Shown: one piece after another, positions 1 through 64,000 of the stretch
Position numbering within the stretch: the first letter of the stretch is position 1
How the letters are laid out: every line of letters starts with the position of its first letter
Source: Obrimoposthia wandeli
Lineage: Eukaryota
DNA: 64,000 nt
Assembly (NCBI GenBank): GCA_977020255.1
Contig: CDROCS010001764.1
Coordinates: forward strand, 1-64,000
Reading direction: 5' to 3'
Made by a program: the position numbers and the translations under genes
The notes under the pieces: model-generated
Told to the model about the DNA's origin: nothing
What the model saw: the letters and a program-made list of their open reading frames with translations, nothing else
Database searches by the model: none

Positions 1-403
1 GCTGAACACTACCCACAGTTATGCGGAAATGGGCGTCCAAGCTTACTCTGTTTCTACCGATACGCACTTCACTCACAAAGCATGGCACGATAGTTCAGAG
101 ACTATCAAGATGATCAACTTCCCTATGCTAGCCGATCCTACAGGCAAGCTGAGCCGTAATTTCGGCGTACTAATAGAAGAAGAAGGATTAGCGCTGCGCG
201 GTACTTTTGTGGTTAATCCCGAAGGCGAAATTAAGGTCGCTGAAATTCACGACTTAGGTATTGGCCGCTCGGCAAAAGAGCTCGTTCGTAAAATTCAAGC
301 AGCTCAGTATGTTGCCAGCCACGATGGTGAAGTATGTCCAGCCGCTTGGCAACCGGGCGAAGCTACTTTGGCTCCATCATTAGACCTTGTTGGAAAAATC
401 TAG
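1..403 (+). CDS. ahpC: Alkyl hydroperoxide reductase subunit C (peroxiredoxin), 5' part outside window; apparent 1-nt indel near 22-28
   Basis: YSVSTDTHFTHKAWH, GEVCPAAW (resolving Cys), C-terminal SLDLVGKI. Frame 1 reads AEHYPQL before switching to the frame of MGVQAY. Confidence 0.95.
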   Translation, partial: LNTTHSYAEMGVQAYSVSTDTHFTHKAWHDSSETIKMINFPMLADPTGKLSRNFGVLIEEEGLALRGTFVVNPEGEIKVAEIHDLGIGRSAKELVRKIQAAQYVASHDGEVCPAAWQPGEATLAPSLDLVGKI

Positions 404-460
404 AACGGATGCGGCGAGTACTGCTCGTCGCGCTTGTAACGACACAGCTTAGGTGGCCTT

Positions 461-2050
461 ATGTTAGATCAAAAAATTCTGCAGCAACTCGAACAACACT
501 TCACTCAGCTCAAGCAGCCGGTCGTTTTAACGCTCAATTTAGATCAGAGCACCAAAGCGAGTGAACTGGAAAAAATGACTCAACAGCTAGCAGCGCTCTC
601 TCCATTATTGAGCGTTGCCAATAGCAGTGACCACAAAGTACGTGCGCCATCGCTAGCGCTTTCATTATCGGAAGATGTCCCACGTATATATTTTAATGGC
701 GTACCTTCTGGACACGAATTTAGCTCCCTAATATTGGCTATATTACAGGTCGGTGGCCACGCGCCTAATGTCGAGCAAGCCAAGCTTGATGCTATCAAAA
801 ACATCGCCACCGCCGAGCGCCCTCTGGCTTTTATCAGCTACATTTCACTGAGCTGCCAAACTTGCCCGGCCGTCGTCCAAGCACTCAATCTCTTAGCCCA
901 ACAAAATTCGTACATCAGCCATAACATGGTTGATGGCAGTGTTTTTGACGAAGAAGTCACCAAAAAAAACATATTAGCTGTACCCAGTGTTTACCTCAAT
1001 GAGCAGCTGTTCAGCCAAGGCGCGATCAAGCTTGAAGGTATTTTAGACAAACTCGACAATCAGAGCAGTGAAAAGCGTGCCGTTGAATTGAGTACGCGTC
1101 AACCTTACGACGTCATTATTATTGGCGGTGGTCCAGCTGGCGCCAGTGCCGCAATCTACAGCGCGCGTAAAGGCTTGCGCACCGCGATAGTTGCAGAGCG
1201 CTTTGGCGGTCAAGTGATGGATACCATGAGTATTGAAAATTTCATTTCAGTGCAACAAACACAAGGCCCACAACTGGCAGCTAGTTTAGAGCAGCATGTT
1301 TTACAGTACGATGTAGACATTATTGATCAACAGCGAGTTGCTCAATTAACGCCAGTATCACAGAGCCATTCAAATTACGCCGAACTCGTCTTAGACAGCG
1401 GTGCTGAACTCAAAGCGAATGCGATCATCTTGGCCACTGGCGCGCGTTGGCGTGAGATGCAAGTACCGGGCGAGCAACAATATCGCGGTCATGGCGTCGC
1501 CTATTGTCCACACTGTGACGGACCTTTATTCAAAGGTAAAGATGTCGCGGTGATTGGTGGCGGTAACTCTGGCATCGAAGCCGCGATTGATCTAGCGGGT
1601 ATCGTCAACAAAGTGACCGTGCTGGAATTTTCCGATACTTTGCGTGCCGACGAGGTACTGATCAACAAAGCTCAGTCGATGGACAATATCGAGATTATCC
1701 GTAGTGCGCAAACTAGCGAAGTATTAGGCGATGGCGATAAAGTCACCGGTCTAACTTACCTCGATCGTCGCAATGGCAGTACAGGGCAAGTGAACGTCGC
1801 AGGTATTTTTGTCCAGATCGGATTAATACCCAACAGTGAGTTTTCGCGAGCAAATAAACTGTAATTCGCGCGGCGAAATAATTGTCGACAGTGCCGGACA
1901 AACTTCCATCCCCGGTATTTTTGGCGCCGGAGATGTCACGGATAATATCAAACAAATCATCGCAATGGGCACTGAGCAACCGCTGTGTCTGGGTGCCTTG
2001 ACTATAGATTGCGCTGCTGACCTCCTGATGCAGCCGCCGCATAGGTTAAG
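461..2050 (+). CDS. ahpF: Alkyl hydroperoxide reductase subunit F; 3' end frameshifted, end coordinate approximate
   Basis: NTD CQTC, GGGPAG and GGGNSG nucleotide-binding motifs, YCPHCDG redox centre. The C-terminus (SRGEIIVD...[13 protein letters not shown]...KQI) continues in the 1836..2102 frame. Directly follows ahpC. Confidence 0.9.
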
Positions 2051-2113
2051 CTCAATTAGGCAAAAGTCGATTTCCACTAGAATCGACTTTTATTTTGCGT
2101 GAGAAGCTAAGCT

Positions 2114-2859
2114 GTGAAAATCACTGCCAATATTATTACCTTAAACGAAGAGAGCAACATTGCCGCAGTGATTTCATCTGTGCAGCAAGTCTGTGACGAA
2201 GTATTGGTTGTCGACTCAATGAGCAGTGACAAAACCTGTGACATAGCGCGCGAGATGGGAGCAAAAGTGGTACTGCAACCCTACTTGGGTGATGGGCCGC
2301 AAAAAGCGTTTGGTGAACCATTAGCTGAACACGATTGGGTACTCAGCATCGATGCTGACGAGCGCTTAGACACTAACGCCATCGCCGCAATTAAAGCGCT
2401 AGACTTAGCAACAACACATACGATAGTTTCTTTGCTCGTAAAACCTTTTGTCGGTGACAACTACATCAAGCTTTGGTACCCGACAGAGTCACTCGGCTCT
2501 ACAATCGTAAAAAGGCCAGCTATTCGACAGAAATTGGCCACGCTAAAGTGTTGTGTAGTAACACATTCGCCCTTCCCGTTGATATGCTGCACTATTCTTA
2601 CACTGATTATGCACATATGATCCGCACCAGTGAAAAATTTATTACTCGCGGTGCCAAAATGGCCATTGCGGCAGGAAAACACGCCAATGCAATGTCTCCT
2701 TTCACTCACGGCTTTGCCGCGCTATTAAAAGCGCTAGTCTTTAAAGGTGGGGCTTTTCATGGGATTCACGGCTGGAACGTTGCTTGTGTCTCCGCTTTTA
2801 GCGCCTATATGAAGTACGCCATTATGCTAGAAATGCAAAAAGATAAAGCCGCAAAATAG
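2114..2859 (+). CDS. Glycosyltransferase family 2 (WaaE/KdtX-like, probably LPS biosynthesis), split over two frames
   Basis: IITLNEE, VVDSMSSDKT and WVLSIDADE (DxD) in 2114..2620; PDRVTRLYNR and MLHYSY in the 2473..2859 frame. Confidence 0.8.
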
Positions 2860-2918
2860 GCTGTTTATCGAAGTTGTAAGTTTTGTTGGTATTGCACATT
2901 CATATTTCCGTAAGCCAT

Positions 2919-2945
2919 AAAAAAACGCGCCTGTGTAGCGCGTTT
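2919..2945 (-). terminator. Rho-independent terminator downstream of ridA
   Basis: Stem AAACGCGC/GCGCGTTT, 7-nt loop, A7 run giving a U-tract on the minus strand. Confidence 0.7.
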
Positions 2946-2966
2946 AAATGTACTCTAAATACTCTT

Positions 2967-3314
2967 TCAGTATGCGGCAGTCACGGTAAACTCGACCAGT
3001 AAATCGGGACGAGCCATGCGTGCTTCAACACAGGCGCGTGCTGGCTTAGGGCAATCAGCTACCCAGGCGTCCCACACGGCATTCATCGCAGCAAAATCTT
3101 TCATATCACGCACATAAATAGTGACCGACAGCAATTGCTCTTTACTGCTGCCCGCTTCTTTTAGTAATTCTTCAACTTTGACCAAGCAACGCTGTGTTTG
3201 CTCCGTCATATCCCACATAGGGTCGCATGCGGTCTGGCCACACAGATAAACAGTATTGTTGTGCTTTACTATTTTACTCATACGTTCGGTAGAGCCAATG
3301 CGTTCGATATTCAT
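2967..3314 (-). CDS. RidA/YjgF family (YoaB/Rid2-like) imine deaminase, copy 1
   Basis: [26 protein letters not shown] (catalytic Arg), LLVEF. Confidence 0.9.
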
Positions 3315-3336
3315 TTCAAATCCTCTTTCTTAATAA

Positions 3337-3590
3337 TTACAATACTTTACGGTCAAATCTATCTACTCTAAAGGCAGACAGATCAAATGTCGATCTACCC
3401 TCGGTAATTAGCTGGCTAATAATTTTCCCCACAACAGGCCCCATTTGAAGCCATGCTGAAAAACCGAAAGCATGGAAAGCATTTTCCGCATTCGAGCTGG
3501 GGCCGATCACTGGTAAATTATCTGGCATGTAGGCCTCAAGTCCGGCCCACATTCGGTTAAATATGATTTTTGTGGAGTGATCGTACCCGC
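3337..3590 (-). pseudogene. 3' fragment of an FAD-dependent oxidoreductase (DadA/glycine oxidase-like)
   Basis: NRMWAGLEAYMPDNLPVIG...AFGFSA..QMGPVVG...FRVDRF is the C-terminal motif set of the DAO family. No N-terminal GxGxxG region is present. Confidence 0.75.
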
Positions 3591-3606
3591 TCTATTTCTG
3601 AAGTAA

Positions 3607-3894
3607 CTAAAGCGCGGGTTTGAATTACGTAATTTTCAGCCTGCTTTGACCTTATTTGAAGAAGGGTTGTGCTATTGTATTTGCGATCCTATTTCCGCTG
3701 CCAACTACTTCAATTATCAACAACATAACGGGGCGTTAACGTTCAGACCTTTCACTCCAACGGTGCCTTTACTTCTCTCAATTTTGCAGCCCGCTCACCG
3801 CCCTGCATCCCTTCTCACTTCGGCATTTACTCAACAATTAACCGAACAGGTGATAAGTTTAGATAGGCAGTTTAAAAATGCGGAGTTTATCTAG
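3607..3894 (+). pseudogene. 3' fragment of a LysR-type regulator (substrate-binding domain end)
   Basis: FELR....LTLFEEGL..CICDP...FRPFTPTVP...LQPAHRPAS resembles a LysR C-terminus. No HTH upstream; in-frame stop at 3604. Confidence 0.6.
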
Positions 3895-3950
3895 AAGGCT
3901 GTCGAATTCATTGTTAGGTGGCTGCAAAAAAGCAGGATTAGGCAGGGGAG

Positions 3951-3977
3951 TCGAGTTAGATCACCGATCAAACTCGA
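3951..3977. terminator. Hairpin between the convergent LysR fragment and ridA copy 2
   Basis: TCGAGTT-A-GATC-ACC-GATC-A-AACTCGA inverted repeat; no clear U-tract. Confidence 0.35.
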
Positions 3978-4012
3978 AGTATCTCTTGATAATAAAACTC
4001 AAAAGCTCAGTA

Positions 4013-4363
4013 CTAATATGCGGCAGTAACGGTCAATTCAACCAGTAATTCTTGGCGTGCCATGCGTGCTTCAACACAAGCGCGTGCCGGTTTAGGGCTG
4101 TCGGCAAGCCAAGCGCCCCACACTACATTCATCGCTGCAAAATCTTTCATGTCACGCAGGTAAATGGTGACCGATAACAATTGATCCTTACCACTTTGCG
4201 CTTCTTCGAGTAGAGCATCTATTTTATCTAGGCAGCTCTGGGTTTGCTCGGCTATCCCCTGTGATGGGTCACTCGCCACCTGACCACACAAATAAACAGT
4301 GTGATTATGTTTTACAATTTTACTTGAGCGTTCCGTTGAACCACTGCGCTGAATTTCCATCAA
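4013..4363 (-). CDS. RidA/YjgF family (YoaB/Rid2-like), copy 2
   Basis: Same motifs as copy 1; about 75% identical to it by hand count (29 differences over 115 aa). Confidence 0.9.
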
Positions 4364-4573
4364 TATTTACCTGTATCAAGCTAAAGACATCACTCTATTA
4401 TTAAGCGCTTTGAATGTCGACCACTGTCGAGTAAAAGCACTTGAGTATGTTTTATCGCTCGATAAGAAAGCTTTATCCGATGATCAATTATCATTTTTTC
4501 TTCTAAGGGCACTACACTCTAGTGGCCTGTTACCCCAATGTTAACCCTCAACTTCGCACTGAAATGGGGCCCC

Positions 4574-4602
4574 GCTGAAGCAGCAACACCCGCTACTTCA
4601 GC
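4574..4602 (-). terminator. Hairpin 3' of puuD
   Basis: GCTGAAG(C)AGC...GCT(A)CTTCAGC inverted repeat about 25 nt past the puuD stop. Confidence 0.35.
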
Positions 4603-4626
4603 TCACTTATTATTTGAAGAAAACAT

Positions 4627-5826
4627 CTATTTTAGCTTTGCCCCTTCAATGATCCATTGACCCAATGTGTCACGCTCCTGCTGTGTCATTTGAGTTAGAT
4701 TACCCAATGGCATGATCGCAGTAGTGATCGCCTGTGCTTGTATTTGAGCCGCCTGCTGTTGTATTTGCAAAGGTGTATCAAACATCACACCCGCAGGCGC
4801 TGAAGAGAAAGCGGCACTGCTAGGCGTTTGCGAATGACAAACCGTGCAGCGCTCTGCAATGATTGGCTGTACTTGAGTGAAACTGGTTTGCTGCACTACT
4901 GGTGTTATTTTTTTATTTGGCGCCACCACAAAAGCCAGAGATATCATTCCCAAAGCAGCGACAGGGAGTGCCCAGGCAAAAGTCTTTCCCTGATGACGAG
5001 TATTAAAATAGTGACGCACCAAAATACTCAACACAGCCAATACCGCAAGTACCGCCCAGTTGTATTCGTGACCAAAGGTGCTGGGAAAGTGATTACTGAT
5101 CATAATAAACAGCACCGGTAGGGTGAAATAGTTGTTATGTCGTGATCGTAATAATCCCTTAGCAGGTAATGACGGATCGGGTTGATCCCCAGCTTCTATG
5201 GCCCTGACAAGTGCACGTTGTGCTGGCATGATAACGGCAAATACGTTACCTACCATTATGGTACCTATAATTGCGCCGACATGAATAAAAGCGCCGCGCC
5301 CGCTGAAGATCAAAGACAGTCCCCAAGCCGTCAATACCAGTAAAATAAACAGAATAACGCCCAACAATAGCGGCTTTTTACCCAGTGCGGAATCGCAGAG
5401 AAAGCTATAGATAAACCAGCCGGCGATAATACTGCCAAGACCGATAGCTATCGCCGATAAGCTGGACAATCCAGAACCTGGCGCCACCAAGTAAAGCTGT
5501 GCGTTTAAATAGTAAACAACACCCATCAACAGCATACCGGTTAGCCAGGTTGAATATGCTTCCCATTTAAACCAGTGCAGCGTTTCAGGCATTTTTTCGG
5601 GCGCTAGCTTGTACTTTTCCAGATGATAGATACCACCGCCGTGAATTGCCCACAAATCACCGGCCAGCCCGTCCCGAGGGTTGCGTCTATCTAGATGGTT
5701 TTCCAACCAGACAAAGTAGAATGATGCACCTATCCATGCGACACCTGTAATCATGTGCCCCCAGCGAATCACTAAATTTAGCCACTCTGTGACATGCGGA
5801 TCCATATCGATACTCCTAGCGCTCAA
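4627..5826 (-). CDS. puuD: Urate hydroxylase PuuD (membrane DUF989 domain plus C-terminal cytochrome c)
   Basis: WGHMITGVAWIGASFYF, WFKWEAY, RSRHNNYFTLPV, C-terminal CTVCH haem motif and MPLGNLTQMT; lies in the purine cluster. Confidence 0.92.
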   Translation of the reverse strand: MSARSIDMDPHVTEWLNLVIRWGHMITGVAWIGASFYFVWLENHLDRRNPRDGLAGDLWAIHGGGIYHLEKYKLAPEKMPETLHWFKWEAYSTWLTGMLLMGVVYYLNAQLYLVAPGSGLSSLSAIAIGLGSIIAGWFIYSFLCDSALGKKPLLLGVILFILLVLTAWGLSLIFSGRGAFIHVGAIIGTIMVGNVFAVIMPAQRALVRAIEAGDQPDPSLPAKGLLRSRHNNYFTLPVLFIMISNHFPSTFGHEYNWAVLAVLAVLSILVRHYFNTRHQGKTFAWALPVAALGMISLAFVVAPNKKITPVVQQTSFTQVQPIIAERCTVCHSQTPSSAAFSSAPAGVMFDTPLQIQQQAAQIQAQAITTAIMPLGNLTQMTQQERDTLGQWIIEGAKLK

Positions 5827-5883
5827 CGTAAGTTGAGCATGTTTTTTTATTATTTATGGTTCAAGGTAAATTGAGCATGTTTT

Positions 5884-6384
5884 TTAACACTCAAAAAGCG
5901 TTATTTGCTCATCCTCAGTGAAAAAGTGCTCGTCACAATTATTGCCCTCTCCCAAGCGATCTATAACCAAAAAATCATCCTCACTAGCACAGCTGATGAT
6001 TGGGTGATGCCATACCCCCATATGATAATTAACACCCTGATCGGCTCTAACGGTAAAAGCCCGTAAACTATCGATGCTCGGCGGCTCCCCTGCGGGAGCC
6101 ACAACAATAATAAAAGGTTGCCCTTTTAAAGGGATAAACGCCTGACTTCCCTTGGGATGCCGCTCCATCATCTTAATGTGCAACGGCATTGGTAACGCTG
6201 TAGCGCGAAATATATTGATAATCGCTTTGTCCGCCGCTTCACTGAGACCGACTTCTGCCAAGTGGTGATAGCGCTTCGTTGAACCGCCATTGATAGCAAA
6301 GTAGTCACGCGCTTCAGTTTCTATCACATCGCCAAAAGGCGCGAATGCTTCAGCACTCAATGGTTGAGGGATTAGCTTTTTCAT
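5884..6384 (-). CDS. allA: Ureidoglycolate lyase
   Basis: FAPFGDVIE, MMERHPKGSQAFIP, GVNYHMGVWHHP, FLVIDR. Confidence 0.92.
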   Translation of the reverse strand: MKKLIPQPLSAEAFAPFGDVIETEARDYFAINGGSTKRYHHLAEVGLSEAADKAIINIFRATALPMPLHIKMMERHPKGSQAFIPLKGQPFIIVVAPAGEPPSIDSLRAFTVRADQGVNYHMGVWHHPIISCASEDDFLVIDRLGEGNNCDEHFFTEDEQITLFEC

Positions 6385-6391
6385 CTGTTAT

Positions 6392-7387
6392 TCACACCTT
6401 TACCTTACCGAACAAACGCAGGCGACTGACACCGCCATCGGGGAATATATTGAGTCGCACATGGGTAATTGGCCCTATATTGTGCAGCTCAGATCTATAC
6501 TCATGTTCCGCGTGCATTTGCAGTTTCTGTGAGGGTAGTAGCTCCTGCCAAAATAAACTTTGCGTCTCAACTTGCTCATCAGTCCCCCCTTTAACGTATG
6601 CGCCTTGTATAGAACAAGAATCGGGATAGTTACCTTTGAAATGGTAAGTATCCACTAAGATATTTTCTATTTCGCCTGGCGCCCCTAGTGCAATGATGAC
6701 CCAGTCGAATCCCGGTGTGCGACGGCGGGCCGTTTCCCAACCATCCCCCATGTTAATACCACGTCCTGGGTTTAGAATATTACGCATTTGTCCGAAGTGC
6801 TCGTCGCTGCATGCGAGAGCGCGCCCACCGTTGAGTGAAGATGCGAGATCCACCAAGGCTGTTTTATCTTCATGCTGCCAATCGCGATAGGCGATACCGT
6901 AAACTTTCAAACGGGCGATACCACCATCGGGGAAAATATTGAAGCGCAAATGACTCCAAGGTGTCTCATTTTCAATAGCATGTAGGTGCTGTGAATTTCC
7001 CTGCAGCGGCACTGCAGCTAGTATTTCAACCCAGACAGTGTGCTCATCCGGCTCGCCATCAGCCATAAAACACGCCTCGATGGAGGCCGAGGGCGGAAAG
7101 TTACCGGTGAAGTAAGCCGTATCTATATCCACGCCTTTGATCACCCCACTGACCCCTAGTTTGAATACCGCACTGTCGTAACCTTCAAAGCGTTTACGTC
7201 GTGACTCCCAGCCATCCATCCATTTGCCGTTATCATCAAATACGCCCTCTTTCCACTCTGGCGGGTGCGGCTGTAACATACGATCTGCTGCTGCAAACCA
7301 ATCATCGGTGACACTCAATACTTTCGCGCCTAAGCGGGCATCCGCTAAGTTAATATACTTCTCAAAATCTGCGTTCACTGCTTGCAC
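6392..7387 (-). CDS. alc: Allantoicase (GTG start)
   Basis: Two repeats: [10 protein letters not shown] and [11 protein letters not shown]; HFKGNYP; RLNIFPDGG twice. Confidence 0.95.
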
Positions 7388-7388
7388 C

Positions 7389-7910
7389 TCAACACTCAGC
7401 CAATCTGAAATCGGCGATTTTATTAATTTCCAACAGCGCCTGAATTAATTCTTCAGCGACACTGTGTTGAATACGCCGCTCAAAGGCCGCGATAATTTGG
7501 TGACGATTACTGCCTTTGACCGCCATGATGAAAGGAAAATCGAATTTGGCCCTATAACTGTGATTAAGCATGTTGAACAGGGCGAATTCTTCTTGGGTGC
7601 ACAAGTGTATCCCAGCCCCCGATTGCTCATCAGTTGACGCTTGGGTAAGCTCACCGGCAATCGCCGCCTTTCCGGCTAAATCAGGGTGAGCGTTTATAAG
7701 TGCTAGCTGTTGTGCCTCAGTTGCTTCACGCAAGACCTTAGCCATCCGCTGCTTCAGCACTTCCCTTTGATCGCAACTACTGTCGAGCCCTTCATCAAAA
7801 ACGCGCTGGGCAATCCAAGGAGAGTGCTCATAAATATCAGAAAATGCTGCCACGAACGCTTCTCTAGCCATTTCACTGGGTCTGCAATGTTGGAAAAAAT
7901 GGATAGTCAT
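7389..7910 (-). CDS. uraD: OHCU decarboxylase
   Basis: [34 protein letters not shown]. Confidence 0.93.
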
Positions 7911-7918
7911 ATTTCCTC

Positions 7919-8830
7919 CTAACCCTTATACGGGTGGGTTTGGTACCAATGTCTGGCGATATCAACCCGTCGACAAAGCCATACGTGTGGGTGCTGCGCA
8001 ACATACTCGATAAACCGAGTCAGTGCAGCTACTCGCCCAGGCCGACCGGCTAAGCGACAATGTAAGCCAATTGACATCATTTTAGGGGCGCTTTCACCTT
8101 CACTATACAATGTGTCAAAGCTATCTTTAAGGTACTGGTAAAATTGCTCACCACTGTTAAAGCCCTGTTGCGTCGCAAAACGCATATCGTTGATGTCTAA
8201 AGTGTAGGGAATAACTAAATGGCCTTTACCATTATTGTCCACCCAATAGGGCAGGTCATCATCGTAGGCATCACTATCGTAGAGGAAGCCCCCTTCCTGC
8301 ATCACCAAATCCCGAGTATTAGGACTATTGCGACCCGTGTACCAGCCCAGTGGACGCTCACCCGTCACTTGACGAATGATTTCAACAGCGCGTTCCAAAT
8401 CCGTGCGCTCTTGTTCAGGTTCCACATATTGATAATCGATCCAACGATAACCGTGACTACATATTTCATGTCCCGCCTGCGTCATTGCATGCGCAACTTC
8501 GGGATGACGCTCCAGCGCCATTGCCACGGCAAAAACAGTTAGCGGCACACTGTGTTTTTCAAAGAGCCTAAGCAGTCGCCAAACCCCGGCCCGACTACCG
8601 TATTCATAACATGATTCCATGCTCATGTTACGCACGCCAGATAGCGCTTGTGCACCTGGCATTTCCGAGAGAAAGGCTTCAGATTCACTGTCGCCGTGCA
8701 ATATATTGCGCTCACCTCCCTCTTCGTAATTAAGGACAAAAGAAAGAGCTATACGTGCGCCTTTTGGCCACTTAGGATCGAAGCCTGCAGCGCCATAGCC
8801 GATTAAATTACGGGGATAATCTTCATTCAA
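7919..8830 (-). CDS. puuE: Allantoinase PuuE (polysaccharide deacetylase fold)
   Basis: YPRNLIGYG, FVLNYEEGGE, YEYGSRAG, HGYRW, LHCRLAGRPGR. Confidence 0.95.
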   Translation of the reverse strand: MNEDYPRNLIGYGAAGFDPKWPKGARIALSFVLNYEEGGERNILHGDSESEAFLSEMPGAQALSGVRNMSMESCYEYGSRAGVWRLLRLFEKHSVPLTVFAVAMALERHPEVAHAMTQAGHEICSHGYRWIDYQYVEPEQERTDLERAVEIIRQVTGERPLGWYTGRNSPNTRDLVMQEGGFLYDSDAYDDDLPYWVDNNGKGHLVIPYTLDINDMRFATQQGFNSGEQFYQYLKDSFDTLYSEGESAPKMMSIGLHCRLAGRPGRVAALTRFIEYVAQHPHVWLCRRVDIARHWYQTHPYKG

Positions 8831-8883
8831 AACCCTACTCCTGTACGTAAATAATCCTTAAAATATAGCCGTGATTTTATTAA

Positions 8884-8893
8884 TTGTATACAA
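8884..8893. promoter_or_regulatory. GntR/FadR-type operator candidate 1
   Basis: Perfect palindrome TTGTATACAA in the divergent puuE/uraH spacer. Confidence 0.6.
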
Positions 8894-8959
8894 AAAAATC
8901 TAACATAAGACCAATATATGGGATTAGCAGGGAAAAACAGGATTAATTTCTATAAAGCT

Positions 8960-8969
8960 GTGTATACAA
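8960..8969. promoter_or_regulatory. GntR/FadR-type operator candidate 2
   Basis: GTGTATACAA, one mismatch to site 1, in the same spacer. Confidence 0.55.
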
Positions 8970-9059
8970 TAATTTGGCTATTGCTCGCTCAACAACTTTT
9001 GTTCTATAGTCGTTAGACGTTTGGTCATTTCAAGGAGAGTGCCACTGGCACAACATATT

Positions 9060-9410
9060 ATGGGACGTTTAACGACACATGTTTTAGATACCGCCAACGG
9101 CTGCCCCGGCGCCATAATCAGCGTATCGCTCTTTCGTATCGGCGACAAGCGTCAGCTGTTGACTCAAGTATTAACCAACAGTGATGGCCGTTGTGATCGC
9201 CCACTGCTGGAAGACGACGCCTTTGTTAAAGGGAAGTACGAGTTAGTCTTTGAAATCGGCGACTACTATCGCAACCTAGGGTGTAAATTGGATGAGCCCG
9301 CTTTTCTCGATGATATTGTCATTCGCTTCTCCATAGCCCAAGAAACCCAGCACTATCACGTGCCTCTGCTCGTCTCACCCTACAGTTACTCTACCTATAG
9401 AGGCAGTTAA
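9060..9410 (+). CDS. uraH: 5-hydroxyisourate hydrolase (transthyretin-like); ATG at 9060 preferred over the ORF-track start 9021
   Basis: LTTHVLD, TNSDGR, HYHVPLL, C-terminal YRGS signature. Confidence 0.95.
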   Translation: MGRLTTHVLDTANGCPGAIISVSLFRIGDKRQLLTQVLTNSDGRCDRPLLEDDAFVKGKYELVFEIGDYYRNLGCKLDEPAFLDDIVIRFSIAQETQHYHVPLLVSPYSYSTYRGS

Positions 9411-9546
9411 CCTTAGGGCAGCGCCCTTCTCTTACAGCCGTATTATTGATAGAGTGCAATGCGCATCGAGGGTATCGTGAAAATAGTCAACACAGTTCTC
9501 GTTAAACACCCTCATTCACTATTAGCGAATAGCAAAGGCACCTTCT

Positions 9547-10248
9547 GTGGCAGCTAAAGATTCAGAGCTTAAAAGTACCCAAGACGATATTGTTTACGCA
9601 CACATTTTTGATGCTATTCTAGAGCAGCGACTAGCGCCTGGCACCAAGCTTAACGAAGAGTCCCTCGCTGAAATTTTTAGCGTTAGCCGCACCATCATTC
9701 GCCGTGCGCTTTCACGCTTGAGTTACGAGCAAGTCGTTGTGCAAAAACCCAATAAAGGCTCGACTGTCGCCAATCCCAGCACTGCACAAGCCCGACAAAT
9801 TGTCTTTGCCCGTCGCGTGGTTGAAAAAGCAATTATTGAGTTAGTTGTCGATAAAGCTAATGCCAAACAGATTGAGCAACTGCGCTCACTTGTCGACCTT
9901 GAACAGCAAAGCTTTACCAAGGGAGATAGAGGTACCGGCATCCGTCTGTCCGGTGAGTTCCACCTGTTGTTAGCAAATATAGCCGATAATCCGCCGTTAC
10001 TGAGTTTTCAGCGTAGCTTAGTTTCCCAAGGGTCCTTGATTATCGCGCAATATGAGAGCGATACGCAGGTTCACTGCTCTTACGCTGAGCACTTCGCGTT
10101 GATAGATGCGATAGCGCAAGGCAACAAAACGCAAGCGATCACTTTGATGATGCACCACCTCGATCACATCGAAAACAAACTTATCCTCGAAGACGAAAGC
10201 ACCAGTAAAGATCTAAAATCTGTTTTTTCCAATGTGACCAAAAAATAG
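9547..10248 (+). CDS. GntR-family regulator (FCD domain) of the purine cluster
   Basis: N-terminal wHTH (PGTKLNEESLAEIFSVSRTIIR), FCD motifs (EFHLLL, EHFALIDAI). Confidence 0.88.
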   Translation: MAAKDSELKSTQDDIVYAHIFDAILEQRLAPGTKLNEESLAEIFSVSRTIIRRALSRLSYEQVVVQKPNKGSTVANPSTAQARQIVFARRVVEKAIIELVVDKANAKQIEQLRSLVDLEQQSFTKGDRGTGIRLSGEFHLLLANIADNPPLLSFQRSLVSQGSLIIAQYESDTQVHCSYAEHFALIDAIAQGNKTQAITLMMHHLDHIENKLILEDESTSKDLKSVFSNVTKK

Positions 10249-10368
10249 CATTCGCACTGTAATTATTAACTAATTTAAAGCAGCTACATTTCCAGTGCCT
10301 GTCTTATAACCCTAACACCTCGCTCCTTTATCGGAGGCGCCTAAATAAGCGCTGCTTAACGGGCAACA

Positions 10369-11703
10369 TCACCGCTGATGTACACGCTCACCGAACGAGT
10401 ATGTATATTTCACCGCGCGATCATCTCCAAGCATCATCAGCACAAACAAACGCTCTTCGATATTGGTTACATTTTGCATCCGCTGTGCCATCAAGGGAGT
10501 TGAACTTTGGTCGAGCACCACAAAATCGGCTTCTTTGCCCGGCTCAAAACTGCCTATTTTATCGTCTAGTCGCAATGCGCCAGCACCACCCAGTGTCGCC
10601 AGATACAAGGATTTAAACGGGCTCAGCTTACTCCCCTGTAATTGCATAACTTTGTAGGCTTCGTTGAGTGTCTGCAATATGCTAAAACTGGTGCCCGCAC
10701 CGACGTCAGTGCCTAAACCTACATTGACCTTGTGCTGCTCCATCTGCTGCAAGTTAAACAGTCCACTGCCGAGAAACAGATTGGAGGTCGGACAAAATGC
10801 GACGGCTGATCCAGTTTCAGCTAAGCGTTGACACTCGCTATCTTTTAAATGTACACCGTGGGCAAATACCGAGCGTTCGGTCAGTAGCTGATAGTGGTCA
10901 TAAACGTCTAAATAGCCGCTGCGCTCAGGAAACAGTTCTTTAACCCATTCAATTTCCTTCTGGTTTTCACACAAGTGTGTATGCAGGTAAAGATCTGGGT
11001 ACTCTTGCAGCAGTCTACCGGCCATCGCTAACTGTTCACCACTGCTAGTAGGTGCAAATCGCGGGGTCACCGCATAGTGTAAGCGCCCTTTACCGTGCCA
11101 GCGTTCTATTAACGCTTTGCTCTCATCATAGCTGCGCTGCGGCGTATCAAGCAGCGCTGGCGGTGCGTTGCGATCCATCATCACTTTGCCGCCAATCATC
11201 CGTAGATTACGCGCTTTTGCTGCGCTGAAAAACGCTTCAACAGATTGCGGGTGGACGGTGCCAAAGACTAGCGCCGAGGTTGTACCGTTGCGCAGTAGTT
11301 CATTGAGAAACACCTCCGCTATTTTTTCGCAGTGCTCAGGGTCCGCAAACTCAAGCTCCGCGGGAAAGGTATAGTTATTCAACCAGTCCAACAGCTGCTC
11401 TCCGTAGGAGGCAATCATCGCTGTTTGCGGGTAGTGAATATGGGTGTCGATAAACCCTGGGGTCAGTAAGGCATCGGGGAAAACCGTCACCTCCACTCCA
11501 ACACTGAGAGATGGCAACAACTCATGTGCCGGACCAAACTGTTCGATCAGCCCATCTTTTACCACCAGCAATCCATCGGCGTAATAACGATAGCTATTTT
11601 CCTCGCCTAATACAGCGGGATCACCGACACAGTCGATCATTGCGGCGCGGTAAGCGCGCCTCACTTGTGGAGTATTATCCATTATTTTCTCTCGATTATT
11701 CAC
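10369..11703 (-). CDS. guaD: Guanine deaminase (start may be ATG 11682)
   Basis: PGFIDTHIHYPQ, AVTPRFA, HTHLCEN, FAHGVH, GTDVGAG amidohydrolase motifs. Confidence 0.95.
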   Translation of the reverse strand: MNNREKIMDNTPQVRRAYRAAMIDCVGDPAVLGEENSYRYYADGLLVVKDGLIEQFGPAHELLPSLSVGVEVTVFPDALLTPGFIDTHIHYPQTAMIASYGEQLLDWLNNYTFPAELEFADPEHCEKIAEVFLNELLRNGTTSALVFGTVHPQSVEAFFSAAKARNLRMIGGKVMMDRNAPPALLDTPQRSYDESKALIERWHGKGRLHYAVTPRFAPTSSGEQLAMAGRLLQEYPDLYLHTHLCENQKEIEWVKELFPERSGYLDVYDHYQLLTERSVFAHGVHLKDSECQRLAETGSAVAFCPTSNLFLGSGLFNLQQMEQHKVNVGLGTDVGAGTSFSILQTLNEAYKVMQLQGSKLSPFKSLYLATLGGAGALRLDDKIGSFEPGKEADFVVLDQSSTPLMAQRMQNVTNIEERLFVLMMLGDDRAVKYTYSFGERVHQR

Positions 11704-11780
11704 TGTCTTAATTTACAGAGCTTGATGTTAAATTTTTTCTCACTACATAGAGCAAGCCAAGAGCCCTATGATCGTTCGAT

Positions 11781-12608
11781 TTAACTTGCTTGATTTTGTA
11801 CCTGTTGCGCCACACTATGAGGTTTTTTCACCTCAATCAGAGCACTATTGTAATGCGCGATTATTTGTCCAGCGATAGATATCGCAATTTCTATCGGTAG
11901 CTTTCCCTGCACCTGTGCCAAGCCAACCGGGCAAATCATTTGTTCTAATTGTTGCTCGCTCACGCCACGAGTGCGCAGGCGATGTTCAAATTTCACTCTT
12001 TTAGTGCGTGAGCCGATTAAACCAAAATAGGCGGCATCGTTGCGCTCTAATATCGCCTGGGCGAGACGTTGATCGAGTTGATGATTGTGGGTCATGACGA
12101 TGTAGTAACTTCCCGGTGCCTGCAAACCCACCTGCTCTACAGGTGTGTCACTAACGATGTTTTCCACCGCTAGTATTTCACTCCCCTTAAATTGCTCCGC
12201 TCGTTGATCTACCCAGCGTATGGCACAAGGTAGTTGCGCAAGAATCGGCACCAGCGCCTTCGCTACATGGCCTGCGCCAAAGACCACTATATTGGGCTGA
12301 CGACATTGCAAGGGCTCAAATAAGAGCGTGGTACTACCACCGCAGCACTGTCCCAAGCTAGCACCCAGCGAAAAGCTCTCTAAGCGCGGCTCATTTGCTT
12401 GCTCAACAATCATTTCCCGACATTGTGCAATGGCTTTGTACTCTAAGTGACCACCACCTATGGTGTCGTATTGACGGGTTGTCGTGACCAGCATTTTTGC
12501 ACCGCCATTGCGCGGCGTTGAACCTTTTTCTGCAATCACTGTGAGTAAGACAGCCGCCTCGCCGCTGCGCTCCACTTCTGCCAGAGCATTAATCCACGGC
12601 CTTCTCAC
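11781..12608 (-). CDS. xdhC: Xanthine dehydrogenase accessory protein
   Basis: GSTPR..GAKM, TIGGGHLE, LGQCCGG, VMTHNHQLD, GLIGSRTK; overlaps the xdhB stop by 4 nt. Confidence 0.93.
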   Translation of the reverse strand: MRRPWINALAEVERSGEAAVLLTVIAEKGSTPRNGGAKMLVTTTRQYDTIGGGHLEYKAIAQCREMIVEQANEPRLESFSLGASLGQCCGGSTTLLFEPLQCRQPNIVVFGAGHVAKALVPILAQLPCAIRWVDQRAEQFKGSEILAVENIVSDTPVEQVGLQAPGSYYIVMTHNHQLDQRLAQAILERNDAAYFGLIGSRTKRVKFEHRLRTRGVSEQQLEQMICPVGLAQVQGKLPIEIAISIAGQIIAHYNSALIEVKKPHSVAQQVQNQAS

Positions 12609-14989
12609 GACGGCACTCCCAACTCAGCAGCCTCATTGCGACGCTTTAGCGCTTCGATGGCCCACAGTACCCGTTCAGGAGTCGCTGGGGCGTCTATTTT
12701 AGGGCTTACCTTATAATCAGCCACACTGGCAATCGCATCTTTGATTGCGCAAAACACCGAGATCCCCAGCATGAAAGGAGGCTCTCCCACCGCTTTAGAA
12801 TGGTACACAGTGTCTTCAGCATTTTTACGATTTTCAACTAGGTTCACTCTAAAATCTAATGGAGCATCGCCAATGGCGGGTATTTTGTAGCTGGCAGGAC
12901 CCGTTGTCAGCAGTTTTCCTTTACCGTCCCAGACCAGTTCTTCACTGGTCAACCAACCGGCCCCCTGCACGAAGGCACCTTCAATTTGGCCAATGTCTAA
13001 GGCGGGATTGAGCGAGGCACCGACATCATGAAGTACGTCAGCCCGCAATATTTTGTACTCACCCGTCAACGTATCTACCAATACTTCCGACACGGCGGCA
13101 CCGAAGGCATAGTAGTAAAACGGTCGTCCGCGGGAATTTTCTCGATCATAGTGTATTTTAGGTGTGCGATAGAAACCGGTACTCGATAGCGATATTTGAT
13201 GGAAGTAAGCCAGTTCAATCAACTCTGCAAAGGGCAAAACTTGTTCACCGAGCGTGACAAAGTTATTGCTGAACACAATCTCGGCTTCAATGACATCAAA
13301 ATGCTGTGCGGCAAACGTTATCAATCGTTGCTTGATGGTTCGCGCGGCATTTTGTGCCGCCTTACCGTTGAGGTCAGTACCCGATGAAGCCGCCGTCGGC
13401 GAAGTATTAGGGACTTTGTCAGTATCGGTAGCACTGATCTGTATAGTATCGATATCTACTTGAAACTCTTGGGCCACTATTTGAGCTACTTTGGTGTTTA
13501 GCCCCTGCCCCATCTCTGTACCACCGTGATTTAAATGAATACTACCATCGGTGTATATATTGATTAACGCCCCCGCTTGGTTCAAAAATGTGGCGGTAAA
13601 AGAAATACCGAATTTAACGGGGGTCAACGCCAGCCCTTTTTTCAGTATTGGGCTATTTTGGTTGAAGGTACTGATTGCTTCACGACGTTGCCAATAATCG
13701 CTGCTCTGTTCTAGCTGGTCGATCATTGGTGCTAACGGGTTGTCCTCTACTTGCTGGTAATAGTGCGTGATATCACGTCCTGATGCACCATAGAAGTTTG
13801 CCTTGCGCACCGTCAGCGGGTCTAGCTGGAGGTTGCGCGCAATTTCATCCATCACTATCTCGGGCATAATAAGCCCTTGAGGTCCACCAAAACCACGAAA
13901 CGCCGTATTAGATGCCATGTTTGTTTTACAGCGATAGCCGGTTATTTTAGCATCCCCTAAGTAATAACAATTGTCGGCGTGGAACATCGCTCTATCGACG
14001 ATAGAGTTTGATAAATCGGGCGAGTAGCCGCAGTTCGCCGCCAATTGCATGCTATAACCTTTAATCACCCCACTGTCGTCATAACCTACCTGATATTGGT
14101 TATAAAATGGATGGCGTTTTCCCGTCATCGCCATATCATCGGCACGAGCTAAGCGCATTTTTGTCGGGCGCTGTGTGAGTTGTGCAATCACTGCGGCAAT
14201 ACAGGCAGGCGCGGCCGCCTGCGTTTCTTTACCACCAAAGCCTCCGCCCATACGGCGCATATCAATTTGTACTTTATTGAAAGATATTCCCAATACTTGT
14301 GCAACTAGCTTTTGCACTTCCGTCGGATGCTGGCTCGATGAATACACCTTCATCCCACCATCTTCCGTCGGCTCAACGCTGGCTATTTGTGTTTCTAAAT
14401 AAAAGTGCTCTTGGCCGCCAATGTGGACACTGCCACTGAGCTGATGCTCGGCACTTTTCAGCGTATTTTCTGCATCGCCGCGCTGCTGGGTGTGAGGAGC
14501 ACTGACGTAGTGTGCTAAACGCAAGGCCTCTTCTACATCTAATACGGCCTCTAGTTCTCGATATTCAACAATGGCCTTATGGGCAGCACGTCGCGCACTG
14601 TCGTAGTCCTTTGCCGCCACCGCTAAAATGGGTTGGCCATAGTATTGCACTATCCCATCAGCCAGTAGTGGATCACCTGGGAGTACTGCGCCAATATCTA
14701 GCTGACCGGGTACATCACCGGCAGTAATAACACAGGCGACTCCAGGTTCAGAATAACAAGGCGCTACATCCAATGTAATAATTTCTGCATGAGCGCAAGT
14801 CGACAGCAGCGCATAGACATGTAATTGATTCGGATACTCTAATCTGTCATCGATATAGAGCGCTTGCCCTGTGAGCTGTTTGGCTGCGCTCTCATGTTTG
14901 ACACTGCGACCTACGCCGCTCTTAAGTGGTTGTTGCGCTAATTGTTTCATTTGCGCCTGGGTCATTTTGTTACTACTTGCTTTAGACAT
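12605..14989 (-). CDS. xdhB: Xanthine dehydrogenase molybdopterin-binding subunit
   Basis: GGQEHFYLE, RRMGGGFGGKET, AFRGFGGPQG, TAASSGTD, SKAVGEPP. Confidence 0.97.
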   Translation of the reverse strand: MSKASSNKMTQAQMKQLAQQPLKSGVGRSVKHESAAKQLTGQALYIDDRLEYPNQLHVYALLSTCAHAEIITLDVAPCYSEPGVACVITAGDVPGQLDIGAVLPGDPLLADGIVQYYGQPILAVAAKDYDSARRAAHKAIVEYRELEAVLDVEEALRLAHYVSAPHTQQRGDAENTLKSAEHQLSGSVHIGGQEHFYLETQIASVEPTEDGGMKVYSSSQHPTEVQKLVAQVLGISFNKVQIDMRRMGGGFGGKETQAAAPACIAAVIAQLTQRPTKMRLARADDMAMTGKRHPFYNQYQVGYDDSGVIKGYSMQLAANCGYSPDLSNSIVDRAMFHADNCYYLGDAKITGYRCKTNMASNTAFRGFGGPQGLIMPEIVMDEIARNLQLDPLTVRKANFYGASGRDITHYYQQVEDNPLAPMIDQLEQSSDYWQRREAISTFNQNSPILKKGLALTPVKFGISFTATFLNQAGALINIYTDGSIHLNHGGTEMGQGLNTKVAQIVAQEFQVDIDTIQISATDTDKVPNTSPTAASSGTDLNGKAAQNAARTIKQRLITFAAQHFDVIEAEIVFSNNFVTLGEQVLPFAELIELAYFHQISLSSTGFYRTPKIHYDRENSRGRPFYYYAFGAAVSEVLVDTLTGEYKILRADVLHDVGASLNPALDIGQIEGAFVQGAGWLTSEELVWDGKGKLLTTGPASYKIPAIGDAPLDFRVNLVENRKNAEDTVYHSKAVGEPPFMLGISVFCAIKDAIASVADYKVSPKIDAPATPERVLWAIEALKRRNEAAELGVPS

Positions 14990-16424
14990 GATCAGCCACC
15001 CTTGTCGCTATCTCTGGAGAGGTTAGCTCGATAAAATAGCGTGTCAGCATATTCTGCGCGCTCAGCATTCGATATGCACTGGAAGCGCGAAAATCTGACA
15101 GTGGATTAAACTCTTCAGCCAACGCAACTTTCGCAAGATCGATACTCGCCATACACCAAGGCTTACCGCGCAATATTGCTTCACAACGTAATGCCCGTTT
15201 AGGTATCGCCGCCATACCGCCAAAGGCAATTCGCGCATCGACAATTAAACCTTGCTCTATTGTTAAATCAAAGCACCCTAATACCGCAGATATATCATCT
15301 TCCATACGCTTAGATAACTTATAACAACGCAGTGCAGTGTGAGCATCTGCTCGAGGTACTATAATCTTGCTAATAAATTCGCCCGCTTGCAGCGCCGTGA
15401 CTTTATAATCGATAAAATAGTCACTTAAGGGGATAGTTCGGGTTCCAGTAAGACTACACAGTTCAAGTTTCGCATCCAGAGCAAGTAGCACAGGTGGCGT
15501 GTCACCTATTGGTGAGGCATTAGCTATGTTCCCTCCCATCGTGCCTTGGTTACGAATTTGCAGCGAGGCAAAACGCTGTAACAAGGCAACAAAATCTGGA
15601 TACTCTGTGCTCAATACGGCTTCGCATTTGGTGAGGGAGAGAGCGGCGCCAAACTCAATATTACTTGCTGTGACGTTAACTTGCTGTAACTCACTAATGT
15701 CACACAATGAAATGAGCTGTGCTATCGGGCGATGGAACTGGGTAACCTGCAGTGCGAGGTCTGTACCACCAGCAACTAGCTGCGCGTCAGGGTAAGTTTC
15801 CAGCAAAGAAATTAACTCAGCGATGGTACGGGGATTAAAAGCCTTATGCTCTCGACATTCAATAGTCGGGACGTCATTTTGCTGTAGTGCTTTAAGTTGG
15901 CTGATGACAGCAGCTTCGCTCTGCTCGAATTGATCGACACTGTCATCTTGATACATCTGTTTGGCCGCATCGACAATCGGTCGGTATCCAGTACAGCGGC
16001 ATAAATTGCCGCCCAGGGCACGATGAATATCTTGCTCGTTCGCCTTGGCCACATTTTTGCCTAGCGCAAACATTGACATCACAAACCCCGGGGTACAAAA
16101 GCCGCACTGCGAGCCATGGCACTCTAACATCGCCTGTTGCGATTTATGTAGTTGCGCCCCTTGTTGTAAGTCTTCTACTGTAATTAATTGCTTGCCGTGA
16201 AGCGCGCTGATAAAAGTGAGGCAGGTATTAATACTGTTATAGCGTAATTGATCGCCCTCAAGGTGCGCGACAACCGCGGTGCAAGCGCCGCAATCACCAG
16301 AGGCACAGCCTTCTTTAGTGCCCGTTTTAGCAGCATTGCTTCGCAAGTATTGTAATACCGTAGTATTCGGATCTAATTGTTGTTCCGTGCACAGCTGCCG
16401 ATTGAGGAGAAATTTGATCACCAT
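14982..16424 (-). CDS. xdhA: Xanthine dehydrogenase small subunit (2x 2Fe-2S plus FAD)
   Basis: GCASGDCGAC, QCGFCTPG, LCRCTGY, AGGTDL, GGNIANASPIGD. Confidence 0.97.
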   Translation of the reverse strand: MVIKFLLNRQLCTEQQLDPNTTVLQYLRSNAAKTGTKEGCASGDCGACTAVVAHLEGDQLRYNSINTCLTFISALHGKQLITVEDLQQGAQLHKSQQAMLECHGSQCGFCTPGFVMSMFALGKNVAKANEQDIHRALGGNLCRCTGYRPIVDAAKQMYQDDSVDQFEQSEAAVISQLKALQQNDVPTIECREHKAFNPRTIAELISLLETYPDAQLVAGGTDLALQVTQFHRPIAQLISLCDISELQQVNVTASNIEFGAALSLTKCEAVLSTEYPDFVALLQRFASLQIRNQGTMGGNIANASPIGDTPPVLLALDAKLELCSLTGTRTIPLSDYFIDYKVTALQAGEFISKIIVPRADAHTALRCYKLSKRMEDDISAVLGCFDLTIEQGLIVDARIAFGGMAAIPKRALRCEAILRGKPWCMASIDLAKVALAEEFNPLSDFRASSAYRMLSAQNMLTRYFIELTSPEIATRVADHV

Positions 16425-16495
16425 GGCCTCCTTTGATTTTTTTATTCAGAGAATAAGCAGATTAAAAGGAAGGGCTATTGACAGTCAAGTAAAAG

Positions 16496-16511
16496 CTGAC
16501 TTTAGAGTCAA
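16496..16511. promoter_or_regulatory. RutR-like palindromic site upstream of xdhA
   Basis: CTGACT-TTAG-AGTCAA resembles TTGACC-N4-GGTCAA. A second palindrome, TTGACAGTCAA, lies at 16478-16488. Confidence 0.4.
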
Positions 16512-16619
16512 GTTTTAGGTGAATTCGTAAACTACACCTTTAAATCAGGTGAACAAGAAGACCTTGCCAAGCTTTATCGATCTATCCACATAACGTGGGG
16601 GAGATAACCGTGGCTGAGG

Positions 16620-17963
16620 CTATTGGTAAAACTCAAAGCAGTCTTTTCCTTGCTCTTTAGCGCGGTACATCGCCGAGTCGGCCATTGTCAGTAACTCTTG
16701 CATATCTCTAGTATCTGTCGGGAACGCACTAACCCCAATGCTAGCGCTAACTGTCAGATTACTTACCTGATCTTCGAAAGAAACCCTACAAAGCTTCAAC
16801 GTGTTATTGGCTATTCTGCCCAATATTTCCTTAGTTGCCCCCGCTATCACAAGTACAAATTCATCACCGCCAAAACGCACCACTAAATCACCTTGGCGTA
16901 GCGAATGTGTTAAATTTTTTGCCACATATTGTAACAACAGGTCACCTTGCTGGTGACCCAAGGTGTCGTTTATTGCCTTAAATCCATCTAAATCAATAAA
17001 TAGCACCCCCACCGTTTCCTTGTGCTGTATAGCTCTTGCGCGAATCAACGGTAAATGCTGTTCTAACATTCTTCGATTACCCAACCCTGTCAAAGGATCA
17101 GTTAGCGCCTGCTCCTTCCGTTTTATATGCTTCGAACGGTAATGACGCAGTGCCGTCGCCAGTAGAGCAATCAGTGATAGCGCTACAGTAATGTAAAAAA
17201 ACAACCACAACTGCTGACGCTCAATCCGGCGATCTAATTCTTCCAGATAGCGAGAAAACATCATATTTAATTGCGCTAGCTTTTCTTGCATACCCGAGTG
17301 GGCCAACTCCTCATTGAATTGAATGCTGGTTTTACGGTAATTCAAAAAAAAGGATAGATGCTTCATCGCATTAAACCAATCGCGTTGAAAGGGCTGAGAA
17401 AGCCTAGAGACATCAACCAAATTCCGTCCCGATCCTAGAGGTGTGTAGACTAATTGATACGTTAGAGCGTGTAACATTTCCTGTTCTAAGAAATGCTTTA
17501 GCTCGCTACCTTTAGCACTCGTTATTTCTTGATTACGCACAGCTCGTTCAATGTTTACATAAAGCAATTTTGATATTTGAGGTAAATAATTTACGGAGTT
17601 ACGCAGCAGAGCACTATTGGACTTGAGCGCCTCTATCAGCTCATATTTTTGTTCGAGTATTTCTTTTATCGGCTCTATAGCCAACATCAATTCCTGCGGT
17701 AATCGTGGCGGCTGATCTAGTGCGGTTAGCATTTGAGTATAAGCGGCATTCAATCCGTCATAATTGCGAAAATTCCAACTATCAAGTAACAGTAATTGAC
17801 GATCCAATTGGGTATCAAACTGCTCTAATTCACTTAGATATTGGTGAATTTCATCCTGATTATGCGTCAGGGATACGCGCTGTGCCTGATAATAGTAACC
17901 ACCTAATATCAGTGTGACAAACAGTACTGCTGCGAAGCCCCACTGTAGTACTTTAGACATCAA
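16620..17963 (-). CDS. Membrane diguanylate cyclase with periplasmic DAHL-like sensor domain
   Basis: TM1, LEQFDTQLD...RNYDGL...KSNSALLRNSVNYLP (DAHL-like), TM2, DPLTGLGNRR, DLDGFK, RQGD I-site, RFGGDEF; no EAL domain. Confidence 0.85.
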   Translation of the reverse strand: MMSKVLQWGFAAVLFVTLILGGYYYQAQRVSLTHNQDEIHQYLSELEQFDTQLDRQLLLLDSWNFRNYDGLNAAYTQMLTALDQPPRLPQELMLAIEPIKEILEQKYELIEALKSNSALLRNSVNYLPQISKLLYVNIERAVRNQEITSAKGSELKHFLEQEMLHALTYQLVYTPLGSGRNLVDVSRLSQPFQRDWFNAMKHLSFFLNYRKTSIQFNEELAHSGMQEKLAQLNMMFSRYLEELDRRIERQQLWLFFYITVALSLIALLATALRHYRSKHIKRKEQALTDPLTGLGNRRMLEQHLPLIRARAIQHKETVGVLFIDLDGFKAINDTLGHQQGDLLLQYVAKNLTHSLRQGDLVVRFGGDEFVLVIAGATKEILGRIANNTLKLCRVSFEDQVSNLTVSASIGVSAFPTDTRDMQELLTMADSAMYRAKEQGKDCFEFYQ

Positions 17964-18910
17964 GGCATAAGCTCCGGATGCGGCAAACCGGTTAAAGTGC
18001 GCAAAAAGGCTTCAATTAATGCGGTGTCTCTATCGTTGATAGTCGTTCCAAGCTGATGTTTAGCCATCAATTTAATAGTTTCGGCTAAGCTGCCGATTGA
18101 TCCATCGTGCAGATAGGGGGCCGTTTTTGCAACGTTACGTAAACTGGGCACCCGAAAAACCTGTTTATCCTTATCGCGATTAGTCAAAAGAAAACGGCCT
18201 AATGCTGTGTTGCTGTCACTTAGTGGGTAAGCTTTTACCACACCCAATTTTTGCACTAAGTTACCACCTATGTTCTTACCTTGGTGACAAGCTATACAAC
18301 CAAAGCTTTTAAACAAGGTATAACCTTGCTTCGCGGCTAGTGATATGGCGCGTTGATCACCTTGTAAATATTTATCAAAATCAGAAGGTGTAATGAGCGC
18401 ACTCTCATAAGCTGCTATCGCCTGGGTGACAAGCTCAGCGGTGATCTCCGCTTGATATACTTGTTCGAATCTATTGCGATATGCAGTATCCGCTTTAAGC
18501 CTAGCGAGTATCTCTAACCAACCGATGCCCATTACTTTTTCACCGCTGACCAACCTTTCAATTTGATCACTGGGTGAATTAATATTCGCCAGCCAACCCA
18601 ACTTATAAGTAGCCGTTAGATTAAAGATCGACGTCGAATTACGGGCGGTGAAATCGCCATTGAATTGAATTGGCCGAGGGGCGGCACTACTACCGCCATA
18701 GTCGAACTGGTGGCAGCTAGAGCAACTGGTTTTACGATCAGCTGATAGAATAGTGTCGAAAAAAAGTATTTTCCCCAAACGCATTTCATCTGTGATTTTG
18801 TCTGGCCATTTAACCGCTGAGATTGGAGGACCTTCGTGCGCGATTAGACGGCCGCTTAAAACAGCGGCTAAGCTAAAAATTATGGCAACGAAAAAGCATC
18901 GTAATCTCAA
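17960..18910 (-). CDS. Di-haem cytochrome c peroxidase family protein (atypical active site)
   Basis: Signal peptide, LGKILFFD..LS, CSSCH, CIACH, FRVPSLRNV, TAPYLHDGS. Its stop overlaps the DGC start (ATGA). Confidence 0.85.
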   Translation of the reverse strand: MRLRCFFVAIIFSLAAVLSGRLIAHEGPPISAVKWPDKITDEMRLGKILFFDTILSADRKTSCSSCHQFDYGGSSAAPRPIQFNGDFTARNSTSIFNLTATYKLGWLANINSPSDQIERLVSGEKVMGIGWLEILARLKADTAYRNRFEQVYQAEITAELVTQAIAAYESALITPSDFDKYLQGDQRAISLAAKQGYTLFKSFGCIACHQGKNIGGNLVQKLGVVKAYPLSDSNTALGRFLLTNRDKDKQVFRVPSLRNVAKTAPYLHDGSIGSLAETIKLMAKHQLGTTINDRDTALIEAFLRTLTGLPHPELMP

Positions 18911-18939
18911 CGCTCTCGCCTAATCTGCACAGACATACT

Positions 18940-19185
18940 TTAGCTGTTTTCTCTTTGCTCTAACTCAGTCAGTCGTAGCTCAAGAGCTTCAACTTTCGAT
19001 CTTGTGCGCTGTAAGACAGCCGCTTGGGCGTCAAATTCATCACGCGTGACCAAATCCATTTTCGCAAATGCGCTCTGCAGTAATGCTTTAACTTGATCTT
19101 GCCCTGGCAACTCTCCTCCCTTAGGCAAGTTGTTAATCAAATTAGAAAACTGCTGTGACAATCCTTCTTTTAACGATTCATTCAT
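18940..19185 (-). CDS. ubiK: Ubiquinone biosynthesis accessory factor UbiK (YqiC/BMFP)
   Basis: MDLVTRDEFDAQAAVLQRTRSKVEALE coiled-coil signature; divergent from amt/glnK as is common in gammaproteobacteria. Confidence 0.9.
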   Translation of the reverse strand: MNESLKEGLSQQFSNLINNLPKGGELPGQDQVKALLQSAFAKMDLVTRDEFDAQAAVLQRTRSKVEALELRLTELEQRENS

Positions 19186-19279
19186 CGCCTTAGCTCCTAA
19201 AAAAATACCTATATTAAATCCAGTATATCACAGCCGACTGGCGGGAAAACCAGAGAGTTCTTGATTCTGCTTTTCCTTG

Positions 19280-19296
19280 AGCACTCATTCGGTGCA
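19280..19296. promoter_or_regulatory. NtrC enhancer-like site
   Basis: AGCAC-TCATTCG-GTGCA fits TGCAC-N7-GTGCA; extra half-site GTGCA at 19311; about 85 bp upstream of a sigma54 motif. Confidence 0.6.
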
Positions 19297-19378
19297 ACCG
19301 ATAGAAGTTAGTGCATTTAAAACATGAACCCGAGCTCTTATATACATTAAGTAATTGTTTATAAAGGTTATATTAAGT

Positions 19379-19394
19379 TGGCACAGTTATCGCT
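19379..19394 (+). promoter_or_regulatory. Sigma54 -24/-12 promoter for amt
   Basis: TGGCAC-AGTTA-TCGCT: GG-N10-GC spacing. Confidence 0.7.
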
Positions 19395-19462
19395 TATACC
19401 CATTTGATTATGCATAAATCACCCCCCTTAACAACACATCGAAAGACTCATTGGAGATCAAC

Positions 19463-20725
19463 ATGGAATCCATCGTTAGCACGTTATCTGCTGACCTAAC
19501 CCAGCTAAAATATGCATTAGATACTTTTTATTTTTTAATCTGCGGTGCCCTTGTTATGTGGATGGCCGCAGGCTTTGCCATGCTAGAGGCGGGATTAGTT
19601 CGCGCGAAAAACACGACTGAAATATTGACCAAAAACATTTCCCTCTATGCTATTGCCTGCACAATGTATTTATTGTGCGGTTACGCACTTATGTACAGCT
19701 CGGACCCCGGCGGAGTTATGCCCAATTTCGGCGTATTAATCGGCGAGGAGCATAGCTTAAATGCAGCCTTGTCCGAGGAAGATGCACCGTATTACTCAGC
19801 TCGCTCGGATTTCTTTTTCCAAGTAGTCTTTGTCGCCACAGCGATGTCGATTGTCTCTGGTGCCGTGGCCGAGCGTATGAAGCTCACCGCGTTCTTAATC
19901 TTCACTGTCATTATGACTGGCTTTATCTACCCGGTAAGCGGTTATTGGACTTGGGGGGGTGGTTTCTTAAAAACCGCTGGATTTTCTGATTTTGCTGGAT
20001 CCGGCATAGTGCATATGGCGGGTGCAGCAGCAGCCTTAGCGGGAGTGCTATTACTAGGTTCCCGCCGAGGGAAGTATGGACGAAAAGGTCAAGTTAACGC
20101 CATCCCCGGCGCCAATCTACCCCTTGCCACATTGGGAACGTTCATCCTGTGGTTTGGCTGGTTCGGTTTTAACGGCGGATCCGAGTTGAAAATGTCGGAT
20201 GTCGGTGAGGCAAACTCTGTGGCTCAAATTTTTGTCAATACCAATGCCGCAGCGGCGGCTGGTGTCATTACCGCGTTACTTTGCTCACGTTTTTTGTTCA
20301 AAAAAACTGACCTCACCATGCTATTAAACGGCGCATTAGCTGGCCTAGTGGCAATTACAGCCGATCCGTTATCACCCAGTGCGATGGGTGCTGTATTTAT
20401 CGGTGCTATTGCTGGTGTTTTGGTGGTATTTGCCATTCTCGCTTTAGACAAGCTGCGTATAGATGATCCTGTTGGTGCTATTTCGGTGCACGGCGTGGTT
20501 GGCATATGGGGACTACTCGCTGTGCCTCTGAATAATGCCGACGCTAGCTTTAGCGCCCAGATTCTTGGCATTGTCGTTATTTTCATCTGGTGTTTCGGCG
20601 CTAGTTTAGCCGTGTGGAAAATACTCAAAGAGACATTGGGTATTCGAGTGAGCCAGGAAGAGGAATACATTGGTAGCGATATCGTTGAATGCGGTATGGA
20701 TGCTTACCCTGAATTCAAAAACTAA
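19463..20725 (+). CDS. amtB: Ammonium transporter (ATG 19463 with GGAG RBS preferred over TTG 19451)
   Basis: FFFQVVF, DFAGSGIVH, WFGWFGFNGGS, IDDPVGAISVHG (twin-His). Confidence 0.95.
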   Translation: MESIVSTLSADLTQLKYALDTFYFLICGALVMWMAAGFAMLEAGLVRAKNTTEILTKNISLYAIACTMYLLCGYALMYSSDPGGVMPNFGVLIGEEHSLNAALSEEDAPYYSARSDFFFQVVFVATAMSIVSGAVAERMKLTAFLIFTVIMTGFIYPVSGYWTWGGGFLKTAGFSDFAGSGIVHMAGAAAALAGVLLLGSRRGKYGRKGQVNAIPGANLPLATLGTFILWFGWFGFNGGSELKMSDVGEANSVAQIFVNTNAAAAAGVITALLCSRFLFKKTDLTMLLNGALAGLVAITADPLSPSAMGAVFIGAIAGVLVVFAILALDKLRIDDPVGAISVHGVVGIWGLLAVPLNNADASFSAQILGIVVIFIWCFGASLAVWKILKETLGIRVSQEEEYIGSDIVECGMDAYPEFKN

Positions 20726-20888
20726 CTGTCTAGAAAGACGATTGCAATTGTCGCTACAAGCCCTGTAACAGCCGCTATTATTATAGCGAATATGTGCACT
20801 TTCTCGAGCCTCAAAGAACAGGCTTGGGATTGGTGATTCATATATTGCATAAAAAGCAGTATACTTATGCCGCTTTTTATAGTGCTAA

Positions 20889-21287
<399 letters not shown>

Positions 21288-21312
21288 CTTTATACCCCCA
21301 GAGCAGTAGTCA

Positions 21313-22680
21313 TTATTGCTCTGGGTGCGCTTTTAATACTATTTTTGCACACAGCCCCTGCGGCTTTCTATTACTCAGTGTGAGCACCCCGCCCTGCATA
21401 TGTATAGCTTGTTTAGCGATACCTAAGCCTAAACCGTGGCCTTCAACATTAATATCTAATCTGAAAAATGGGTCACATAGTTTCGCCAGTGTATGCTCAG
21501 GCACACCGGGGCCATTATCCATCACCTCGACAATCACTTGATCATTAGCTGCTTGAGAGACTTTGATTTCAATCAAAGCCAGCTCCCCAGAATATTTCAA
21601 GGCATTGTGTAAAACATTGCCAAGCGCTCTTTCAAGTAGCGTACTAGATCCCAAAACCGCAGTGACGTCAGGACTAAACTCAAGCGAAATACTCTGATCG
21701 TGACTCGCTAGGTATTGACTGTCATTTATTAATTTATCTAACAGCGGTTGTAGCAGTACCGGTTGATTGCTGTGTTGTTGTTGATCCAATTTTGCCAGTG
21801 AGAGCAACTCATCTATCAGCAGAGTTAGACGCTCACACTCTATCTGCACGCGGTTTACTGCTGGGTGATCAATCCCTATTTGCTGTTCAATAATACCTGA
21901 GGCAGCCATTAACCTTGCCAACGGCGCTCGTAATTCATGTGATACGTTTTGAAACAGATTTTGCTGTCCAATTAATGTCTTTTCAACATATTCAGCCATC
22001 TGATTGAGTTCACGAGCAAAATCACCAATTTCATCACCCCGGCGCTGTAAGACCTGAGCAGTACGCTGGCTAAAATCCCCACTGTGTAAACGTGCGACAT
22101 GTCGGCGTAATTGATTAATAGGCCTGACAACAATGGCGCTAATAATAAAGCTGGCTAAAGTCGAGCTAATAAAGATCAGCAATGCTTGCAGTGAAAAAAT
22201 AAACCCCTGCCAACGCTTGAAGCTCCCATCAGGGTGTTTGAGATCAATTTCCACTGTGTATTTTTGATCACTCTCAGAGCGCATGTCGAAGGTCAGGCTA
22301 TTGGTACTCTTTACATTCTTATTACCGACAAGAAGCCTCCCTTTATCATCGTAAATTCTAACCGGTGGGCGGTTTTTACGGTGATTAAAGAAAGAGAGCA
22401 CTTTGTTATTTTTCAGAAGCTGCCAATCTTTTTTCGCCAATTCTCTACGTTGTTTACGCTTAAGTAAACGCTGAAAATCTGGATTATTCTCATAGTAGTT
22501 TAACAAACGCTCTATATCTGAGCGCACTTGATACTTTACTTTTTCTTCAAAACTATCTCGCTCGGCGAGTTCGGCAATAACTAACATAGTCACTAGCATA
22601 ACCACGGCGCTGGAGAGCCAGAGCGAGAGAAATATTTTCCAAAACAGGCGATTAAGATTAGGTAACTTCAACGACTTCAT
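21313..22680 (-). CDS. Sensor histidine kinase, CpxA-like
   Basis: LFWKIFL N-terminus, two TMs, HAMP, SHELRAPLARL H-box, NVLHNALKY, DNGPGV, GLGLGI. Confidence 0.85.
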   Translation of the reverse strand: MKSLKLPNLNRLFWKIFLSLWLSSAVVMLVTMLVIAELAERDSFEEKVKYQVRSDIERLLNYYENNPDFQRLLKRKQRRELAKKDWQLLKNNKVLSFFNHRKNRPPVRIYDDKGRLLVGNKNVKSTNSLTFDMRSESDQKYTVEIDLKHPDGSFKRWQGFIFSLQALLIFISSTLASFIISAIVVRPINQLRRHVARLHSGDFSQRTAQVLQRRGDEIGDFARELNQMAEYVEKTLIGQQNLFQNVSHELRAPLARLMAASGIIEQQIGIDHPAVNRVQIECERLTLLIDELLSLAKLDQQQHSNQPVLLQPLLDKLINDSQYLASHDQSISLEFSPDVTAVLGSSTLLERALGNVLHNALKYSGELALIEIKVSQAANDQVIVEVMDNGPGVPEHTLAKLCDPFFRLDINVEGHGLGLGIAKQAIHMQGGVLTLSNRKPQGLCAKIVLKAHPEQ

Positions 22681-23388
22681 CTACTCGCTACCCCTCACTG
22701 CAAATAGATAACCGACACCGCGTATCGTTTTAATTATTTCGGTGTCTGGTAGATATACCGCCAATTTTTGACGTACCCGACTCAAGTGAACATCAATGGC
22801 TCTGTCGTAGGCCGTTAACGGTCGGTGTAGTACCTTTTCCGTCAACTCTGACTTGCTGACGATAACCCCTGGCTGTGACATTAACACTTGTAGTACGTTA
22901 AATTCAGCACTGGTTAGTTCCAGCTCACTACTTGCTACACTGACTTCACGCGTGGCGCTATTAAGCTCAATTCCCATCAAATTAATATTGCTATCTACTA
23001 TTCGAGGGGTATTGTTTAATGTAGTGGTACGGCGAAGAACTGCACGCACTCGTGCTAATAACTCTCTGGGGTTGCAAGGTTTAGCTAAGTAGTCATCCGC
23101 ACCCATTTCCAGACCTAAAATTCGATCAATTTCACCCCCTTTACCCGTTAACATAATCACTGGCATTACATTATCCGGGCGCAGCTGCTGTAATAGCTCC
23201 AACCCCGTCATATCTGGCATCATTATGTCGAAAACCGCAATATCAAAACGCCGCTGTTTCAATATTTGTAAAGCGCTTTGAGCATTATTTGCCACCGTTG
23301 TACTCACCCCTTCATAATCCAAATAGCTCGCCAACAGCGCGCTTAATTCTCTATCATCATCTACTAGTAGCAGCTGCACTTGTGTCAT
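22681..23388 (-). CDS. OmpR-family response regulator, CpxR-like
   Basis: LLVDDD, FDIMMP, GADDYLAKP, RAIDVHLSRVRQKL, IKTIRGVGY. Confidence 0.88.
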   Translation of the reverse strand: MTQVQLLLVDDDRELSALLASYLDYEGVSTTVANNAQSALQILKQRRFDIAVFDIMMPDMTGLELLQQLRPDNVMPVIMLTGKGGEIDRILGLEMGADDYLAKPCNPRELLARVRAVLRRTTTLNNTPRIVDSNINLMGIELNSATREVSVASSELELTSAEFNVLQVLMSQPGVIVSKSELTEKVLHRPLTAYDRAIDVHLSRVRQKLAVYLPDTEIIKTIRGVGYLFAVRGSE

Positions 23389-23502
23389 TTTGTTTCCTAA
23401 TACCTTTTCGCCGTTGATGATATGTTTACACCCAGCAGTGAGAACAATTATTTTGTAACGATGCTCTATATTAACGAGGTTATCACACAGAGGTTAACGC
23501 CC

Positions 23503-23517
23503 TTTACACAACTTTAC
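23503..23517 (-). promoter_or_regulatory. CpxR box
   Basis: The minus strand reads GTAAA-GTTGT-GTAAA, an exact match to the CpxR consensus, in the divergent regulator/spy spacer. Confidence 0.7.
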
Positions 23518-23591
23518 ATTAACGTAACCCAACTTAGCGTTTAGCTACACCATACTCTCTCCATCGAAACGACACCTACTGGAGAATCACC

Positions 23592-24089
23592 ATGAAAAAG
23601 AAAACCATTGCTCTATTTGCCGTACCCGCTTTTATTCTAGCCAGCACAATTGGTATAGCACAGACAACGCAAGCCGAAGGACTTTCAAATACGAATGAAA
23701 GCTCTGAACATCAAAGTAAAAGTAAGCACAACGGGAAAAAACTAGCACGTTTAGCGAAAAAGTTAGATTTGAATGACGACCAAAAAATCAAAGTGAAAGC
23801 GTTATTTGAACAACAGCAAAGTGCCAAATCGGAGAACATGAGTGAGCGCAAAGCATTACACCAAGCGATTCGCGACCTTGATGTCAACGCCGCTGACTTT
23901 CAAACTAAGTTGGCAGCCGTTAAAGACACAGCCAAACTTCAAGCGGTATTAGGTATTGATAGAGCTGTTTTTATGAAACAAAAAATGGGCGAAATTTTAA
24001 GTGCGGAACAATTGGTTAAATTAGAAAAAATTCAACAGGAAAGATCTGAGCATCGTAATAAGCGTGGTGGTAATAACCATAGTGAATAG
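23592..24089 (+). CDS. Spy/CpxP-family periplasmic protein
   Basis: Signal peptide, LDLNDDQK and ILSAEQL (LTxxQ-like) motifs, helical; divergent from a cpxRA-like pair. Confidence 0.8.
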   Translation: MKKKTIALFAVPAFILASTIGIAQTTQAEGLSNTNESSEHQSKSKHNGKKLARLAKKLDLNDDQKIKVKALFEQQQSAKSENMSERKALHQAIRDLDVNAADFQTKLAAVKDTAKLQAVLGIDRAVFMKQKMGEILSAEQLVKLEKIQQERSEHRNKRGGNNHSE

Positions 24090-24104
24090 CAAAAGTGATT
24101 GGAT

Positions 24105-24130
24105 AAACAGGGAGCCGCCTCCCTGTTTTT
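24105..24130 (+). terminator. Rho-independent terminator after the spy/cpxP-like gene
   Basis: AAACAGGGAG-CCGC-CTCCCTGTTT followed by a T-run. Confidence 0.85.
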
Positions 24131-24198
24131 AAAACTGATAGCTATCAGACATAACACTCACCTACGGCGAAAATAGATGAGTGCTTAACCCTATACTG

Positions 24199-26649
24199 CT
24201 AGCACTTAATTTTTTGCATCGCTGGATCATAAACTGAACGCAGTGATGGCATAACTTTGTAGCGCTCACACTCGACCTCTATTTCAAAGTCAGTTTTTTC
24301 CAGCCATTCCTTAGTGACTCCCTGATCATATTCGATATAACCCATTGCAACAGTAGCGCCTAGTGTGTGACCAAACATCCCTGCGGTGGTACGACCAACA
24401 ATTTTACCCGCTGCGTAAATAGGCTCTTCGTGGTAACAAAGTGGCTCTGGGTTTTCAAACACAAATGCGACAAAGCGGCGTTGCAAAGGCCCTTTAGCTT
24501 TTTGCGCCAGTAACGCCTCTTTACCGATAAAACCACCTTCTTTATTAAAGTCGGAGGCAAAACCTAAGCCCGCTTCCAGTGCGGTGTCTTGATCCGTGAT
24601 ATCGTGACCCCAGTGGCGGTAACACTTTTCCATGCGCAGTGAGTTCATGGTGTGATAGCCGTATGGACGAATCGCAAACTCTTCACCTGCCGCCATAATC
24701 GCATCATAGACGCTCGGTGCGAACTCCGTTGGTATATATAACTCCCATCCCAACTCACCGACGTAAGTAATACGCGAAGCACGTACAATGGCGTAATGCA
24801 TGTCAATTTCGCGAGACGTTGCAAAGGCGAAACTCTCGTTGGATAAATCATCTCGGGTTAATTTCGATAATGTCTCGCGCGAGCGGGGTCCCATTACGGT
24901 AATCACGGCATAAGCGGAGGTCATATCAGTAATAATCACCACCTCAGCAGCGCTTTTATTACGTTTGAGCCAATCGAGATCTCGCGTCTGACAAGCAACG
25001 CCTGAGACTACCATAAACCTGTCGCTGCCAATGCGTGTTACGGTGACATCGGCTTCAATGCCTCCACGCTCATTTAACCATTGGGTATAGACCATTTTAC
25101 CGATAGGCACTGAAATATTATTACTGCAAATACGATTGAGAAAACGCTCGGTGTCCGGTCCCTCTAGCTGATACTTACAGAAAGAGCTTTGATCGATAAC
25201 ACCGACTCCATTACGTACCGCGTGGTGTTCTTGAGCGTTATTATCAAACCAGTTTTGACGACCAAAAGAGTATTCGTACGCAGCCTCTTGCCCTGGGTTG
25301 GCAAACCAGTTCGCCCGCTCCCAGCCACTTTCTGTGCCGAATACAGCACCTTGCGCTTTTAGCTGGTCGTGCAATACTGAACGACGAACACCTCGTGCGG
25401 TCTTGAATTGTTTGAAGGGGTAATGCGTTTCATAAAGCAGCCCCAATGTCTCAGTGGTGCGCTCCTCTAGATAGGGCTGAGTACCTTGGAAAGGCATATT
25501 ACGACGGATATCTACATCCCATAAATCTTGTGGTGCATGTCCTTTTTTGATCCACTGCGCCAGCATTTTTCCCGCACCGCCCGCTGATTGAATACCCACT
25601 GAATTGAAACCTGCCGCAACGAAATAGTTCTTAAGTTCCGGTGCCTCACCTAGGTGATATCTATCATCTGGGGTAAAAGATTCAGGGCCATTGAAAAACA
25701 CCTGTAGGCCAGTTTTTTCCAGCTCTGGGACACGGTGCATCGCCGCTTCTAAGTAGGGCTCTAGATGATCAAAGTCTTCAGGTAGTTCATCAAAGCAGAA
25801 ATCCTCTGGAATACCGTTCATGCCCCACGGCTTTGCGTTGGGCTCGAACATACCTACTAGCAGCTTGCCGGCATCTTCTTTGTAGTAACAGTAGCCATCC
25901 ATATCACGTAATGTGGGTAAGCCTGCCTTTAAATTCGGCATGCTTTCAGTGACCACGTAAAAATGCTCTGCACCGTGTAGGGGCACGTTTACTCCTGCTT
26001 TACGACCAAACTCCCGCGCCCACAATCCAGCACAGTTGACCACGTATTCAGCATCAATGTCTCCCTGTTCTGTGATCACTCCAGCCGCCTTGCCATCACG
26101 AATTTTCATGTCGAGGACTTTCACCCCTTCGAAAATCTGCGCGCCACCTTGTCGTGCACCTTTTGCTAACGCTTGGGTTACGTCCACTGGACTCGCCATA
26201 CCATCCATCGGCAGATGGATCGCACCGATTACATCGTCGATATTGAGCAATGGCCACAGATCACGGGCCTGCTCTGGATTGATAACATTACAGGGAAAGC
26301 CAGCCACTTTAGCCATCGAAGCACCGCGCTTAATCTCACTAAAACGCTCTTTATTAGTCGCTATCGTCAGCGAGCCATTGCGTACAAAACCCGTTGCTTG
26401 GCCAGTTTCTGCCTCTAAACTCTCATAGAGGCTAGCACTGTACTTTGCCAGCATCGACATGTTGTAAGTGGCACGTAATGTCGGCACTAAGCCCGCCGCG
26501 TGCCAAGTGGTGCCGCAGGTCAGCTGGCGACGTTCCAATAAAACCACATCGGTGAAACCTATTTTGGTTAAATGATATGCCACACTACAGCCGATAACAC
26601 CGCCGCCGACGATAACGACTTGTGCCGATGTAGGAAGTTGCTTTGCCAT
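24199..26649 (-). CDS. GcvT-family FAD-dependent N-demethylating oxidoreductase (dimethylglycine/sarcosine dehydrogenase-like)
   Basis: GGGVIG, GTTWHAAG (covalent-FAD His), NGPESFTPD, C-terminal THF-binding GcvT domain (YTQWLNERGGIEADVT, SLRMEKCY). Confidence 0.88.
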   Translation of the reverse strand: MAKQLPTSAQVVIVGGGVIGCSVAYHLTKIGFTDVVLLERRQLTCGTTWHAAGLVPTLRATYNMSMLAKYSASLYESLEAETGQATGFVRNGSLTIATNKERFSEIKRGASMAKVAGFPCNVINPEQARDLWPLLNIDDVIGAIHLPMDGMASPVDVTQALAKGARQGGAQIFEGVKVLDMKIRDGKAAGVITEQGDIDAEYVVNCAGLWAREFGRKAGVNVPLHGAEHFYVVTESMPNLKAGLPTLRDMDGYCYYKEDAGKLLVGMFEPNAKPWGMNGIPEDFCFDELPEDFDHLEPYLEAAMHRVPELEKTGLQVFFNGPESFTPDDRYHLGEAPELKNYFVAAGFNSVGIQSAGGAGKMLAQWIKKGHAPQDLWDVDIRRNMPFQGTQPYLEERTTETLGLLYETHYPFKQFKTARGVRRSVLHDQLKAQGAVFGTESGWERANWFANPGQEAAYEYSFGRQNWFDNNAQEHHAVRNGVGVIDQSSFCKYQLEGPDTERFLNRICSNNISVPIGKMVYTQWLNERGGIEADVTVTRIGSDRFMVVSGVACQTRDLDWLKRNKSAAEVVIITDMTSAYAVITVMGPRSRETLSKLTRDDLSNESFAFATSREIDMHYAIVRASRITYVGELGWELYIPTEFAPSVYDAIMAAGEEFAIRPYGYHTMNSLRMEKCYRHWGHDITDQDTALEAGLGFASDFNKEGGFIGKEALLAQKAKGPLQRRFVAFVFENPEPLCYHEEPIYAAGKIVGRTTAGMFGHTLGATVAMGYIEYDQGVTKEWLEKTDFEIEVECERYKVMPSLRSVYDPAMQKIKC

Positions 26650-26718
26650 GATATTCTCCTGCGCGCCAGACATAGGCAGCGCCGTTTAGATTATTTAATA
26701 ATTTATATGAGCACGTTT

Positions 26719-27573
26719 TTAACTAAATACAACGGTCTTATTACCGTGTACCAGTACTCTATCTTCTAGATGAGCCCGTAATCCGCGTGCCAGTACGATC
26801 TTTTCTACATCCTTACCCAAACGTACCAAATCTTCTACTTGATCACTGTGGCTAACGCGCACCACATCTTGGTCAATAATCGGTCCTTCATCGAGTTGCT
26901 CTGTCACATAGTGACAAGTAGCACCTATTAATTTTACCCCACGACGCGAAGCCTGATGATAAGGCTTCGCACCGATAAAAGAGGGCAAGAAACTGTGGTG
27001 AATATTAATCACTTTGTGACGTAATTTTTCACACAACGCTTGAGGTAATATTTGCATGTAACGTGCTAACACGACGCATTCAGCGTTGTATTGTGCCACC
27101 AACGTTTCTACTTGATCGAAACCTGGTGCTTTGTTGTCTTTATCGATCACTACATGATGAAAAGGAATGCCATACCATTCGACCAGACCTTGCATATCAA
27201 GATGATTTGAAATAACACAGCTAATCTCACAATTTAAATCGCCACTTTTGTAACGATCGAGCAAATCTGAGAGGCAATGGCTACCTTTGCTGGCCATCAA
27301 TACGACCTTTTTGGGTTGCGAGCTATCGATAAAGCGAATATTGAGCTGATACTCAGCGATGAGGGAAGCAAACTCTCGCTCTAGTTGTTCAATACCAAAA
27401 GGTAGCGAGTCAGCTTGTACCTCTAATCGTGAAAAAAACCAATTGCTCTCCTCATCAGAGTGATGCGAAGCTTCACTAATCCAACCGCCGTTGCGGGTGA
27501 TCACTTCCCCCACTTTAGTGACGATCCCGACCCGATCAGGGCAATCCAGAATAACTCTATAGGTTGCTTTCAT
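26719..27573 (-). CDS. purU: Formyltetrahydrofolate deformylase
   Basis: N-terminal ACT (CPDRVGIV), LARYMQIL, INIHHSFLPSF, GATCHYV, DEGPII. Confidence 0.95.
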   Translation of the reverse strand: MKATYRVILDCPDRVGIVTKVGEVITRNGGWISEASHHSDEESNWFFSRLEVQADSLPFGIEQLEREFASLIAEYQLNIRFIDSSQPKKVVLMASKGSHCLSDLLDRYKSGDLNCEISCVISNHLDMQGLVEWYGIPFHHVVIDKDNKAPGFDQVETLVAQYNAECVVLARYMQILPQALCEKLRHKVINIHHSFLPSFIGAKPYHQASRRGVKLIGATCHYVTEQLDEGPIIDQDVVRVSHSDQVEDLVRLGKDVEKIVLARGLRAHLEDRVLVHGNKTVVFS

Positions 27574-27615
27574 ATCATTCCTTTCTGCGCAGCTTCACTG
27601 CGCTCATCTCAGTGG

Positions 27616-28566
27616 CTAGGTAAGCTCGCGCTCAAGCGCTGGCAGTACATCAAATAAATCAGCGACTAGTCCATAATCCGATACACCAAAGATTGGAGCC
27701 TCGTCATCTTTATTAATAGCGACTATCACTTTAGAATCTTTCATTCCCGCCAAATGCTGAATAGCCCCAGAGATTCCCACTGCTATATACAAATCAGGAG
27801 CGACAATTTTACCTGTTTGCCCGACTTGCATATCATTGGCAACAAAACCTGCGTCTACAGCGGCACGTGAGGCGCCAACTGCCGCTCCTAGCTTATCTGC
27901 CACCGCTTCCAGTAATGGGAAATTGTCCCCACTTTGCATACCGCGCCCACCAGAAATAACTGTTTTGGCGCTTGCAAGCTCTACTCGCTCTGAGGCACTA
28001 AGTTCTTCATCGATGAACCGCGATAAGCCGCTTTCTTCACCAATAGTGATTCTGATAATGTCAGCATTTCCATTTGTTGCATCCACCGCCTCAAACGCGG
28101 CACTGCGTACCGTCATCACTTTGATACTGTCAATGCTACGTACTTTCGCCAATGCATTACCTGCATAAATAGGCCGCACGAAGGTATCACTAGTGACGAC
28201 TTCGATGATTTCAGATATTTGTGTCACATCAAGTAATGCAGCAAGGCGCGGTAGTACATTCTTGCCTTGATTGGTCGCCGCTGTCAGTACATGACTGTAC
28301 TGACCTTGAGTCACTAATGATTTGATGGCTAGCGCCATATTTTCTGCTAATTGATGATCCAAACTCGAATCAGCGGCGAGTAGTACCTTATCAACACAGC
28401 CGATAGCAGCACCTTGATTAGCCGCTGCAGTGCAGCTTTGCCCGCTAACTAGCAACTCAATGTCACCTGCACCTAATGTTTTGAGTTCAACAGCTGCCTG
28501 TAAGGTATTCAAGGTCGACGCTTTCAACTGACCCATACTCTGCTCTGCTATCACTAAAATAGACAT
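27616..28566 (-). CDS. etfA: Electron transfer flavoprotein alpha subunit
   Basis: RPIYAGN, GASRAAVDAG, QVGQTGK, GISGAIQHLAGM. Confidence 0.95.
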   Translation of the reverse strand: MSILVIAEQSMGQLKASTLNTLQAAVELKTLGAGDIELLVSGQSCTAAANQGAAIGCVDKVLLAADSSLDHQLAENMALAIKSLVTQGQYSHVLTAATNQGKNVLPRLAALLDVTQISEIIEVVTSDTFVRPIYAGNALAKVRSIDSIKVMTVRSAAFEAVDATNGNADIIRITIGEESGLSRFIDEELSASERVELASAKTVISGGRGMQSGDNFPLLEAVADKLGAAVGASRAAVDAGFVANDMQVGQTGKIVAPDLYIAVGISGAIQHLAGMKDSKVIVAINKDDEAPIFGVSDYGLVADLFDVLPALERELT

Positions 28567-29315
28567 TAAATCACCTCCGCTTCATTCTTTAGTTTGTCGA
28601 CTAATTCGGACACTGAGTTGACAATAACCCCAGCACTACGCTCTGCAGGGGCCATTACTTGCAAAGTAATCAAGCGAGGCTGAGTATTAACTCCCAGCTC
28701 TTCGCCACTAATAACCTGTAACGGTTTACGCTTGGCTTTCATAATATTAGGCAACGATGCAAAGCGCGGTTCATTTAGGCGTAAATCAGTGGTGACGACT
28801 GCGGGTAATTTGATGGCAATGTTTTGTAACCCCCCATCAATTTCACGTGTGACCAACAACTCGTCGCCTTCTACCTTGATAGCAGAGGCAAAAGTACCTT
28901 GTGCCATGCCTGTCAGCGCCGCCAGCATTTGCCCTGTTTGGTTATTGTCGGCATCTATTGACTGTTTTCCGGTAATCACCAACTGTGGCTGTTCTTGTTC
29001 AACCACTGCTTTGAGCAACTTAGCCACTGCAAGAGGCTCAAGGCTCTGTTCTGTTTTTACCTGTATAGCGCGGTCGGCTCCTAGAGCCAACGCAGTGCGT
29101 AATTGCTCCTGGCAGTTATCCGCACCGACACTGACAGCAATCACTTCACTTGCCACTCCCGATTCACGTAAGCGTATTGCTTCCTCCACTGCTATCTCAC
29201 AGAAGGGGTTAATCGCCATTTTAATATTCGCGAGTTCTACATCGCTGTTGTCAGTTTTCACCCTGACTTTGACATTAGCGTCGACAACCCGCTTTATAGC
29301 GACAAGTATTTTCAT
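28566..29315 (-). CDS. etfB: Electron transfer flavoprotein beta subunit
   Basis: [55 protein letters not shown]. Confidence 0.95.
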
Positions 29316-29356
29316 GCTGCCCTCATATTGTAGTGAAATTTTATATATAATTTTCA

Positions 29357-29373
29357 TTGTAATGATCTTACAA
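29357..29373. promoter_or_regulatory. Palindromic operator candidate between etfB and the aminotransferase
   Basis: TTGTAA-TGATC-TTACAA, perfect 6-bp arms. Confidence 0.45.
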
Positions 29374-29579
29374 ACATATACTTCATGTCAACGATTAACC
29401 AATGTTTTCTTTCTCTGCGCCATCTTCACAAAAAATTACTCGGCAGCTAATATAAAACCTAATAATAACAACAAACTAAAATCTGGCTGTGTGTTTTATA
29501 GCCACTGGCACTTGTCGCTTTTGCTTTGAAAATGCAAAGTATGTGAAAAAATAATTAATGTTTTCATGAGGATTGTTAC

Positions 29580-30716
29580 ATGACCAAACCAAATCAACTG
29601 AATAGCTCTCAAGGCTTAGCGGAGTATTCAGTGGTATACACCGACAGAGCACTCAACCATATGTCGCAGCACTTCCAAAGCGTGATGCGTAACATTTCGG
29701 AAACTCTACAACAGGTTTATTGTGCTGATGCGACGGTTATCGTCCCTGGAAGTGGCACCTTTGCCATGGAAGCGGTTGCCAGGCAATTCGCTGAAGATAA
29801 AAGGTGCTTGGTCATTAGAAACGGTTGGTTTAGCTATCGCTGGAGTCAAATCTTAGAGCAGGGCAAAATAGCGAGCAGTATTATTGTCCTCAAAGCACAA
29901 GCAGAGTCCGATGACTCTAAGTCCGCTTTCGCTCCACCTCCTATTGAAGATGTGATTGCTATTATAGAGGCAGAGCGACCAGAGGTTGTATTTGCGCCCC
30001 ATGTGGAAACAGCTTCTGGGATCATTTTACCCGACGATTACATCACAGCACTCGCCGAAGCCGTACATAAGGTAGGCGGTCTCTTCGTATTAGATTGCAT
30101 TGCTTCTGGGACTATCTGGGTTGATATGCAGGCTTGTGGGGTCGATATTTTAATCAGTGCTCCGCAAAAAGGCTGGAGCGCAGAACCTTGCTGCGGCTTG
30201 GTAATGTTAAGTCCCCTAGCACTAAGCGTCATTGAAACTACCCAAAGTTCAAGCTTCGCCTGTGACCTTAAGAAATGGTTACAAATTATGCAAGCTTACG
30301 AAAACGGAGGACACGCTTATCACGCTACGATGCCGACAGATGCATTATCGACATTTAATAATGTGATGAATGAAGCAAAACAATATGGCTTTGATAAATT
30401 AAAAGACGCCCAATGGCAGTTAGGCAATCAAATGCGTCAATTACTCGCCGAGCGCGGCATACAAAGTGTCGCTGCCCCAGCCTTTGCCGCACCTGGTGTC
30501 GTTGTTAGTTATACGGCAGATAAACAAATACAGAACGGGGCTAAGTTCGCAGCCTTGGGTACTCAAATAGCTGCAGGTGTCGCGCTGCAATGCGATGAAC
30601 CAAATGACTTTAGCACCTTTAGAATAGGCTTATTTGGCCTCGATAAACTCTACGATGTAGAGGCGTCTGTCGAACGTTTCGCTGCGGTACTTGACGAAGT
30701 CATTGCCCAGAATTAA
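29580..30716 (+). CDS. Aminotransferase class V (alanine/serine-glyoxylate aminotransferase-like)
   Basis: EYSVVYTDRALNHMS, PGSGTFAME, HVETASG, VLDCIASG, SAPQKG (PLP Lys), FRIGLFG. Confidence 0.85.
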   Translation: MTKPNQLNSSQGLAEYSVVYTDRALNHMSQHFQSVMRNISETLQQVYCADATVIVPGSGTFAMEAVARQFAEDKRCLVIRNGWFSYRWSQILEQGKIASSIIVLKAQAESDDSKSAFAPPPIEDVIAIIEAERPEVVFAPHVETASGIILPDDYITALAEAVHKVGGLFVLDCIASGTIWVDMQACGVDILISAPQKGWSAEPCCGLVMLSPLALSVIETTQSSSFACDLKKWLQIMQAYENGGHAYHATMPTDALSTFNNVMNEAKQYGFDKLKDAQWQLGNQMRQLLAERGIQSVAAPAFAAPGVVVSYTADKQIQNGAKFAALGTQIAAGVALQCDEPNDFSTFRIGLFGLDKLYDVEASVERFAAVLDEVIAQN

Positions 30717-30730
30717 TACCACCGTTTACC

Positions 30731-30761
30731 AAGAAAAGAGCCTATACAAAGGCTCCTTTCT
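30731..30761 (+). terminator. Terminator-like hairpin after the aminotransferase
   Basis: AGAAAAGAGCCT...AGGCTCCTTTCT imperfect stem. Confidence 0.5.
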
Positions 30762-30907
30762 CGTTGACAGAGTTATTCGCTAGGAAGAACCCATCCATTT
30801 CAAGACCAAGAATTCGCCACTTTAGATTAACGTTATTCCCATAGAGTCTTGTCGGACTTGACCGATCGTCGCGAGAAAAATAAGATTTTAGCTAGATTTT
30901 TTTGTAA

Positions 30908-31009
30908 GAGAGTAGTGCTAAATCCAACAGGCTCCTAGTACCTTTTACAGTAAAAGCCGAAGTAAGCAGAGCTTCTCTACCTGCGCTCTGTCAACAAAGC
31001 ACTACTCTC
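30908..31009. repeat. 102-bp element bounded by perfect 12-bp inverted repeats, with two internal hairpins
   Basis: GAGAGTAGTGCT (30908-30919) / AGCACTACTCTC (30998-31009); inner CTTTTAC-A-GTAAAAG and CAGAGC...GCTCTG. Confidence 0.6.
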
Positions 31010-31016
31010 CATTGAC

Positions 31017-32705
31017 TTAAAAATAATGAGTTAGCTGTAACCAATATCTAGGCTCTAAATCTCGGGTGTCGGAGACAGGCTCTGCTTCTGTTCTCCAAGC
31101 AATACTAGAGCTTAGCACTAACTTATCAGCAATAAGCCAATCCGCTTTTACCCCAACACCTGAGAGGCGTTTAGTATTAGAGGTGTCAGTCGACAATTCA
31201 CTTTTGTGCTCTTTACCTACCCCTGCGTCAAAAAACCCGGCCAGCGTGAGACGCTCATTTTTCTGATAACTGAGCTCTAGGCTTGTCACGAGCCCACTAT
31301 CCACTGTCGCCTCTCCCTGTGGGTAAGCGCGAACAGTATTGCTTCCGCCAAGCTGCATTTTAACGGCGCTATCTAAGTTTGAACCCGCTAACTGCCCTTG
31401 CGCTTTAACACTAACCGCCCATTTATCAGTTAATAAATGCCGGTAATTTAATTCACCGTTCAATTTTGTAAAGTGACCATCAGTACCATAGCTATCATTG
31501 CTTAGAGCAGCATTATCCAAACTAACGTTACCGACGCTCAAGTCTAAATTCCAACGCGTGCTATTACCTGTGCTGTTAATATAATTACCGCCCGCTTTTA
31601 ACAGCAAGCTATCCAGACTTTTTGTAGTGAAAAAACTAGTGGCACCAACGTTATCGTTGAACTTTTGGTGTTTAAGCTCTGCTGCGATATTAAGATTTTT
31701 ATTTAAACTGCGAATTACGGGATAACGTAATTCAACGCTCACTTCTTGGTTATCACCATCGGCATCTAACGCAGCAAACGTTTCACCCAATTCGTATTGC
31801 GTCGCCGATATACGACTACTCAACATTAAGCCATTACCGCCTAAAGGCAACGCCGCACCGAGCGCTACATAATTGTAACCTTTGCCACTACTGGCAGCAT
31901 TAAAGGTGAACTGCTCGCCATATCCCAAAGTATTATTCAAATTATACTGGCCACTGATTCTTGAAGCACCCACAAAACGGTTGCCGTGGTTATCAACACT
32001 GAGATAACCTATATTCTCTTCAGCATCCGTGGTGGTGATACTCAGATCTGCATAGCCATCCTTGACTGAGGGATCGAATACAAAGCGCGCTTCAGTCGCG
32101 GGTAAGTCAGATAATAAACGGATTGTTCGCTCAAGTGCTTCACTGTTAATGACATTGCCTTTCAGCGAGTCGACATATTTTTCTGTCACTGTACGCTTGA
32201 GCTTACCGCCTTGCTCAATATTAACCTCGTCGAGAGATCCTTCATTAATATTGATGCGTAAGGTCCCAGTTTTTAAATTTTGCTCCGGTAAATAGGCTTG
32301 CGCCATCATATATCCAGACTCTTGATACAGTCCTTGAATTTGCGCGGCAAGACGTTTTAAGCCAACAAAACTGTGCATTTCGCCCAATGCATCACTTACC
32401 TCCGCCTCTAACGCGGTGAGAGATAATACGGAAGCCCCTTCAAAGACGATATTATTTATTAATACTTTAAACGTGTTCGCTTGCTCTTGTTCTACCACAG
32501 CTGTTGCAGGTGTCAACGGCAGCTCTTGATCTACTTTCTCTTCAATTACTGGTAGTGTCAGGATCTCTTGCGATACCGTACCACCATCGGGAATGGCATT
32601 GGCATAACCTGTAAAAAGCAAAGAAGTGGCACATAAAAAAGCCTGTGTTTTAAATCGTGTAAAGGTATTCAACACTGTTTTTCCTAGTGTCATATTTTGC
32701 TCCAA
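31017..32705 (-). CDS. Two-partner secretion transporter TpsB (ShlB/FhaC/HecB family)
   Basis: Signal peptide, POTRA (YQESGY..AQAYLPEQ), DNHGNRFVG, VRAYPQG (VRGY motif), C-terminal F. Confidence 0.9.
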   Translation of the reverse strand: MEQNMTLGKTVLNTFTRFKTQAFLCATSLLFTGYANAIPDGGTVSQEILTLPVIEEKVDQELPLTPATAVVEQEQANTFKVLINNIVFEGASVLSLTALEAEVSDALGEMHSFVGLKRLAAQIQGLYQESGYMMAQAYLPEQNLKTGTLRININEGSLDEVNIEQGGKLKRTVTEKYVDSLKGNVINSEALERTIRLLSDLPATEARFVFDPSVKDGYADLSITTTDAEENIGYLSVDNHGNRFVGASRISGQYNLNNTLGYGEQFTFNAASSGKGYNYVALGAALPLGGNGLMLSSRISATQYELGETFAALDADGDNQEVSVELRYPVIRSLNKNLNIAAELKHQKFNDNVGATSFFTTKSLDSLLLKAGGNYINSTGNSTRWNLDLSVGNVSLDNAALSNDSYGTDGHFTKLNGELNYRHLLTDKWAVSVKAQGQLAGSNLDSAVKMQLGGSNTVRAYPQGEATVDSGLVTSLELSYQKNERLTLAGFFDAGVGKEHKSELSTDTSNTKRLSGVGVKADWLIADKLVLSSSIAWRTEAEPVSDTRDLEPRYWLQLTHYF

Positions 32706-32929
32706 ATAATGAATACTAATAAATAGGGTAATTTATCACGGTGTTTATTGGTGCTAAATTCAGTTAATAAATCTCTTTATGGCGCTCAATATTTAGTCCT
32801 TTGAAAGAGCCACAAGCCAATCGACCCAAAAAAAACGCCTCATCTCTATTGATAAAACGGTTTTATATCAATTACTTTTCTAGATTAGGTGTTATCGATT
32901 CATAACTGAATATATAAGCGCAGCACTTT

Positions 32930-35900
32930 TTAATTGAGATTTAGTGCAGTCATTTCAGCGCTCTGTTTGATACCTTGGTTATTAACCGTGATTGCCCCAT
33001 CAAAGAAAGTTTCAGTAATGACTTCCTCCTCCGTAGCGCCCTCTCCACTAGCAGCGGTAGGACCAAACGGATTGGCGTCAAAGGCCGCGACGGCATTAAC
33101 TGCTACCTGCTCAGGTACGATAGGGCCAATAAAAGCTGGGATAGCTGGAACTGTGATGATTGGTGTTATTGGCGGGGTCGGCGGTGCTATTGGTGGTGTT
33201 ATTGGCGGTGTTATTGGCGGGGTCGGCGGTGTTATAGGCGGTGTTGGCGGTGAAAACGCTAAAAAAGGAGTGCCCTTACCTTTTTGAATACCCCAAATTT
33301 TACCTTCACCTATATCGAAACCTTTATAGCTCGTAGCAAGCTTAGACTGATGATTGGTTAACCTTGTAACGTTACTATTTTTACTATTACCAACCCCATT
33401 TTTTTGCTGGGTTGATGCAGTGAAATACGAATCGCGGATAAGTTCTTTATTAACACCTACCAATCCACCTGTATGATCGTTAGCTCCCCCGGTTACTTTA
33501 CCAGCCGCGTAACTTCTTCTGATAGAACCTTCGTTATAACCAACCAGGCCACCTGTAATTTTTACCTTGCCATCTACGTTACCTGTCGCGTAGGTTTCCC
33601 TGATAGAACCGGAACTATAACCTACTAGTCCGCCTGTATTTCTATTCTTCCCATCTACAGCACCTGTCGCGTAACTTTTTATGATGGAACCAGAATTAAA
33701 GCCGACTAAGCCGCCTGTATCCTGTTGCTTTCCACTTACCGCACCTGTCGCATAACTTTTTATGATAGAACCCGAGCTGTAACCTACTAAGCCACCTGTC
33801 TGTCTCAACTTTCCATTTACAGCTCCCTCCGCGTAACTTTGATTGATGGAACCTTCACTCCAGCCGACCAAGCCGCCGGTTTTTTCACCCTCTCCATTTA
33901 CTGCACCTATCGCGTGACTGTCGATAATAGAGCTAGTGTCAGAACTATAACCTACCAATCCACCTGTATTTCTTTTCTTTCCATTTACCGCGCCTGTCGC
34001 GTAACTTTGTTTAATAGCGCCAGAACTCTCACCTGCCAGCCCGCCTATTGCATTGTCCCCTGCTACTTTCCCTTGTGCATAACTGTTAGTAATAACACCA
34101 TAATTGTCCCCGACTAGGCCACCTACCCAGATTATTCCATTTACATCACCTGTTGCATAACTATCCAATATATTATTGCCACCAGAATTTTCACCAACCA
34201 AACCACCTACTGTGGTATTGCCATCGACCTTTCCTGTCGCGTGACTATGAGTAATATCACCTTCATTGATACCAACCAAGCCTCCTACAACACTGTTTTT
34301 TCCCTTAACGACCCCTGTCGCTTCACTTCGTTTGACAAGCCCCTGATTAGCTCCAACCAATCCGCCTATTCTATTTCCTGTTCCGAACACATCCACTGCT
34401 GCGGTACTGTCAATGATGGTGCCAGTTGGTAAATTTTCCCCTACTAGACCACCAATTGAAGCAGATCCTTTTACCGTTCCGGTTGCATAACTTTGTTTGA
34501 TAGTACCTGCGCTACTCCCTACTAGAGCACCGACTTCGCTGTGACCATTTATATTCACATTTACTAAACCAATATCTCGGATATAACTACCAGAGGCGGT
34601 CCTTCCAAATAACCCTTGGGCATTAGTGCCTTCTCTATTAACGGTTAAACCTTTAATTTCATGACCAGAACCCGATAAATATCCCGAGAACTTATTAGCT
34701 GCATCACCTATAGCTTTAAAGCCTTTGCCATCGTTCCAGTCTTTGGTATCTGTAGCATCTATATCACCGCCCAGTGCATAGTAACCTGAAAGGTTCTCGT
34801 TAATATTTTGTAGTTTTGTTAATGCATCCACACCATTGATGACGTTGAAGGTTCTACCGTCCACGTTATAAATGGCGTTTGCACCAGTGAGAGTTACTTT
34901 GCCTTTTTCGCCTAGATTAAGGTGCTCACTTTTTGCAAATTCTGCTGAGGTTCCTCCAGCATCTAAATCTGTTAACCCTGTATCAAAAATAAGGCCTGAA
35001 CGATCTCCAGTCGCTTTAATTTCACTGTTTATCGTTATTTTATTATCTGCCTGCAGCGTTAATATTCTGTCCGCTACGTCCCAAAAAATTGCGTCATCAA
35101 CGGTTATATCGCCATTCTCACTATCAAGCCCATCGCCAACTAGAACAGTATCGCTAGGAACACCTGTGGTCTGTATCGTGATGTTGTTGTTTACTAATAA
35201 AGTACTTAACGCTTCACCGGTTATATCGCCATCTTGAGCAATGGTGAAATCAACAGGATCTATCAACCACTCTCCGGTTTTACCTTGCGCCGCGCTAGTA
35301 TCTATCACCGCTTCTTTAGTGATCTTAACTATCGCCCCTGAGGTCTCTATGAAACCACCGTCGCCAGAGTCGGGTGCGCTGGCATCTAAGGTGTTGGAGA
35401 TCGTCGTTGTGCCGTGTTCCATATCAGCAATGAGCAGTATTTCACCATCGACCATCTTTAGGCTTCTCGCTCGCACCGTACCTGAGTTATTCACCGCCGC
35501 ACCTAAAATACTGTCGGCAGCCTCTGCGCGCAGCAAAATTCTTCCGCCATCTGCTTGTATTAATTTCTTGTTATCTACCAAGGCATTTAAGGTACCTTTA
35601 TTAACTTTAATACCTAAGCGTTGTTTGTCTCCAAAACTGATAGTGACGTCATCCGCCGCAACTAAAGCTATATCACCATTACCAACATTTGCACTGGCCA
35701 CAATCCAACCGTCATTGGTCACTTGGTTACCCAGCAGTGCTACAGTGTTGGCGTTTATCTCGCCAAAATTCTGAATTATACCGTTTTTGTTGCCCGTGGC
35801 CTTGAAGCGGTAATTACCCTGCATAAAATCTGCATCGCTAATCTCTAATGTTGATGCCACAAGCCCACCGACGCTCACTTGAGCGCCCTTAGCAAACGTC

Positions 35901-36322
35901 ACGCCGTTGGGGTTAATTAAAAAAACATGACCATTGGCATTCAGCTTTCCCAATATTTGGCTGCCATTACTGTCGTGAATTCGGTTTAGCGCGACCGAAT
36001 TTACTGTTGGCTGCTTGAACGTCGCTACCTCGTTTTTGCCAATATTAAAACTCTTCCAATCAATCACAGCCTTAGCGGTCGTCTGAGTAATGGTAGTGGT
36101 TGCCCCTTGCACCGCTATGGATGCACTACCTTGGGACACCTTACCCCCTTGTGGCGCACCATGCAGTAGAGTCGCTGATAGTAAAATAGGTAGCGCCAAC
36201 CCTGCATTTAATAGCGGCTTAAGTGTACGCTGAGATTGTTTGCCGCCGCTTTTTGCCATTTCTGAGGCGACAACAAAGCACTGTTTAGTGTGTGACCAGA
36301 TAACTTTATAGCTGCTGTTCAT
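32930..36322 (-). CDS. Two-partner secretion exoprotein TpsA (filamentous haemagglutinin N-domain, GLUG repeats)
   Basis: ESPR signal (MNSSYKVIWS...FVVASE), TPS domain (IDWKSFNI, NGHVFLINPNG), WLIDP, 14 GGLVG-type repeats, Pro/Thr linker; adjacent to tpsB. Confidence 0.88.
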   Translation of the reverse strand: MNSSYKVIWSHTKQCFVVASEMAKSGGKQSQRTLKPLLNAGLALPILLSATLLHGAPQGGKVSQGSASIAVQGATTTITQTTAKAVIDWKSFNIGKNEVATFKQPTVNSVALNRIHDSNGSQILGKLNANGHVFLINPNGVTFAKGAQVSVGGLVASTLEISDADFMQGNYRFKATGNKNGIIQNFGEINANTVALLGNQVTNDGWIVASANVGNGDIALVAADDVTISFGDKQRLGIKVNKGTLNALVDNKKLIQADGGRILLRAEAADSILGAAVNNSGTVRARSLKMVDGEILLIADMEHGTTTISNTLDASAPDSGDGGFIETSGAIVKITKEAVIDTSAAQGKTGEWLIDPVDFTIAQDGDITGEALSTLLVNNNITIQTTGVPSDTVLVGDGLDSENGDITVDDAIFWDVADRILTLQADNKITINSEIKATGDRSGLIFDTGLTDLDAGGTSAEFAKSEHLNLGEKGKVTLTGANAIYNVDGRTFNVINGVDALTKLQNINENLSGYYALGGDIDATDTKDWNDGKGFKAIGDAANKFSGYLSGSGHEIKGLTVNREGTNAQGLFGRTASGSYIRDIGLVNVNINGHSEVGALVGSSAGTIKQSYATGTVKGSASIGGLVGENLPTGTIIDSTAAVDVFGTGNRIGGLVGANQGLVKRSEATGVVKGKNSVVGGLVGINEGDITHSHATGKVDGNTTVGGLVGENSGGNNILDSYATGDVNGIIWVGGLVGDNYGVITNSYAQGKVAGDNAIGGLAGESSGAIKQSYATGAVNGKKRNTGGLVGYSSDTSSIIDSHAIGAVNGEGEKTGGLVGWSEGSINQSYAEGAVNGKLRQTGGLVGYSSGSIIKSYATGAVSGKQQDTGGLVGFNSGSIIKSYATGAVDGKNRNTGGLVGYSSGSIRETYATGNVDGKVKITGGLVGYNEGSIRRSYAAGKVTGGANDHTGGLVGVNKELIRDSYFTASTQQKNGVGNSKNSNVTRLTNHQSKLATSYKGFDIGEGKIWGIQKGKGTPFLAFSPPTPPITPPTPPITPPITPPIAPPTPPITPIITVPAIPAFIGPIVPEQVAVNAVAAFDANPFGPTAASGEGATEEEVITETFFDGAITVNNQGIKQSAEMTALNLN
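33160..33252 (-). repeat. Low-complexity 9/12-nt tandem repeat encoding PPT/PPIT linker
   Basis: Repeated GGTGTTATTGGC/GGGGTCGGC units; protein SPPTPPITPPTPPITPPITPPIAPPTPPITP. Confidence 0.85.
33440..34560 (-). repeat. GLUG-type tandem repeat array, about 14 units of 25-27 aa
   Basis: Recurring SYATGAV.G....TGGLVG; DNA unit CCTGTCGCGTAACT recurs. Confidence 0.85.
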
Positions 36323-37003
36323 GTAAAATCCTTTCTTTAGACACAATTAATGCAACACATGTTACTGCACAGATCGTTAAGATTCCATTCATTCATTTTA
36401 CATTAATAAAACAGCTGTTTAAATATGATTCTCATGCAGGACGGTCACGCTAGGTATAAAAATGAAGGATGTTTTCTTTTTCTTAGCAATCGGTCGGCAT
36501 TAAACACAGTTCGCTGCAACCATGCATACGCTCATGCCGCAGTCGTCAACGCCGGTGCTAAATGATATGGGTATCAGCTCTGCTTTTTAAGCCTTTTAGC
36601 GAGGAATAGGTATATTGCTGGCTAAGAGCAAACATCACTGTATTTTTAAGGGCTATCTCTATATAGGAAAGAAGTTATTAGTGGGCTTCGAACACATTAT
36701 TTTTATCGCTGGTGATACATTCTATGTATAGCGCAAAAACCACTTAATATGTGCAAAGAATTATGGCTTCTCTTGAGGTTACTCTCATAGACGGGACTTT
36801 ATTAAAGATCTTACTTTCATGCTAAATTGCGACAGCCACAGCTTAACGAAAACGGTATTCTGACATGCTCTACTACCATGATAGCTAGCCTTATTCGACC
36901 ATGCGGGAGCTCATGTGGAGCAGATAAATAGGCTGTGATTAAAACCCTAACAAACTCATAGACGAAAGGGCGACACTCTAAACGGTATTATGTTGTTAAC
37001 GGT

Positions 37004-37597
37004 CTAATAACTAGCACTGGGAAGGGTCCACACCACTACGGCTTCTTCCTCAGTTGAAGGGTTACTCGCCCAGTGTGGCTCTTCCCCTTCTAAGGTAAAG
37101 CTGTCACCCGCTTTTAGCAAAAACTCTTTACTGCCAATTTTTAGCCGTAATTGTCCGGATTGTACATAGCCTCCCTCCTCACCTTTGCGTTGGCGGGCTT
37201 CTTCACTGCCCGCACCAGGAGCATAGGTTGATAAAACCATCTGCATCTGCCCACTCAATCGCGGTGAGAGTAACTCTTCGCGAATACCCGTGCCGGTGAA
37301 GCTTAAACTGCGCCGATTACTAGCACGCACTACATAGTTCATTTCATCGACAGGCACAGGCTCATTCGTATGGAAGAACCAGCTAATATTGACCGCCAGC
37401 ACTTCACAAATAGATTGCAGTACTGGTATAGGTAGTGATGAAACGCCGCGCTCGACTTGGCTGAGATAGCCAACTGAACGGCCAATACTTTGCGCCATTG
37501 CCATCAAAGTGACATCTTTAGCTTTGCGCAAATCCCTAATTTGGCGACCGATACGCAAATTTTCACTGTTGATTAAATTTTTCTTTTGCTGGCTCAT
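37004..37597 (-). CDS. XRE-family HTH plus cupin regulator (PuuR-like)
   Basis: IRDLRKAK..TL..MA...GYLSQVERG..S; cupin (HKGEE-like RKGEEGGYV..G.L, GDSF..PH). Confidence 0.88.
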   Translation of the reverse strand: MSQQKKNLINSENLRIGRQIRDLRKAKDVTLMAMAQSIGRSVGYLSQVERGVSSLPIPVLQSICEVLAVNISWFFHTNEPVPVDEMNYVVRASNRRSLSFTGTGIREELLSPRLSGQMQMVLSTYAPGAGSEEARQRKGEEGGYVQSGQLRLKIGSKEFLLKAGDSFTLEGEEPHWASNPSTEEEAVVVWTLPSASY

Positions 37598-37663
37598 TCA
37601 CTGTCCGTGGCTGTAATTTATATATGTGTGTAACGCACAGAGAGATAGTAACAAAGATTTGAT

Positions 37664-40135
37664 CTAGGGTATTATTTGTTTCTGTTTTACCAACTCAAAA
37701 TAATTCATTAGCTCAGTTAGTGCCGCCGCCTCCATATTCAAAGAATTCCCGGCGGCTGTGGCACTCTGAACTAAGAGCTTATTCTGCTCACTTGATGTCT
37801 CTAGTTTCGAGACCGAACTACTGATACTTTGCATACTGCTGATTTGCTGATTACTCTCTACCGTGATATTCCCTACCATAGTACCTGTTTGTTGCAGCAC
37901 CAAATAAATGCGATCTAATGCCTCTCCGGTTTTTTGAACTAGGTCATTACCCACCTTCACCATTTGCGAACTCTCTTTGATTAAAACGTCAATGTCCTTA
38001 GACGCTTTAGCCGTGCGTTGCGATAACTCCCTGATTTCATTAGCAACCACGGCAAAACCGCGGCCGTGTTCTCCAGCTCTCGCGGCCTCAACAGCGGCAT
38101 TGAGCGCTAAAATATTAGTTTGAAAAGAAATCGAGTTGATGACGCTTGTAATCTCAGCAATTTTACTGCTCGATGTTTTAATTTGCTGCATCGATTGAAC
38201 CGCTGAGTCAATAATTTCACGACTATCTTCTGATTCCTTTAGCGATTGCTGCATTAATCGATTAGCCTCGCCTGAGCCGCTTGCATTTAAGCGCGCGGCG
38301 GCAAAGGCTTTAGCTAAGCTAACAGAAATTTCCGATAATGCCTCCATTTGACTGTTAATTCTGAGATCGAGGTTTTTACCTTCATCGCTAATATGGGTTG
38401 AGCTATCTTTAACTTTTGTCGCCATCGCTTGCACATCACCAACCGTCGTATTTAAATTAACGATTGTACTGTTTAAGCCATGGGTAATTAGCTGGAGTTG
38501 ACCTTGGTAGTCACCTCCAATACTCCTACTGAGTACACCTTGGCTCATCGCATTAGCCACCGACATGATCTCCTCAATGGTTAACTCCAGTGAGCTCATA
38601 GACAAATTGACGCTTTGTTTTAAGGCCTGTAAATCTCCACCTGCTGTAACTGTCACCCGATTGCTAAACTCTCCTTGAGCAGCCCCATTCATCACCGAAC
38701 TAATATCGGAAATAACGCCATCCAACCTCGCCATGGTGTTATTCGCTCCCTCAACTGATCGACTAAAGCTTCCCTCCAATCCAGCTAAACTGACTGTTTT
38801 CTTGAAATTACCTTGTTGTAGTGATTCCATCACTTGCGCTATTACCGACATGCTGTGGTCTATATTTTCACAGCTGCGGTTCAGTACGGTCTTTAGAACA
38901 AGAAAGTCCCCTTTCACGTCTATTTCAATTCGTGAGGTTAAATCTCCCACCGCGATGTGCTGCACAACTTTATTCACTTCACTAATCATAACTTGCTGCT
39001 GTGATAGCATTGTATTGAAAGCGGCTCCCGCTCTACCTATTTCATCCATTGGCAGGTCTTTCACTCTGGTGCTCAAAGCTCCTGTTTCCGCGATGGACAA
39101 CATGGTGTTACTTAAACGAGCGATCGGGGAGGTAATCCTGCGGATAACTAAGATAGAAATAACAATGCCCAGTATCAGAGCAATTAAATTGATAATGCTG
39201 TTACGCCATATCATCTTCTTGATACCCAGCTTTGAGGAGGCCCTTGCAAGCTTGTTGGTTTGATTAGCGGTCACTTGCAAACGTAAAACAAAATTTTCCG
39301 CATGTAAGCGGGAAGCGGGAATTGTTTCATAAATCAATTGATCATTTTTGACACTCACCTCTTTCATTACAGCGACCATTTGACTGGCTGTCTCAATCAA
39401 CAAAGAAATATCTGAAAGCCAAGATACACTCTGCTGATTTTTACCCAAGACATTAAGAGAAGCTTCTAATATACCAATATTCCTTTGCAGCACCATTACT
39501 TCAACCTCAACTTGCGTAAGGTCATCGGCGCGGCTAGTGGTCGCATACACATTAAAAAAGTAACGTAATTGAGATAAGTGCAATTGCACAGTCGCTATCT
39601 TCAGCATGACATCTGAATTAGCTTTCGAATATGTTCGAATATTGGTGAGCAGACCGATCAATTGCGGCATCAATTCATTGTTAAAATTATCAATTCTAGC
39701 GTCTTTTTCAAAAACTGAATTTGGAAATTCGCGAGTAACTAAAAGCGCGTATTTAGGAAAATAATCGACTAATTGATCTAAAAAATACTGCTGAGACACG
39801 GTAAGCTTCTGCAATTGTAGCTCCGCTAAAAGCCACTTCTGCTCTTCTATTTTAAGATCTAGCAATGCTAAATCACCTTTGGCATGGGTATGGTAAAACT
39901 GCTTGATGGCTGCTTGCGTACCGAGAGTATTACTAATGAGGCCAGCAGCTAATGCCGAAACGGGGATTGCTTCCTGAGTGATATGATCAATATCTATCTT
40001 CACGTTCTCTGCGGTGAAATAAACAATTGTCCCAGCTAGCCCCGATAACATTAATAGAGTGGCAGGTATGATGGCTATTTTCTTAGCAATCGCCAATTGA
40101 TTAAACACGCTTAAAACACTCTTGAAAAAAAACAT
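37664..40135 (-). CDS. Methyl-accepting chemotaxis protein with large helical periplasmic domain and poly-HAMP
   Basis: Two TMs about 270 aa apart, HAMP ([11 protein letters not shown]), four further HAMP-like units (GDLTSRI, GNFKKTV, GEFSNRV, GVLSRSI), [30 protein letters not shown]. Confidence 0.93.
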
Positions 40136-40145
40136 GATGTACCCT

Positions 40146-41084
40146 CTACTTAATCGTTCTAGCTATTTTTTCTAAATAGGCACCCAGTAAACGCATTTTT
40201 TCTAAGACATCTGCAGGTTTTTTATTTTCAGGGAGGGAGACAATATCATGTGGTTTTTTTATACCTTGGGCCATTTTCAATCTCACGAGTTCGGCAAGTA
40301 TATTATTCGTGGTGTCATAAACATCAGACGGGCTAATTTCACCCGAGGGGAAAGGCCGCACTTTTACCGCCTTCAAATTTAATTTCCGTTCAATTCGTGC
40401 TAATCGATACAGGTTTTTAAATCCTTCTATATTCGGAGAGATCGGCTTTACATTTTCATGAATAGGCTCCCCTTTAGAGGTTAAGGCCACATTTAACGTA
40501 TCAGCTAGCTCCTGTGTATCGTCTAGTGCATAGAGTACATTTCGATAAACCAAATTTGGGCTAATTGAACCCACTAGACTATCAAGGCTATAAGAAACTC
40601 GCCAAAGGTTCTCATAAACATCCGCAGGCGTTTTACCTAATATTAAAGGTACATTTTTCTGCTGATTGATTGATAACTTACTTTTCAGTGGTTCAAGCGC
40701 TGCCAGTAATTGAGAAATGCTCTGCAATACGTCTTTTGGTACTAAGTTCCTTAGAGGAATTTCCTTTACTGGCAGAGGTTCTAATTGATATTTTCGCTGT
40801 AAATAGATGATTTTTGTTCGTACTTCCAAAGACTTAACATAGACATGTAAAGGGTCTTTATTAATTTGAACACTCGGCTCTTTTGCCTCGTCAAGAATAT
40901 TCTCTGTCGCGCGAATCAGCTTTATATCTGCCAGAAGCTTTTCACTGAGTTGGTAAACATGGCTGGGGGTTATATCGGTTGCATAGCTATAGCAAGAAGC
41001 GGTAATGAGAGTGAAAAATAGCAGCAAATTGGCGATAGACTTCCTAACGGCTGTATTTTCCTTGGCGTTCACAATTGAAATCAT
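40146..41084 (-). CDS. Hypothetical secreted protein with eight ~38-aa xxPxDVY helical repeats
   Basis: Hydrophobic signal-like N-terminus ending SYA; Pro anchors at 40, 78, 116, 153, 176, 214, 252, 290. Confidence 0.8.
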
Positions 41085-41266
41085 TCTACTCCCCTGCTCT
41101 AACTGCCTATTATTTCAACCATTCTATAAAGGTTAGCAGGCAAAACCGTAATTGATAGTTAGGGGTGATTAAATAGCGTTATCATGCAACCTTACTATCA
41201 CTCTATTGGGCACAGTTACCTATAAAGCAGCAGATAGTTTCATTGCAAAGCAGTAATGTGAAACGG

Positions 41267-41749
41267 TTAAAAATATTTAAAATTAAACTGTAGCTGAAAA
41301 GTTGCAACGCTGGCATCATCACCAAAAGGTAAAAAACCGATACTTAACTTGAGCGCCCGATGGCCGAATGTCAGAGAAGGCAGTAGAACGACCGGAATAT
41401 CAGTACGGCTCTCGTAGCCACTGACCAAAAATAGGTTTACACCCGGTGCGACAGTCCAATCATCAAAGTAGTAATCTTTATGCCAGTGAACACCCGCATA
41501 GACACTATCTTTATGATAGCTGTTTTTAAAACCTCCCAAACGTAAATCCAGATCATCTCGAATGGCATAGCTAATCCCAATACCAGGATTGGTTTCATTG
41601 TAGTTTCGTTCAACGCCATTTTCTAGGTAACTATCTTTGCTATGTTTAGAAAAACCATTGATATCTAAACTAAACTCCCCTTCTTCTAAGCCAAATACGC
41701 TGTTCGCAAAAACAACGGCCATCCCCCCTAAGAGTAGCTGATATTTCAT
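41267..41749 (-). CDS. Small outer-membrane beta-barrel protein, PagP-like
   Basis: Signal peptide, alternating aromatic/hydrophobic strands, YNETNPGIG and GGFKNSY..DSVYAG, C-terminal Phe. Confidence 0.6.
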   Translation of the reverse strand: MKYQLLLGGMAVVFANSVFGLEEGEFSLDINGFSKHSKDSYLENGVERNYNETNPGIGISYAIRDDLDLRLGGFKNSYHKDSVYAGVHWHKDYYFDDWTVAPGVNLFLVSGYESRTDIPVVLLPSLTFGHRALKLSIGFLPFGDDASVATFQLQFNFKYF

Positions 41750-41828
41750 CGTAAACTCTCCTCGCCTAGTACCATCAATTTAAGTATAGACAATGATACT
41801 GAGCAGAGGAGCTTTATTTATAATAACA

Positions 41829-43445
41829 CTAAGGGTTAACTATCTCCGGGCCCATAATGCTATATGGAAGTGCGGTAGAAAGTGAAGGTATATAAGTCAC
41901 CATAATCAAGAACAACATCAGCACTAACATAAACGGCGTAGCCGCCTTCACTACCTTTGACAAACTCATTCCGGTAATACCTGAGGTGACAAATAGGTTG
42001 AGACCTATTGGCGGCGTTATCATGCCTATTTCCATGTTGACCACCATAATGATCCCCAAGTGAATGGGGTCGATGCCCAACTGCATGGCAATGGGGAATA
42101 CGATAGGCGCAACAATGACTAACAGCCCTGATGGCTCCATAAACTGACCACCGATTAGCAGCAGGATATTGACCGCGATCAAGAAGGTGAACCAGTTAAA
42201 CCCGACCTCTAACATCCATTCTGTTACCATCTGCGGAATACGCTCTTCTGAGAGGGTATGGGCAAACAGCAGAGCGTTAGCGATGATAAACATCAACATA
42301 ATGGTCGTTTTAGTACCTTGCAGCATCACCTCACGTGTCTCACCGCTATAGAGTGCGGGAAAAAAGGATCTAACCAGCAGCCACAAATTGCGACGCCACA
42401 CCACAAGACCGGCAACCACACAACTAACAGCGGATGCCTTGAGATGAGCACCGCGTTTATAGATATAAAACGCCACAATCAAAAATGATAAGCCCCCACC
42501 CCACGCTGCGCGACTGACTGCCGTTACTGTCTCTGAATCCGCCGTGGCGAAGAAAGAGAGAATCATCCACACCAAAAAGAATGATAACCCGTAAACCAAT
42601 GCATTAAAGCCTACTCGCGCATGCTGGCTGTCGGTGTCAGCTACCCAGGTAATACCTTTGAGAGGCCCCATATCTCGATAGACAAAGAGGGCAATAAATA
42701 TTGAATAGATCGCCGCAACGGCCGCCGCTTCAGTTGGCGTGAAAGCGCCACCGTAAATTCCACCCATAATGATGACGATCAGAAACAATCCCCAACCCGC
42801 TTCTTTACCGCCTTGCACAATATTACCGAAGCCCTTCCAAGGCTCAGATGGTAGATTTTTAATGCGTGCCACCACATAGATAGCCAACATCAGCATACCA
42901 CCGGCGATTAACCCGGGAATAACACCCGCTAAAAACATTCGCCCAACAGAGACGTTGGTTGATGACGCGTAAACCACCATCACGATGGACGGCGGGATCA
43001 AAATCCCTAAGGTACCTGCGTTGGCGATGATCCCAGAGGCAAACTCCTTTGAATACCCCACTTGACGCATACCGACAATGGCAATACTACCAATAGCGAT
43101 GACAGTCGCCGGTGAAGATCCTGATAACGCGGCAAACATCATGCACGCCAGTACCGAGGCCATCGCCAAGCCGCCGCGGAAATGTCCGACACTGGCTATC
43201 GCGAAGTTGATCAGTCGCTTGGCGACCCCACCGGTCGACATAAATGAGGAGGCGATGATGAAGAAAGGTATCGCCAATAAGGTATAGTGTTGCCCAGCAC
43301 CAAACAGTGAAATGGCCACTGAGGTTAATTTGGCGTCTGAGACAAAAGTAATAAATAAAATTGATGATAGCCCCAACGATATTCCCACCGGCATGCCGAT
43401 GAACAATAAGAAGAGTACTAAACTAAATAAAATGAGCGCTTCCAC
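41829..43445 (-). CDS. dctM: TRAP transporter large permease (with internal insertion)
   Basis: LLAIPFF, SGSSPAT, GTLGILIPPS, FTPTEAAAV, EIGMITPPIGLNLFV. Confidence 0.93.
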   Translation of the reverse strand: MEALILFSLVLFLLFIGMPVGISLGLSSILFITFVSDAKLTSVAISLFGAGQHYTLLAIPFFIIASSFMSTGGVAKRLINFAIASVGHFRGGLAMASVLACMMFAALSGSSPATVIAIGSIAIVGMRQVGYSKEFASGIIANAGTLGILIPPSIVMVVYASSTNVSVGRMFLAGVIPGLIAGGMLMLAIYVVARIKNLPSEPWKGFGNIVQGGKEAGWGLFLIVIIMGGIYGGAFTPTEAAAVAAIYSIFIALFVYRDMGPLKGITWVADTDSQHARVGFNALVYGLSFFLVWMILSFFATADSETVTAVSRAAWGGGLSFLIVAFYIYKRGAHLKASAVSCVVAGLVVWRRNLWLLVRSFFPALYSGETREVMLQGTKTTIMLMFIIANALLFAHTLSEERIPQMVTEWMLEVGFNWFTFLIAVNILLLIGGQFMEPSGLLVIVAPIVFPIAMQLGIDPIHLGIIMVVNMEIGMITPPIGLNLFVTSGITGMSLSKVVKAATPFMLVLMLFLIMVTYIPSLSTALPYSIMGPEIVNP

Positions 43446-43460
43446 TGAAAATTCTCCGCC

Positions 43461-44138
43461 TTAGTCTTTTAAAATATTCTTATTTTCTTCGACCAGCTCT
43501 TGAGCCTCGTGCCCACTGATCAACATCCGACGTCGCCCTTGATAGATATCGATAAAAGCCTGCCCCGAACGGTAAACCAGTAGCGCTAAACTAATCGGTA
43601 ATATAACCAGCACCAACCAGCGATGTACTCTTGGCTGCAAACCGAAAATTTCTTGCATAAAATCTGGATAGCGCAGCTCGTCGGAGCCGATACCTATCTT
43701 GAACATTTTCGCCCAGTACTCTATAGCTCCACCGCGCACATCTACACCGAGTAAATGTAACCAAGTAGAATCCAATAAAATTAAACCGTAAAACATACTG
43801 CCCAACGCGCCAATCAACGCTAGTACTTTGGTGACGGGGCTCGCCACAGCATTAAGTAGTAAGTCGACCCCTAAGTGGGTGCCATTTTTAATCCCGTAGC
43901 TCATACCGAGTAAAATAAGCCAAGAAAAAGCCAAAGTGTTGTACTCAAGTGCAGCTGACCAGCCAGAATTAAAGCTATAGCGGGCAACTACTTGACCAAA
44001 TGAGACAACCAAGATGGAGGTGATCAATAAAATAAGTATATTCTCTTCCGCCTTTTCAACCATTTTAGGGAAAAAACGCTCTAGCAACCAAATTGCAGCA
44101 ATCAGAATACAGAGATAAATATGCGGCCAATAAGCCAT
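43461..44138 (-). CDS. dctQ: TRAP transporter small permease
   Basis: FGQVVARY, W...LGMSYGIKNGTHLGVD; AGGAG RBS before ATG 44138. Confidence 0.9.
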   Translation of the reverse strand: MAYWPHIYLCILIAAIWLLERFFPKMVEKAEENILILLITSILVVSFGQVVARYSFNSGWSAALEYNTLAFSWLILLGMSYGIKNGTHLGVDLLLNAVASPVTKVLALIGALGSMFYGLILLDSTWLHLLGVDVRGGAIEYWAKMFKIGIGSDELRYPDFMQEIFGLQPRVHRWLVLVILPISLALLVYRSGQAFIDIYQGRRRMLISGHEAQELVEENKNILKD

Positions 44139-44284
44139 TGGGATTCTCCTGAGGGTATTGCTATTCTTATCAAACTTTTGTGACAAAACCGCTCTATTTT
44201 CGCTTAGTAGATAAACATTCAAGCAATAACTAATTAAGAAAAAGCGTTTAACCTTAACCACTTAGCATCAGGGTTAAACACTTT

Positions 44285-44350
44285 TTTTGCTGAAATTACG
44301 CCACAACCGTTACCATTGAGGTCATCGCTGGTGGCGTAAAGTTAGCAAAA
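44285..44350 (-). other. Long imperfect hairpin between dctP and dctQ
   Basis: TTTTGCTGAAATTACGCCAC ... GTGGCGTAAAGTTAGCAAAA (about 20-bp arms); second hairpin CAAACGC-AGC-GCGTTTG at 44354-44370. Confidence 0.6.
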
Positions 44351-44381
44351 GATCAAACGCAGCGCGTTTGAAAATACGGGA

Positions 44382-45371
44382 TTAAGCGCCCGCAGCGTTG
44401 GAGATCAAATCGGCACCAATGTCGCTCTCAAACTGCTTCCACACAGGCTTCATCGCCTCAACCCACTTAGCGCGTTGCTCGTCCGTTAGCACATTGATTT
44501 TGCCGCCCGCTTTCAAGATATTAGCGCGGTTAGCCGCTTCCTTATCTTTAACATTAAGGTTAGCTTGCTGGGTCACTTCATCAGCTATTTTCAAGAACTG
44601 ATCACGCACATCCGGCTCTAAGGTATCCAACCACTCAGAAGAGGTCATAAACAAGTAAGCCAATAATTGGTGGCTAGTTTCTGTGACGCTGTCCTGTACT
44701 TCGAAGAATTTCTTAGTGTAGATGTTAGACCAAGTATTTTCTTGCCCATCGACAACACCTGTCTGTAGTGCACCGTAAACCTCTGAGAAAGCCATCGGCT
44801 GAGGTGATCCACCCATCGCAGCGATCATTGCTTTTGCAACATCTGAGGATTGAACACGGAACTTCATGCCTTTCGCATCACTCGGCGTCAATAGCGCTTT
44901 GTTACCTGAAAAATACTTCATTCCAGACATCCAATAACCCAAACCGACAAAGCCGACATCACTCATCGCATTCAGTAACTCTTTACCATCTGCAGAGTTA
45001 GTGAAACGCATTGCTGCATCCATGTCTTTAAACATAAAGGGTAAATCAAATACGCCATACTTACGGCTGTAAGAGCCAAACTTAGAGAGTGATGGTGCTA
45101 GGATTTGCACGTCACCCAACAGCAGCGCTTCTAGCTCTTTACTGTCACCAAATAAGGTCGAGCTTGGAAAGACTTCGATACACATCTTACCGTTCATTTC
45201 TTTGTTAACGCGCTCCGCCAGTGCGTTAGCGGCAACAACTTTAGGATGAGTCGTACCACCGGTAACATGGCTTAGTTTGGCGACAACTTCGCCCTCTTCA
45301 CAGCTCGCCGAGGCTGTTACTGCTGCTAGAGAAAGGGCAATTGCTGTTAGCGCTGTAGTTAATTTTTTCAT
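44382..45371 (-). CDS. dctP: TRAP periplasmic C4-dicarboxylate-binding protein
   Basis: SSTLFGDSKELEALLLGDVQ, FDLPF, KFRVQ, FSEVYGALQTGVVDGQEN. Confidence 0.92.
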   Translation of the reverse strand: MKKLTTALTAIALSLAAVTASASCEEGEVVAKLSHVTGGTTHPKVVAANALAERVNKEMNGKMCIEVFPSSTLFGDSKELEALLLGDVQILAPSLSKFGSYSRKYGVFDLPFMFKDMDAAMRFTNSADGKELLNAMSDVGFVGLGYWMSGMKYFSGNKALLTPSDAKGMKFRVQSSDVAKAMIAAMGGSPQPMAFSEVYGALQTGVVDGQENTWSNIYTKKFFEVQDSVTETSHQLLAYLFMTSSEWLDTLEPDVRDQFLKIADEVTQQANLNVKDKEAANRANILKAGGKINVLTDEQRAKWVEAMKPVWKQFESDIGADLISNAAGA

Positions 45372-45482
45372 AGATTTACTCTCATTAGTCCGTTGTTATT
45401 ATCTGAGATCGAATGGACCTCTAGCCATTAAGTCATGTAACACCTAAAAAGCTAAACTTATTCGTTAGAACGCTTTGACAAA

Positions 45483-45499
45483 AGCAATAATAGGGCCAA
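45483..45499 (-). promoter_or_regulatory. Sigma54 promoter of dctP
   Basis: The minus strand reads TTGGCCC-TATTA-TTGCT (GG-N10-GC). Confidence 0.7.
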
Positions 45500-45616
45500 T
45501 ATAGAAAACTTAATATAAGATACTGATTATTATGAAATTAGCACAAGATTGACATTGCCGCTTAGTAATCGTTGGTGATAAAAGCGCATAAACCAACCCA
45601 TTACTATTTTATATAA

Positions 45617-45633
45617 TGGCGTAAATCCACCCA
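45617..45633. promoter_or_regulatory. DctD upstream activator-like site
   Basis: TGGCGTAAATCCACCCA resembles the rhizobial DctD UAS (TGTGCGgaAATCCGCACA), about 120 bp from the sigma54 site. Confidence 0.4.
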
Positions 45634-45793
45634 AAACTTTAAGCGTATGAAGCTATATCGGCACTGTTGATTGAATACAGTCGATTATTAAAGTCCGATA
45701 ACAACAAAGAGACACCTCTAGCCTGATCAATCAGATAATAGGGTCGGTGATAAGTGGTGAGTACCTAAAAGCGTAAACTCAGTAGCAGACATG

Positions 45794-46603
45794 CTAACAA
45801 TCGACAAACTGGCACATACTCATTGCACGCGACTGTCCGATCAATTTATTTAGGCCATCCTTACGACTTAGCTTACTGATGATAGGTTTCAGTACGGGAC
45901 GCAACTGTGAACGTCCCATCCCCGATTTCACACTAGGCGTGTAAAGCATTTTTAACAGCGCTAAATCTAAACCCGTTAATGTGCTGTTGGGTGTTTTATC
46001 ATTGAAAACAGAGGGATATACCTCTTCAGAATCACGCGGCAAGCCCATTACTTGGGTCAATTCCTCTACGATACAAGACACTAACTTGGCGTGCATCCGC
46101 GCCTGATCTACTGGGATATACACCACCGCATTTTGGATGCTGCCGTTTCGGCTAGAGCGCACAGTAGCCATACACACCGCCCCACGTAGTGTTTTCACAC
46201 TCGCCGCGCCAGAGTTTTTACGCACTAATTCACTTAATTTATTCTGTGAGGTGAAATAATACAATACGTTGGCATCTTTCTTACGTTTCACTCGCGTGAT
46301 GTCAACGCGGGTGATTTTACGTAAATCTCTAATCTGAGCATTCAGTAAGTTGTTATGCAGTTGGATATCCGCCACTTGATGCTCAACATAAATACGCATT
46401 GGCTTGTTCCACTTGCGCACTTCTAACGCCGCACTACCATGCTCGCTACCGAGCGCTACTTCATAAAAGCTATTCTCAATGAAGCGAGCATTGCGCCAAT
46501 CTGCACTTTGAGCCGTTCCCGCTACAATAAGGCTAAGCACAGCAACAATGCGTAACAACGATATAGACTTATCCCAACTCACTCTTACCTGCGCCAACAT
46601 CAA
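45794..46603 (-). CDS. DUF2927-family exported protein
   Basis: CIVEELTQVMGLPRD, PSVFND, LT.LD..LL.MLY.P...GM. Confidence 0.75.
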   Translation of the reverse strand: MMLAQVRVSWDKSISLLRIVAVLSLIVAGTAQSADWRNARFIENSFYEVALGSEHGSAALEVRKWNKPMRIYVEHQVADIQLHNNLLNAQIRDLRKITRVDITRVKRKKDANVLYYFTSQNKLSELVRKNSGAASVKTLRGAVCMATVRSSRNGSIQNAVVYIPVDQARMHAKLVSCIVEELTQVMGLPRDSEEVYPSVFNDKTPNSTLTGLDLALLKMLYTPSVKSGMGRSQLRPVLKPIISKLSRKDGLNKLIGQSRAMSMCQFVDC

Positions 46604-46816
46604 CTTCCCTCGCGTTATGGTCCGAAAACCCCACCCTATCTATTTACACTGCCCTTTCGAATCTTTGAAAGGTACAATCGCTCCAACAGTATAGTTGACC
46701 ATTTTAAGTTAGCCGCCTATTACCTTAAAAATCAGCGCCTCTTTATCCGTTCCTGCTTTGTGGTTCTCTTCGTGTATTACCCTAATCAGGAAACAATTAT
46801 TAGGAAAAATCTACCG

Positions 46817-47098
46817 ATGATAGAAGTAAATCAATATTTTGATGACAACGTAAAGTCACTCGCGTTTAGCAATAATGAAGGAAACGTCACCTGTGGTGTT
46901 ATGGATATCGGCGAATATCATTTTACGACTAGCCAGCACGAATTAATGAAAGTTATCAGCGGTCAATTAGACATCAAATTAGTAGGTAGTGATCACTTTG
47001 TAAGCTACCCCAGTGGCACCGAGTTCAAAGTCGCCGCCAATAGTGCCTTTGACGTCATCGTACTGCAGCAAACTGCCTACCTGTGTTTTTATAGCTAA
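46817..47098 (+). CDS. ppnP: Pyrimidine/purine nucleoside phosphorylase (YaiE cupin)
   Basis: VNQYFDDNVKSL, GVMDIGEY.F.T...E.M.V.SG, YLCFY. Confidence 0.9.
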   Translation: MIEVNQYFDDNVKSLAFSNNEGNVTCGVMDIGEYHFTTSQHELMKVISGQLDIKLVGSDHFVSYPSGTEFKVAANSAFDVIVLQQTAYLCFYS

Positions 47099-47418
47099 TA
47101 TCACTGCGCCACTGCTCTCCTCAGTGGCTAGTTACGCTTTTTATATACTCTGATCTTCCACTTGGCATCCGCGGCATTTTGCGCTTATTGGCAATTATTC
47201 TTCCAATGGGAAACTTCTGTTTCCTATGTAAACATATTCTATCGACCCTTTGCTTATACTAGGTATTATTTTCTATTAATTGCCTATATTTACCAAATTT
47301 TTGCCTAGATAAGACCCAAAGCTATGCTAAAATCTGCTGCAGCCAAGCTCTTCGGCCAGCGCTGGCTTTGGTATCGATTTCGCTCAACGGTCGCAAAAAC
47401 CTAAGGTACGAATTCAAC

Positions 47419-48660
47419 ATGAGTAATCCGACTTCTTTAGATAAAAGTAAAATTAAAATTTTATTATTAGAAGGTGTTCACCAGTCGGCTATTGATTCGC
47501 TCAACGCCAACGGCTATACCAACATTGAGTATCACGCAGGCTCCCTTGCAGAAGACGAACTTTTAGCTCGCATTAAAGATGTCCATTTCATCGGTATTCG
47601 CTCACGCACTCAGCTCAACGAGAAAGTGTTTAAAGCGGCTGAAAAGCTAATAGCAGTCGGTTGTTTCTGCATTGGCACCAATCAGGTTGACCTCAAAGCG
47701 GCCACTCAACAGGCCGTAGCAGTATTTAATGCACCTTTTTCTAACACTCGTTCAGTGGCAGAACTCGTCATTGCAGAGGCTATCATTTTACTGCGTGGTA
47801 TCGCCGAAAAAAATGCCAAGGCCCACCGTGGTATTTGGCAGAAAAGCGCCAATGGCTCTTTCGAGATTCGCAACAAGACACTGGGTATCGTCGGCTACGG
47901 CAGCATAGGCTCACAACTGAGCGTCATGGCTGAGTCTCTAGGAATGAGTGTGCTGTTTTACGATGTTGTCGGCAAATTGCCCATTGGTAACACCAAGCAA
48001 GTTTCCACAATGGCAGAGTTACTGAGTAGAAGTGATATCGTCACGTTGCACGTACCGGAAGTTGCCTCCACTAAAAACATGATGTCTGCCGCTCAGTTTG
48101 CACTGATGAAGCCCAGCGCTATCTTTATCAACGCCGCACGCGGAACCGTTGTCGATATCGATGCGCTGTGTGATGTATTGCGCGATAAGAAAATTGCCGG
48201 TGCCGCCATCGATGTTTTCCCTGTGGAGCCTCGCAGCAACAAAGATGAGTTCATATCACCACTGCGTGAATTCGACAACGTTATCTTAACACCGCACGTC
48301 GGTGGCTCTACCATGGAAGCGCAAGAAAGCATCGGCTCAGAAGTGGCGGAAAAACTAGCGAAATACAGCGATAACGGCTCATCTATTACTTCGGTCAACT
48401 TTCCTGAAGTATCACTGCCCGATCACAGCGATGATGAAGAAGTGCACCGCCTATTGCACGTGCACGAGAACATCCCAGGTGTACTCATGCAGATTAACCG
48501 CATTTTATCTGAGAACAATATCAATATCTCTGGTCAGCACTTACAAACCAATGAGAATGTAGGTTACGTTGTCATTGATGTTGATGCTGACTGCTCGGAG
48601 CGCGCACTAGAAAAACTCTCTAGCGTCACAGGTACTATCCGCAGCCGCCGTCTGTTCTAA
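47419..48660 (+). CDS. serA: D-3-phosphoglycerate dehydrogenase
   Basis: KIKILLLEGVH, GCFCIGTNQV, FSNTRSVAEL, TPHVGGSTMEAQ, C-terminal ACT. Confidence 0.97.
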   Translation: MSNPTSLDKSKIKILLLEGVHQSAIDSLNANGYTNIEYHAGSLAEDELLARIKDVHFIGIRSRTQLNEKVFKAAEKLIAVGCFCIGTNQVDLKAATQQAVAVFNAPFSNTRSVAELVIAEAIILLRGIAEKNAKAHRGIWQKSANGSFEIRNKTLGIVGYGSIGSQLSVMAESLGMSVLFYDVVGKLPIGNTKQVSTMAELLSRSDIVTLHVPEVASTKNMMSAAQFALMKPSAIFINAARGTVVDIDALCDVLRDKKIAGAAIDVFPVEPRSNKDEFISPLREFDNVILTPHVGGSTMEAQESIGSEVAEKLAKYSDNGSSITSVNFPEVSLPDHSDDEEVHRLLHVHENIPGVLMQINRILSENNINISGQHLQTNENVGYVVIDVDADCSERALEKLSSVTGTIRSRRLF

Positions 48661-48688
48661 GCACTTAGCTTTACAGCGAGCCCTGCCA

Positions 48689-48727
48689 GCAGCCCACACT
48701 CTATCCTCTGAGTGGGCTGCACTTTTT
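48689..48727 (+). terminator. Terminator after serA
   Basis: GCAGCCCAC...GTGGGCTGC followed by ACTTTTT. Confidence 0.7.
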
Positions 48728-48792
48728 CCCCTGCAAACAATAGACTATACTGCGTGCCTACCTTAATCATCGCTCAGGCATAGGATGCATCA

Positions 48793-49773
48793 GTGACCCA
48801 TGTTTTAATCACCCGCCACGATAAAATCGGTGACTTTGTTGTCGCCCTTCCAATGTTTAAGGTGCTTAAAGCACAGCGCCCTGATATCACTTTGTTTGCT
48901 CTCGTATCTAAAGTCAATATCGAGCTGGCACACAGCGTTGAATTTATTGATCATGTCATTTTATACGACAAAAATAACCTCCAACAAACCTTAGCCGATA
49001 TCAAAGCGGCGAAAATCGAAGTGAGTATTTCCGCATTCATTAACAGCTCACTCGCATGGCTGTTGTTTCGCAGCGGTATCAAAACAAGGATAGCCCCAGC
49101 AACCAAACTGGCCCAGCTGCTATTCAATCGCCGTGTGGTACAACGGCGTAGTCGCGTTGAAAAACGCGAGTTTGAGTATAACCTCGACTTACTACACGCT
49201 TTTGACCCCCAATTAACCTTGGATTATCAACAGCCATTGCTTACTTTCCAACCTCAGCAATCAACGCAGCTGCTCGAGCAATTTCATCTTGATCATCAGA
49301 TCGATAAAAACACTAAACTCATCGCTTTTCACTTGGGAAGCGGCGGTAGTGCCGAGGGGAATTTAAGCCTAACTCATTATTTAGAGTTAGCCAGACAAGC
49401 CGCTAAGCTTGAGCATAGCAAAATAGTTTTTACCTTTGGACCAGATGATCTGACAGTGAAAGAGCAATTGCGCCAAGCTCTAGATTTTGAAGCTATTATT
49501 TTTGACTCTTCAGCATCGATCAGAGACTTCACGATCTTACTGAGCCATTTTTCTCTCTTTGTCAGCACATCGACAGGGCCGATGCATTTGGCCGCGGCCA
49601 ATAATATCGCCACCTTTTCTTTTTTCGGCCAGAACTTAGTCTCTACTCCTGCCCGTTGGGCTTCTGTTAGTGCAGCGACACAACAGTGCAATATTATATT
49701 ACCCAACAACTATAACGCTGCTGATTTCGCCGAAATAGAAAAAAAATTCAAGCACACTCTCTCATTACTTTAA
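48793..49773 (+). CDS. Glycosyltransferase family 9 (ADP-heptose:LPS heptosyltransferase-like)
   Basis: RHDKIGDFVVALP, REFEYNL, STSTGPMHLAAA. Confidence 0.85.
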   Translation: MTHVLITRHDKIGDFVVALPMFKVLKAQRPDITLFALVSKVNIELAHSVEFIDHVILYDKNNLQQTLADIKAAKIEVSISAFINSSLAWLLFRSGIKTRIAPATKLAQLLFNRRVVQRRSRVEKREFEYNLDLLHAFDPQLTLDYQQPLLTFQPQQSTQLLEQFHLDHQIDKNTKLIAFHLGSGGSAEGNLSLTHYLELARQAAKLEHSKIVFTFGPDDLTVKEQLRQALDFEAIIFDSSASIRDFTILLSHFSLFVSTSTGPMHLAAANNIATFSFFGQNLVSTPARWASVSAATQQCNIILPNNYNAADFAEIEKKFKHTLSLL

Positions 49774-50726
49774 TGCGATCGCCGAACCTGCCTTCTTAAA
49801 CAAAAGCCTATTTTGTCAAACACTTGCTGGCGCCAATGAGGCGCCTCATTGACTAAGTGATGTTTGGCCCCAGGCACTGCAAAGACCTCTACCTTAGTAA
49901 ACACACGTGTTATCGCTTTGATATTGTATTGCCAATCGACGGTATCATCATTATCCCCCTGAATAACCACCAGCGAATCATTAACCACAGAGGATGATTC
50001 AAACTTACGTTGCCACGCTATCATCGCTCCGACCCACGACAGCTTAATAAAGCGATAGCGCAACGGATCACTATTATTAATAAAATCAAGAAAATCTAAA
50101 TCATGGCTACTATTACTGGGAGCGCGACGGATTTTTCGTCTAAAAATATGTAACATCCGGTGTAATAAACGTACTTTGTTAAAGCCTGCACTGCGCACTA
50201 AAGGTGCGAGTAGAATAGACTGCTCTATTCGATCAAACCGCTTTCTCATGCCACACAAACTATGCTCCATCACAACAGCGCCGCCGGTGCTTTGCCCAAT
50301 CAATACCCAACTCCCCCGCAAACGCGCGGCACTGTCGTGCAATATTTTAGTCAGCTCTTGGCTATATTGGGCAAAATCATCTATTGCGTAGCGCTCACCT
50401 GAGGAGAGCCCATGACCACGTTGATCATAAATTAGGACATCCCAACCTTGCTCCAATACATAGGCTATCAAATGCCGATATAAACCACAGTGGTCCATAT
50501 AGCCATGCACAATGATGACGGACCCCAAGCTCGAACCTCTCTGTTGGTAGTGCTGCACCATGTTCGTCGCCGAGTGATCGCCTACACTAAAAATTTGCAG
50601 CGAATACTGTCTACTCAGCTCTGCTAATTGATAAACATTGAGATACTCTGACCAGCCGCTACCACTCAAATCTACCCCGCCTGGGTGCCCTAAAGCCTCT
50701 CGCAGCTGCGCTAGTTTGAACGTCAT
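49770..50726 (-). CDS. Alpha/beta hydrolase, lysophospholipase (PldB-like)
   Basis: VHGYMDH, DQRGHGLS, GQSTG nucleophile motif, D (TVD) and H (AKHHL) triad candidates. Confidence 0.8.
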   Translation of the reverse strand: MTFKLAQLREALGHPGGVDLSGSGWSEYLNVYQLAELSRQYSLQIFSVGDHSATNMVQHYQQRGSSLGSVIIVHGYMDHCGLYRHLIAYVLEQGWDVLIYDQRGHGLSSGERYAIDDFAQYSQELTKILHDSAARLRGSWVLIGQSTGGAVVMEHSLCGMRKRFDRIEQSILLAPLVRSAGFNKVRLLHRMLHIFRRKIRRAPSNSSHDLDFLDFINNSDPLRYRFIKLSWVGAMIAWQRKFESSSVVNDSLVVIQGDNDDTVDWQYNIKAITRVFTKVEVFAVPGAKHHLVNEAPHWRQQVFDKIGFCLRRQVRRSH

Positions 50727-51053
50727 ATACTCTCCTTTATCAATACGCAATCTAAGGAACAAGTCCCAAAACATTCTCTGTGGATAAAAAAATGATGTGA
50801 GTTGCTAAATCCTTTATAAGCTATTTGAGCCAGATGATACCTCCATAACTTATTCTGGAACGTGAGCACCCTTGGTAGGTATGCAGGATTATTCGCATGT
50901 TCCCTAAGTAGCGCTAATTAAAACGACTACCGATGATTAAAACGTATTGCCTTAGAAATTTCATCATTTTAGGTATTCGCACCGTCTCTAGTGTTATCTG
51001 GCTTGAATAGTGTTAAAACAAGCATTTATATAATATTTACACAGGATATATTC

Positions 51054-54000
51054 ATGACTGCCCGGTTGTATGCAACGCTATCCTCTCTTTGCTTTTTATT
51101 TTTGTGCAGCTTTCCAATTCAGGCAGAGCCCAATGTAGAGCTGCTCAATGCACAGCGCCAACTAGAACAACTAGCTCCTGATGATCAGCGCAATGACGCC
51201 CTGCGAGGGCTCTATCAGCAGACGGTTAACAGCTATCAAAGTGTCGATAAAATAAAAGCCAATATAGAGGCGCTAAAAGCAGAATTAATCGCCCTTCCTC
51301 AACAGATAAAAAAACTCAAAGCCACCCAGAAGAGCGCATATCAACCAATACAAGAGACATTATTAAACAAAAAAACCAAAGCACAGCTAGAACTTAAACT
51401 CACCCAGTTACAAACCGAGTTACTGCAACTAGAACAAGATTTTAGCCGTATCGAAAACCAAATTAACAGCTATGATCAGAAACCCACTTCACTGCGTAGC
51501 TCCCTCGCACAACTAAGCCAACAGGTTCCGCAAAAAGACACACTGCCGTTATCACAAGCGCAACAAGTACTCTTTGATATCCGCTTTGAGCAGCACAATT
51601 TGTCGATGCAAGCTATCGAATTAGAGTTACTTGTTATCCCGCAGCGTGCCCAGCGCGATCGATTAGAGCTAACTGAAATTAACCATACAATCAAAGCGGT
51701 CACAGCACAGGTAACCTTATACCAAGATCGCATTCAAACCTTACGTAAACAAGAAACTGATGTATTGCTACTATCGGCACCTTTGGCAACCGGTATCGAT
51801 CAACCAATTGAAATTCAACAGTTAATTACAACGAATCAAAGTTTGCGTGAACAGCTCCATGCCAGCGTTGGCGCCGGTGCAGATAGCGTCAAACAAATCC
51901 GTATCTTAGAACAGCGCCTAACGCTGATTCAGCAGAGCTATAAAATTATTCAGCAACAGCTTGAGCTAAGTAAAAACAGCTTTGGTATCGAGCTGCGCAA
52001 CTTCAGCCAGCGTTTCTCTAGTACAACTACCAAGATTGCCACTCAAGAAAATATCGCGCGAGTACGCTTGCGCAATATCGAGCTAAACCAGTTAGAACTA
52101 GACTTATCCACAGCATCTTTGAGCAACACGCTGTGGACGACTGCGCAGCGTAAGCAGTACACCGATTTACAAAGTAAAGCCTCCGAACTCGTTTCCAACT
52201 TGCACAGCGCCTATAGTCGCGAACTCGATCAGCTATCTAAAGCACTAACTATAGAGTCACAAATTGCACAGCAACTAAAACAAGGTCAAACCCTACTAAC
52301 CGAATATTTATTATGGCTCCCAAGTGTCCCGGAAATATCCGTCAACTGGCCGCTACAAATTCGCGACAGCACCAAAGAGCTGTTAAAAAGTGCTGTAACG
52401 CTGCTCAACCAACTACAAATTCAGCCCGTGGAACATTGGGTACGTTGGTTGATATTATTGATTTTCAGTATGATTGTGTCATTACTGTGTCTACGGTACC
52501 AAAAAAATCACGAAAAGCTCTGGTCTCAACAAATTGGCAATGTAGTGCGAGATAAGTTTAGCCGCAGTATTCGCATGCTTCTACTGGCACCTCTTATTAG
52601 TATGCCGCTGCCATTGCTCTGCCTTTTTCTCCCATTAAAGTTGGTATCTCTACCCGGTGATACCCAAGAGCTTCTCTATCAAGTACTGGCTGTATCCGTG
52701 TGGATTTTCAGCACTTTCATGCTCTGGCTACGTCGCCCCTACGGCCTGTTGATCAGCCACTTAGATGTCCCTGAAGAGCTGTGTGTAAAGTTAAAGAAAT
52801 TGCTGCAAGTGCTCTTTGTTTTAGCGCTGCCGATGGTTCTGTTACTCATCCATTTTGACGCTATCCCTTCACTGCAATTACACGCTGGTTTGGGGCGATT
52901 AATATTTATCGTCCTCGCCGCTCTTGCGCTGCTATTTTGGGCTGCGCTTTGGCAAGTAGCACCGCACATAAATAGTACTACCGATACTGTCCACTTATGG
53001 CAAAAGGCCAAGCTCTGGCTGACCATGATGGTCATTATTCACATAGCTCTCATTATCGCCGCCATGCTAGGTTATCTTTATACTGGCTCAGTGATTATGT
53101 CATCATTACTGGCAATAGCACTGATCCTCTTTAGTGTCTTCACACTCTATCGCTTAAGTTTGCGCTGGTTGCTGATTACCGAGCGGCGCCTCGCTTTCAG
53201 CCAAGCACGCAGCAGACGTAATGCGATTCTTGCCGCCCGGGAAAGAAGTGAAGATGTTGCCCCCCTCAAAGAGAACTACATCGATTTACAATCGATATCA
53301 GATCAAGCGAAAGTATTGCTCAAAGCTGCCTGCTTCAGCCTGATGTTGGTACTTTTATGGTTATTGCTAAAAAACTTACTGCCCTCGTTAGACATCCTCG
53401 ACAAAATAGTACTCTGGAGTAGTGATGTCACCACCGCCAGCGGGGTCATTTCCGAGAGCATTACCTTACGCAGCGTAATCACTAGCCTTTTTGTCATCGG
53501 CCTGAGTATCTTGGCGGCTTATAATCTACCCGGCCTACTAGAGCTTTTGGTACTCAAGCATTTAAGCCTCTCCCCCGGCACTTCTTACGCAATTACCACT
53601 ATTACTCGTTATATGTTGATTATTATCAGTTTTATTGCAGGCACCAGCCAAATGGGAGTCAAGTGGTCTGAATTACAATGGCTCATTGCCGCTATGGGTG
53701 TCGGCTTAGGTTTTGGCTTACAAGAGATTGTCGCCAATTTTGTCTCAGGCATCATCATTCTCTTCGAGAAACCAGTGCGTATCGGTGACACTGTCACCAT
53801 TGGTGGTGTTACAGGTAAGGTCACTAAGATTCAAATCCGTGCAACCACCATTGCCGATTGGGATAAGAAAGAGGTGATCATTCCCAATAAAACCTTTGTT
53901 ACTGACCAACTGATAAATTGGTCTCTCAGTGACGCGATTACCCGTGTGGTGATTAACTTAGGCGTTGCACACGGCTCGGATACTCAACAAGTTCAGCAAC

Positions 54001-54245
54001 TAATTCGCATTGCCGCCATTGATAACCAACGCATTCTCAAAGACCCTGCGCCTGATGTGTTCTTTCTCAATCTCGGCGATAGCGCACTCAATTTCGAATT
54101 GCGTTTCTTTGTCGACAATCTAGCCGATAGAAACCTAGCCATTCATGAAATAAATCAGCATGTCGATCAATTATTTAGAGAGCACAATGTCACCGTTGCG
54201 ATGCCGCAACTAGACATTCATTTCAATCGCAAGCAGCCTATATGA
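51054..54245 (+). CDS. Mechanosensitive channel, MscK/MscM-like
   Basis: Signal peptide, long coiled-coil periplasmic domain, multiple TMs, MscS core (GVGLGFGLQEIVANFVSG, RIGDTV, IPNKTF). Confidence 0.92.
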   Translation: MTARLYATLSSLCFLFLCSFPIQAEPNVELLNAQRQLEQLAPDDQRNDALRGLYQQTVNSYQSVDKIKANIEALKAELIALPQQIKKLKATQKSAYQPIQETLLNKKTKAQLELKLTQLQTELLQLEQDFSRIENQINSYDQKPTSLRSSLAQLSQQVPQKDTLPLSQAQQVLFDIRFEQHNLSMQAIELELLVIPQRAQRDRLELTEINHTIKAVTAQVTLYQDRIQTLRKQETDVLLLSAPLATGIDQPIEIQQLITTNQSLREQLHASVGAGADSVKQIRILEQRLTLIQQSYKIIQQQLELSKNSFGIELRNFSQRFSSTTTKIATQENIARVRLRNIELNQLELDLSTASLSNTLWTTAQRKQYTDLQSKASELVSNLHSAYSRELDQLSKALTIESQIAQQLKQGQTLLTEYLLWLPSVPEISVNWPLQIRDSTKELLKSAVTLLNQLQIQPVEHWVRWLILLIFSMIVSLLCLRYQKNHEKLWSQQIGNVVRDKFSRSIRMLLLAPLISMPLPLLCLFLPLKLVSLPGDTQELLYQVLAVSVWIFSTFMLWLRRPYGLLISHLDVPEELCVKLKKLLQVLFVLALPMVLLLIHFDAIPSLQLHAGLGRLIFIVLAALALLFWAALWQVAPHINSTTDTVHLWQKAKLWLTMMVIIHIALIIAAMLGYLYTGSVIMSSLLAIALILFSVFTLYRLSLRWLLITERRLAFSQARSRRNAILAARERSEDVAPLKENYIDLQSISDQAKVLLKAACFSLMLVLLWLLLKNLLPSLDILDKIVLWSSDVTTASGVISESITLRSVITSLFVIGLSILAAYNLPGLLELLVLKHLSLSPGTSYAITTITRYMLIIISFIAGTSQMGVKWSELQWLIAAMGVGLGFGLQEIVANFVSGIIILFEKPVRIGDTVTIGGVTGKVTKIQIRATTIADWDKKEVIIPNKTFVTDQLINWSLSDAITRVVINLGVAHGSDTQQVQQLIRIAAIDNQRILKDPAPDVFFLNLGDSALNFELRFFVDNLADRNLAIHEINQHVDQLFREHNVTVAMPQLDIHFNRKQPI

Positions 54246-54266
54246 GGTAGAAAGCGCCTTAAATTT

Positions 54267-54291
54267 AAAAATGGAATATATTTTCATTTTT
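54267..54291. promoter_or_regulatory. Palindrome upstream of glcB, IclR-like
   Basis: AAAAATGGAATATATTTTCATTTTT; core resembles the E. coli IclR site TGGAAATnATTTCCA. Confidence 0.4.
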
Positions 54292-54337
54292 GCTATTATT
54301 GGCTAAATTCCACAGCAACAGCGATACGAGAACGGAT

Positions 54338-56503
54338 ATGAGCCAGAGAATCACAACAGGTGGATTACAAGTTTCCGCCGATCTATACAACTTCATTAAC
54401 GACGAAGCCATTCCGGGAACCGATCTGGATAGCACACAGTTTTGGGCGCAGCTCGATCAACTTATCGCCGACTTAATGCCCCAAAACGCCGCGTTGCTCG
54501 TCGAACGTGACGCCCTGCAATCGCAAATAGATAATTGGCATAAAGCCAATGTGCAGTACGATTTCGCCGACTACAAAGCGTTCCTGCAAGAAATAGGCTA
54601 TTTACTACCTGAAGGTGAAGATTTCGACATCAGCTCAACCAACGTCGACCCAGAGATGGCATTGATGGCAGGTCCTCAACTGGTTGTCCCTGTGATGAAT
54701 GCTCGGTTTGCCCTCAACGCTGCCAATGCGCGCTGGGGAAGTTTATACGATGCACTTTACGGCACTGATGCTATTGATAACAACGATGGCGCTGCCGCTG
54801 GCAGCAGCTACAATCCTATTCGCGGTGCTAAAACCATCGCTTTCGCACGTGATTTTCTTAACGATTCATTGCCCCTCACAAAGGGCAGCCACAGCGATGC
54901 AACCAACTACAGCATTGTTGATAGCGCACTGATCGTTAGCCTTAAGGATGGCAGTACTACGACACTGGCTAATACGGCCCAGTTGATCGGCTTTAATGGT
55001 GATGCCACCACACCGGATGCAATTTTATGTGTCAACAACGGTATCCACTTTGAAATTCAAATCGATGCTACTCATCAAATTGGCAAAGATGACCCCGCAT
55101 CTATCAAAGACATTCTCATGGAGTCAGCGCTCTCTACCATCATGGATTGCGAAGATTCGGTAGCTGCTGTCGATGGCGCCGACAAAGTCGTGATTTATCG
55201 TAACTGGCTGGGCCTGATGAAGGGCGACTTAGAAGAAACTATCAGTAAAAACGGCACTACATTCACTCGTCGTATGAACCCTGATCGTAGCTATAGCGGT
55301 ATCGACGGTAACGAAGTCACCTTAAAAGGGCGTAGTTTACTTTTTGTACGCAACGTCGGTCATCTAATGACTAATCCTGCTATCCTCACTGCCAATGGCA
55401 GTGAAGTACCTGAAGGTATCATGGATGCGATCTTTACCTCTTTGATGTCTCTTCATGATATCAAAGGTTTAGGTAAGTATCGTAACAGCACCACCGGCTC
55501 TATGTATATCGTTAAGCCGAAGATGCACGGTCCAAAAGAAGTCAGCTTTGCCAATCAGTTGTTTGCTCGCGTTGAAGACATTCTAGCTCTAGAGCGCTAC
55601 ACCCTGAAAATGGGCATTATGGATGAAGAACGCCGTACCACGGTCAACTTGAAAGAGTGTATCCGCGCCGCAAAAGAGCGCGTGGTCTTTATCAATACTG
55701 GCTTCCTGGATCGCACCGGCGATGAGATTCACACCTCAATGGAAGCGGGACCGATGATTCGCAAGAACGAAATGAAGGCGCAACAGTGGATTGCCTCATA
55801 CGAAGATTGGAACGTTGATACTGGCCTACTGTGCGGCCTCAGCGGCAAAGCGCAAATAGGTAAGGGCATGTGGGCTATTCCCGATCAGATGGCCACTATG
55901 TTAGAGGTCAAAATTGGTCACCCGCTCTCTGGTGCTAACACCGCCTGGGTTCCCTCGCCCACCGCAGCCACACTCCACGCCATGCACTACCACAAAGTAG
56001 ACGTATTCGCCCGCCAGCAGGAAATCAAGCAGCGCCCACGCGCCAATGTCGATGATATTTTGACCATTCCTGTGGCTGCCAACCCAAACTGGAGCAGTGA
56101 AGAAATTCAGCAGGAGCTAGATAACAACTGCCAGAGTTTACTCGGCTACGTTGTTCGCTGGGTAGATGCGGGAATCGGCTGTTCAAAAGTCCCCGATATC
56201 AACAATGTCGGCTTGATGGAAGATCGCGCGACTTTACGTATTTCATCGCAGCATCTAGCTAATTGGTTACATCACGGCATTTGCACTAAAGCGCAAGTAG
56301 AAGAGACACTGCACCGTATGGCCGCGATTGTTGATGGGCAAAACGCTGGTGATGCAAGCTACTATCCTATGGCAAACAACCCTGAAAGCGTCGCTTTCGC
56401 AGCCGCTTGCGAACTCGTGTTTGAAGGTTGTGCTCAACCTAGTGGTTACACTGAGCCAGTTCTACATCGCCGCCGCTTAGAAGCGAAGGCAAAGTACGCT
56501 TAA
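54338..56503 (+). CDS. glcB: Malate synthase G
   Basis: [65 protein letters not shown]. Confidence 0.97.
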
Positions 56504-56522
56504 TCAACTGTAGGTAATTCTT

Positions 56523-56551
56523 AAAAAGGCCTCGATTTATCGGGGCTTTTT
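56523..56551. terminator. Bidirectional terminator between glcB and the convergent gene
   Basis: AAAAAGGCCTCGAT-TT-ATCGGGGCTTTTT. Confidence 0.8.
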
Positions 56552-57005
56552 AGTTCTTAAGATAAGGTTTTATGATTGGCCGCAATTCATCAATCAATGC
56601 GTTAGGTAGCTGGCGATAATCAAAGTAAGGCGTATAGAGCAATAATCCCTGTTCACTCTCGCGATAGAAAGCACGACCACAACGACTGGCAGAGCAAGCT
56701 GCTAGAGCAGCATCATTAATAGCAAAGCGCTGCCAACAAGCTTTACCGCTAAAGATATGTACTACTGCCTGTGCTGCAAGCTCGCTGTTAAACACTAGTT
56801 GCTCATCTACTTGTAGCAATTGATTATCGCGGTAGTCTCGCCAATCACTCGTTGTGACTAACTTAGCCCAAATCGTTAATATTTTTCGCCAGTGATTACC
56901 GTTAATAGCAATGATAGCTGCGGTGTTTAGCGCTTCCCGATCGAGAATTGGCCTATTTTCTAAATAGAGCGCGACCCGCGCATCAGTGCTACCTAATTGA
57001 TCCAT
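56550..57005 (-). CDS. Conserved hypothetical protein, DUF6942-like
   Basis: YLENRP, NGNHWRKI...WAKL, TPYFDYRQL motifs recalled from marine gammaproteobacterial proteins. Confidence 0.55.
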   Translation of the reverse strand: MDQLGSTDARVALYLENRPILDREALNTAAIIAINGNHWRKILTIWAKLVTTSDWRDYRDNQLLQVDEQLVFNSELAAQAVVHIFSGKACWQRFAINDAALAACSASRCGRAFYRESEQGLLLYTPYFDYRQLPNALIDELRPIIKPYLKN

Positions 57006-57028
57006 CTATTTTTCACCATTATTCAACA

Positions 57029-57520
57029 CTACCCCGCTAAGCTTCTAGACATTGTAAGAATTTTTTCTTTGTATCCCAGTGTTCGATATAACTCGGCTGC
57101 GCCTTGATTAAACGCATATACGCTCAACGATACTTCATCGACATTTTTCATCTCGAAAAACATCTCTAGTTTCCCGACAAGCTTTTTCGCAATCCCCCTT
57201 CCACGACAAGCGATAGAGACAGATACCTCATCTATGTACCCGATCATTCTGCTGGTTTGTATAAATGACTGCTGATCGAAAACTTTACCCGCTATTAAAC
57301 CGCAAATATCTCCATTTATTTTCGCAAGATAAATCACATGATTTTCATCCAATATTAACGACTTAAAGCTTTCTTCTGTCCGCTGGGCCGCTATTTCTTG
57401 CGGTTGTTTAAATTCATAGCGCATCTGTTGATAGTGATATTCATCACTGGCTAAATATAGTGCTGTTATCGCCGCAAAGTCAGACACACCTGCTTTTACT
57501 ATTTCAAACTGCTCTTGCAT
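57029..57520 (-). CDS. GNAT-family N-acetyltransferase
   Basis: YIDEVSV...CRGRGIAKKL (acetyl-CoA loop), LSV..FN..A..LY...GY. Confidence 0.88.
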   Translation of the reverse strand: MQEQFEIVKAGVSDFAAITALYLASDEYHYQQMRYEFKQPQEIAAQRTEESFKSLILDENHVIYLAKINGDICGLIAGKVFDQQSFIQTSRMIGYIDEVSVSIACRGRGIAKKLVGKLEMFFEMKNVDEVSLSVYAFNQGAAELYRTLGYKEKILTMSRSLAG

Positions 57521-57702
57521 ATAAACCTCTCACATCATTTGAAGAAACGCTCTTTAGCACGTCATTGTCACCTTCCATCAGAGCAAAGATACATCCGATT
57601 TAAAAATATAAGACCGAACACTCTAAAACGCAATTTCTAAGTCTAATTGATCAACTTCTGTTAGAATGCAGCCATTACGAATAACCCCTCTAAGAGTTAA
57701 CT

Positions 57703-59079
57703 ATGATTGTTACTAGCTTTTCCGACCTCCCTCTCAGCGCCACAACTTTAGACGACCTAGCCCACCTAGGTTACCAGCAGCCTACACCTATTCAGGCACA
57801 GGCGCTTCCAGTGATCCTTGCCGGTCGTGACCTGCAGGCAAAAGCGGAGACAGGCAGCGGAAAAACAGCAGCTTTTGGCATCGCTATTATTGAAAACATC
57901 GACTTGGATTTGCTACAGCCGCAGGCGATGATCATCGCTCCAACACGCGAACTGTGTAATCAAATCACCACCGCCATTCGCACCTTCGGCCGCTCTAAGC
58001 CGAATCTTCGAGTTGTCACGCTATGCGGCGGCGTCTCTAAACAACCACAGCAAGATAGTTTAAAAAAAGGGGTGCATATCATTGTCGGCACACCCGGTCG
58101 TATCATTGACCACTTGGAGCGTGAACGTTTAAATCTTGACCATATGCGCACCGCTGTATTGGATGAAGCCGATCGTATGTTGGATATGGGTTTTGCACCG
58201 CAAATTGGTGACATTGTCAGCCACTTCCCCGACCAACATCAAACGCTACTATTTTCTGCCACCTTCGACAAACAAGCGCGTCAATTGGCCAATGCCATCA
58301 CCGACGATGCGATTTTCGTCGAGGCACAAACACAGCAAACAGCTGAAAGTCTCAAGCAATGGCTGTGTCGCTGTACAGATAGCAACCGCAATAAAACATT
58401 ACACGACTTATTGGTCCAATCGCAATTCGAATCCAGCATTGTTTTTTGCAATACTAAAAAGAGCTGTCAAGAACTGCGTAATTACCTGCGTGACATGGGC
58501 CATGCTGCAAATACTTTGCACGGTGATTTGGAACAGAGTGAACGCGAAGATATCTTGGTACAGTTTGCCCACCGCAGTGTCACTATCTTAGTGGCCACCG
58601 ATGTTGCCGCGCGCGGCCTCGACATTGAAGCGGTACCTGGTGTGATCAACTACGATGTGCCGACAGACCCTTCCACTTATACCCACCGTATTGGTCGCAC
58701 CGCTCGTGCCGGTAAATCCGGTACCGCCATCACCTTGTGCACAAATAATGAGACACATCGCTGGGAGCGTATTTTAGAACTGCAAGACACTCCTGTAGAG
58801 CCGCTACTGAGTAGAGATAGCGCAGGTAAAAAGCCTGGCTTCGCGCCTTATCGCACGGTGTGTATTTTAGGAGGCCGTAGAAACAAACTTCGCCCTGGTG
58901 ACGTCTTAGGTGCGTTGACTAAAGACAATTTACTGGGCCGCGAGCACATTGGTAAAATTGATATTATGGAAACCGTCAGCTATGTCGCTATTATCAACAC
59001 AATGACCAAAGCTGCGCTCGATCAATTGCAACAGGGACGTATCAAAGGCAAAAAGTACCGCGCTAAAATATTAAAGTGA
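57703..59079 (+). CDS. dbpA: ATP-dependent RNA helicase DbpA
   Basis: Q motif, AETGSGKT, PTREL, DEAD, SAT, HRIGRTAR, C-terminal RBD (GGRRNKLRPGDVLGALT). Confidence 0.93.
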   Translation: MIVTSFSDLPLSATTLDDLAHLGYQQPTPIQAQALPVILAGRDLQAKAETGSGKTAAFGIAIIENIDLDLLQPQAMIIAPTRELCNQITTAIRTFGRSKPNLRVVTLCGGVSKQPQQDSLKKGVHIIVGTPGRIIDHLERERLNLDHMRTAVLDEADRMLDMGFAPQIGDIVSHFPDQHQTLLFSATFDKQARQLANAITDDAIFVEAQTQQTAESLKQWLCRCTDSNRNKTLHDLLVQSQFESSIVFCNTKKSCQELRNYLRDMGHAANTLHGDLEQSEREDILVQFAHRSVTILVATDVAARGLDIEAVPGVINYDVPTDPSTYTHRIGRTARAGKSGTAITLCTNNETHRWERILELQDTPVEPLLSRDSAGKKPGFAPYRTVCILGGRRNKLRPGDVLGALTKDNLLGREHIGKIDIMETVSYVAIINTMTKAALDQLQQGRIKGKKYRAKILK

Positions 59080-59128
59080 GACCTCAGTATCATTACGGCA
59101 GGGGATAATCCCTGATCATGGTATGTTT

Positions 59129-59161
59129 TGTAAATAAACGTAGTGACTCTGCGTTTATTTA
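59129..59161. terminator. Hairpin downstream of dbpA
   Basis: Perfect 11-bp arms GTAAATAAACG / CGTTTATTTAC. Confidence 0.45.
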
Positions 59162-59372
59162 CTCGTACTGCAAAAGCAGCTTTATTATTCGACCTGACTT
59201 CCAAGAAAGCATATGATTTATAATAATTTTATTGTAATCAATCCTATCCTCTGTATCCTTGCCGCCAAGGAAATGGATAGCTGAATACCCCAAGTACGGC
59301 CAGTATATAACTAGCTATACCCTCTGTTTTCAATAATCAAAACTTCATACTCACCTAAACAAGGAATGTTCT

Positions 59373-60116
59373 ATGGACATCAATAGTCTTCGTCACCCCA
59401 AAGAAAGCGTTTACCGCATCTTATGTCTACTCGTAGGTATCCTAATTTGGATTCCACTGTTTATTGCGCTAGTTCTCTTTTTACCTATCATTGCTCTAGT
59501 CCTCTGGCTTACGCAAAAATTCTTTGAAGCGTCTGTTTACGGCAATGCCGTGCATGTCAATAAAAGCCAGTTTGCAGACCTGCATAACATGAAACTAGAC
59601 TTATCTCATCGTTTAGGCTTAAAGAAAGCGCCTGAGTTTTTCATTTTCAACTCAGAAGGAGCAATGAATGCTGTTGCAGTTAAGTTCTTGAGTGCCAAAT
59701 TTGTACTGATGTACAGCTCGCTAATCGACTTGTTAAAAACTGAAGACAATAAAAGTATCGAAATGGTACTGGCACACGAGCTAGCTCATCACGCCGCTGG
59801 CCATACTGGCTTCTGGCTAAACCTCATTATGAAACCAGCCATGTTTGTCCCTTTCTTGGGTGGTGCTTATAGACGTGCCTGCGAGTTAACTGCAGATCGC
59901 ATCGCTCTGGTACTGGTTGAAGATAAAAACATCGCCACCACTGCTCTGATCAAATTAGCCTGTGGCAGCAATGTGCTGGCACACGACATTGACGTCAATA
60001 CCTTTGTCAGCCAGGAGCAAGATGTGCCATCTCTCGCTGGATTCATCAATGAGATATACTCTAGCCATCCTCGTATGACCAAACGAATAGAAGAGATATC
60101 TGCTTACTCTCTTTAG
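59373..60116 (+). CDS. M48-family zinc metallopeptidase (HtpX-like)
   Basis: N-terminal TMs, MNAVA, LAHELAHH (HExxH), CELTADR, YSSHP. Confidence 0.88.
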   Translation: MDINSLRHPKESVYRILCLLVGILIWIPLFIALVLFLPIIALVLWLTQKFFEASVYGNAVHVNKSQFADLHNMKLDLSHRLGLKKAPEFFIFNSEGAMNAVAVKFLSAKFVLMYSSLIDLLKTEDNKSIEMVLAHELAHHAAGHTGFWLNLIMKPAMFVPFLGGAYRRACELTADRIALVLVEDKNIATTALIKLACGSNVLAHDIDVNTFVSQEQDVPSLAGFINEIYSSHPRMTKRIEEISAYSL

Positions 60117-60137
60117 CCTATGACTAAATAGCATTCT

Positions 60138-60163
60138 AAAAGTCCGTATACGCGGACTTTTTT
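60138..60163 (+). terminator. Terminator after the M48 peptidase
   Basis: AAAAGTCCG-TATACG-CGGACTTTTTT. Confidence 0.8.
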
Positions 60164-60279
60164 GATGGTATTTATCCTGCGCCGCCAAGAAAGTTATGGA
60201 TAGAGTGCAAACAGAATACATTGCGAATACCCACACACTCACTGCAGTAAAAATCCCTCCTAAGATAAGTAGCAGCCAC

Positions 60280-60305
60280 AAAAAAAGCCCTTACGGGCTT
60301 TTTTT
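60280..60305. terminator. Terminator after fba (bidirectional form)
   Basis: A7-GCCC-TTAC-GGGC-T7. Confidence 0.85.
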
Positions 60306-60320
60306 AATAGCAGCTATAAA

Positions 60321-61385
60321 TTAAACGATTTTAGCGGTTAACTTACCAGCTTCATAAGCGCTTGCCATATCTTCAAGGCTGATCGCAGTGATCTTGCTCG
60401 CTTGACCTGCTGCATTGAACGACTCATAGCGGTTGATACAGATATCACTCATCGCGGTGATCGTTTTGCTCAAGTATTTACGTGGATCAAATTCAGCCGG
60501 GTTTTCCGCTAAAAACTTGCGAATAGCGCCGGTTGAAGCCAAGCGTAAATCAGTATCGATATTGACCTTGCGCACGCCGTGTTTAATACCTTCAACGATC
60601 TGCTCTACCGGTACACCATAAGTTTCAGGTATTGCACCGCCAAATTCGTTGATAATCGCCAACCATTCCTGTGGAACAGAAGACGAACCGTGCATCACTA
60701 AGTGAGTACCGGGAATACGTTGGTGTATCGCTTTGATACGATCGATCGCCAAAATATCACCCGTCGGTGGGCGTGTGAACTTGTAAGCACCGTGTGAGGT
60801 ACCGCAAGCGATTGCCAATGCATCAACTTGAGTTTTAGCAACAAAGTCTGCTGCTTCATCTGGATCTGTCAACATTTGATCCATTGATAACTTGCCTACA
60901 GCACCTACGCCATCTTCTTCGCCAGCTTCACCGGTTTCAAGTGATCCTAGGCAACCAAGCTCGCCTTCGACAGAGACACCACATGCGTGGGCCATTTCTA
61001 CGGTGCGACGTGTTACATCAACGTTGTACTCATAAGATGATGGTGTCTTACCATTTTCTAACAGTGATCCATCCATCATGACTGACGAGAAACCCATCGC
61101 GATAGAGCGCTGGCAAATAGCAGGCGAAGTACCGTGATCTTGATGCATGCACACGGGAATGTGCGGAAATTCAGCCACGGCAGCTAAAATCATGTGACGT
61201 AGGAAATTTGAACCGGCGTATTTACGCGCGCCAGCAGATGCCTGCACGATAACTGGTGAGTTAGTTTTGTCTGCGGCTTCCATTATTGCCCGCATCTGTT
61301 CGACGTTATTGACATTAAAAGCCGGAATTGCGTAATTGTATTCTGCTGCGTGATCCAGCAGCTGGCGCATGGAGATCAAAGCCAT
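60321..61385 (-). CDS. fba: Fructose-bisphosphate aldolase class II
   Basis: [37 protein letters not shown]. Confidence 0.97.
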
Positions 61386-61572
61386 TTCACTTCACCTTCG
61401 GTTATTGAGTCACTTAATTGAGCTGCAGGGGCTAGCCTTGCGGCGCTATTCTACCAGAGTGGCCACGCCAACTTAATCTCCAGAGGACTATTTTTTGCCT
61501 ATTTCTGTGTTTTATTTCTAATATCCACAGGTAAACAAAGGTCTATTCGCTATCTTTACCGCAGTTATCTAG

Positions 61573-62946
61573 TTAATCTTTATAATCACTCTTGTCTAAG
61601 CCAAACTTTTTCATCTTTTCATACAACGTTTTTCGCGGCAGACTTAAATTGCGTAATGTCTCTTGAATAGAGCCTCCGCATTTACGTAGCTCGGTGTGAA
61701 TCAGCATTTTTTCAAACTGCCCCACCTGCTCCGCCAAATTAAGCGCCTGCGCTTGCTCGGTAATCAGCTGATCTTCAAAATCAAAAGTGCAACTCTCTCC
61801 CAACAGCACATTACGCTCGGCGACATTGCGTAACTCACGTACGTTTCCTGGCCAGTCATGGCGCATTAGCGCTGCCATACGTGTTGCCGATGGCTCAGTG
61901 AAATCACGACCATATTGGGTCGATGCGATAATTGAAAAATGCTGAAAAAGTAGCGCTATATCATCTTTGCGACGACGTAGTGGTGGGATTTCCACCTTCA
62001 CTACATTGAGTCTATAGTAGAGATCTTCACGAAAGCGCCCCTGCTCTGCCAGTACTTTAAGGTCCACTTTAGTCGCTGCTACAATGCGAAGATCCAGGGC
62101 GATAGATAAGTTTGAGCCCAAGCGCTCGATTGAGCGTTCCTCTATGACACGTAACAGCTTTACCTGTAATGCCAATGGCATACTTTCTATTTCATCGAGA
62201 AAAACAGTGCCTCCATCAGCATATTCAAACCGACCTATACGGCGTGCTTTGGCATCGGTAAATGCACCCTTTTCATGACCAAAGAGTTCACTCTCGATTA
62301 AATTTTCCGGCACTGCACCACAATTGATCGCAACAAATTTTTTATCCCGTCTATTACTGTGCTCGTGAATGTAGCGTGCCAGCAAATCTTTACCGGTACC
62401 TGTTTCTGCTTCAATCAAGATATCCGTCGGCGCATCCGCGACAGCTTTAACTATTTGGCGCAATTGTAATATTTGTGCTGAGTTGCCAATAATTCTCGGT
62501 CCCAGCGCGCTTTGTGCTTCCAGCTCATTGCGCAACCTGCGGTTTTCCAAACTCAGTGCTCGTCGGTCACAGGCACGACGGATCACTTCAAGTAATTGCT
62601 CAGGGGCAAAAGGTTTCTCGAGAAAATCATAAGCCCCCTCACGCATTGCAGAGACGGCCATAGAAATATCGCCGTGTCCGGTCATCAAAATAATCGGAAG
62701 TTCACTATCAAGCTGGGTCAATTTTGCCATCAAGGCTAGGCCATCCATCCCCGGCATACTAATATCGGAAACGACAACCCCTGGCCACTGGGCATCTAAC
62801 TGTATTAATGCCCGTTCACCGCTGGTGCAAATGGTGACGTTAAACCCTGCCAATTCGATACTCTGTGCCAGAGACTTAGCCACCGCAGGTTCATCGTCCA
62901 CCAGCAAGACGTGGCTACAGTGCTGATAAAGATCTAATTTATTCAT
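61573..62946 (-). CDS. dctD: Sigma54-dependent response regulator DctD
   Basis: Receiver (SDISMPG), ETGTGK, ESELFGHEKGAFTDA, FLDEI, RFREDLYYRL, Fis-type HTH. Confidence 0.85.
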   Translation of the reverse strand: MNKLDLYQHCSHVLLVDDEPAVAKSLAQSIELAGFNVTICTSGERALIQLDAQWPGVVVSDISMPGMDGLALMAKLTQLDSELPIILMTGHGDISMAVSAMREGAYDFLEKPFAPEQLLEVIRRACDRRALSLENRRLRNELEAQSALGPRIIGNSAQILQLRQIVKAVADAPTDILIEAETGTGKDLLARYIHEHSNRRDKKFVAINCGAVPENLIESELFGHEKGAFTDAKARRIGRFEYADGGTVFLDEIESMPLALQVKLLRVIEERSIERLGSNLSIALDLRIVAATKVDLKVLAEQGRFREDLYYRLNVVKVEIPPLRRRKDDIALLFQHFSIIASTQYGRDFTEPSATRMAALMRHDWPGNVRELRNVAERNVLLGESCTFDFEDQLITEQAQALNLAEQVGQFEKMLIHTELRKCGGSIQETLRNLSLPRKTLYEKMKKFGLDKSDYKD

Positions 62947-64000
62947 CTAATTCTCGCTGTTCACCTTGCTGCCAACCCACGACAGATTGCAGTAAAAGAC
63001 TGAATTGTGCCCCTGATTCTGTATTCTTCGCACTCAACTTACCACCTATATCCTCGACGATCCTCGCTGATATTGACAACCCTAGCCCCAAACCTTGCCC
63101 CTCTTTTTTAGTGGTATAGAAAGGCTCGAAAATTTTCTCCCTATCACTCTGCGCTATGCCACCCCCATTATCGGTGACTTTAATATTCATTTGATCGTTT
63201 TTTGTTAACTCAGCAGTCACCTCAATCCAGCCATCCTCTTGCTGTTCAACCGCGTAAAGCGCATTACCAAGTAAATTGACCATCACTTGCTCTAAGCGCA
63301 ATAGGTCGCCAAAAACGTATTGATCCTGCTGTTGCTCTGGCCAGTTGAGCCGAACATTAGACTGCTCGATCCGCGGATAAAGTATTGCCAGCACACCAAG
63401 GCGAAGCGCTTTGAAAGAAACTCTAGATTGCTGCGAACTACTTTTGCGCGAAAATTCTTTTAGTGGATGTAATATTTTTGCCATTCGCTCAGTCAACCCG
63501 GCTATTTCCACAAGATTGCTTTGCACATTGTCTTGCTGTCCCAAACTCATAAATTGGCGCGCGTTATCAGCATAACCTCTAATGGCCATCAGAGGTTGAT
63601 TGAGCTCGTGATTAATTCCCGCCGACATTTGTCCAAGTACCGCTAGCTTTGCGGTTTGAATGAGTTCATCTTGTGTTTTTGAGTGCTGTTTTATCTCTTG
63701 CAGCAAGCGCTCATTGGCGCGGGTCAGGTCAACCGTACGCTGGTCCACCCGACTCTCAAGTAGCTGTCGCGCCTGTTCCAATTGTTTTTCATACTGCTTA
63801 CGCTCAGTGATATCTTGTACGGTGATCAAATAGCGTAAAGCCCCCTGTTGACGCATTTTGCCGACAACAAACTCAATAGGTAACCGTCTTGCGTCACTAC
63901 ATTTAGCCAAACCCTCAAGTAGATGTTCCGCCTGAGAATGGTAACTTGGGTCAATCTGGCGCTGAAACCGCGGTAGGTCAGCCCCCTCCAATAGTTCAGC
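62939..64000 (-). CDS. dctB: DctB-like sensor histidine kinase with PAS-like segment; 5' part outside window
   Basis: QTAKLAVLGQMSAGINHELNQPL (NtrB/DctB H-box), NLLGNA, DNGGG, GLGLGL; overlaps the dctD start. Confidence 0.8.
   Translation of the reverse strand, partial: AELLEGADLPRFQRQIDPSYHSQAEHLLEGLAKCSDARRLPIEFVVGKMRQQGALRYLITVQDITERKQYEKQLEQARQLLESRVDQRTVDLTRANERLLQEIKQHSKTQDELIQTAKLAVLGQMSAGINHELNQPLMAIRGYADNARQFMSLGQQDNVQSNLVEIAGLTERMAKILHPLKEFSRKSSSQQSRVSFKALRLGVLAILYPRIEQSNVRLNWPEQQQDQYVFGDLLRLEQVMVNLLGNALYAVEQQEDGWIEVTAELTKNDQMNIKVTDNGGGIAQSDREKIFEPFYTTKKEGQGLGLGLSISARIVEDIGGKLSAKNTESGAQFSLLLQSVVGWQQGEQRELDE

What the first reader, a model, noticed from the sequence alone, without database searches (positions are those of the whole stretch)
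16620..18910. Candidate new signalling module: di-haem peroxidase-like protein coupled to a DAHL diguanylate cyclase
Seen: a secreted di-haem CcP-family gene overlaps (ATGA) the start of a 2-TM diguanylate cyclase with a periplasmic DAHL-like domain, intact GGDEF and RxxD I-site. The pair forms a compact two-gene unit between xdhA and ubiK. Inference: the haem protein is a periplasmic co-sensor that docks on the DAHL domain and converts a redox, peroxide or gas signal into c-di-GMP output. I know of no characterised mechanism for such a pair; novelty needs a literature check.
Basis: partly seen in the sequence, partly recalled or inferred. Interest (0 to 1): 0.75.

Follow-up and report, generated by a model that had tools for sequence, protein, structure and literature searches.

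The report
Haem peroxidase-like partner of DAHL sensors
A secreted two-haem peroxidase-like protein and a membrane c-di-GMP synthase with a DAHL sensor domain form one overlapping gene pair. The same peroxidase-plus-DAHL pairing turned up next to every DAHL receptor I could examine, across several phyla and whatever the receptor's output, so the haem protein is probably part of the sensor.

Summary
On the minus strand, a secreted di-haem bCcP-family gene (17960-18910) overlaps a 2-TM DAHL-GGDEF diguanylate cyclase gene (16620-17963). The junction reads TTGATG, not ATGA.

- All 6 contexts of the window's rare subfamily carry the pair.
- 5 of 5 distant DAHL receptors have it, and so do 2 of 2 'generic' nearest CcP relatives.
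- 80 of 80 genome loci and 78 of 78 metagenome loci with enough upstream DNA have a CcP-like gene directly upstream on the same strand.
- That is 170 pairs, which reduce to about 25 lineages at 70% identity. Most pairs overlap by 4 nt.
- The taxa include Gamma-, Beta- and Alphaproteobacteria, Armatimonadota and a cyanobacterium.
- Receptor outputs vary: histidine kinase, hybrid kinase, GGDEF, GGDEF-EAL and MCP.

In the partners, both haem sites, the inter-haem Trp and the Met ligand are invariant. The distal His is absent, and the catalytic Glu is lost in about half the lineages, including the window protein (Val126).

Best reading: the CcP-like protein is the periplasmic haem input of the DAHL receptor. 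Docking and the identity of the signal are not shown.

Prior art is limited. The C. jejuni docA-docB/Tlp10 pair is known, and one 2026 paper speculates that the two proteins interact. The scan also noted similar pairs on other DNA of this data set (s1-211153, s1-224276), which I did not check.

The parts
17960..18910 (-). Gene for a secreted di-haem bCcP-family protein (316 aa), the proposed periplasmic haem co-sensor
   Evidence: ORF. Pfam CCP_MauG at 3.8e-37. Best solved relative is S. oneidensis CcpA 3o5c at 7e-56. It belongs to a tight subfamily, P0001-P0018.
18839..18910 (-). Signal peptide (residues 1-24, MRLRCFFVAIIFSLAAVLSGRLIA)
   Evidence: It is the only hydrophobic segment of the protein. 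It has a basic N-end and an LIA-HE site. Cleavage is inferred, not tested.
18710..18724 (-). First CxxCH (CSSCH, residues 63-67), the site of the N-terminal low-potential ('peroxidatic') haem
   Evidence: Invariant in 25 of 25 non-redundant partners.
18533..18535 (-). Val126 at the position of the catalytic Glu114 of P. aeruginosa CcP
   Evidence: The alignment to 3o5c pairs GEKVM with NPKEM. Among 25 lineages the position is E in 13, V in 6, L in 2 and A, I, G or T in 1 each.
18284..18298 (-). Second CxxCH (CIACH, residues 205-209), the site of the C-terminal high-potential electron-transfer haem
   Evidence: His209 and the Met282 ligand equivalent are conserved.
17963..17983 (-). Subfamily-specific C-terminal tail PHPELMP, a possible docking element
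   Evidence: All 19 members of the window's subfamily end in HP(E/D/T)L(M/L/I/S)P, preceded by P or V. The other CcP-likes do not. The function is unknown.
17958..17963 (-). Gene junction TTGATG, where the stop of the haem gene overlaps the start of the cyclase gene
   Evidence: A 4-nt overlap was found at 80 of 89 related junctions.
16620..17963 (-). Gene for the 2-TM DAHL-GGDEF diguanylate cyclase (447 aa)
   Evidence: The AF2 full-length model has mean pLDDT 82.6.
17217..17861 (-). Periplasmic DAHL domain (residues 35-249) between TM1 (1-23) and TM2 (250-274)
   Evidence: Pfam PF19443 at 57.9 bits against a cut-off of 38. The AF2 model has pLDDT 92.3 and six helices. Best fold matches are McpS HBM at Z 15.1 and TorS at Z 13.2.
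16641..17108 (-). Cytoplasmic GGDEF domain (residues 286-441), with GGDEF at 16857-16871 and the I-site RQGD at 16887-16898
   Evidence: Pfam GGDEF at 4.4e-46. Motifs read. The DxD, FK, ND, GH and GD positions are invariant in the subfamily.
18940..19185 (-). BMFP-family, UbiK-like gene 29 nt upstream, possibly co-transcribed (context only)
   Evidence: BMFP at 6e-21 in Pfam; best NCBIfam match UbiK but below that model's cut-off, 63 vs 100 bits. No terminator-like site lies between the genes, and the only promoter-like site upstream is at 19434-19407. The same neighbour is present in L001, L002 and L005 but not in L003 or L006.

Best explanation
The two genes form one sensory unit. The di-haem CcP-like protein is exported to the periplasm, receives two c-type haems, and acts as the signal-capturing subunit of the membrane cyclase. 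The N-terminal haem has no distal His ligand, so it is predicted to stay open. The C-terminal His/Met haem and the inter-haem Trp keep it wired to periplasmic electron donors. A change at the haems, most likely oxidation by H2O2 balanced against re-reduction by periplasmic cytochromes, or else binding of a small gas ligand, alters how the protein contacts the bimodular helical DAHL domain. That change travels down the continuous helix DAHL-TM2-GGDEF (no HAMP domain lies between them) and sets c-di-GMP synthesis. The RxxD I-site adds product inhibition.

Shown: the gene pair, the domains, the residues, and the family-wide, output-independent, overlapping linkage of CcP-like genes to DAHL receptor genes.

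Inferred: export, haem loading, physical docking, the identity of the signal, and the direction of regulation.
For: 1. The pair is present in all six contexts of the window's subfamily, and the flanking genes differ between contexts.
2. Distant DAHL receptors with kinase, hybrid-kinase or GGDEF outputs all have a CCP_MauG gene directly upstream: 5 of 5.
3. The two sampled 'generic' nearest CcP relatives, from Inquilinus and a cyanobacterium, are each followed by a DAHL kinase.
4. 80 of 80 genome loci and 78 of 78 metagenome loci with upstream DNA have the same arrangement. Together these are 170 pairs, or 25 clusters at 70% identity.
5. The outputs include HK, PAS-HK, hybrid HK, GGDEF, PAS-GGDEF-EAL and MCP.
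6. A 4-nt start/stop overlap occurs at 80 of 89 junctions.
7. The CcP tree and the DAHL tree share their clades, and the window's subfamily sits on the longest stem in both.
8. Both CxxCH motifs, Trp94, Met275 and Asn79 are conserved. The distal His is absent in 24 of 25 lineages and Glu114 is lost in 12 of 25. So selection keeps the haem wiring rather than the catalytic acid-base residue.
9. The DAHL fold matches helical sensors that work through periplasmic partner proteins: TorS-TorT at Z 12-13 and QseE-QseG at Z 11.9.
10. One helix runs from the DAHL domain through TM2 to residue 286.
11. In the literature, DocA does not contribute to H2O2 resistance, yet docA and docB mutants both colonise chicks poorly.
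Against: - No interaction, haem-loading or activity data exist for any member.
- About half of the lineages, including all the Pseudomonas ones, keep a full peroxidase active site, so the protein could simply be an enzyme.
- The Tlp10 DAHL domain is reported to bind several small ligands directly (PMC9796306). That needs no partner protein.
- Linked genes are expected to give congruent trees, so the tree result is weak evidence for contact.
- The loci are heavily biased towards Pseudomonas and were selected with a single peptide pattern. DAHL genes without a CcP neighbour may exist among the 579 representative clusters that I did not sample.
Confidence: 0.6

Rival explanations
1. The haem protein is an ordinary periplasmic peroxidase that is merely co-expressed with the receptor. 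The DAHL domain senses small molecules on its own, and the enzyme only detoxifies peroxide, or respires it, under the same conditions.
For: It is closest to bona fide peroxidases: 3o5c at 7e-56, and the Pseudomonas partner to 1iqc at 7e-77. Glu114, Gln104, Trp94 and Met275 are all kept in 13 of 25 lineages. Direct ligand binding is reported for the Tlp10 DAHL domain.
Against: The gene is always upstream of the receptor gene and usually overlaps it, with every kind of output, including MCPs, which regulate no genes. The catalytic Glu is lost in 12 of 25 lineages, including the window protein. DocA gives no H2O2 resistance.
Confidence: 0.2
2. The haem protein is a MauG/MbnH-like maturation enzyme that oxidatively modifies a residue of the DAHL domain, for example the near-invariant Tyr or His. 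That modification would create or reset the sensor.
For: The best NCBIfam names are MbnH (3e-42) and MauG (6e-33), both far below their cut-offs. MauG-type genes usually sit beside the genes of their substrates (my own knowledge). The DAHL domain has near-invariant Tyr44, Asp45 and His178 despite about 20% overall identity.
Against: The high-potential haem ligand is Met (Met282, conserved in 24 of 25 lineages), not the Tyr of MauG (the MauG ligand is from my own knowledge). Similarity to MauG chains is only about 1e-12 and covers residues 134-213.
Confidence: 0.12
3. The adjacency is a local accident of this genome and has no functional meaning.
For: None was found. In the window, the pair shares a possible transcript with the unrelated upstream BMFP (UbiK-like) gene.
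Against: The same arrangement appears in 170 of 170 informative loci across several phyla, with unrelated flanking genes.
Confidence: 0.01

Closest known systems
Campylobacter jejuni DocA (Cj0020c, CcpA1) with DocB/Tlp10 (Cj0019c)
   Same: A periplasmic di-haem CcP-family gene lies directly upstream of a DAHL-domain receptor gene. It overlaps that gene and is translationally coupled to it (PMC13462783; DAHL was defined on Tlp10). The peroxidase plays no role in H2O2 resistance, and both mutants colonise poorly. An interaction 'perhaps to signal peroxide availability' has been suggested but not tested.
   Different: The output there is an MCP (chemotaxis), not a diguanylate cyclase. DocA is described as phylogenetically apart from typical di-haem CcPs (PMC5656828). 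I could not obtain its sequence, so I did not test whether it belongs to the same CcP clade as the window protein.
TorT-TorS (also QseG-QseE and XylFII-LytS): helical periplasmic sensor domains that read a partner protein
   Same: The DAHL model superposes on the bimodular helical TorS sensor domain (3i9w at Z 13.2; the TorS-TorT complex 3o1h at Z 12.2) and on QseE of the QseE-QseG complex (Z 11.9). In those systems the signal is captured by a separate periplasmic protein (my own knowledge).
   Different: The partner here is a di-haem c-type cytochrome, not a solute-binding protein or a lipoprotein. No complex has been shown. Z-scores of this size are common among helical bundles.
YfiR-YfiN (DgcN/TpbB) and the H-NOX or NosP haem sensors paired with cyclases or kinases
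   Same: A separate small protein controls a diguanylate cyclase. YfiR acts from the periplasm and is redox-sensitive. H-NOX and NosP are haem sensors encoded next to their effector (my own knowledge). The window's GGDEF domain scores 9.6e-43 against the DgcN/YfiN model but lies below its cut-off.
   Different: YfiR has no haem, and YfiN has a different periplasmic domain plus a HAMP domain. H-NOX and NosP bind b-type haem in the cytoplasm. Here the sensor would be a periplasmic c-type di-haem protein of the peroxidase fold.
Canonical bacterial di-haem cytochrome c peroxidases (S. oneidensis CcpA 3o5c, N. europaea 1iqc, P. aeruginosa 1eb7)
   Same: Same fold and length. Both haem sites, Trp94, Gln104, the Ca-site Asn79/Thr256/Pro258 and the Met275 ligand are all present.
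   Different: The distal His71 is replaced (Phe83). The catalytic Glu114 is replaced (Val126). FWDGR has become GWLAN. There is a conserved extra C-terminal tail, PHPELMP. The gene is tied to a receptor gene.

Membership tests
Bacterial di-haem cytochrome c peroxidase (bCcP; Pfam CCP_MauG) | Pfam CCP_MauG above the gathering score, and two CxxCH haem sites | tested here: met
   128.6 bits against a cut-off of 25.6. CSSCH at residue 63 and CIACH at 205.
Bacterial di-haem cytochrome c peroxidase (bCcP; Pfam CCP_MauG) | Electron-transfer wiring: inter-haem Trp94, Met275 ligand of the high-potential haem, and Ca-site residues Asn79/Thr256/Pro258 (P. aeruginosa numbering) | tested here: met
   Trp106, Met282, Asn91, Thr263 and Pro265, mapped through the 3o5c alignment.
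Bacterial di-haem cytochrome c peroxidase (bCcP; Pfam CCP_MauG) | Catalytic Glu114 (the NPxEM motif) at the peroxidatic haem | tested here: not met
   Val126 in GEKVM. The residue is lost in 12 of 25 partner lineages and kept in 13.
Bacterial di-haem cytochrome c peroxidase (bCcP; Pfam CCP_MauG) | Distal His71, which ligates the low-potential haem in the resting enzyme | tested here: not met
   Phe83 in the window protein. His occurs at this position in only 1 of 25 partner lineages.
Bacterial di-haem cytochrome c peroxidase (bCcP; Pfam CCP_MauG) | Peroxidase activity with a cytochrome c or cupredoxin donor | not testable with these tools
   Needs purified protein.
MauG / MbnH protein-modifying di-haem enzymes | NCBIfam equivalog score above the cut-off, and a Tyr axial ligand on the second haem | tested here: not met
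   TIGR04039 scores 144.8 against 362.85, and TIGR03791 scores 114.4 against 443.85. Met282 occupies the ligand position.
DAHL-domain receptor (Pfam PF19443) | Pfam DAHL above the gathering score, lying between two transmembrane helices | tested here: met
   57.9 bits against 38, residues 35-249. TM segments at 1-23 and 250-274.
DAHL-domain receptor (Pfam PF19443) | All-helical bimodular fold | tested here: met
   AF2 model with pLDDT 92.3 and six helices. McpS HBM matches at Z 15.1 over 202 residues, and TorS at Z 13.2.
GGDEF diguanylate cyclase | GGDEF domain with an intact GG(D/E)EF motif, metal- and substrate-binding residues, and an RxxD I-site | tested here: met
   Pfam at 157 bits. GGDEF at 365-369 and RQGD at 356-359. 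The DxD, FK, ND, GH and GD positions are invariant in the subfamily. Enzyme activity was not tested.
DocA-Tlp10-type CcP/DAHL gene pair | A CcP-family gene directly upstream of the DAHL receptor gene on the same strand, with overlapping stop and start | tested here: met
   The window junction is TTGATG. The arrangement is found in 170 of 170 informative loci. A 4-nt overlap occurs at 80 of 89 junctions.
DocA-Tlp10-type CcP/DAHL gene pair | The window CcP-like protein and DocA belong to one clade | not tested
PMC5656828 calls DocA atypical.
Partner-protein-dependent periplasmic sensing (TorT-TorS type) | A physical complex between the periplasmic partner and the helical sensor domain | not testable with these tools
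   Only single-chain structure prediction was available. The fold similarity to TorS (Z 12-13) is suggestive only.

The most novel reading that the evidence does not exclude
DAHL domains are not primarily small-molecule binding domains. They are the membrane-bound docking half of a widespread two-protein periplasmic haem sensor, whose other half is a dedicated clade of di-haem CcP-like proteins. Bacteria from several phyla use this one input cassette to feed peroxide or redox information into chemotaxis, two-component and c-di-GMP pathways. In lineages such as the window's, the peroxidase has lost catalysis and become a pure sensor.
Probability: 0.4. Interest if true: 0.85.

Novelty: new variant of a known kind. 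Interest (0 to 1): 0.72.

Why it matters
If the haem protein is the true input, three things follow.
- It would define a new class of periplasmic haem-based sensor, built on a c-type di-haem peroxidase fold and used with kinase, chemoreceptor and c-di-GMP outputs.
- It would explain why C. jejuni DocA is needed for gut colonisation but not for peroxide resistance.
- It would call for a second look at the ligand assignments made for the Tlp10 DAHL domain.

It would also give the many Pseudomonas DAHL kinases a testable signal. Finally, the pair offers a natural series running from catalytically intact to Glu-less partners, which is useful for studying how an enzyme turns into a sensor.

Tried and rejected
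- The word-index search with the DAHL region found only 2 close relatives. The profile search of representatives was needed instead.
- A sequence search of solved structures with the DAHL region found nothing.
A 12-sequence subset worked, but it used a single pattern and returned mostly Pseudomonas loci. The 158 loci from the two scans, together with the 12 pairs fetched by context look-up, therefore reduce to about 25 lineages in all.
- No RNA run holds the stretch, so co-transcription could not be checked and I did not use read laying.
- The promoter and terminator scan was uninformative: hits were at or below the shuffled expectation.
- Literature searches for a characterised CcP-DAHL, CcP-kinase or CcP-cyclase mechanism found none. 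The 'Dahl' hits were author names or rat strains. A guess at P. putida locus tags (PP_2943/2944) led nowhere. The Bingham-Ramos and Hendrixson 2008 paper is not held.
- I considered a Mantel-type co-evolution test and dropped it, because linked genes share one history and the test would not separate contact from linkage.
Full report
OBSERVATION

The minus strand carries two ORFs that touch.
- The upstream one is 17960-18910: 316 aa, TTG start.
- The downstream one is 16620-17963: 447 aa.

The junction reads ccTTGATGtct. The TGA stop of the first gene shares 4 nt with a TTG start, or 1 nt with the following ATG. A GGAG lies 8 nt upstream.

- An 81-aa BMFP-family gene lies upstream at 18940-19185, 29 nt away. 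Its best NCBIfam match is UbiK, at 63 bits against a cut-off of 100.
I ran no family scan on them. Their syntenic counterparts in L001 carry the xanthine-dehydrogenase-type Pfam domains.
- No terminator-like site lies inside the unit.

THE TWO PROTEINS

The first protein has one N-terminal hydrophobic segment (residues 1-24) and two CxxCH motifs. It matches Pfam CCP_MauG at 3.8e-37. It is closest to real peroxidases: S. oneidensis CcpA 3o5c at 7e-56 and N. europaea 1iqc at 4e-51. MauG chains match only at about 1e-12. The MbnH and MauG NCBIfam models score far below their cut-offs.

I mapped residues through the printed 3o5c alignment onto P. aeruginosa numbering; the numbering itself is from my own knowledge. 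The window protein keeps:
- His67 and His209, the proximal haem ligands;
- Asn91, Thr263 and Pro265, the Ca site;
- Trp106, which is Trp94;
- Gln116, which is Gln104;
- Met282, which is Met275.

It has Phe83 in place of the distal His71 and Val126 in place of the catalytic Glu114. FWDGR has become GWLAN. This agrees with the scan's separate note s1-200909.

The second protein has two hydrophobic segments, at 1-23 and 250-274.
- Pfam DAHL lies between them, at 57.9 bits against a cut-off of 38.
- A GGDEF domain follows at 4.4e-46, with an intact GGDEF motif and RQGD five residues before it.
- An AF2 model of the periplasmic part is confident (pLDDT 92.3, six helices).
- The full-length model (pLDDT 82.6) shows one unbroken helix from the last DAHL helix through TM2 to residue 286, just before the GGDEF domain, with no HAMP domain.

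THE PAIR IN THE WINDOW'S OWN SUBFAMILY

The haem protein belongs to a small, sharply separated group. Eighteen clusters score 315-404 bits (46-58% identity), and then scores drop to 256 bits or less. The cyclase's DAHL domain is just as isolated: only 4 representative clusters reach E below 1e-30 out of 1.84 billion proteins.

I looked up five members in their contigs. All five have the same arrangement, a CcP-like gene and then a DAHL-GGDEF gene with a 4-nt overlap. The flanking genes differ:
- xanthine dehydrogenase, cytochrome b562, rhomboid, RidA or EamA downstream;
- in two cases a completely different upstream region.

All 19 members end in a conserved tail, HP(E/D/T)L(M/L/I/S)P preceded by P or V (PHPELMP in the window protein). 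The other CcP-likes lack it.

THE PAIR ACROSS THE WHOLE DAHL FAMILY

This is the main result.

First, the DAHL profile found 579 representative clusters at E of 1e-3 or below. I picked five distant ones with long contigs. They were a kinase, a hybrid kinase with Hpt, a PAS-kinase-receiver, a 586-aa protein with a weak kinase C-end, and another GGDEF protein. All five have a CCP_MauG gene directly upstream. In the fifth, the contig ends inside that gene, but the remaining 63 residues are an unmistakable CcP C-terminus.

Second, I approached from the haem side. Two of the 'generic' next-best CcP relatives were looked up, and both are followed by a DAHL hybrid kinase. One is from Inquilinus (Alphaproteobacteria), where a response-regulator gene also overlaps the front of the CcP gene. 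The other is from the cyanobacterium Phormidesmis.

Third, I ran two scans with the conserved DAHL peptide FKS[HNA]NA[VI]L[RK].
- The scan of one genome per species gave 219 confirmed loci, of which 80 were fetched. My ORF calling and hmmsearch found a CcP-like ORF on the same strand, ending at the start of the DAHL gene, in 80 of 80.
- The metagenome scan gave 162 confirmed loci, 80 fetched. 78 of the 78 with enough upstream DNA show the arrangement, and the other two contigs are too short to tell.

The sample is heavily redundant, mostly Pseudomonas of the fluorescens and putida groups. The honest count is 170 pairs, reducing to 25 clusters at 70% CcP identity and 19 at 60%.

The named taxa include Pseudomonas, other Gammaproteobacteria, Janthinobacterium and Telluria (Betaproteobacteria), Inquilinus, Chthonomonadaceae and Capsulimonas (Armatimonadota) and Phormidesmis. 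From the literature, Campylobacter can be added.

The outputs seen are HisKA-HATPase, PAS-kinase, hybrid kinases, GAF-kinase-receiver, GGDEF, PAS-PAS-GGDEF-EAL and MCP. The 4-nt ATGA or GTGA overlap occurs at 80 of 89 junctions.

Trees of the CcP partners and of the DAHL domains recover the same clades. In both, the window's subfamily sits on the longest internal branch, 0.96 and 1.88 changes per column. This fits inheritance, and fast change, as a unit. Because the genes are linked, it is not independent proof of contact.

WHAT IS CONSERVED IN THE PARTNERS

Across the 25 lineages:
- both proximal His residues and Trp94 are invariant;
- Met275 is present in 24 and Asn79 in 24;
- the distal-His position holds His only once (F, I, V, S, A, L and others otherwise);
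- the catalytic Glu is kept in 13 and replaced in 12 (V, L, A, I, G, T).

Selection has therefore preserved haem binding, the inter-haem path and the electron-accepting haem. It has not preserved the resting-state ligand and, in about half the lineages, not the acid-base catalyst either. That pattern is easier to reconcile with a haem or redox sensor than with a detoxifying enzyme.

The typical partners, such as the Pseudomonas ones (best match 1iqc at 7e-77), could still turn over peroxide.

In the DAHL domain, a few polar positions are nearly invariant although overall identity is about 20%: Tyr-Asp in NYD, Glu, Lys, Asn-Ser in LRNS, Pro and one His. A constant partner or a constant ligand would explain this. 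I could not place these residues on the model because its coordinates are not exposed.

FOLD

The DAHL model matches the following:
- the McpS HBM domain, Z 15.1 over 202 residues;
- TorS, Z 13.2, and Z 12.2 for the TorS-TorT complex;
- McpZ;
- PilJ;
- QseE in its complex with QseG, Z 11.9.

Several of these sensors read a periplasmic partner protein, so a precedent for the mechanism exists. The tool warns that such Z-scores are common among helical bundles.

LITERATURE

- docA (Cj0020c), a periplasmic di-haem CcP, lies immediately upstream of docB (Tlp10) (PMC3156733).
- DocA does not contribute to H2O2 resistance, yet the mutant colonises chicks poorly (PMC4178425, PMC4518328).
- DocA is expressed independently of oxygen supply and is called phylogenetically distinct from the typical CcP Cj0358 (PMC5656828).

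I found no paper that tests this, that reports the association outside Campylobacter, or that describes a CcP-cyclase or CcP-kinase mechanism. The library is incomplete; the original Tlp10 and DocA papers are not held.

MECHANISM AND RIVALS

Best reading (confidence 0.6): the CcP-like protein is the periplasmic haem subunit of the receptor. Its always-open N-terminal haem reacts with H2O2, or binds a gas. Its His/Met haem is re-reduced by periplasmic donors. The resulting redox or conformational state is read by the DAHL domain and passed down the continuous TM2 helix to the GGDEF domain. Only the genetics and the residues are shown. Docking, the signal and the sign of regulation are inferred.

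Rivals:
- a plain peroxidase that is only co-expressed with the receptor (0.2);
- a MauG-like enzyme that modifies the DAHL domain (0.12), disfavoured by the Met ligand and by the weak similarity to MauG;
- chance adjacency (about 0.01), refuted by the survey.

NOVELTY AND LIMITS

The window pair is a diverged, Glu-less, c-di-GMP-output version of a gene pair known from Campylobacter, whose mechanism is uncharacterised. As far as the held literature shows, the new finding is that the pairing is family-wide, independent of the output domain and almost always translationally coupled.

Limits:
- the loci came from one search pattern and are biased towards Pseudomonas;
- no DocA sequence was compared;
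- there are no expression data;
- no multimer model was possible.

The scan's notes list similar pairs on other pieces of the same data set (s1-211153, s1-224276). I did not read them.

Noticed in passing
L092:3285-7527: In Inquilinus, a response-regulator gene (REC plus Trans_reg_C), the CcP-like gene and a DAHL-GAF-kinase-receiver gene form a chain of three genes with overlapping stops and starts. That is a complete two-component system built around the haem protein.
   Followed up: no
L009:4001-7659, and the JGI contig: DAHL kinases paired with a CcP-like gene are followed by REC-EAL or PAS-GGDEF-EAL genes. Several kinase-type members therefore probably also end in c-di-GMP control.
   Followed up: no
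L010:4001-5761 (P0137): This 586-aa DAHL protein has a C-terminal half of about 320 residues that matches only weakly to HATPase_c (5e-4) and MCPsignal (3e-4). It may be a very diverged or unusual output module.
   Followed up: partly
window 17963-17983, and the same position in P0001-P0018: The conserved C-terminal tail HP(E/D/T)L(M/L/I/S)P, preceded by P or V, is specific to the window's CcP-like subfamily. L011's partner ends in the similar EPLEELLP. Its role is unexplained.
   Followed up: partly
window 19451-23388, compared with L001, L002 and L005: The upstream block of ORFs (19451-20725, 20904-21287, 21313-22680 and 22681-23388), which I did not scan in the window, has the gene order and sizes of the amtB (Ammonium_transp), glnK (P-II), HAMP-kinase and OmpR-type-regulator block in three relatives. 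The downstream side is not syntenic. This helps place the window among marine Pseudomonadales-like Gammaproteobacteria.
   Followed up: no
other pieces of the same data set (notes s1-211153, s1-224276): First-stage notes describe further 'catalytically altered di-haem peroxidase plus DAHL or c-di-GMP enzyme' pairs elsewhere in this data set. One follow-up note calls a piece of it Moritella, so the 'genome' may hold several organisms or paralogous pairs.
   Followed up: no
L003 (P0015) and L011: In two partners the Met275 position is Ile (TIALYQLG, IITYYQLG), with a Tyr close by. This may be a change of axial ligand on the second haem.
   Followed up: no

Follow-up and report, generated by a model that had tools for sequence, protein, structure and literature searches.

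The window analysed here, a stretch of 64,000 nucleotides from contig CDROCS010001764.1 of the Obrimoposthia wandeli assembly GCA_977020255.1, carries on its reverse strand a gene for a repeat protein (hereafter T) and, directly downstream of it, a gene for a chemoreceptor of the methyl-accepting chemotaxis protein (MCP) type; the coordinates of both genes, of their domains and motifs, and of the junction between them are collected in Table 1. No terminator-like site was found between T and the MCP gene, and promoter and terminator scans performed no better than on shuffled sequence. The two genes are probably co-transcribed as an operon. Downstream of the MCP lies a gene for an HTH-cupin regulator (37004-37597, reverse strand), and upstream of T lie the genes for a TRAP transporter (DctP, Q, and M; 41829-45371, reverse strand). 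In the closest relative of this locus, found in a Pseudomonadales metagenome-assembled genome (MAG), the T-MCP pair is flanked by the regulator at 87% identity and by DctM, the reached part of which is 92% identical; neither accompanies the pair in loci that are less closely related. Recurrence of the TRAP transporter was limited to this closest relative, and the transporter was therefore rejected as part of the T unit. An open reading frame of 160 residues lies 182 nt upstream of T (41267-41749, reverse strand); its start resembles a signal peptide, and its OprF/PagP-like matches are weak (E about 0.01). None of the 18 related loci contains this outer-membrane-protein-like (OMP-like) frame, and it was likewise rejected as part of the unit.

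Table 1. Features of the T-MCP locus, in window coordinates. The basis for all eight helix-start motifs is the translation, the family alignment, the AlphaFold2 (AF2) helices, and motif counts over the family.
Feature	Position	Strand	Basis
Gene T, 312-aa repeat protein; ATG start, TAG stop	40146..41084	-	Open reading frame list and translation
T signal-peptide-like N-terminus, residues 1-35; probable cleavage after S-Y-A35	40980..41084	-	Sequence reading
T domain 1, residues 37-173; repeat units 1-4 (H1-H4)	40566..40976	-	AF2 helices; half-versus-half homology; parallel-register couplings H1-H3, H1-H4, H2-H4
T helix-start motif 1, residues 39-44, T-P-S-H-V-Y	40953..40970	-	
T helix-start motif 2, residues 77-82, D-P-L-H-V-Y	40839..40856	-	
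T helix-start motif 3, residues 115-120, V-P-K-D-V-L	40725..40742	-	
T helix-start motif 4, residues 152-157, T-P-A-D-V-Y	40614..40631	-	
T domain 2, residues 174-312; repeat units 5-8 (H5-H8)	40149..40565	-	AF2 helices; half-versus-half homology; parallel-register couplings H5-H7, H5-H8, H6-H8
T helix-start motif 5, residues 175-180, S-P-N-L-V-Y	40545..40562	-	
T helix-start motif 6, residues 213-218, K-P-I-S-P-N, degenerate copy	40431..40448	-	
T helix-start motif 7, residues 251-256, S-P-S-D-V-Y	40317..40334	-	
T helix-start motif 8, residues 289-294, K-P-A-D-V-L	40203..40220	-	
T/MCP junction: T TAG stop and overlapping GAGGG Shine-Dalgarno-like run, 10 nt to MCP ATG	40136..40148	-	Sequence reading
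Partner MCP, 823 aa; several HAMP domains and MCP signalling domain	37664..40135	-	Pfam MCPsignal 1.7e-42, HAMP_2 2.4e-20, HAMP 1.4e-16
MCP periplasmic domain, about residues 41-307; predicted six-helix double four-helix bundle, HBM/TorS type	39215..40015	-	AF2 and Foldseek

An earlier note on this DNA, made from the sequence alone, had described T as a protein of eight proline-marked repeats arranged in two four-unit domains. The translation places the eight motif prolines exactly where that note had counted them (P40, P78, P116, P153, P176, P214, P252, and P290), with the spacing that it gave (38/38/37/23/38/38/38). The general form of the motif is [T/S]-P-x-[D/H]-V-[Y/F], present in eight copies, and across 272 family domains it is kept at all eight positions, with Pro in 71-89% of the domains depending on the position, Asp, Glu, or His at P+2, Val at P+3 in 56-89%, and Tyr or Phe at P+4. 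Amongst the columns of a 42-sequence alignment, those that are invariant or near-invariant are mainly motif positions; the conserved polar residues are H42, Q45, R58, Y82, K84, E87, K91, K151, S164, and E265. The sixth motif had been called degenerate, and the window copy has indeed lost its D-V and contains a second proline (P217) besides P214. It is nevertheless a genuine unit: alignment A1 shows no variation at P214, and K-x-P-x-D-V is the family consensus here, with the D-V loss being confined to the window's copy.

The internal duplication is evident at several levels of comparison. Smith-Waterman alignment of residues 37-173 with residues 174-312 gave a score of 109 against 34 +/- 6.3 for shuffled sequences (z 11.9; none of 500 shuffles equalled it), and the family profiles of the two halves align with hhalign over 134 columns at a probability of 99.9% and an E value of 1.8e-31. 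Together with the AF2 model, these comparisons support two duplicated four-helix domains of ~137 residues, as had been proposed. Profile-profile comparison of single units pairs 1 with 5, 2 with 6, 3 with 7, and 4 with 8 at E values of 1e-10 to 1e-13, and the odd-numbered units are also similar to one another (~1e-11). This pattern of pairing and of odd-unit similarity suggests that T may have grown from a single unit to four and then to eight.

The N-terminus of T has the features of an export signal, with a basic n-region (K8, R14, and K15), a hydrophobic core of ~14 residues that falls below the membrane-span threshold in a 19-residue window, and an S-Y-A sequence preceding T36. In the alignment of homologues, the N-termini are hydrophobic but differ in sequence and length, without conservation of Cys31, which makes a type I signal peptide more likely than a lipobox on this reading of the sequence. 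Lipidation through Cys31 was considered and rejected on account of this lack of conservation and of an atypical residue at -3. The protein is thus probably secreted to the periplasm, with a mature form of ~277 residues and a pI of 9.3. Mature T contains no Cys and just four His, which fits the statement in the earlier note that no haem or metal motif could be recognised.

The AF2 model of T, built on the family alignment, has a mean pLDDT of 93.3 and a pTM of 0.86, and is all-helical with no strands. Eight helices of 19-21 residues are predicted (residues 40-60, 78-98, 116-136, 153-171, 176-196, 215-234, 252-272, and 290-310), one beginning at every motif proline as anticipated, and residues 10-30 are rendered as a further helix. 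The linkers are non-helical, with lengths of 16-18 residues and one to three Pro each, the exception being the four-residue link between H4 and H5. Mean-field coevolution analysis (DCA) was performed on the 272 family domains (effective number 231), and its strongest couplings are between different helices in parallel register: 43-123, 50-130, and 53-134 for H1-H3; 47-159 (z 12) for H1-H4; 176-252, 182-260, 189-270, and 193-272 for H5-H7; and 176-290 and 183-296 for H5-H8. These couplings fit the pseudo-fourfold bundle that had been put forward from the repeats. Adjacent helices couple at an offset of +37 or +38, a repeat period at which couplings can be inflated in repeat proteins; the couplings between linkers and helices lie off that period, with residues 63/70/73/76 of linker 1-2 pairing antiparallel with residues 169/165/161/161 of H4, and residues 286 and 288 of linker 7-8 pairing antiparallel with residues 186, 180, and 177 of H5. 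Couplings between the two domains are weak and inconsistent. The combination of parallel helix-helix couplings and antiparallel linker-helix couplings indicates that T would form two bundles of four helices each, all parallel, with extended linkers leading back from one helix to the next. The earlier description of a Pro-rich extended segment after each helix can be refined in that these segments are predicted to act as return linkers that let the four helices run parallel. In light of what is generally known about helix capping, the preferred reading of the P-x-D-V-Y motif is that it signals the start of a helix rather than serving in binding, with Thr/Ser as the N-cap, Pro at N1, Asp/His at N3 (a "capping box"), and Val-Tyr as the first core residues.

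Comparison of T with known families and folds bore out its description as unrecognised, and no characterised family that would explain the repeats was matched in Pfam, NCBIfam, or the PDB. The best Pfam-A match was RNA_pol_Rpb1_6 (E 0.29; 11 bits against a cut-off of 23), nothing in NCBIfam reached E <= 1, ten longer family members contained no credible domain, and the family profile found only noise amongst PDB chains at E <= 10. All source names of the homologues are "hypothetical protein", and the neighbours in the ESM Atlas belong to unnamed clusters. Structural comparison of the T model with the PDB using Foldseek returned a best E value of 0.5 with TM below 0.2, and in an exhaustive VIA comparison with 48,161 representative chains the best Z was 6.5 with three helices per match only, values up to which indicate, for helical proteins, a common arrangement and not kinship. 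The VIA matches extend over 190-315 residues in their target chains, which would be expected if the intervening antiparallel elements were skipped. Judged against solved structures, the predicted whole-chain architecture of T thus appears to have no counterpart. The best partial matches, to the designed protein sc-CC-5 (PDB 8QKD) and to gp41-5 (3O3X), cover 103 residues and only three of the eight T helices (Z 5.8-6.2; rmsd 3.1-3.2 A). In sc-CC-5, parallel central helices are connected through return helices (PMC11288890). T resembles these two proteins in that successive helices run parallel by way of a return element, and differs in that the return elements are helices in sc-CC-5 and gp41-5 and extended, Pro-containing linkers in the T model. 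Classes of protein that T might have been expected to join were also compared individually. Against Venus-flytrap binding proteins of the TorT/LuxP type, no Peripla_BP-type profile, fold match, or strands were found. Against CpxP/Spy/ZraP, T showed no LTXXQ motif, no Pfam match at E <= 1, no PDB sequence match, and a parallel helix register. Against TPR, Sel1, HEAT, and ankyrin-like repeats, no Pfam repeat matched, and the T unit consists of one helix and a ~17-residue linker in parallel register. A literature search for a periplasmic accessory protein like T, or for an operon joining a hybrid kinase to CheB-CheR, returned analogies only (RsbK/RsbM, QseG-QseE, and TorT-TorS), with the T family going unmentioned.

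The family itself is large. A word search with T found 53 homologous clusters. At E <= 1e-3, an exhaustive search with a profile matched 1,471 representatives of 50%-identity clusters, and 583 of them reached E <= 1e-30; the matches include proteins of ~600 residues with two full copies of the module and forms extended at the N-terminus. In a sample of 401 genomes spread evenly over Pseudomonadota, the phylum of one T carrier, matches occurred in 35 genomes (about 9%), and family members are also present in SAR324 MAGs. Culturable carriers include Alteromonas sp. a30 and Endozoicomonas sp. G2_1. The assembly from which the window derives (1.35 Gb, 6,912 contigs) evidently combines a eukaryotic host with bacteria, the window being a bacterial contig within an assembly of eukaryotic size. 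Three further T homologues are found in this assembly, on contigs C2027, C121, and C2785, where they lie on stretches of 39% and 28% GC compared with 40-50% in the window; because of this difference, more than one bacterium seems to be present. The two 28% GC stretches are mutually syntenic.

Hydrophobic spans of the partner MCP lie at about residues 20-40 and 308-335, and an AF2 model of its residues 1-337 (pLDDT 89) places helices at residues 16-83, 86-107, 113-169, 174-200, 203-230, and 234-335. The periplasmic domain has the dimensions of a double four-helix bundle of the helical bimodular (HBM) or TorS-like type, namely about 250-280 residues and six helices, two of which are very long in the model. 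The best Foldseek matches were the TorS sensor domain (3o1h/3o1i/3i9y), PilJ (8wdf, 7zjr), and McpS-LBD (2yfa/2yfb), at a probability of 1.00 and TMt of 0.45-0.72. Because no Pfam sensor-domain model matched the domain at E <= 1, its predicted likeness to TorS and McpS is to be read as similarity of fold only. The charges of the two proteins are mildly complementary (pI 9.3 for T versus 5.8 for the MCP domain).

The genes adjacent to T were surveyed in 51 loci, comprising the window, 18 loci from GTDB species genomes, three from the same assembly, 20 from the phylum sample, and nine further loci. Pfam or BLAST identified a membrane sensor gene directly next to T in 46 of these; another four are consistent with such a neighbour by open reading frame size, placement, or clade, and one lies at a contig end. 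Chemoreceptors, CHASE kinases, and dCache hybrid kinases make up the sensors. In most cases T and the sensor gene overlap or are separated by no more than 20 nt, and across diverse genomes T is both adjacent to and in the same direction as its sensor, as in a sensor-associated accessory class. An MCP gene comes directly after T in 13 of the 18 GTDB loci; in four the order is CHASE histidine kinase, receiver protein, T, and one is at a contig edge. The first HAMP domain lies near residue 315-330 in those GTDB-locus MCPs checked with Pfam, so these receptors appear to have in common a periplasmic domain of ~280 residues without a Pfam assignment. In the window's own assembly, the T copy on the 39% GC stretch is followed by a 651-residue MCP, and the two copies on the 28% GC stretches are flanked by a REC-GGDEF gene on one side and a dCache-HAMP-GAF kinase on the other. 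In the phylum sample (20 loci), the gene immediately downstream of T encodes a dCache hybrid kinase in 16 of 19 cases and an MCP in two of 19. These kinases are 1,350-1,400 residues long with HK_sensor_dom_bact/dCache, HAMP, GAF, HisKA, HATPase, and receiver domains, and the upstream neighbours of T are often CHASE3 proteins. A sensor accompanies T in each of the nine further loci (seven by Pfam and two by size of the open reading frame), including 4HB MCPs upstream of T, an MCP-hemerythrin fusion, and dCache kinases; the T proteins with two copies of the module lie ahead of a ~1,100-residue dCache hybrid kinase. A maximum-likelihood tree of 55 T domains splits by type of partner (six label changes, against an average of 25.7 in 200 shuffles, none of which was as low), a clustering that, like adjacency, is expected of any co-inherited gene pair and is not proof of contact. 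Two genomes (G009 and G024) each carry paralogues of T in different partner clades, and the split is therefore not solely a product of species phylogeny.

In a distant branch of the family, a recurrent same-strand array is formed by an optional CHASE3 protein (in some cases carrying HAMP and GAF), a T homologue, and a dCache-HAMP-GAF hybrid kinase of 1,350-1,400 residues with two or three receiver domains (L064, 5994-12724; also L062, L063, L065, L067-L070, L072, L074, L076, and L077). The kinase is followed in L064 by a CheB-CheR fusion of ~560 residues (Pfam), and most of the other loci have an open reading frame of ~560 residues in that position. The attachment of a methylation-adaptation enzyme pair to a kinase, and not to an MCP, recalls RsbK/RsbM of Bacillus cereus (PMC4574943). 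A gene for an Alginate_exp (PF13372) porin follows the T-sensor pair in three unrelated loci (L006, 8928-10280; L011, 8860-10188; L017, 6951-8399), and this porin may be a dedicated entry route for what is sensed. The two-module T proteins (615-632 residues, 16 helices) are encoded in L081 (6993-8840), L082 (3632-5527), and L083 (7672-9570), with two large hybrid kinases downstream and, upstream, an HTH-receiver gene in L081 and open reading frames of similar size in L082 and L083. On the tree the first modules of these proteins group separately from the second ones, both in old clades, and the duplication is thus ancient. In L088 (3492-6473), a 993-residue chemoreceptor ending in a hemerythrin domain has a T homologue directly upstream.

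On balance, T is probably a periplasmic accessory or co-sensor subunit of the adjacent sensor, on which it is proposed to dock, and the near-constant adjacency to a membrane sensor gene favors this role over that of a free-standing binding protein. The protein would be exported to the periplasm with removal of its signal peptide and would fold into two homologous bundles, each containing four parallel helices of ~20 residues with a capping motif at every start, with a Pro-containing linker of ~17 residues after each helix running back to the start of the next. It would then act as the periplasmic partner of the neighbouring sensor, here a poly-HAMP chemoreceptor, by docking on the TorS/McpS-like double four-helix-bundle domain of the MCP and setting or relaying the stimulus. 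The logic would be that of TorT-TorS or LuxP-LuxQ, built on an unrelated all-helical fold. The sensor domains of the partners belong to four different folds (HBM-like, 4HB, CHASE, and dCache-like), and a single docking mode therefore cannot serve all T partners. A broader proposal, put forward more tentatively, is that T could be the founding example of a widespread periplasmic co-sensor class whose fold is unseen in solved structures. Chemoreceptors and histidine kinases of at least four periplasmic folds would have recruited this class time and again, and one large branch of it would have a fixed module of CHASE3 protein, T, dCache-GAF hybrid kinase, and CheB-CheR fusion.

Within a sensor partnership, T may carry a ligand or may only modulate the sensor. 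The conserved polar residues of T and the occasional presence of an Alginate_exp porin gene favor a solute, whereas the diversity of partner sensor folds favors a more generic modulator. A ligand-free protein that holds the sensor off or on in the manner of CpxP or YfiR, and that is released or titrated by an envelope condition (e.g., misfolded proteins, redox, or ionic change), is considered unlikely, even though the context evidence for it equals that for a co-sensor and partners of four periplasmic folds would be easier to accommodate. T is small, basic, and all-helical, without Cys or an obvious cofactor motif, as such a modulator could be; however, it lacks LTXXQ motifs, matches neither a CpxP/Spy Pfam model at E <= 1 nor a PDB chain, and has many conserved polar residues that could equally line a binding site, and the porin gene in several loci hints at an imported solute.

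A contact-free relationship is less probable again. T would then be an envelope protein with its own job (structure, chaperoning, or a surface polymer) that is merely co-transcribed or co-regulated with the sensor, a possibility that draws on the putative nature of the T-sensor interaction, on the outer-membrane genes nearby (Alginate_exp in L006, L011, and L017; the OMP-like open reading frame in the window), and on an elongated helical repeat architecture that suits scaffolds. However, chemoreceptors do not regulate transcription, leaving ~22 MCP-linked loci unexplained by regulation, T stays next to a sensor in very different operons even as its other neighbours vary, and the T tree tracks the type of partner even inside one genome. 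It is very improbable that the N-terminal hydrophobic stretch is an uncleaved anchor and T a membrane-tethered lateral organiser of sensors (e.g., in arrays): the helix modelled at residues 10-30 would allow it, but the hydrophobic core is too short for a membrane span by the threshold applied, a small-x-small site (S-Y-A) follows it, and N-termini unconserved in sequence and length across the family are typical of signal peptides.

The co-sensor role favored here has precedents in systems that resemble T and its partners in part. TorS is the textbook case of a double four-helix-bundle domain signalled by a separate periplasmic protein, and the best-matching PDB fold for the periplasmic domain of the MCP is the TorS sensor domain, whose structure was solved with TorT bound in 3o1h/3o1i. 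In both TorT-TorS and T-MCP, a separately encoded periplasmic protein is paired with a membrane sensor, with binding being only proposed in the case of T. The differences are that TorT is an alpha/beta Venus-flytrap protein whereas T is built of all-helical repeats without a PDB match, and that the output is a kinase in TorS and a chemoreceptor at the window locus. LuxQ is a hybrid kinase with a tandem-PAS/dCache-like periplasmic domain, and its partner LuxP is a periplasmic binding protein; similarly, in the largest branch of the T family the gene immediately downstream of T encodes a hybrid kinase whose periplasmic domain is dCache-like. The fold of LuxP is unrelated to that of T, and the T-linked kinases add HAMP and GAF domains, with a CheB-CheR fusion gene downstream in L064. 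CpxP, Spy, and ZraP have LTXXQ motifs and an antiparallel helical-hairpin fold. Like these proteins and QseG, T is a small helical periplasmic protein encoded with a sensor, on which it is proposed to act as they act on their kinases. It is distinguished from them by having no LTXXQ, no Pfam or PDB similarity, no family-conserved lipobox, and a predicted parallel-helix topology. QseG-QseE is a pair of periplasmic accessory protein and sensor kinase (PMC12691602).

The all-parallel architecture predicted for T is unusual for a natural single-chain protein and, if it holds up, would be of interest to structural biologists and protein designers. Since T is small, Cys-free, and predicted to be well ordered, the idea that it is a sensor partner is directly testable. 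To our knowledge, the signal detected by most bacterial chemoreceptors and sensor kinases is still unknown, and indirect sensing via a periplasmic partner is known only from a few binding-protein families. If the proposed role is correct, bacterial sensing would gain a new input route through a family that currently has no name, Pfam model, or solved relative, and this could explain why receptors unmatched by Pfam, such as the MCP in the window, resist ligand assignment.
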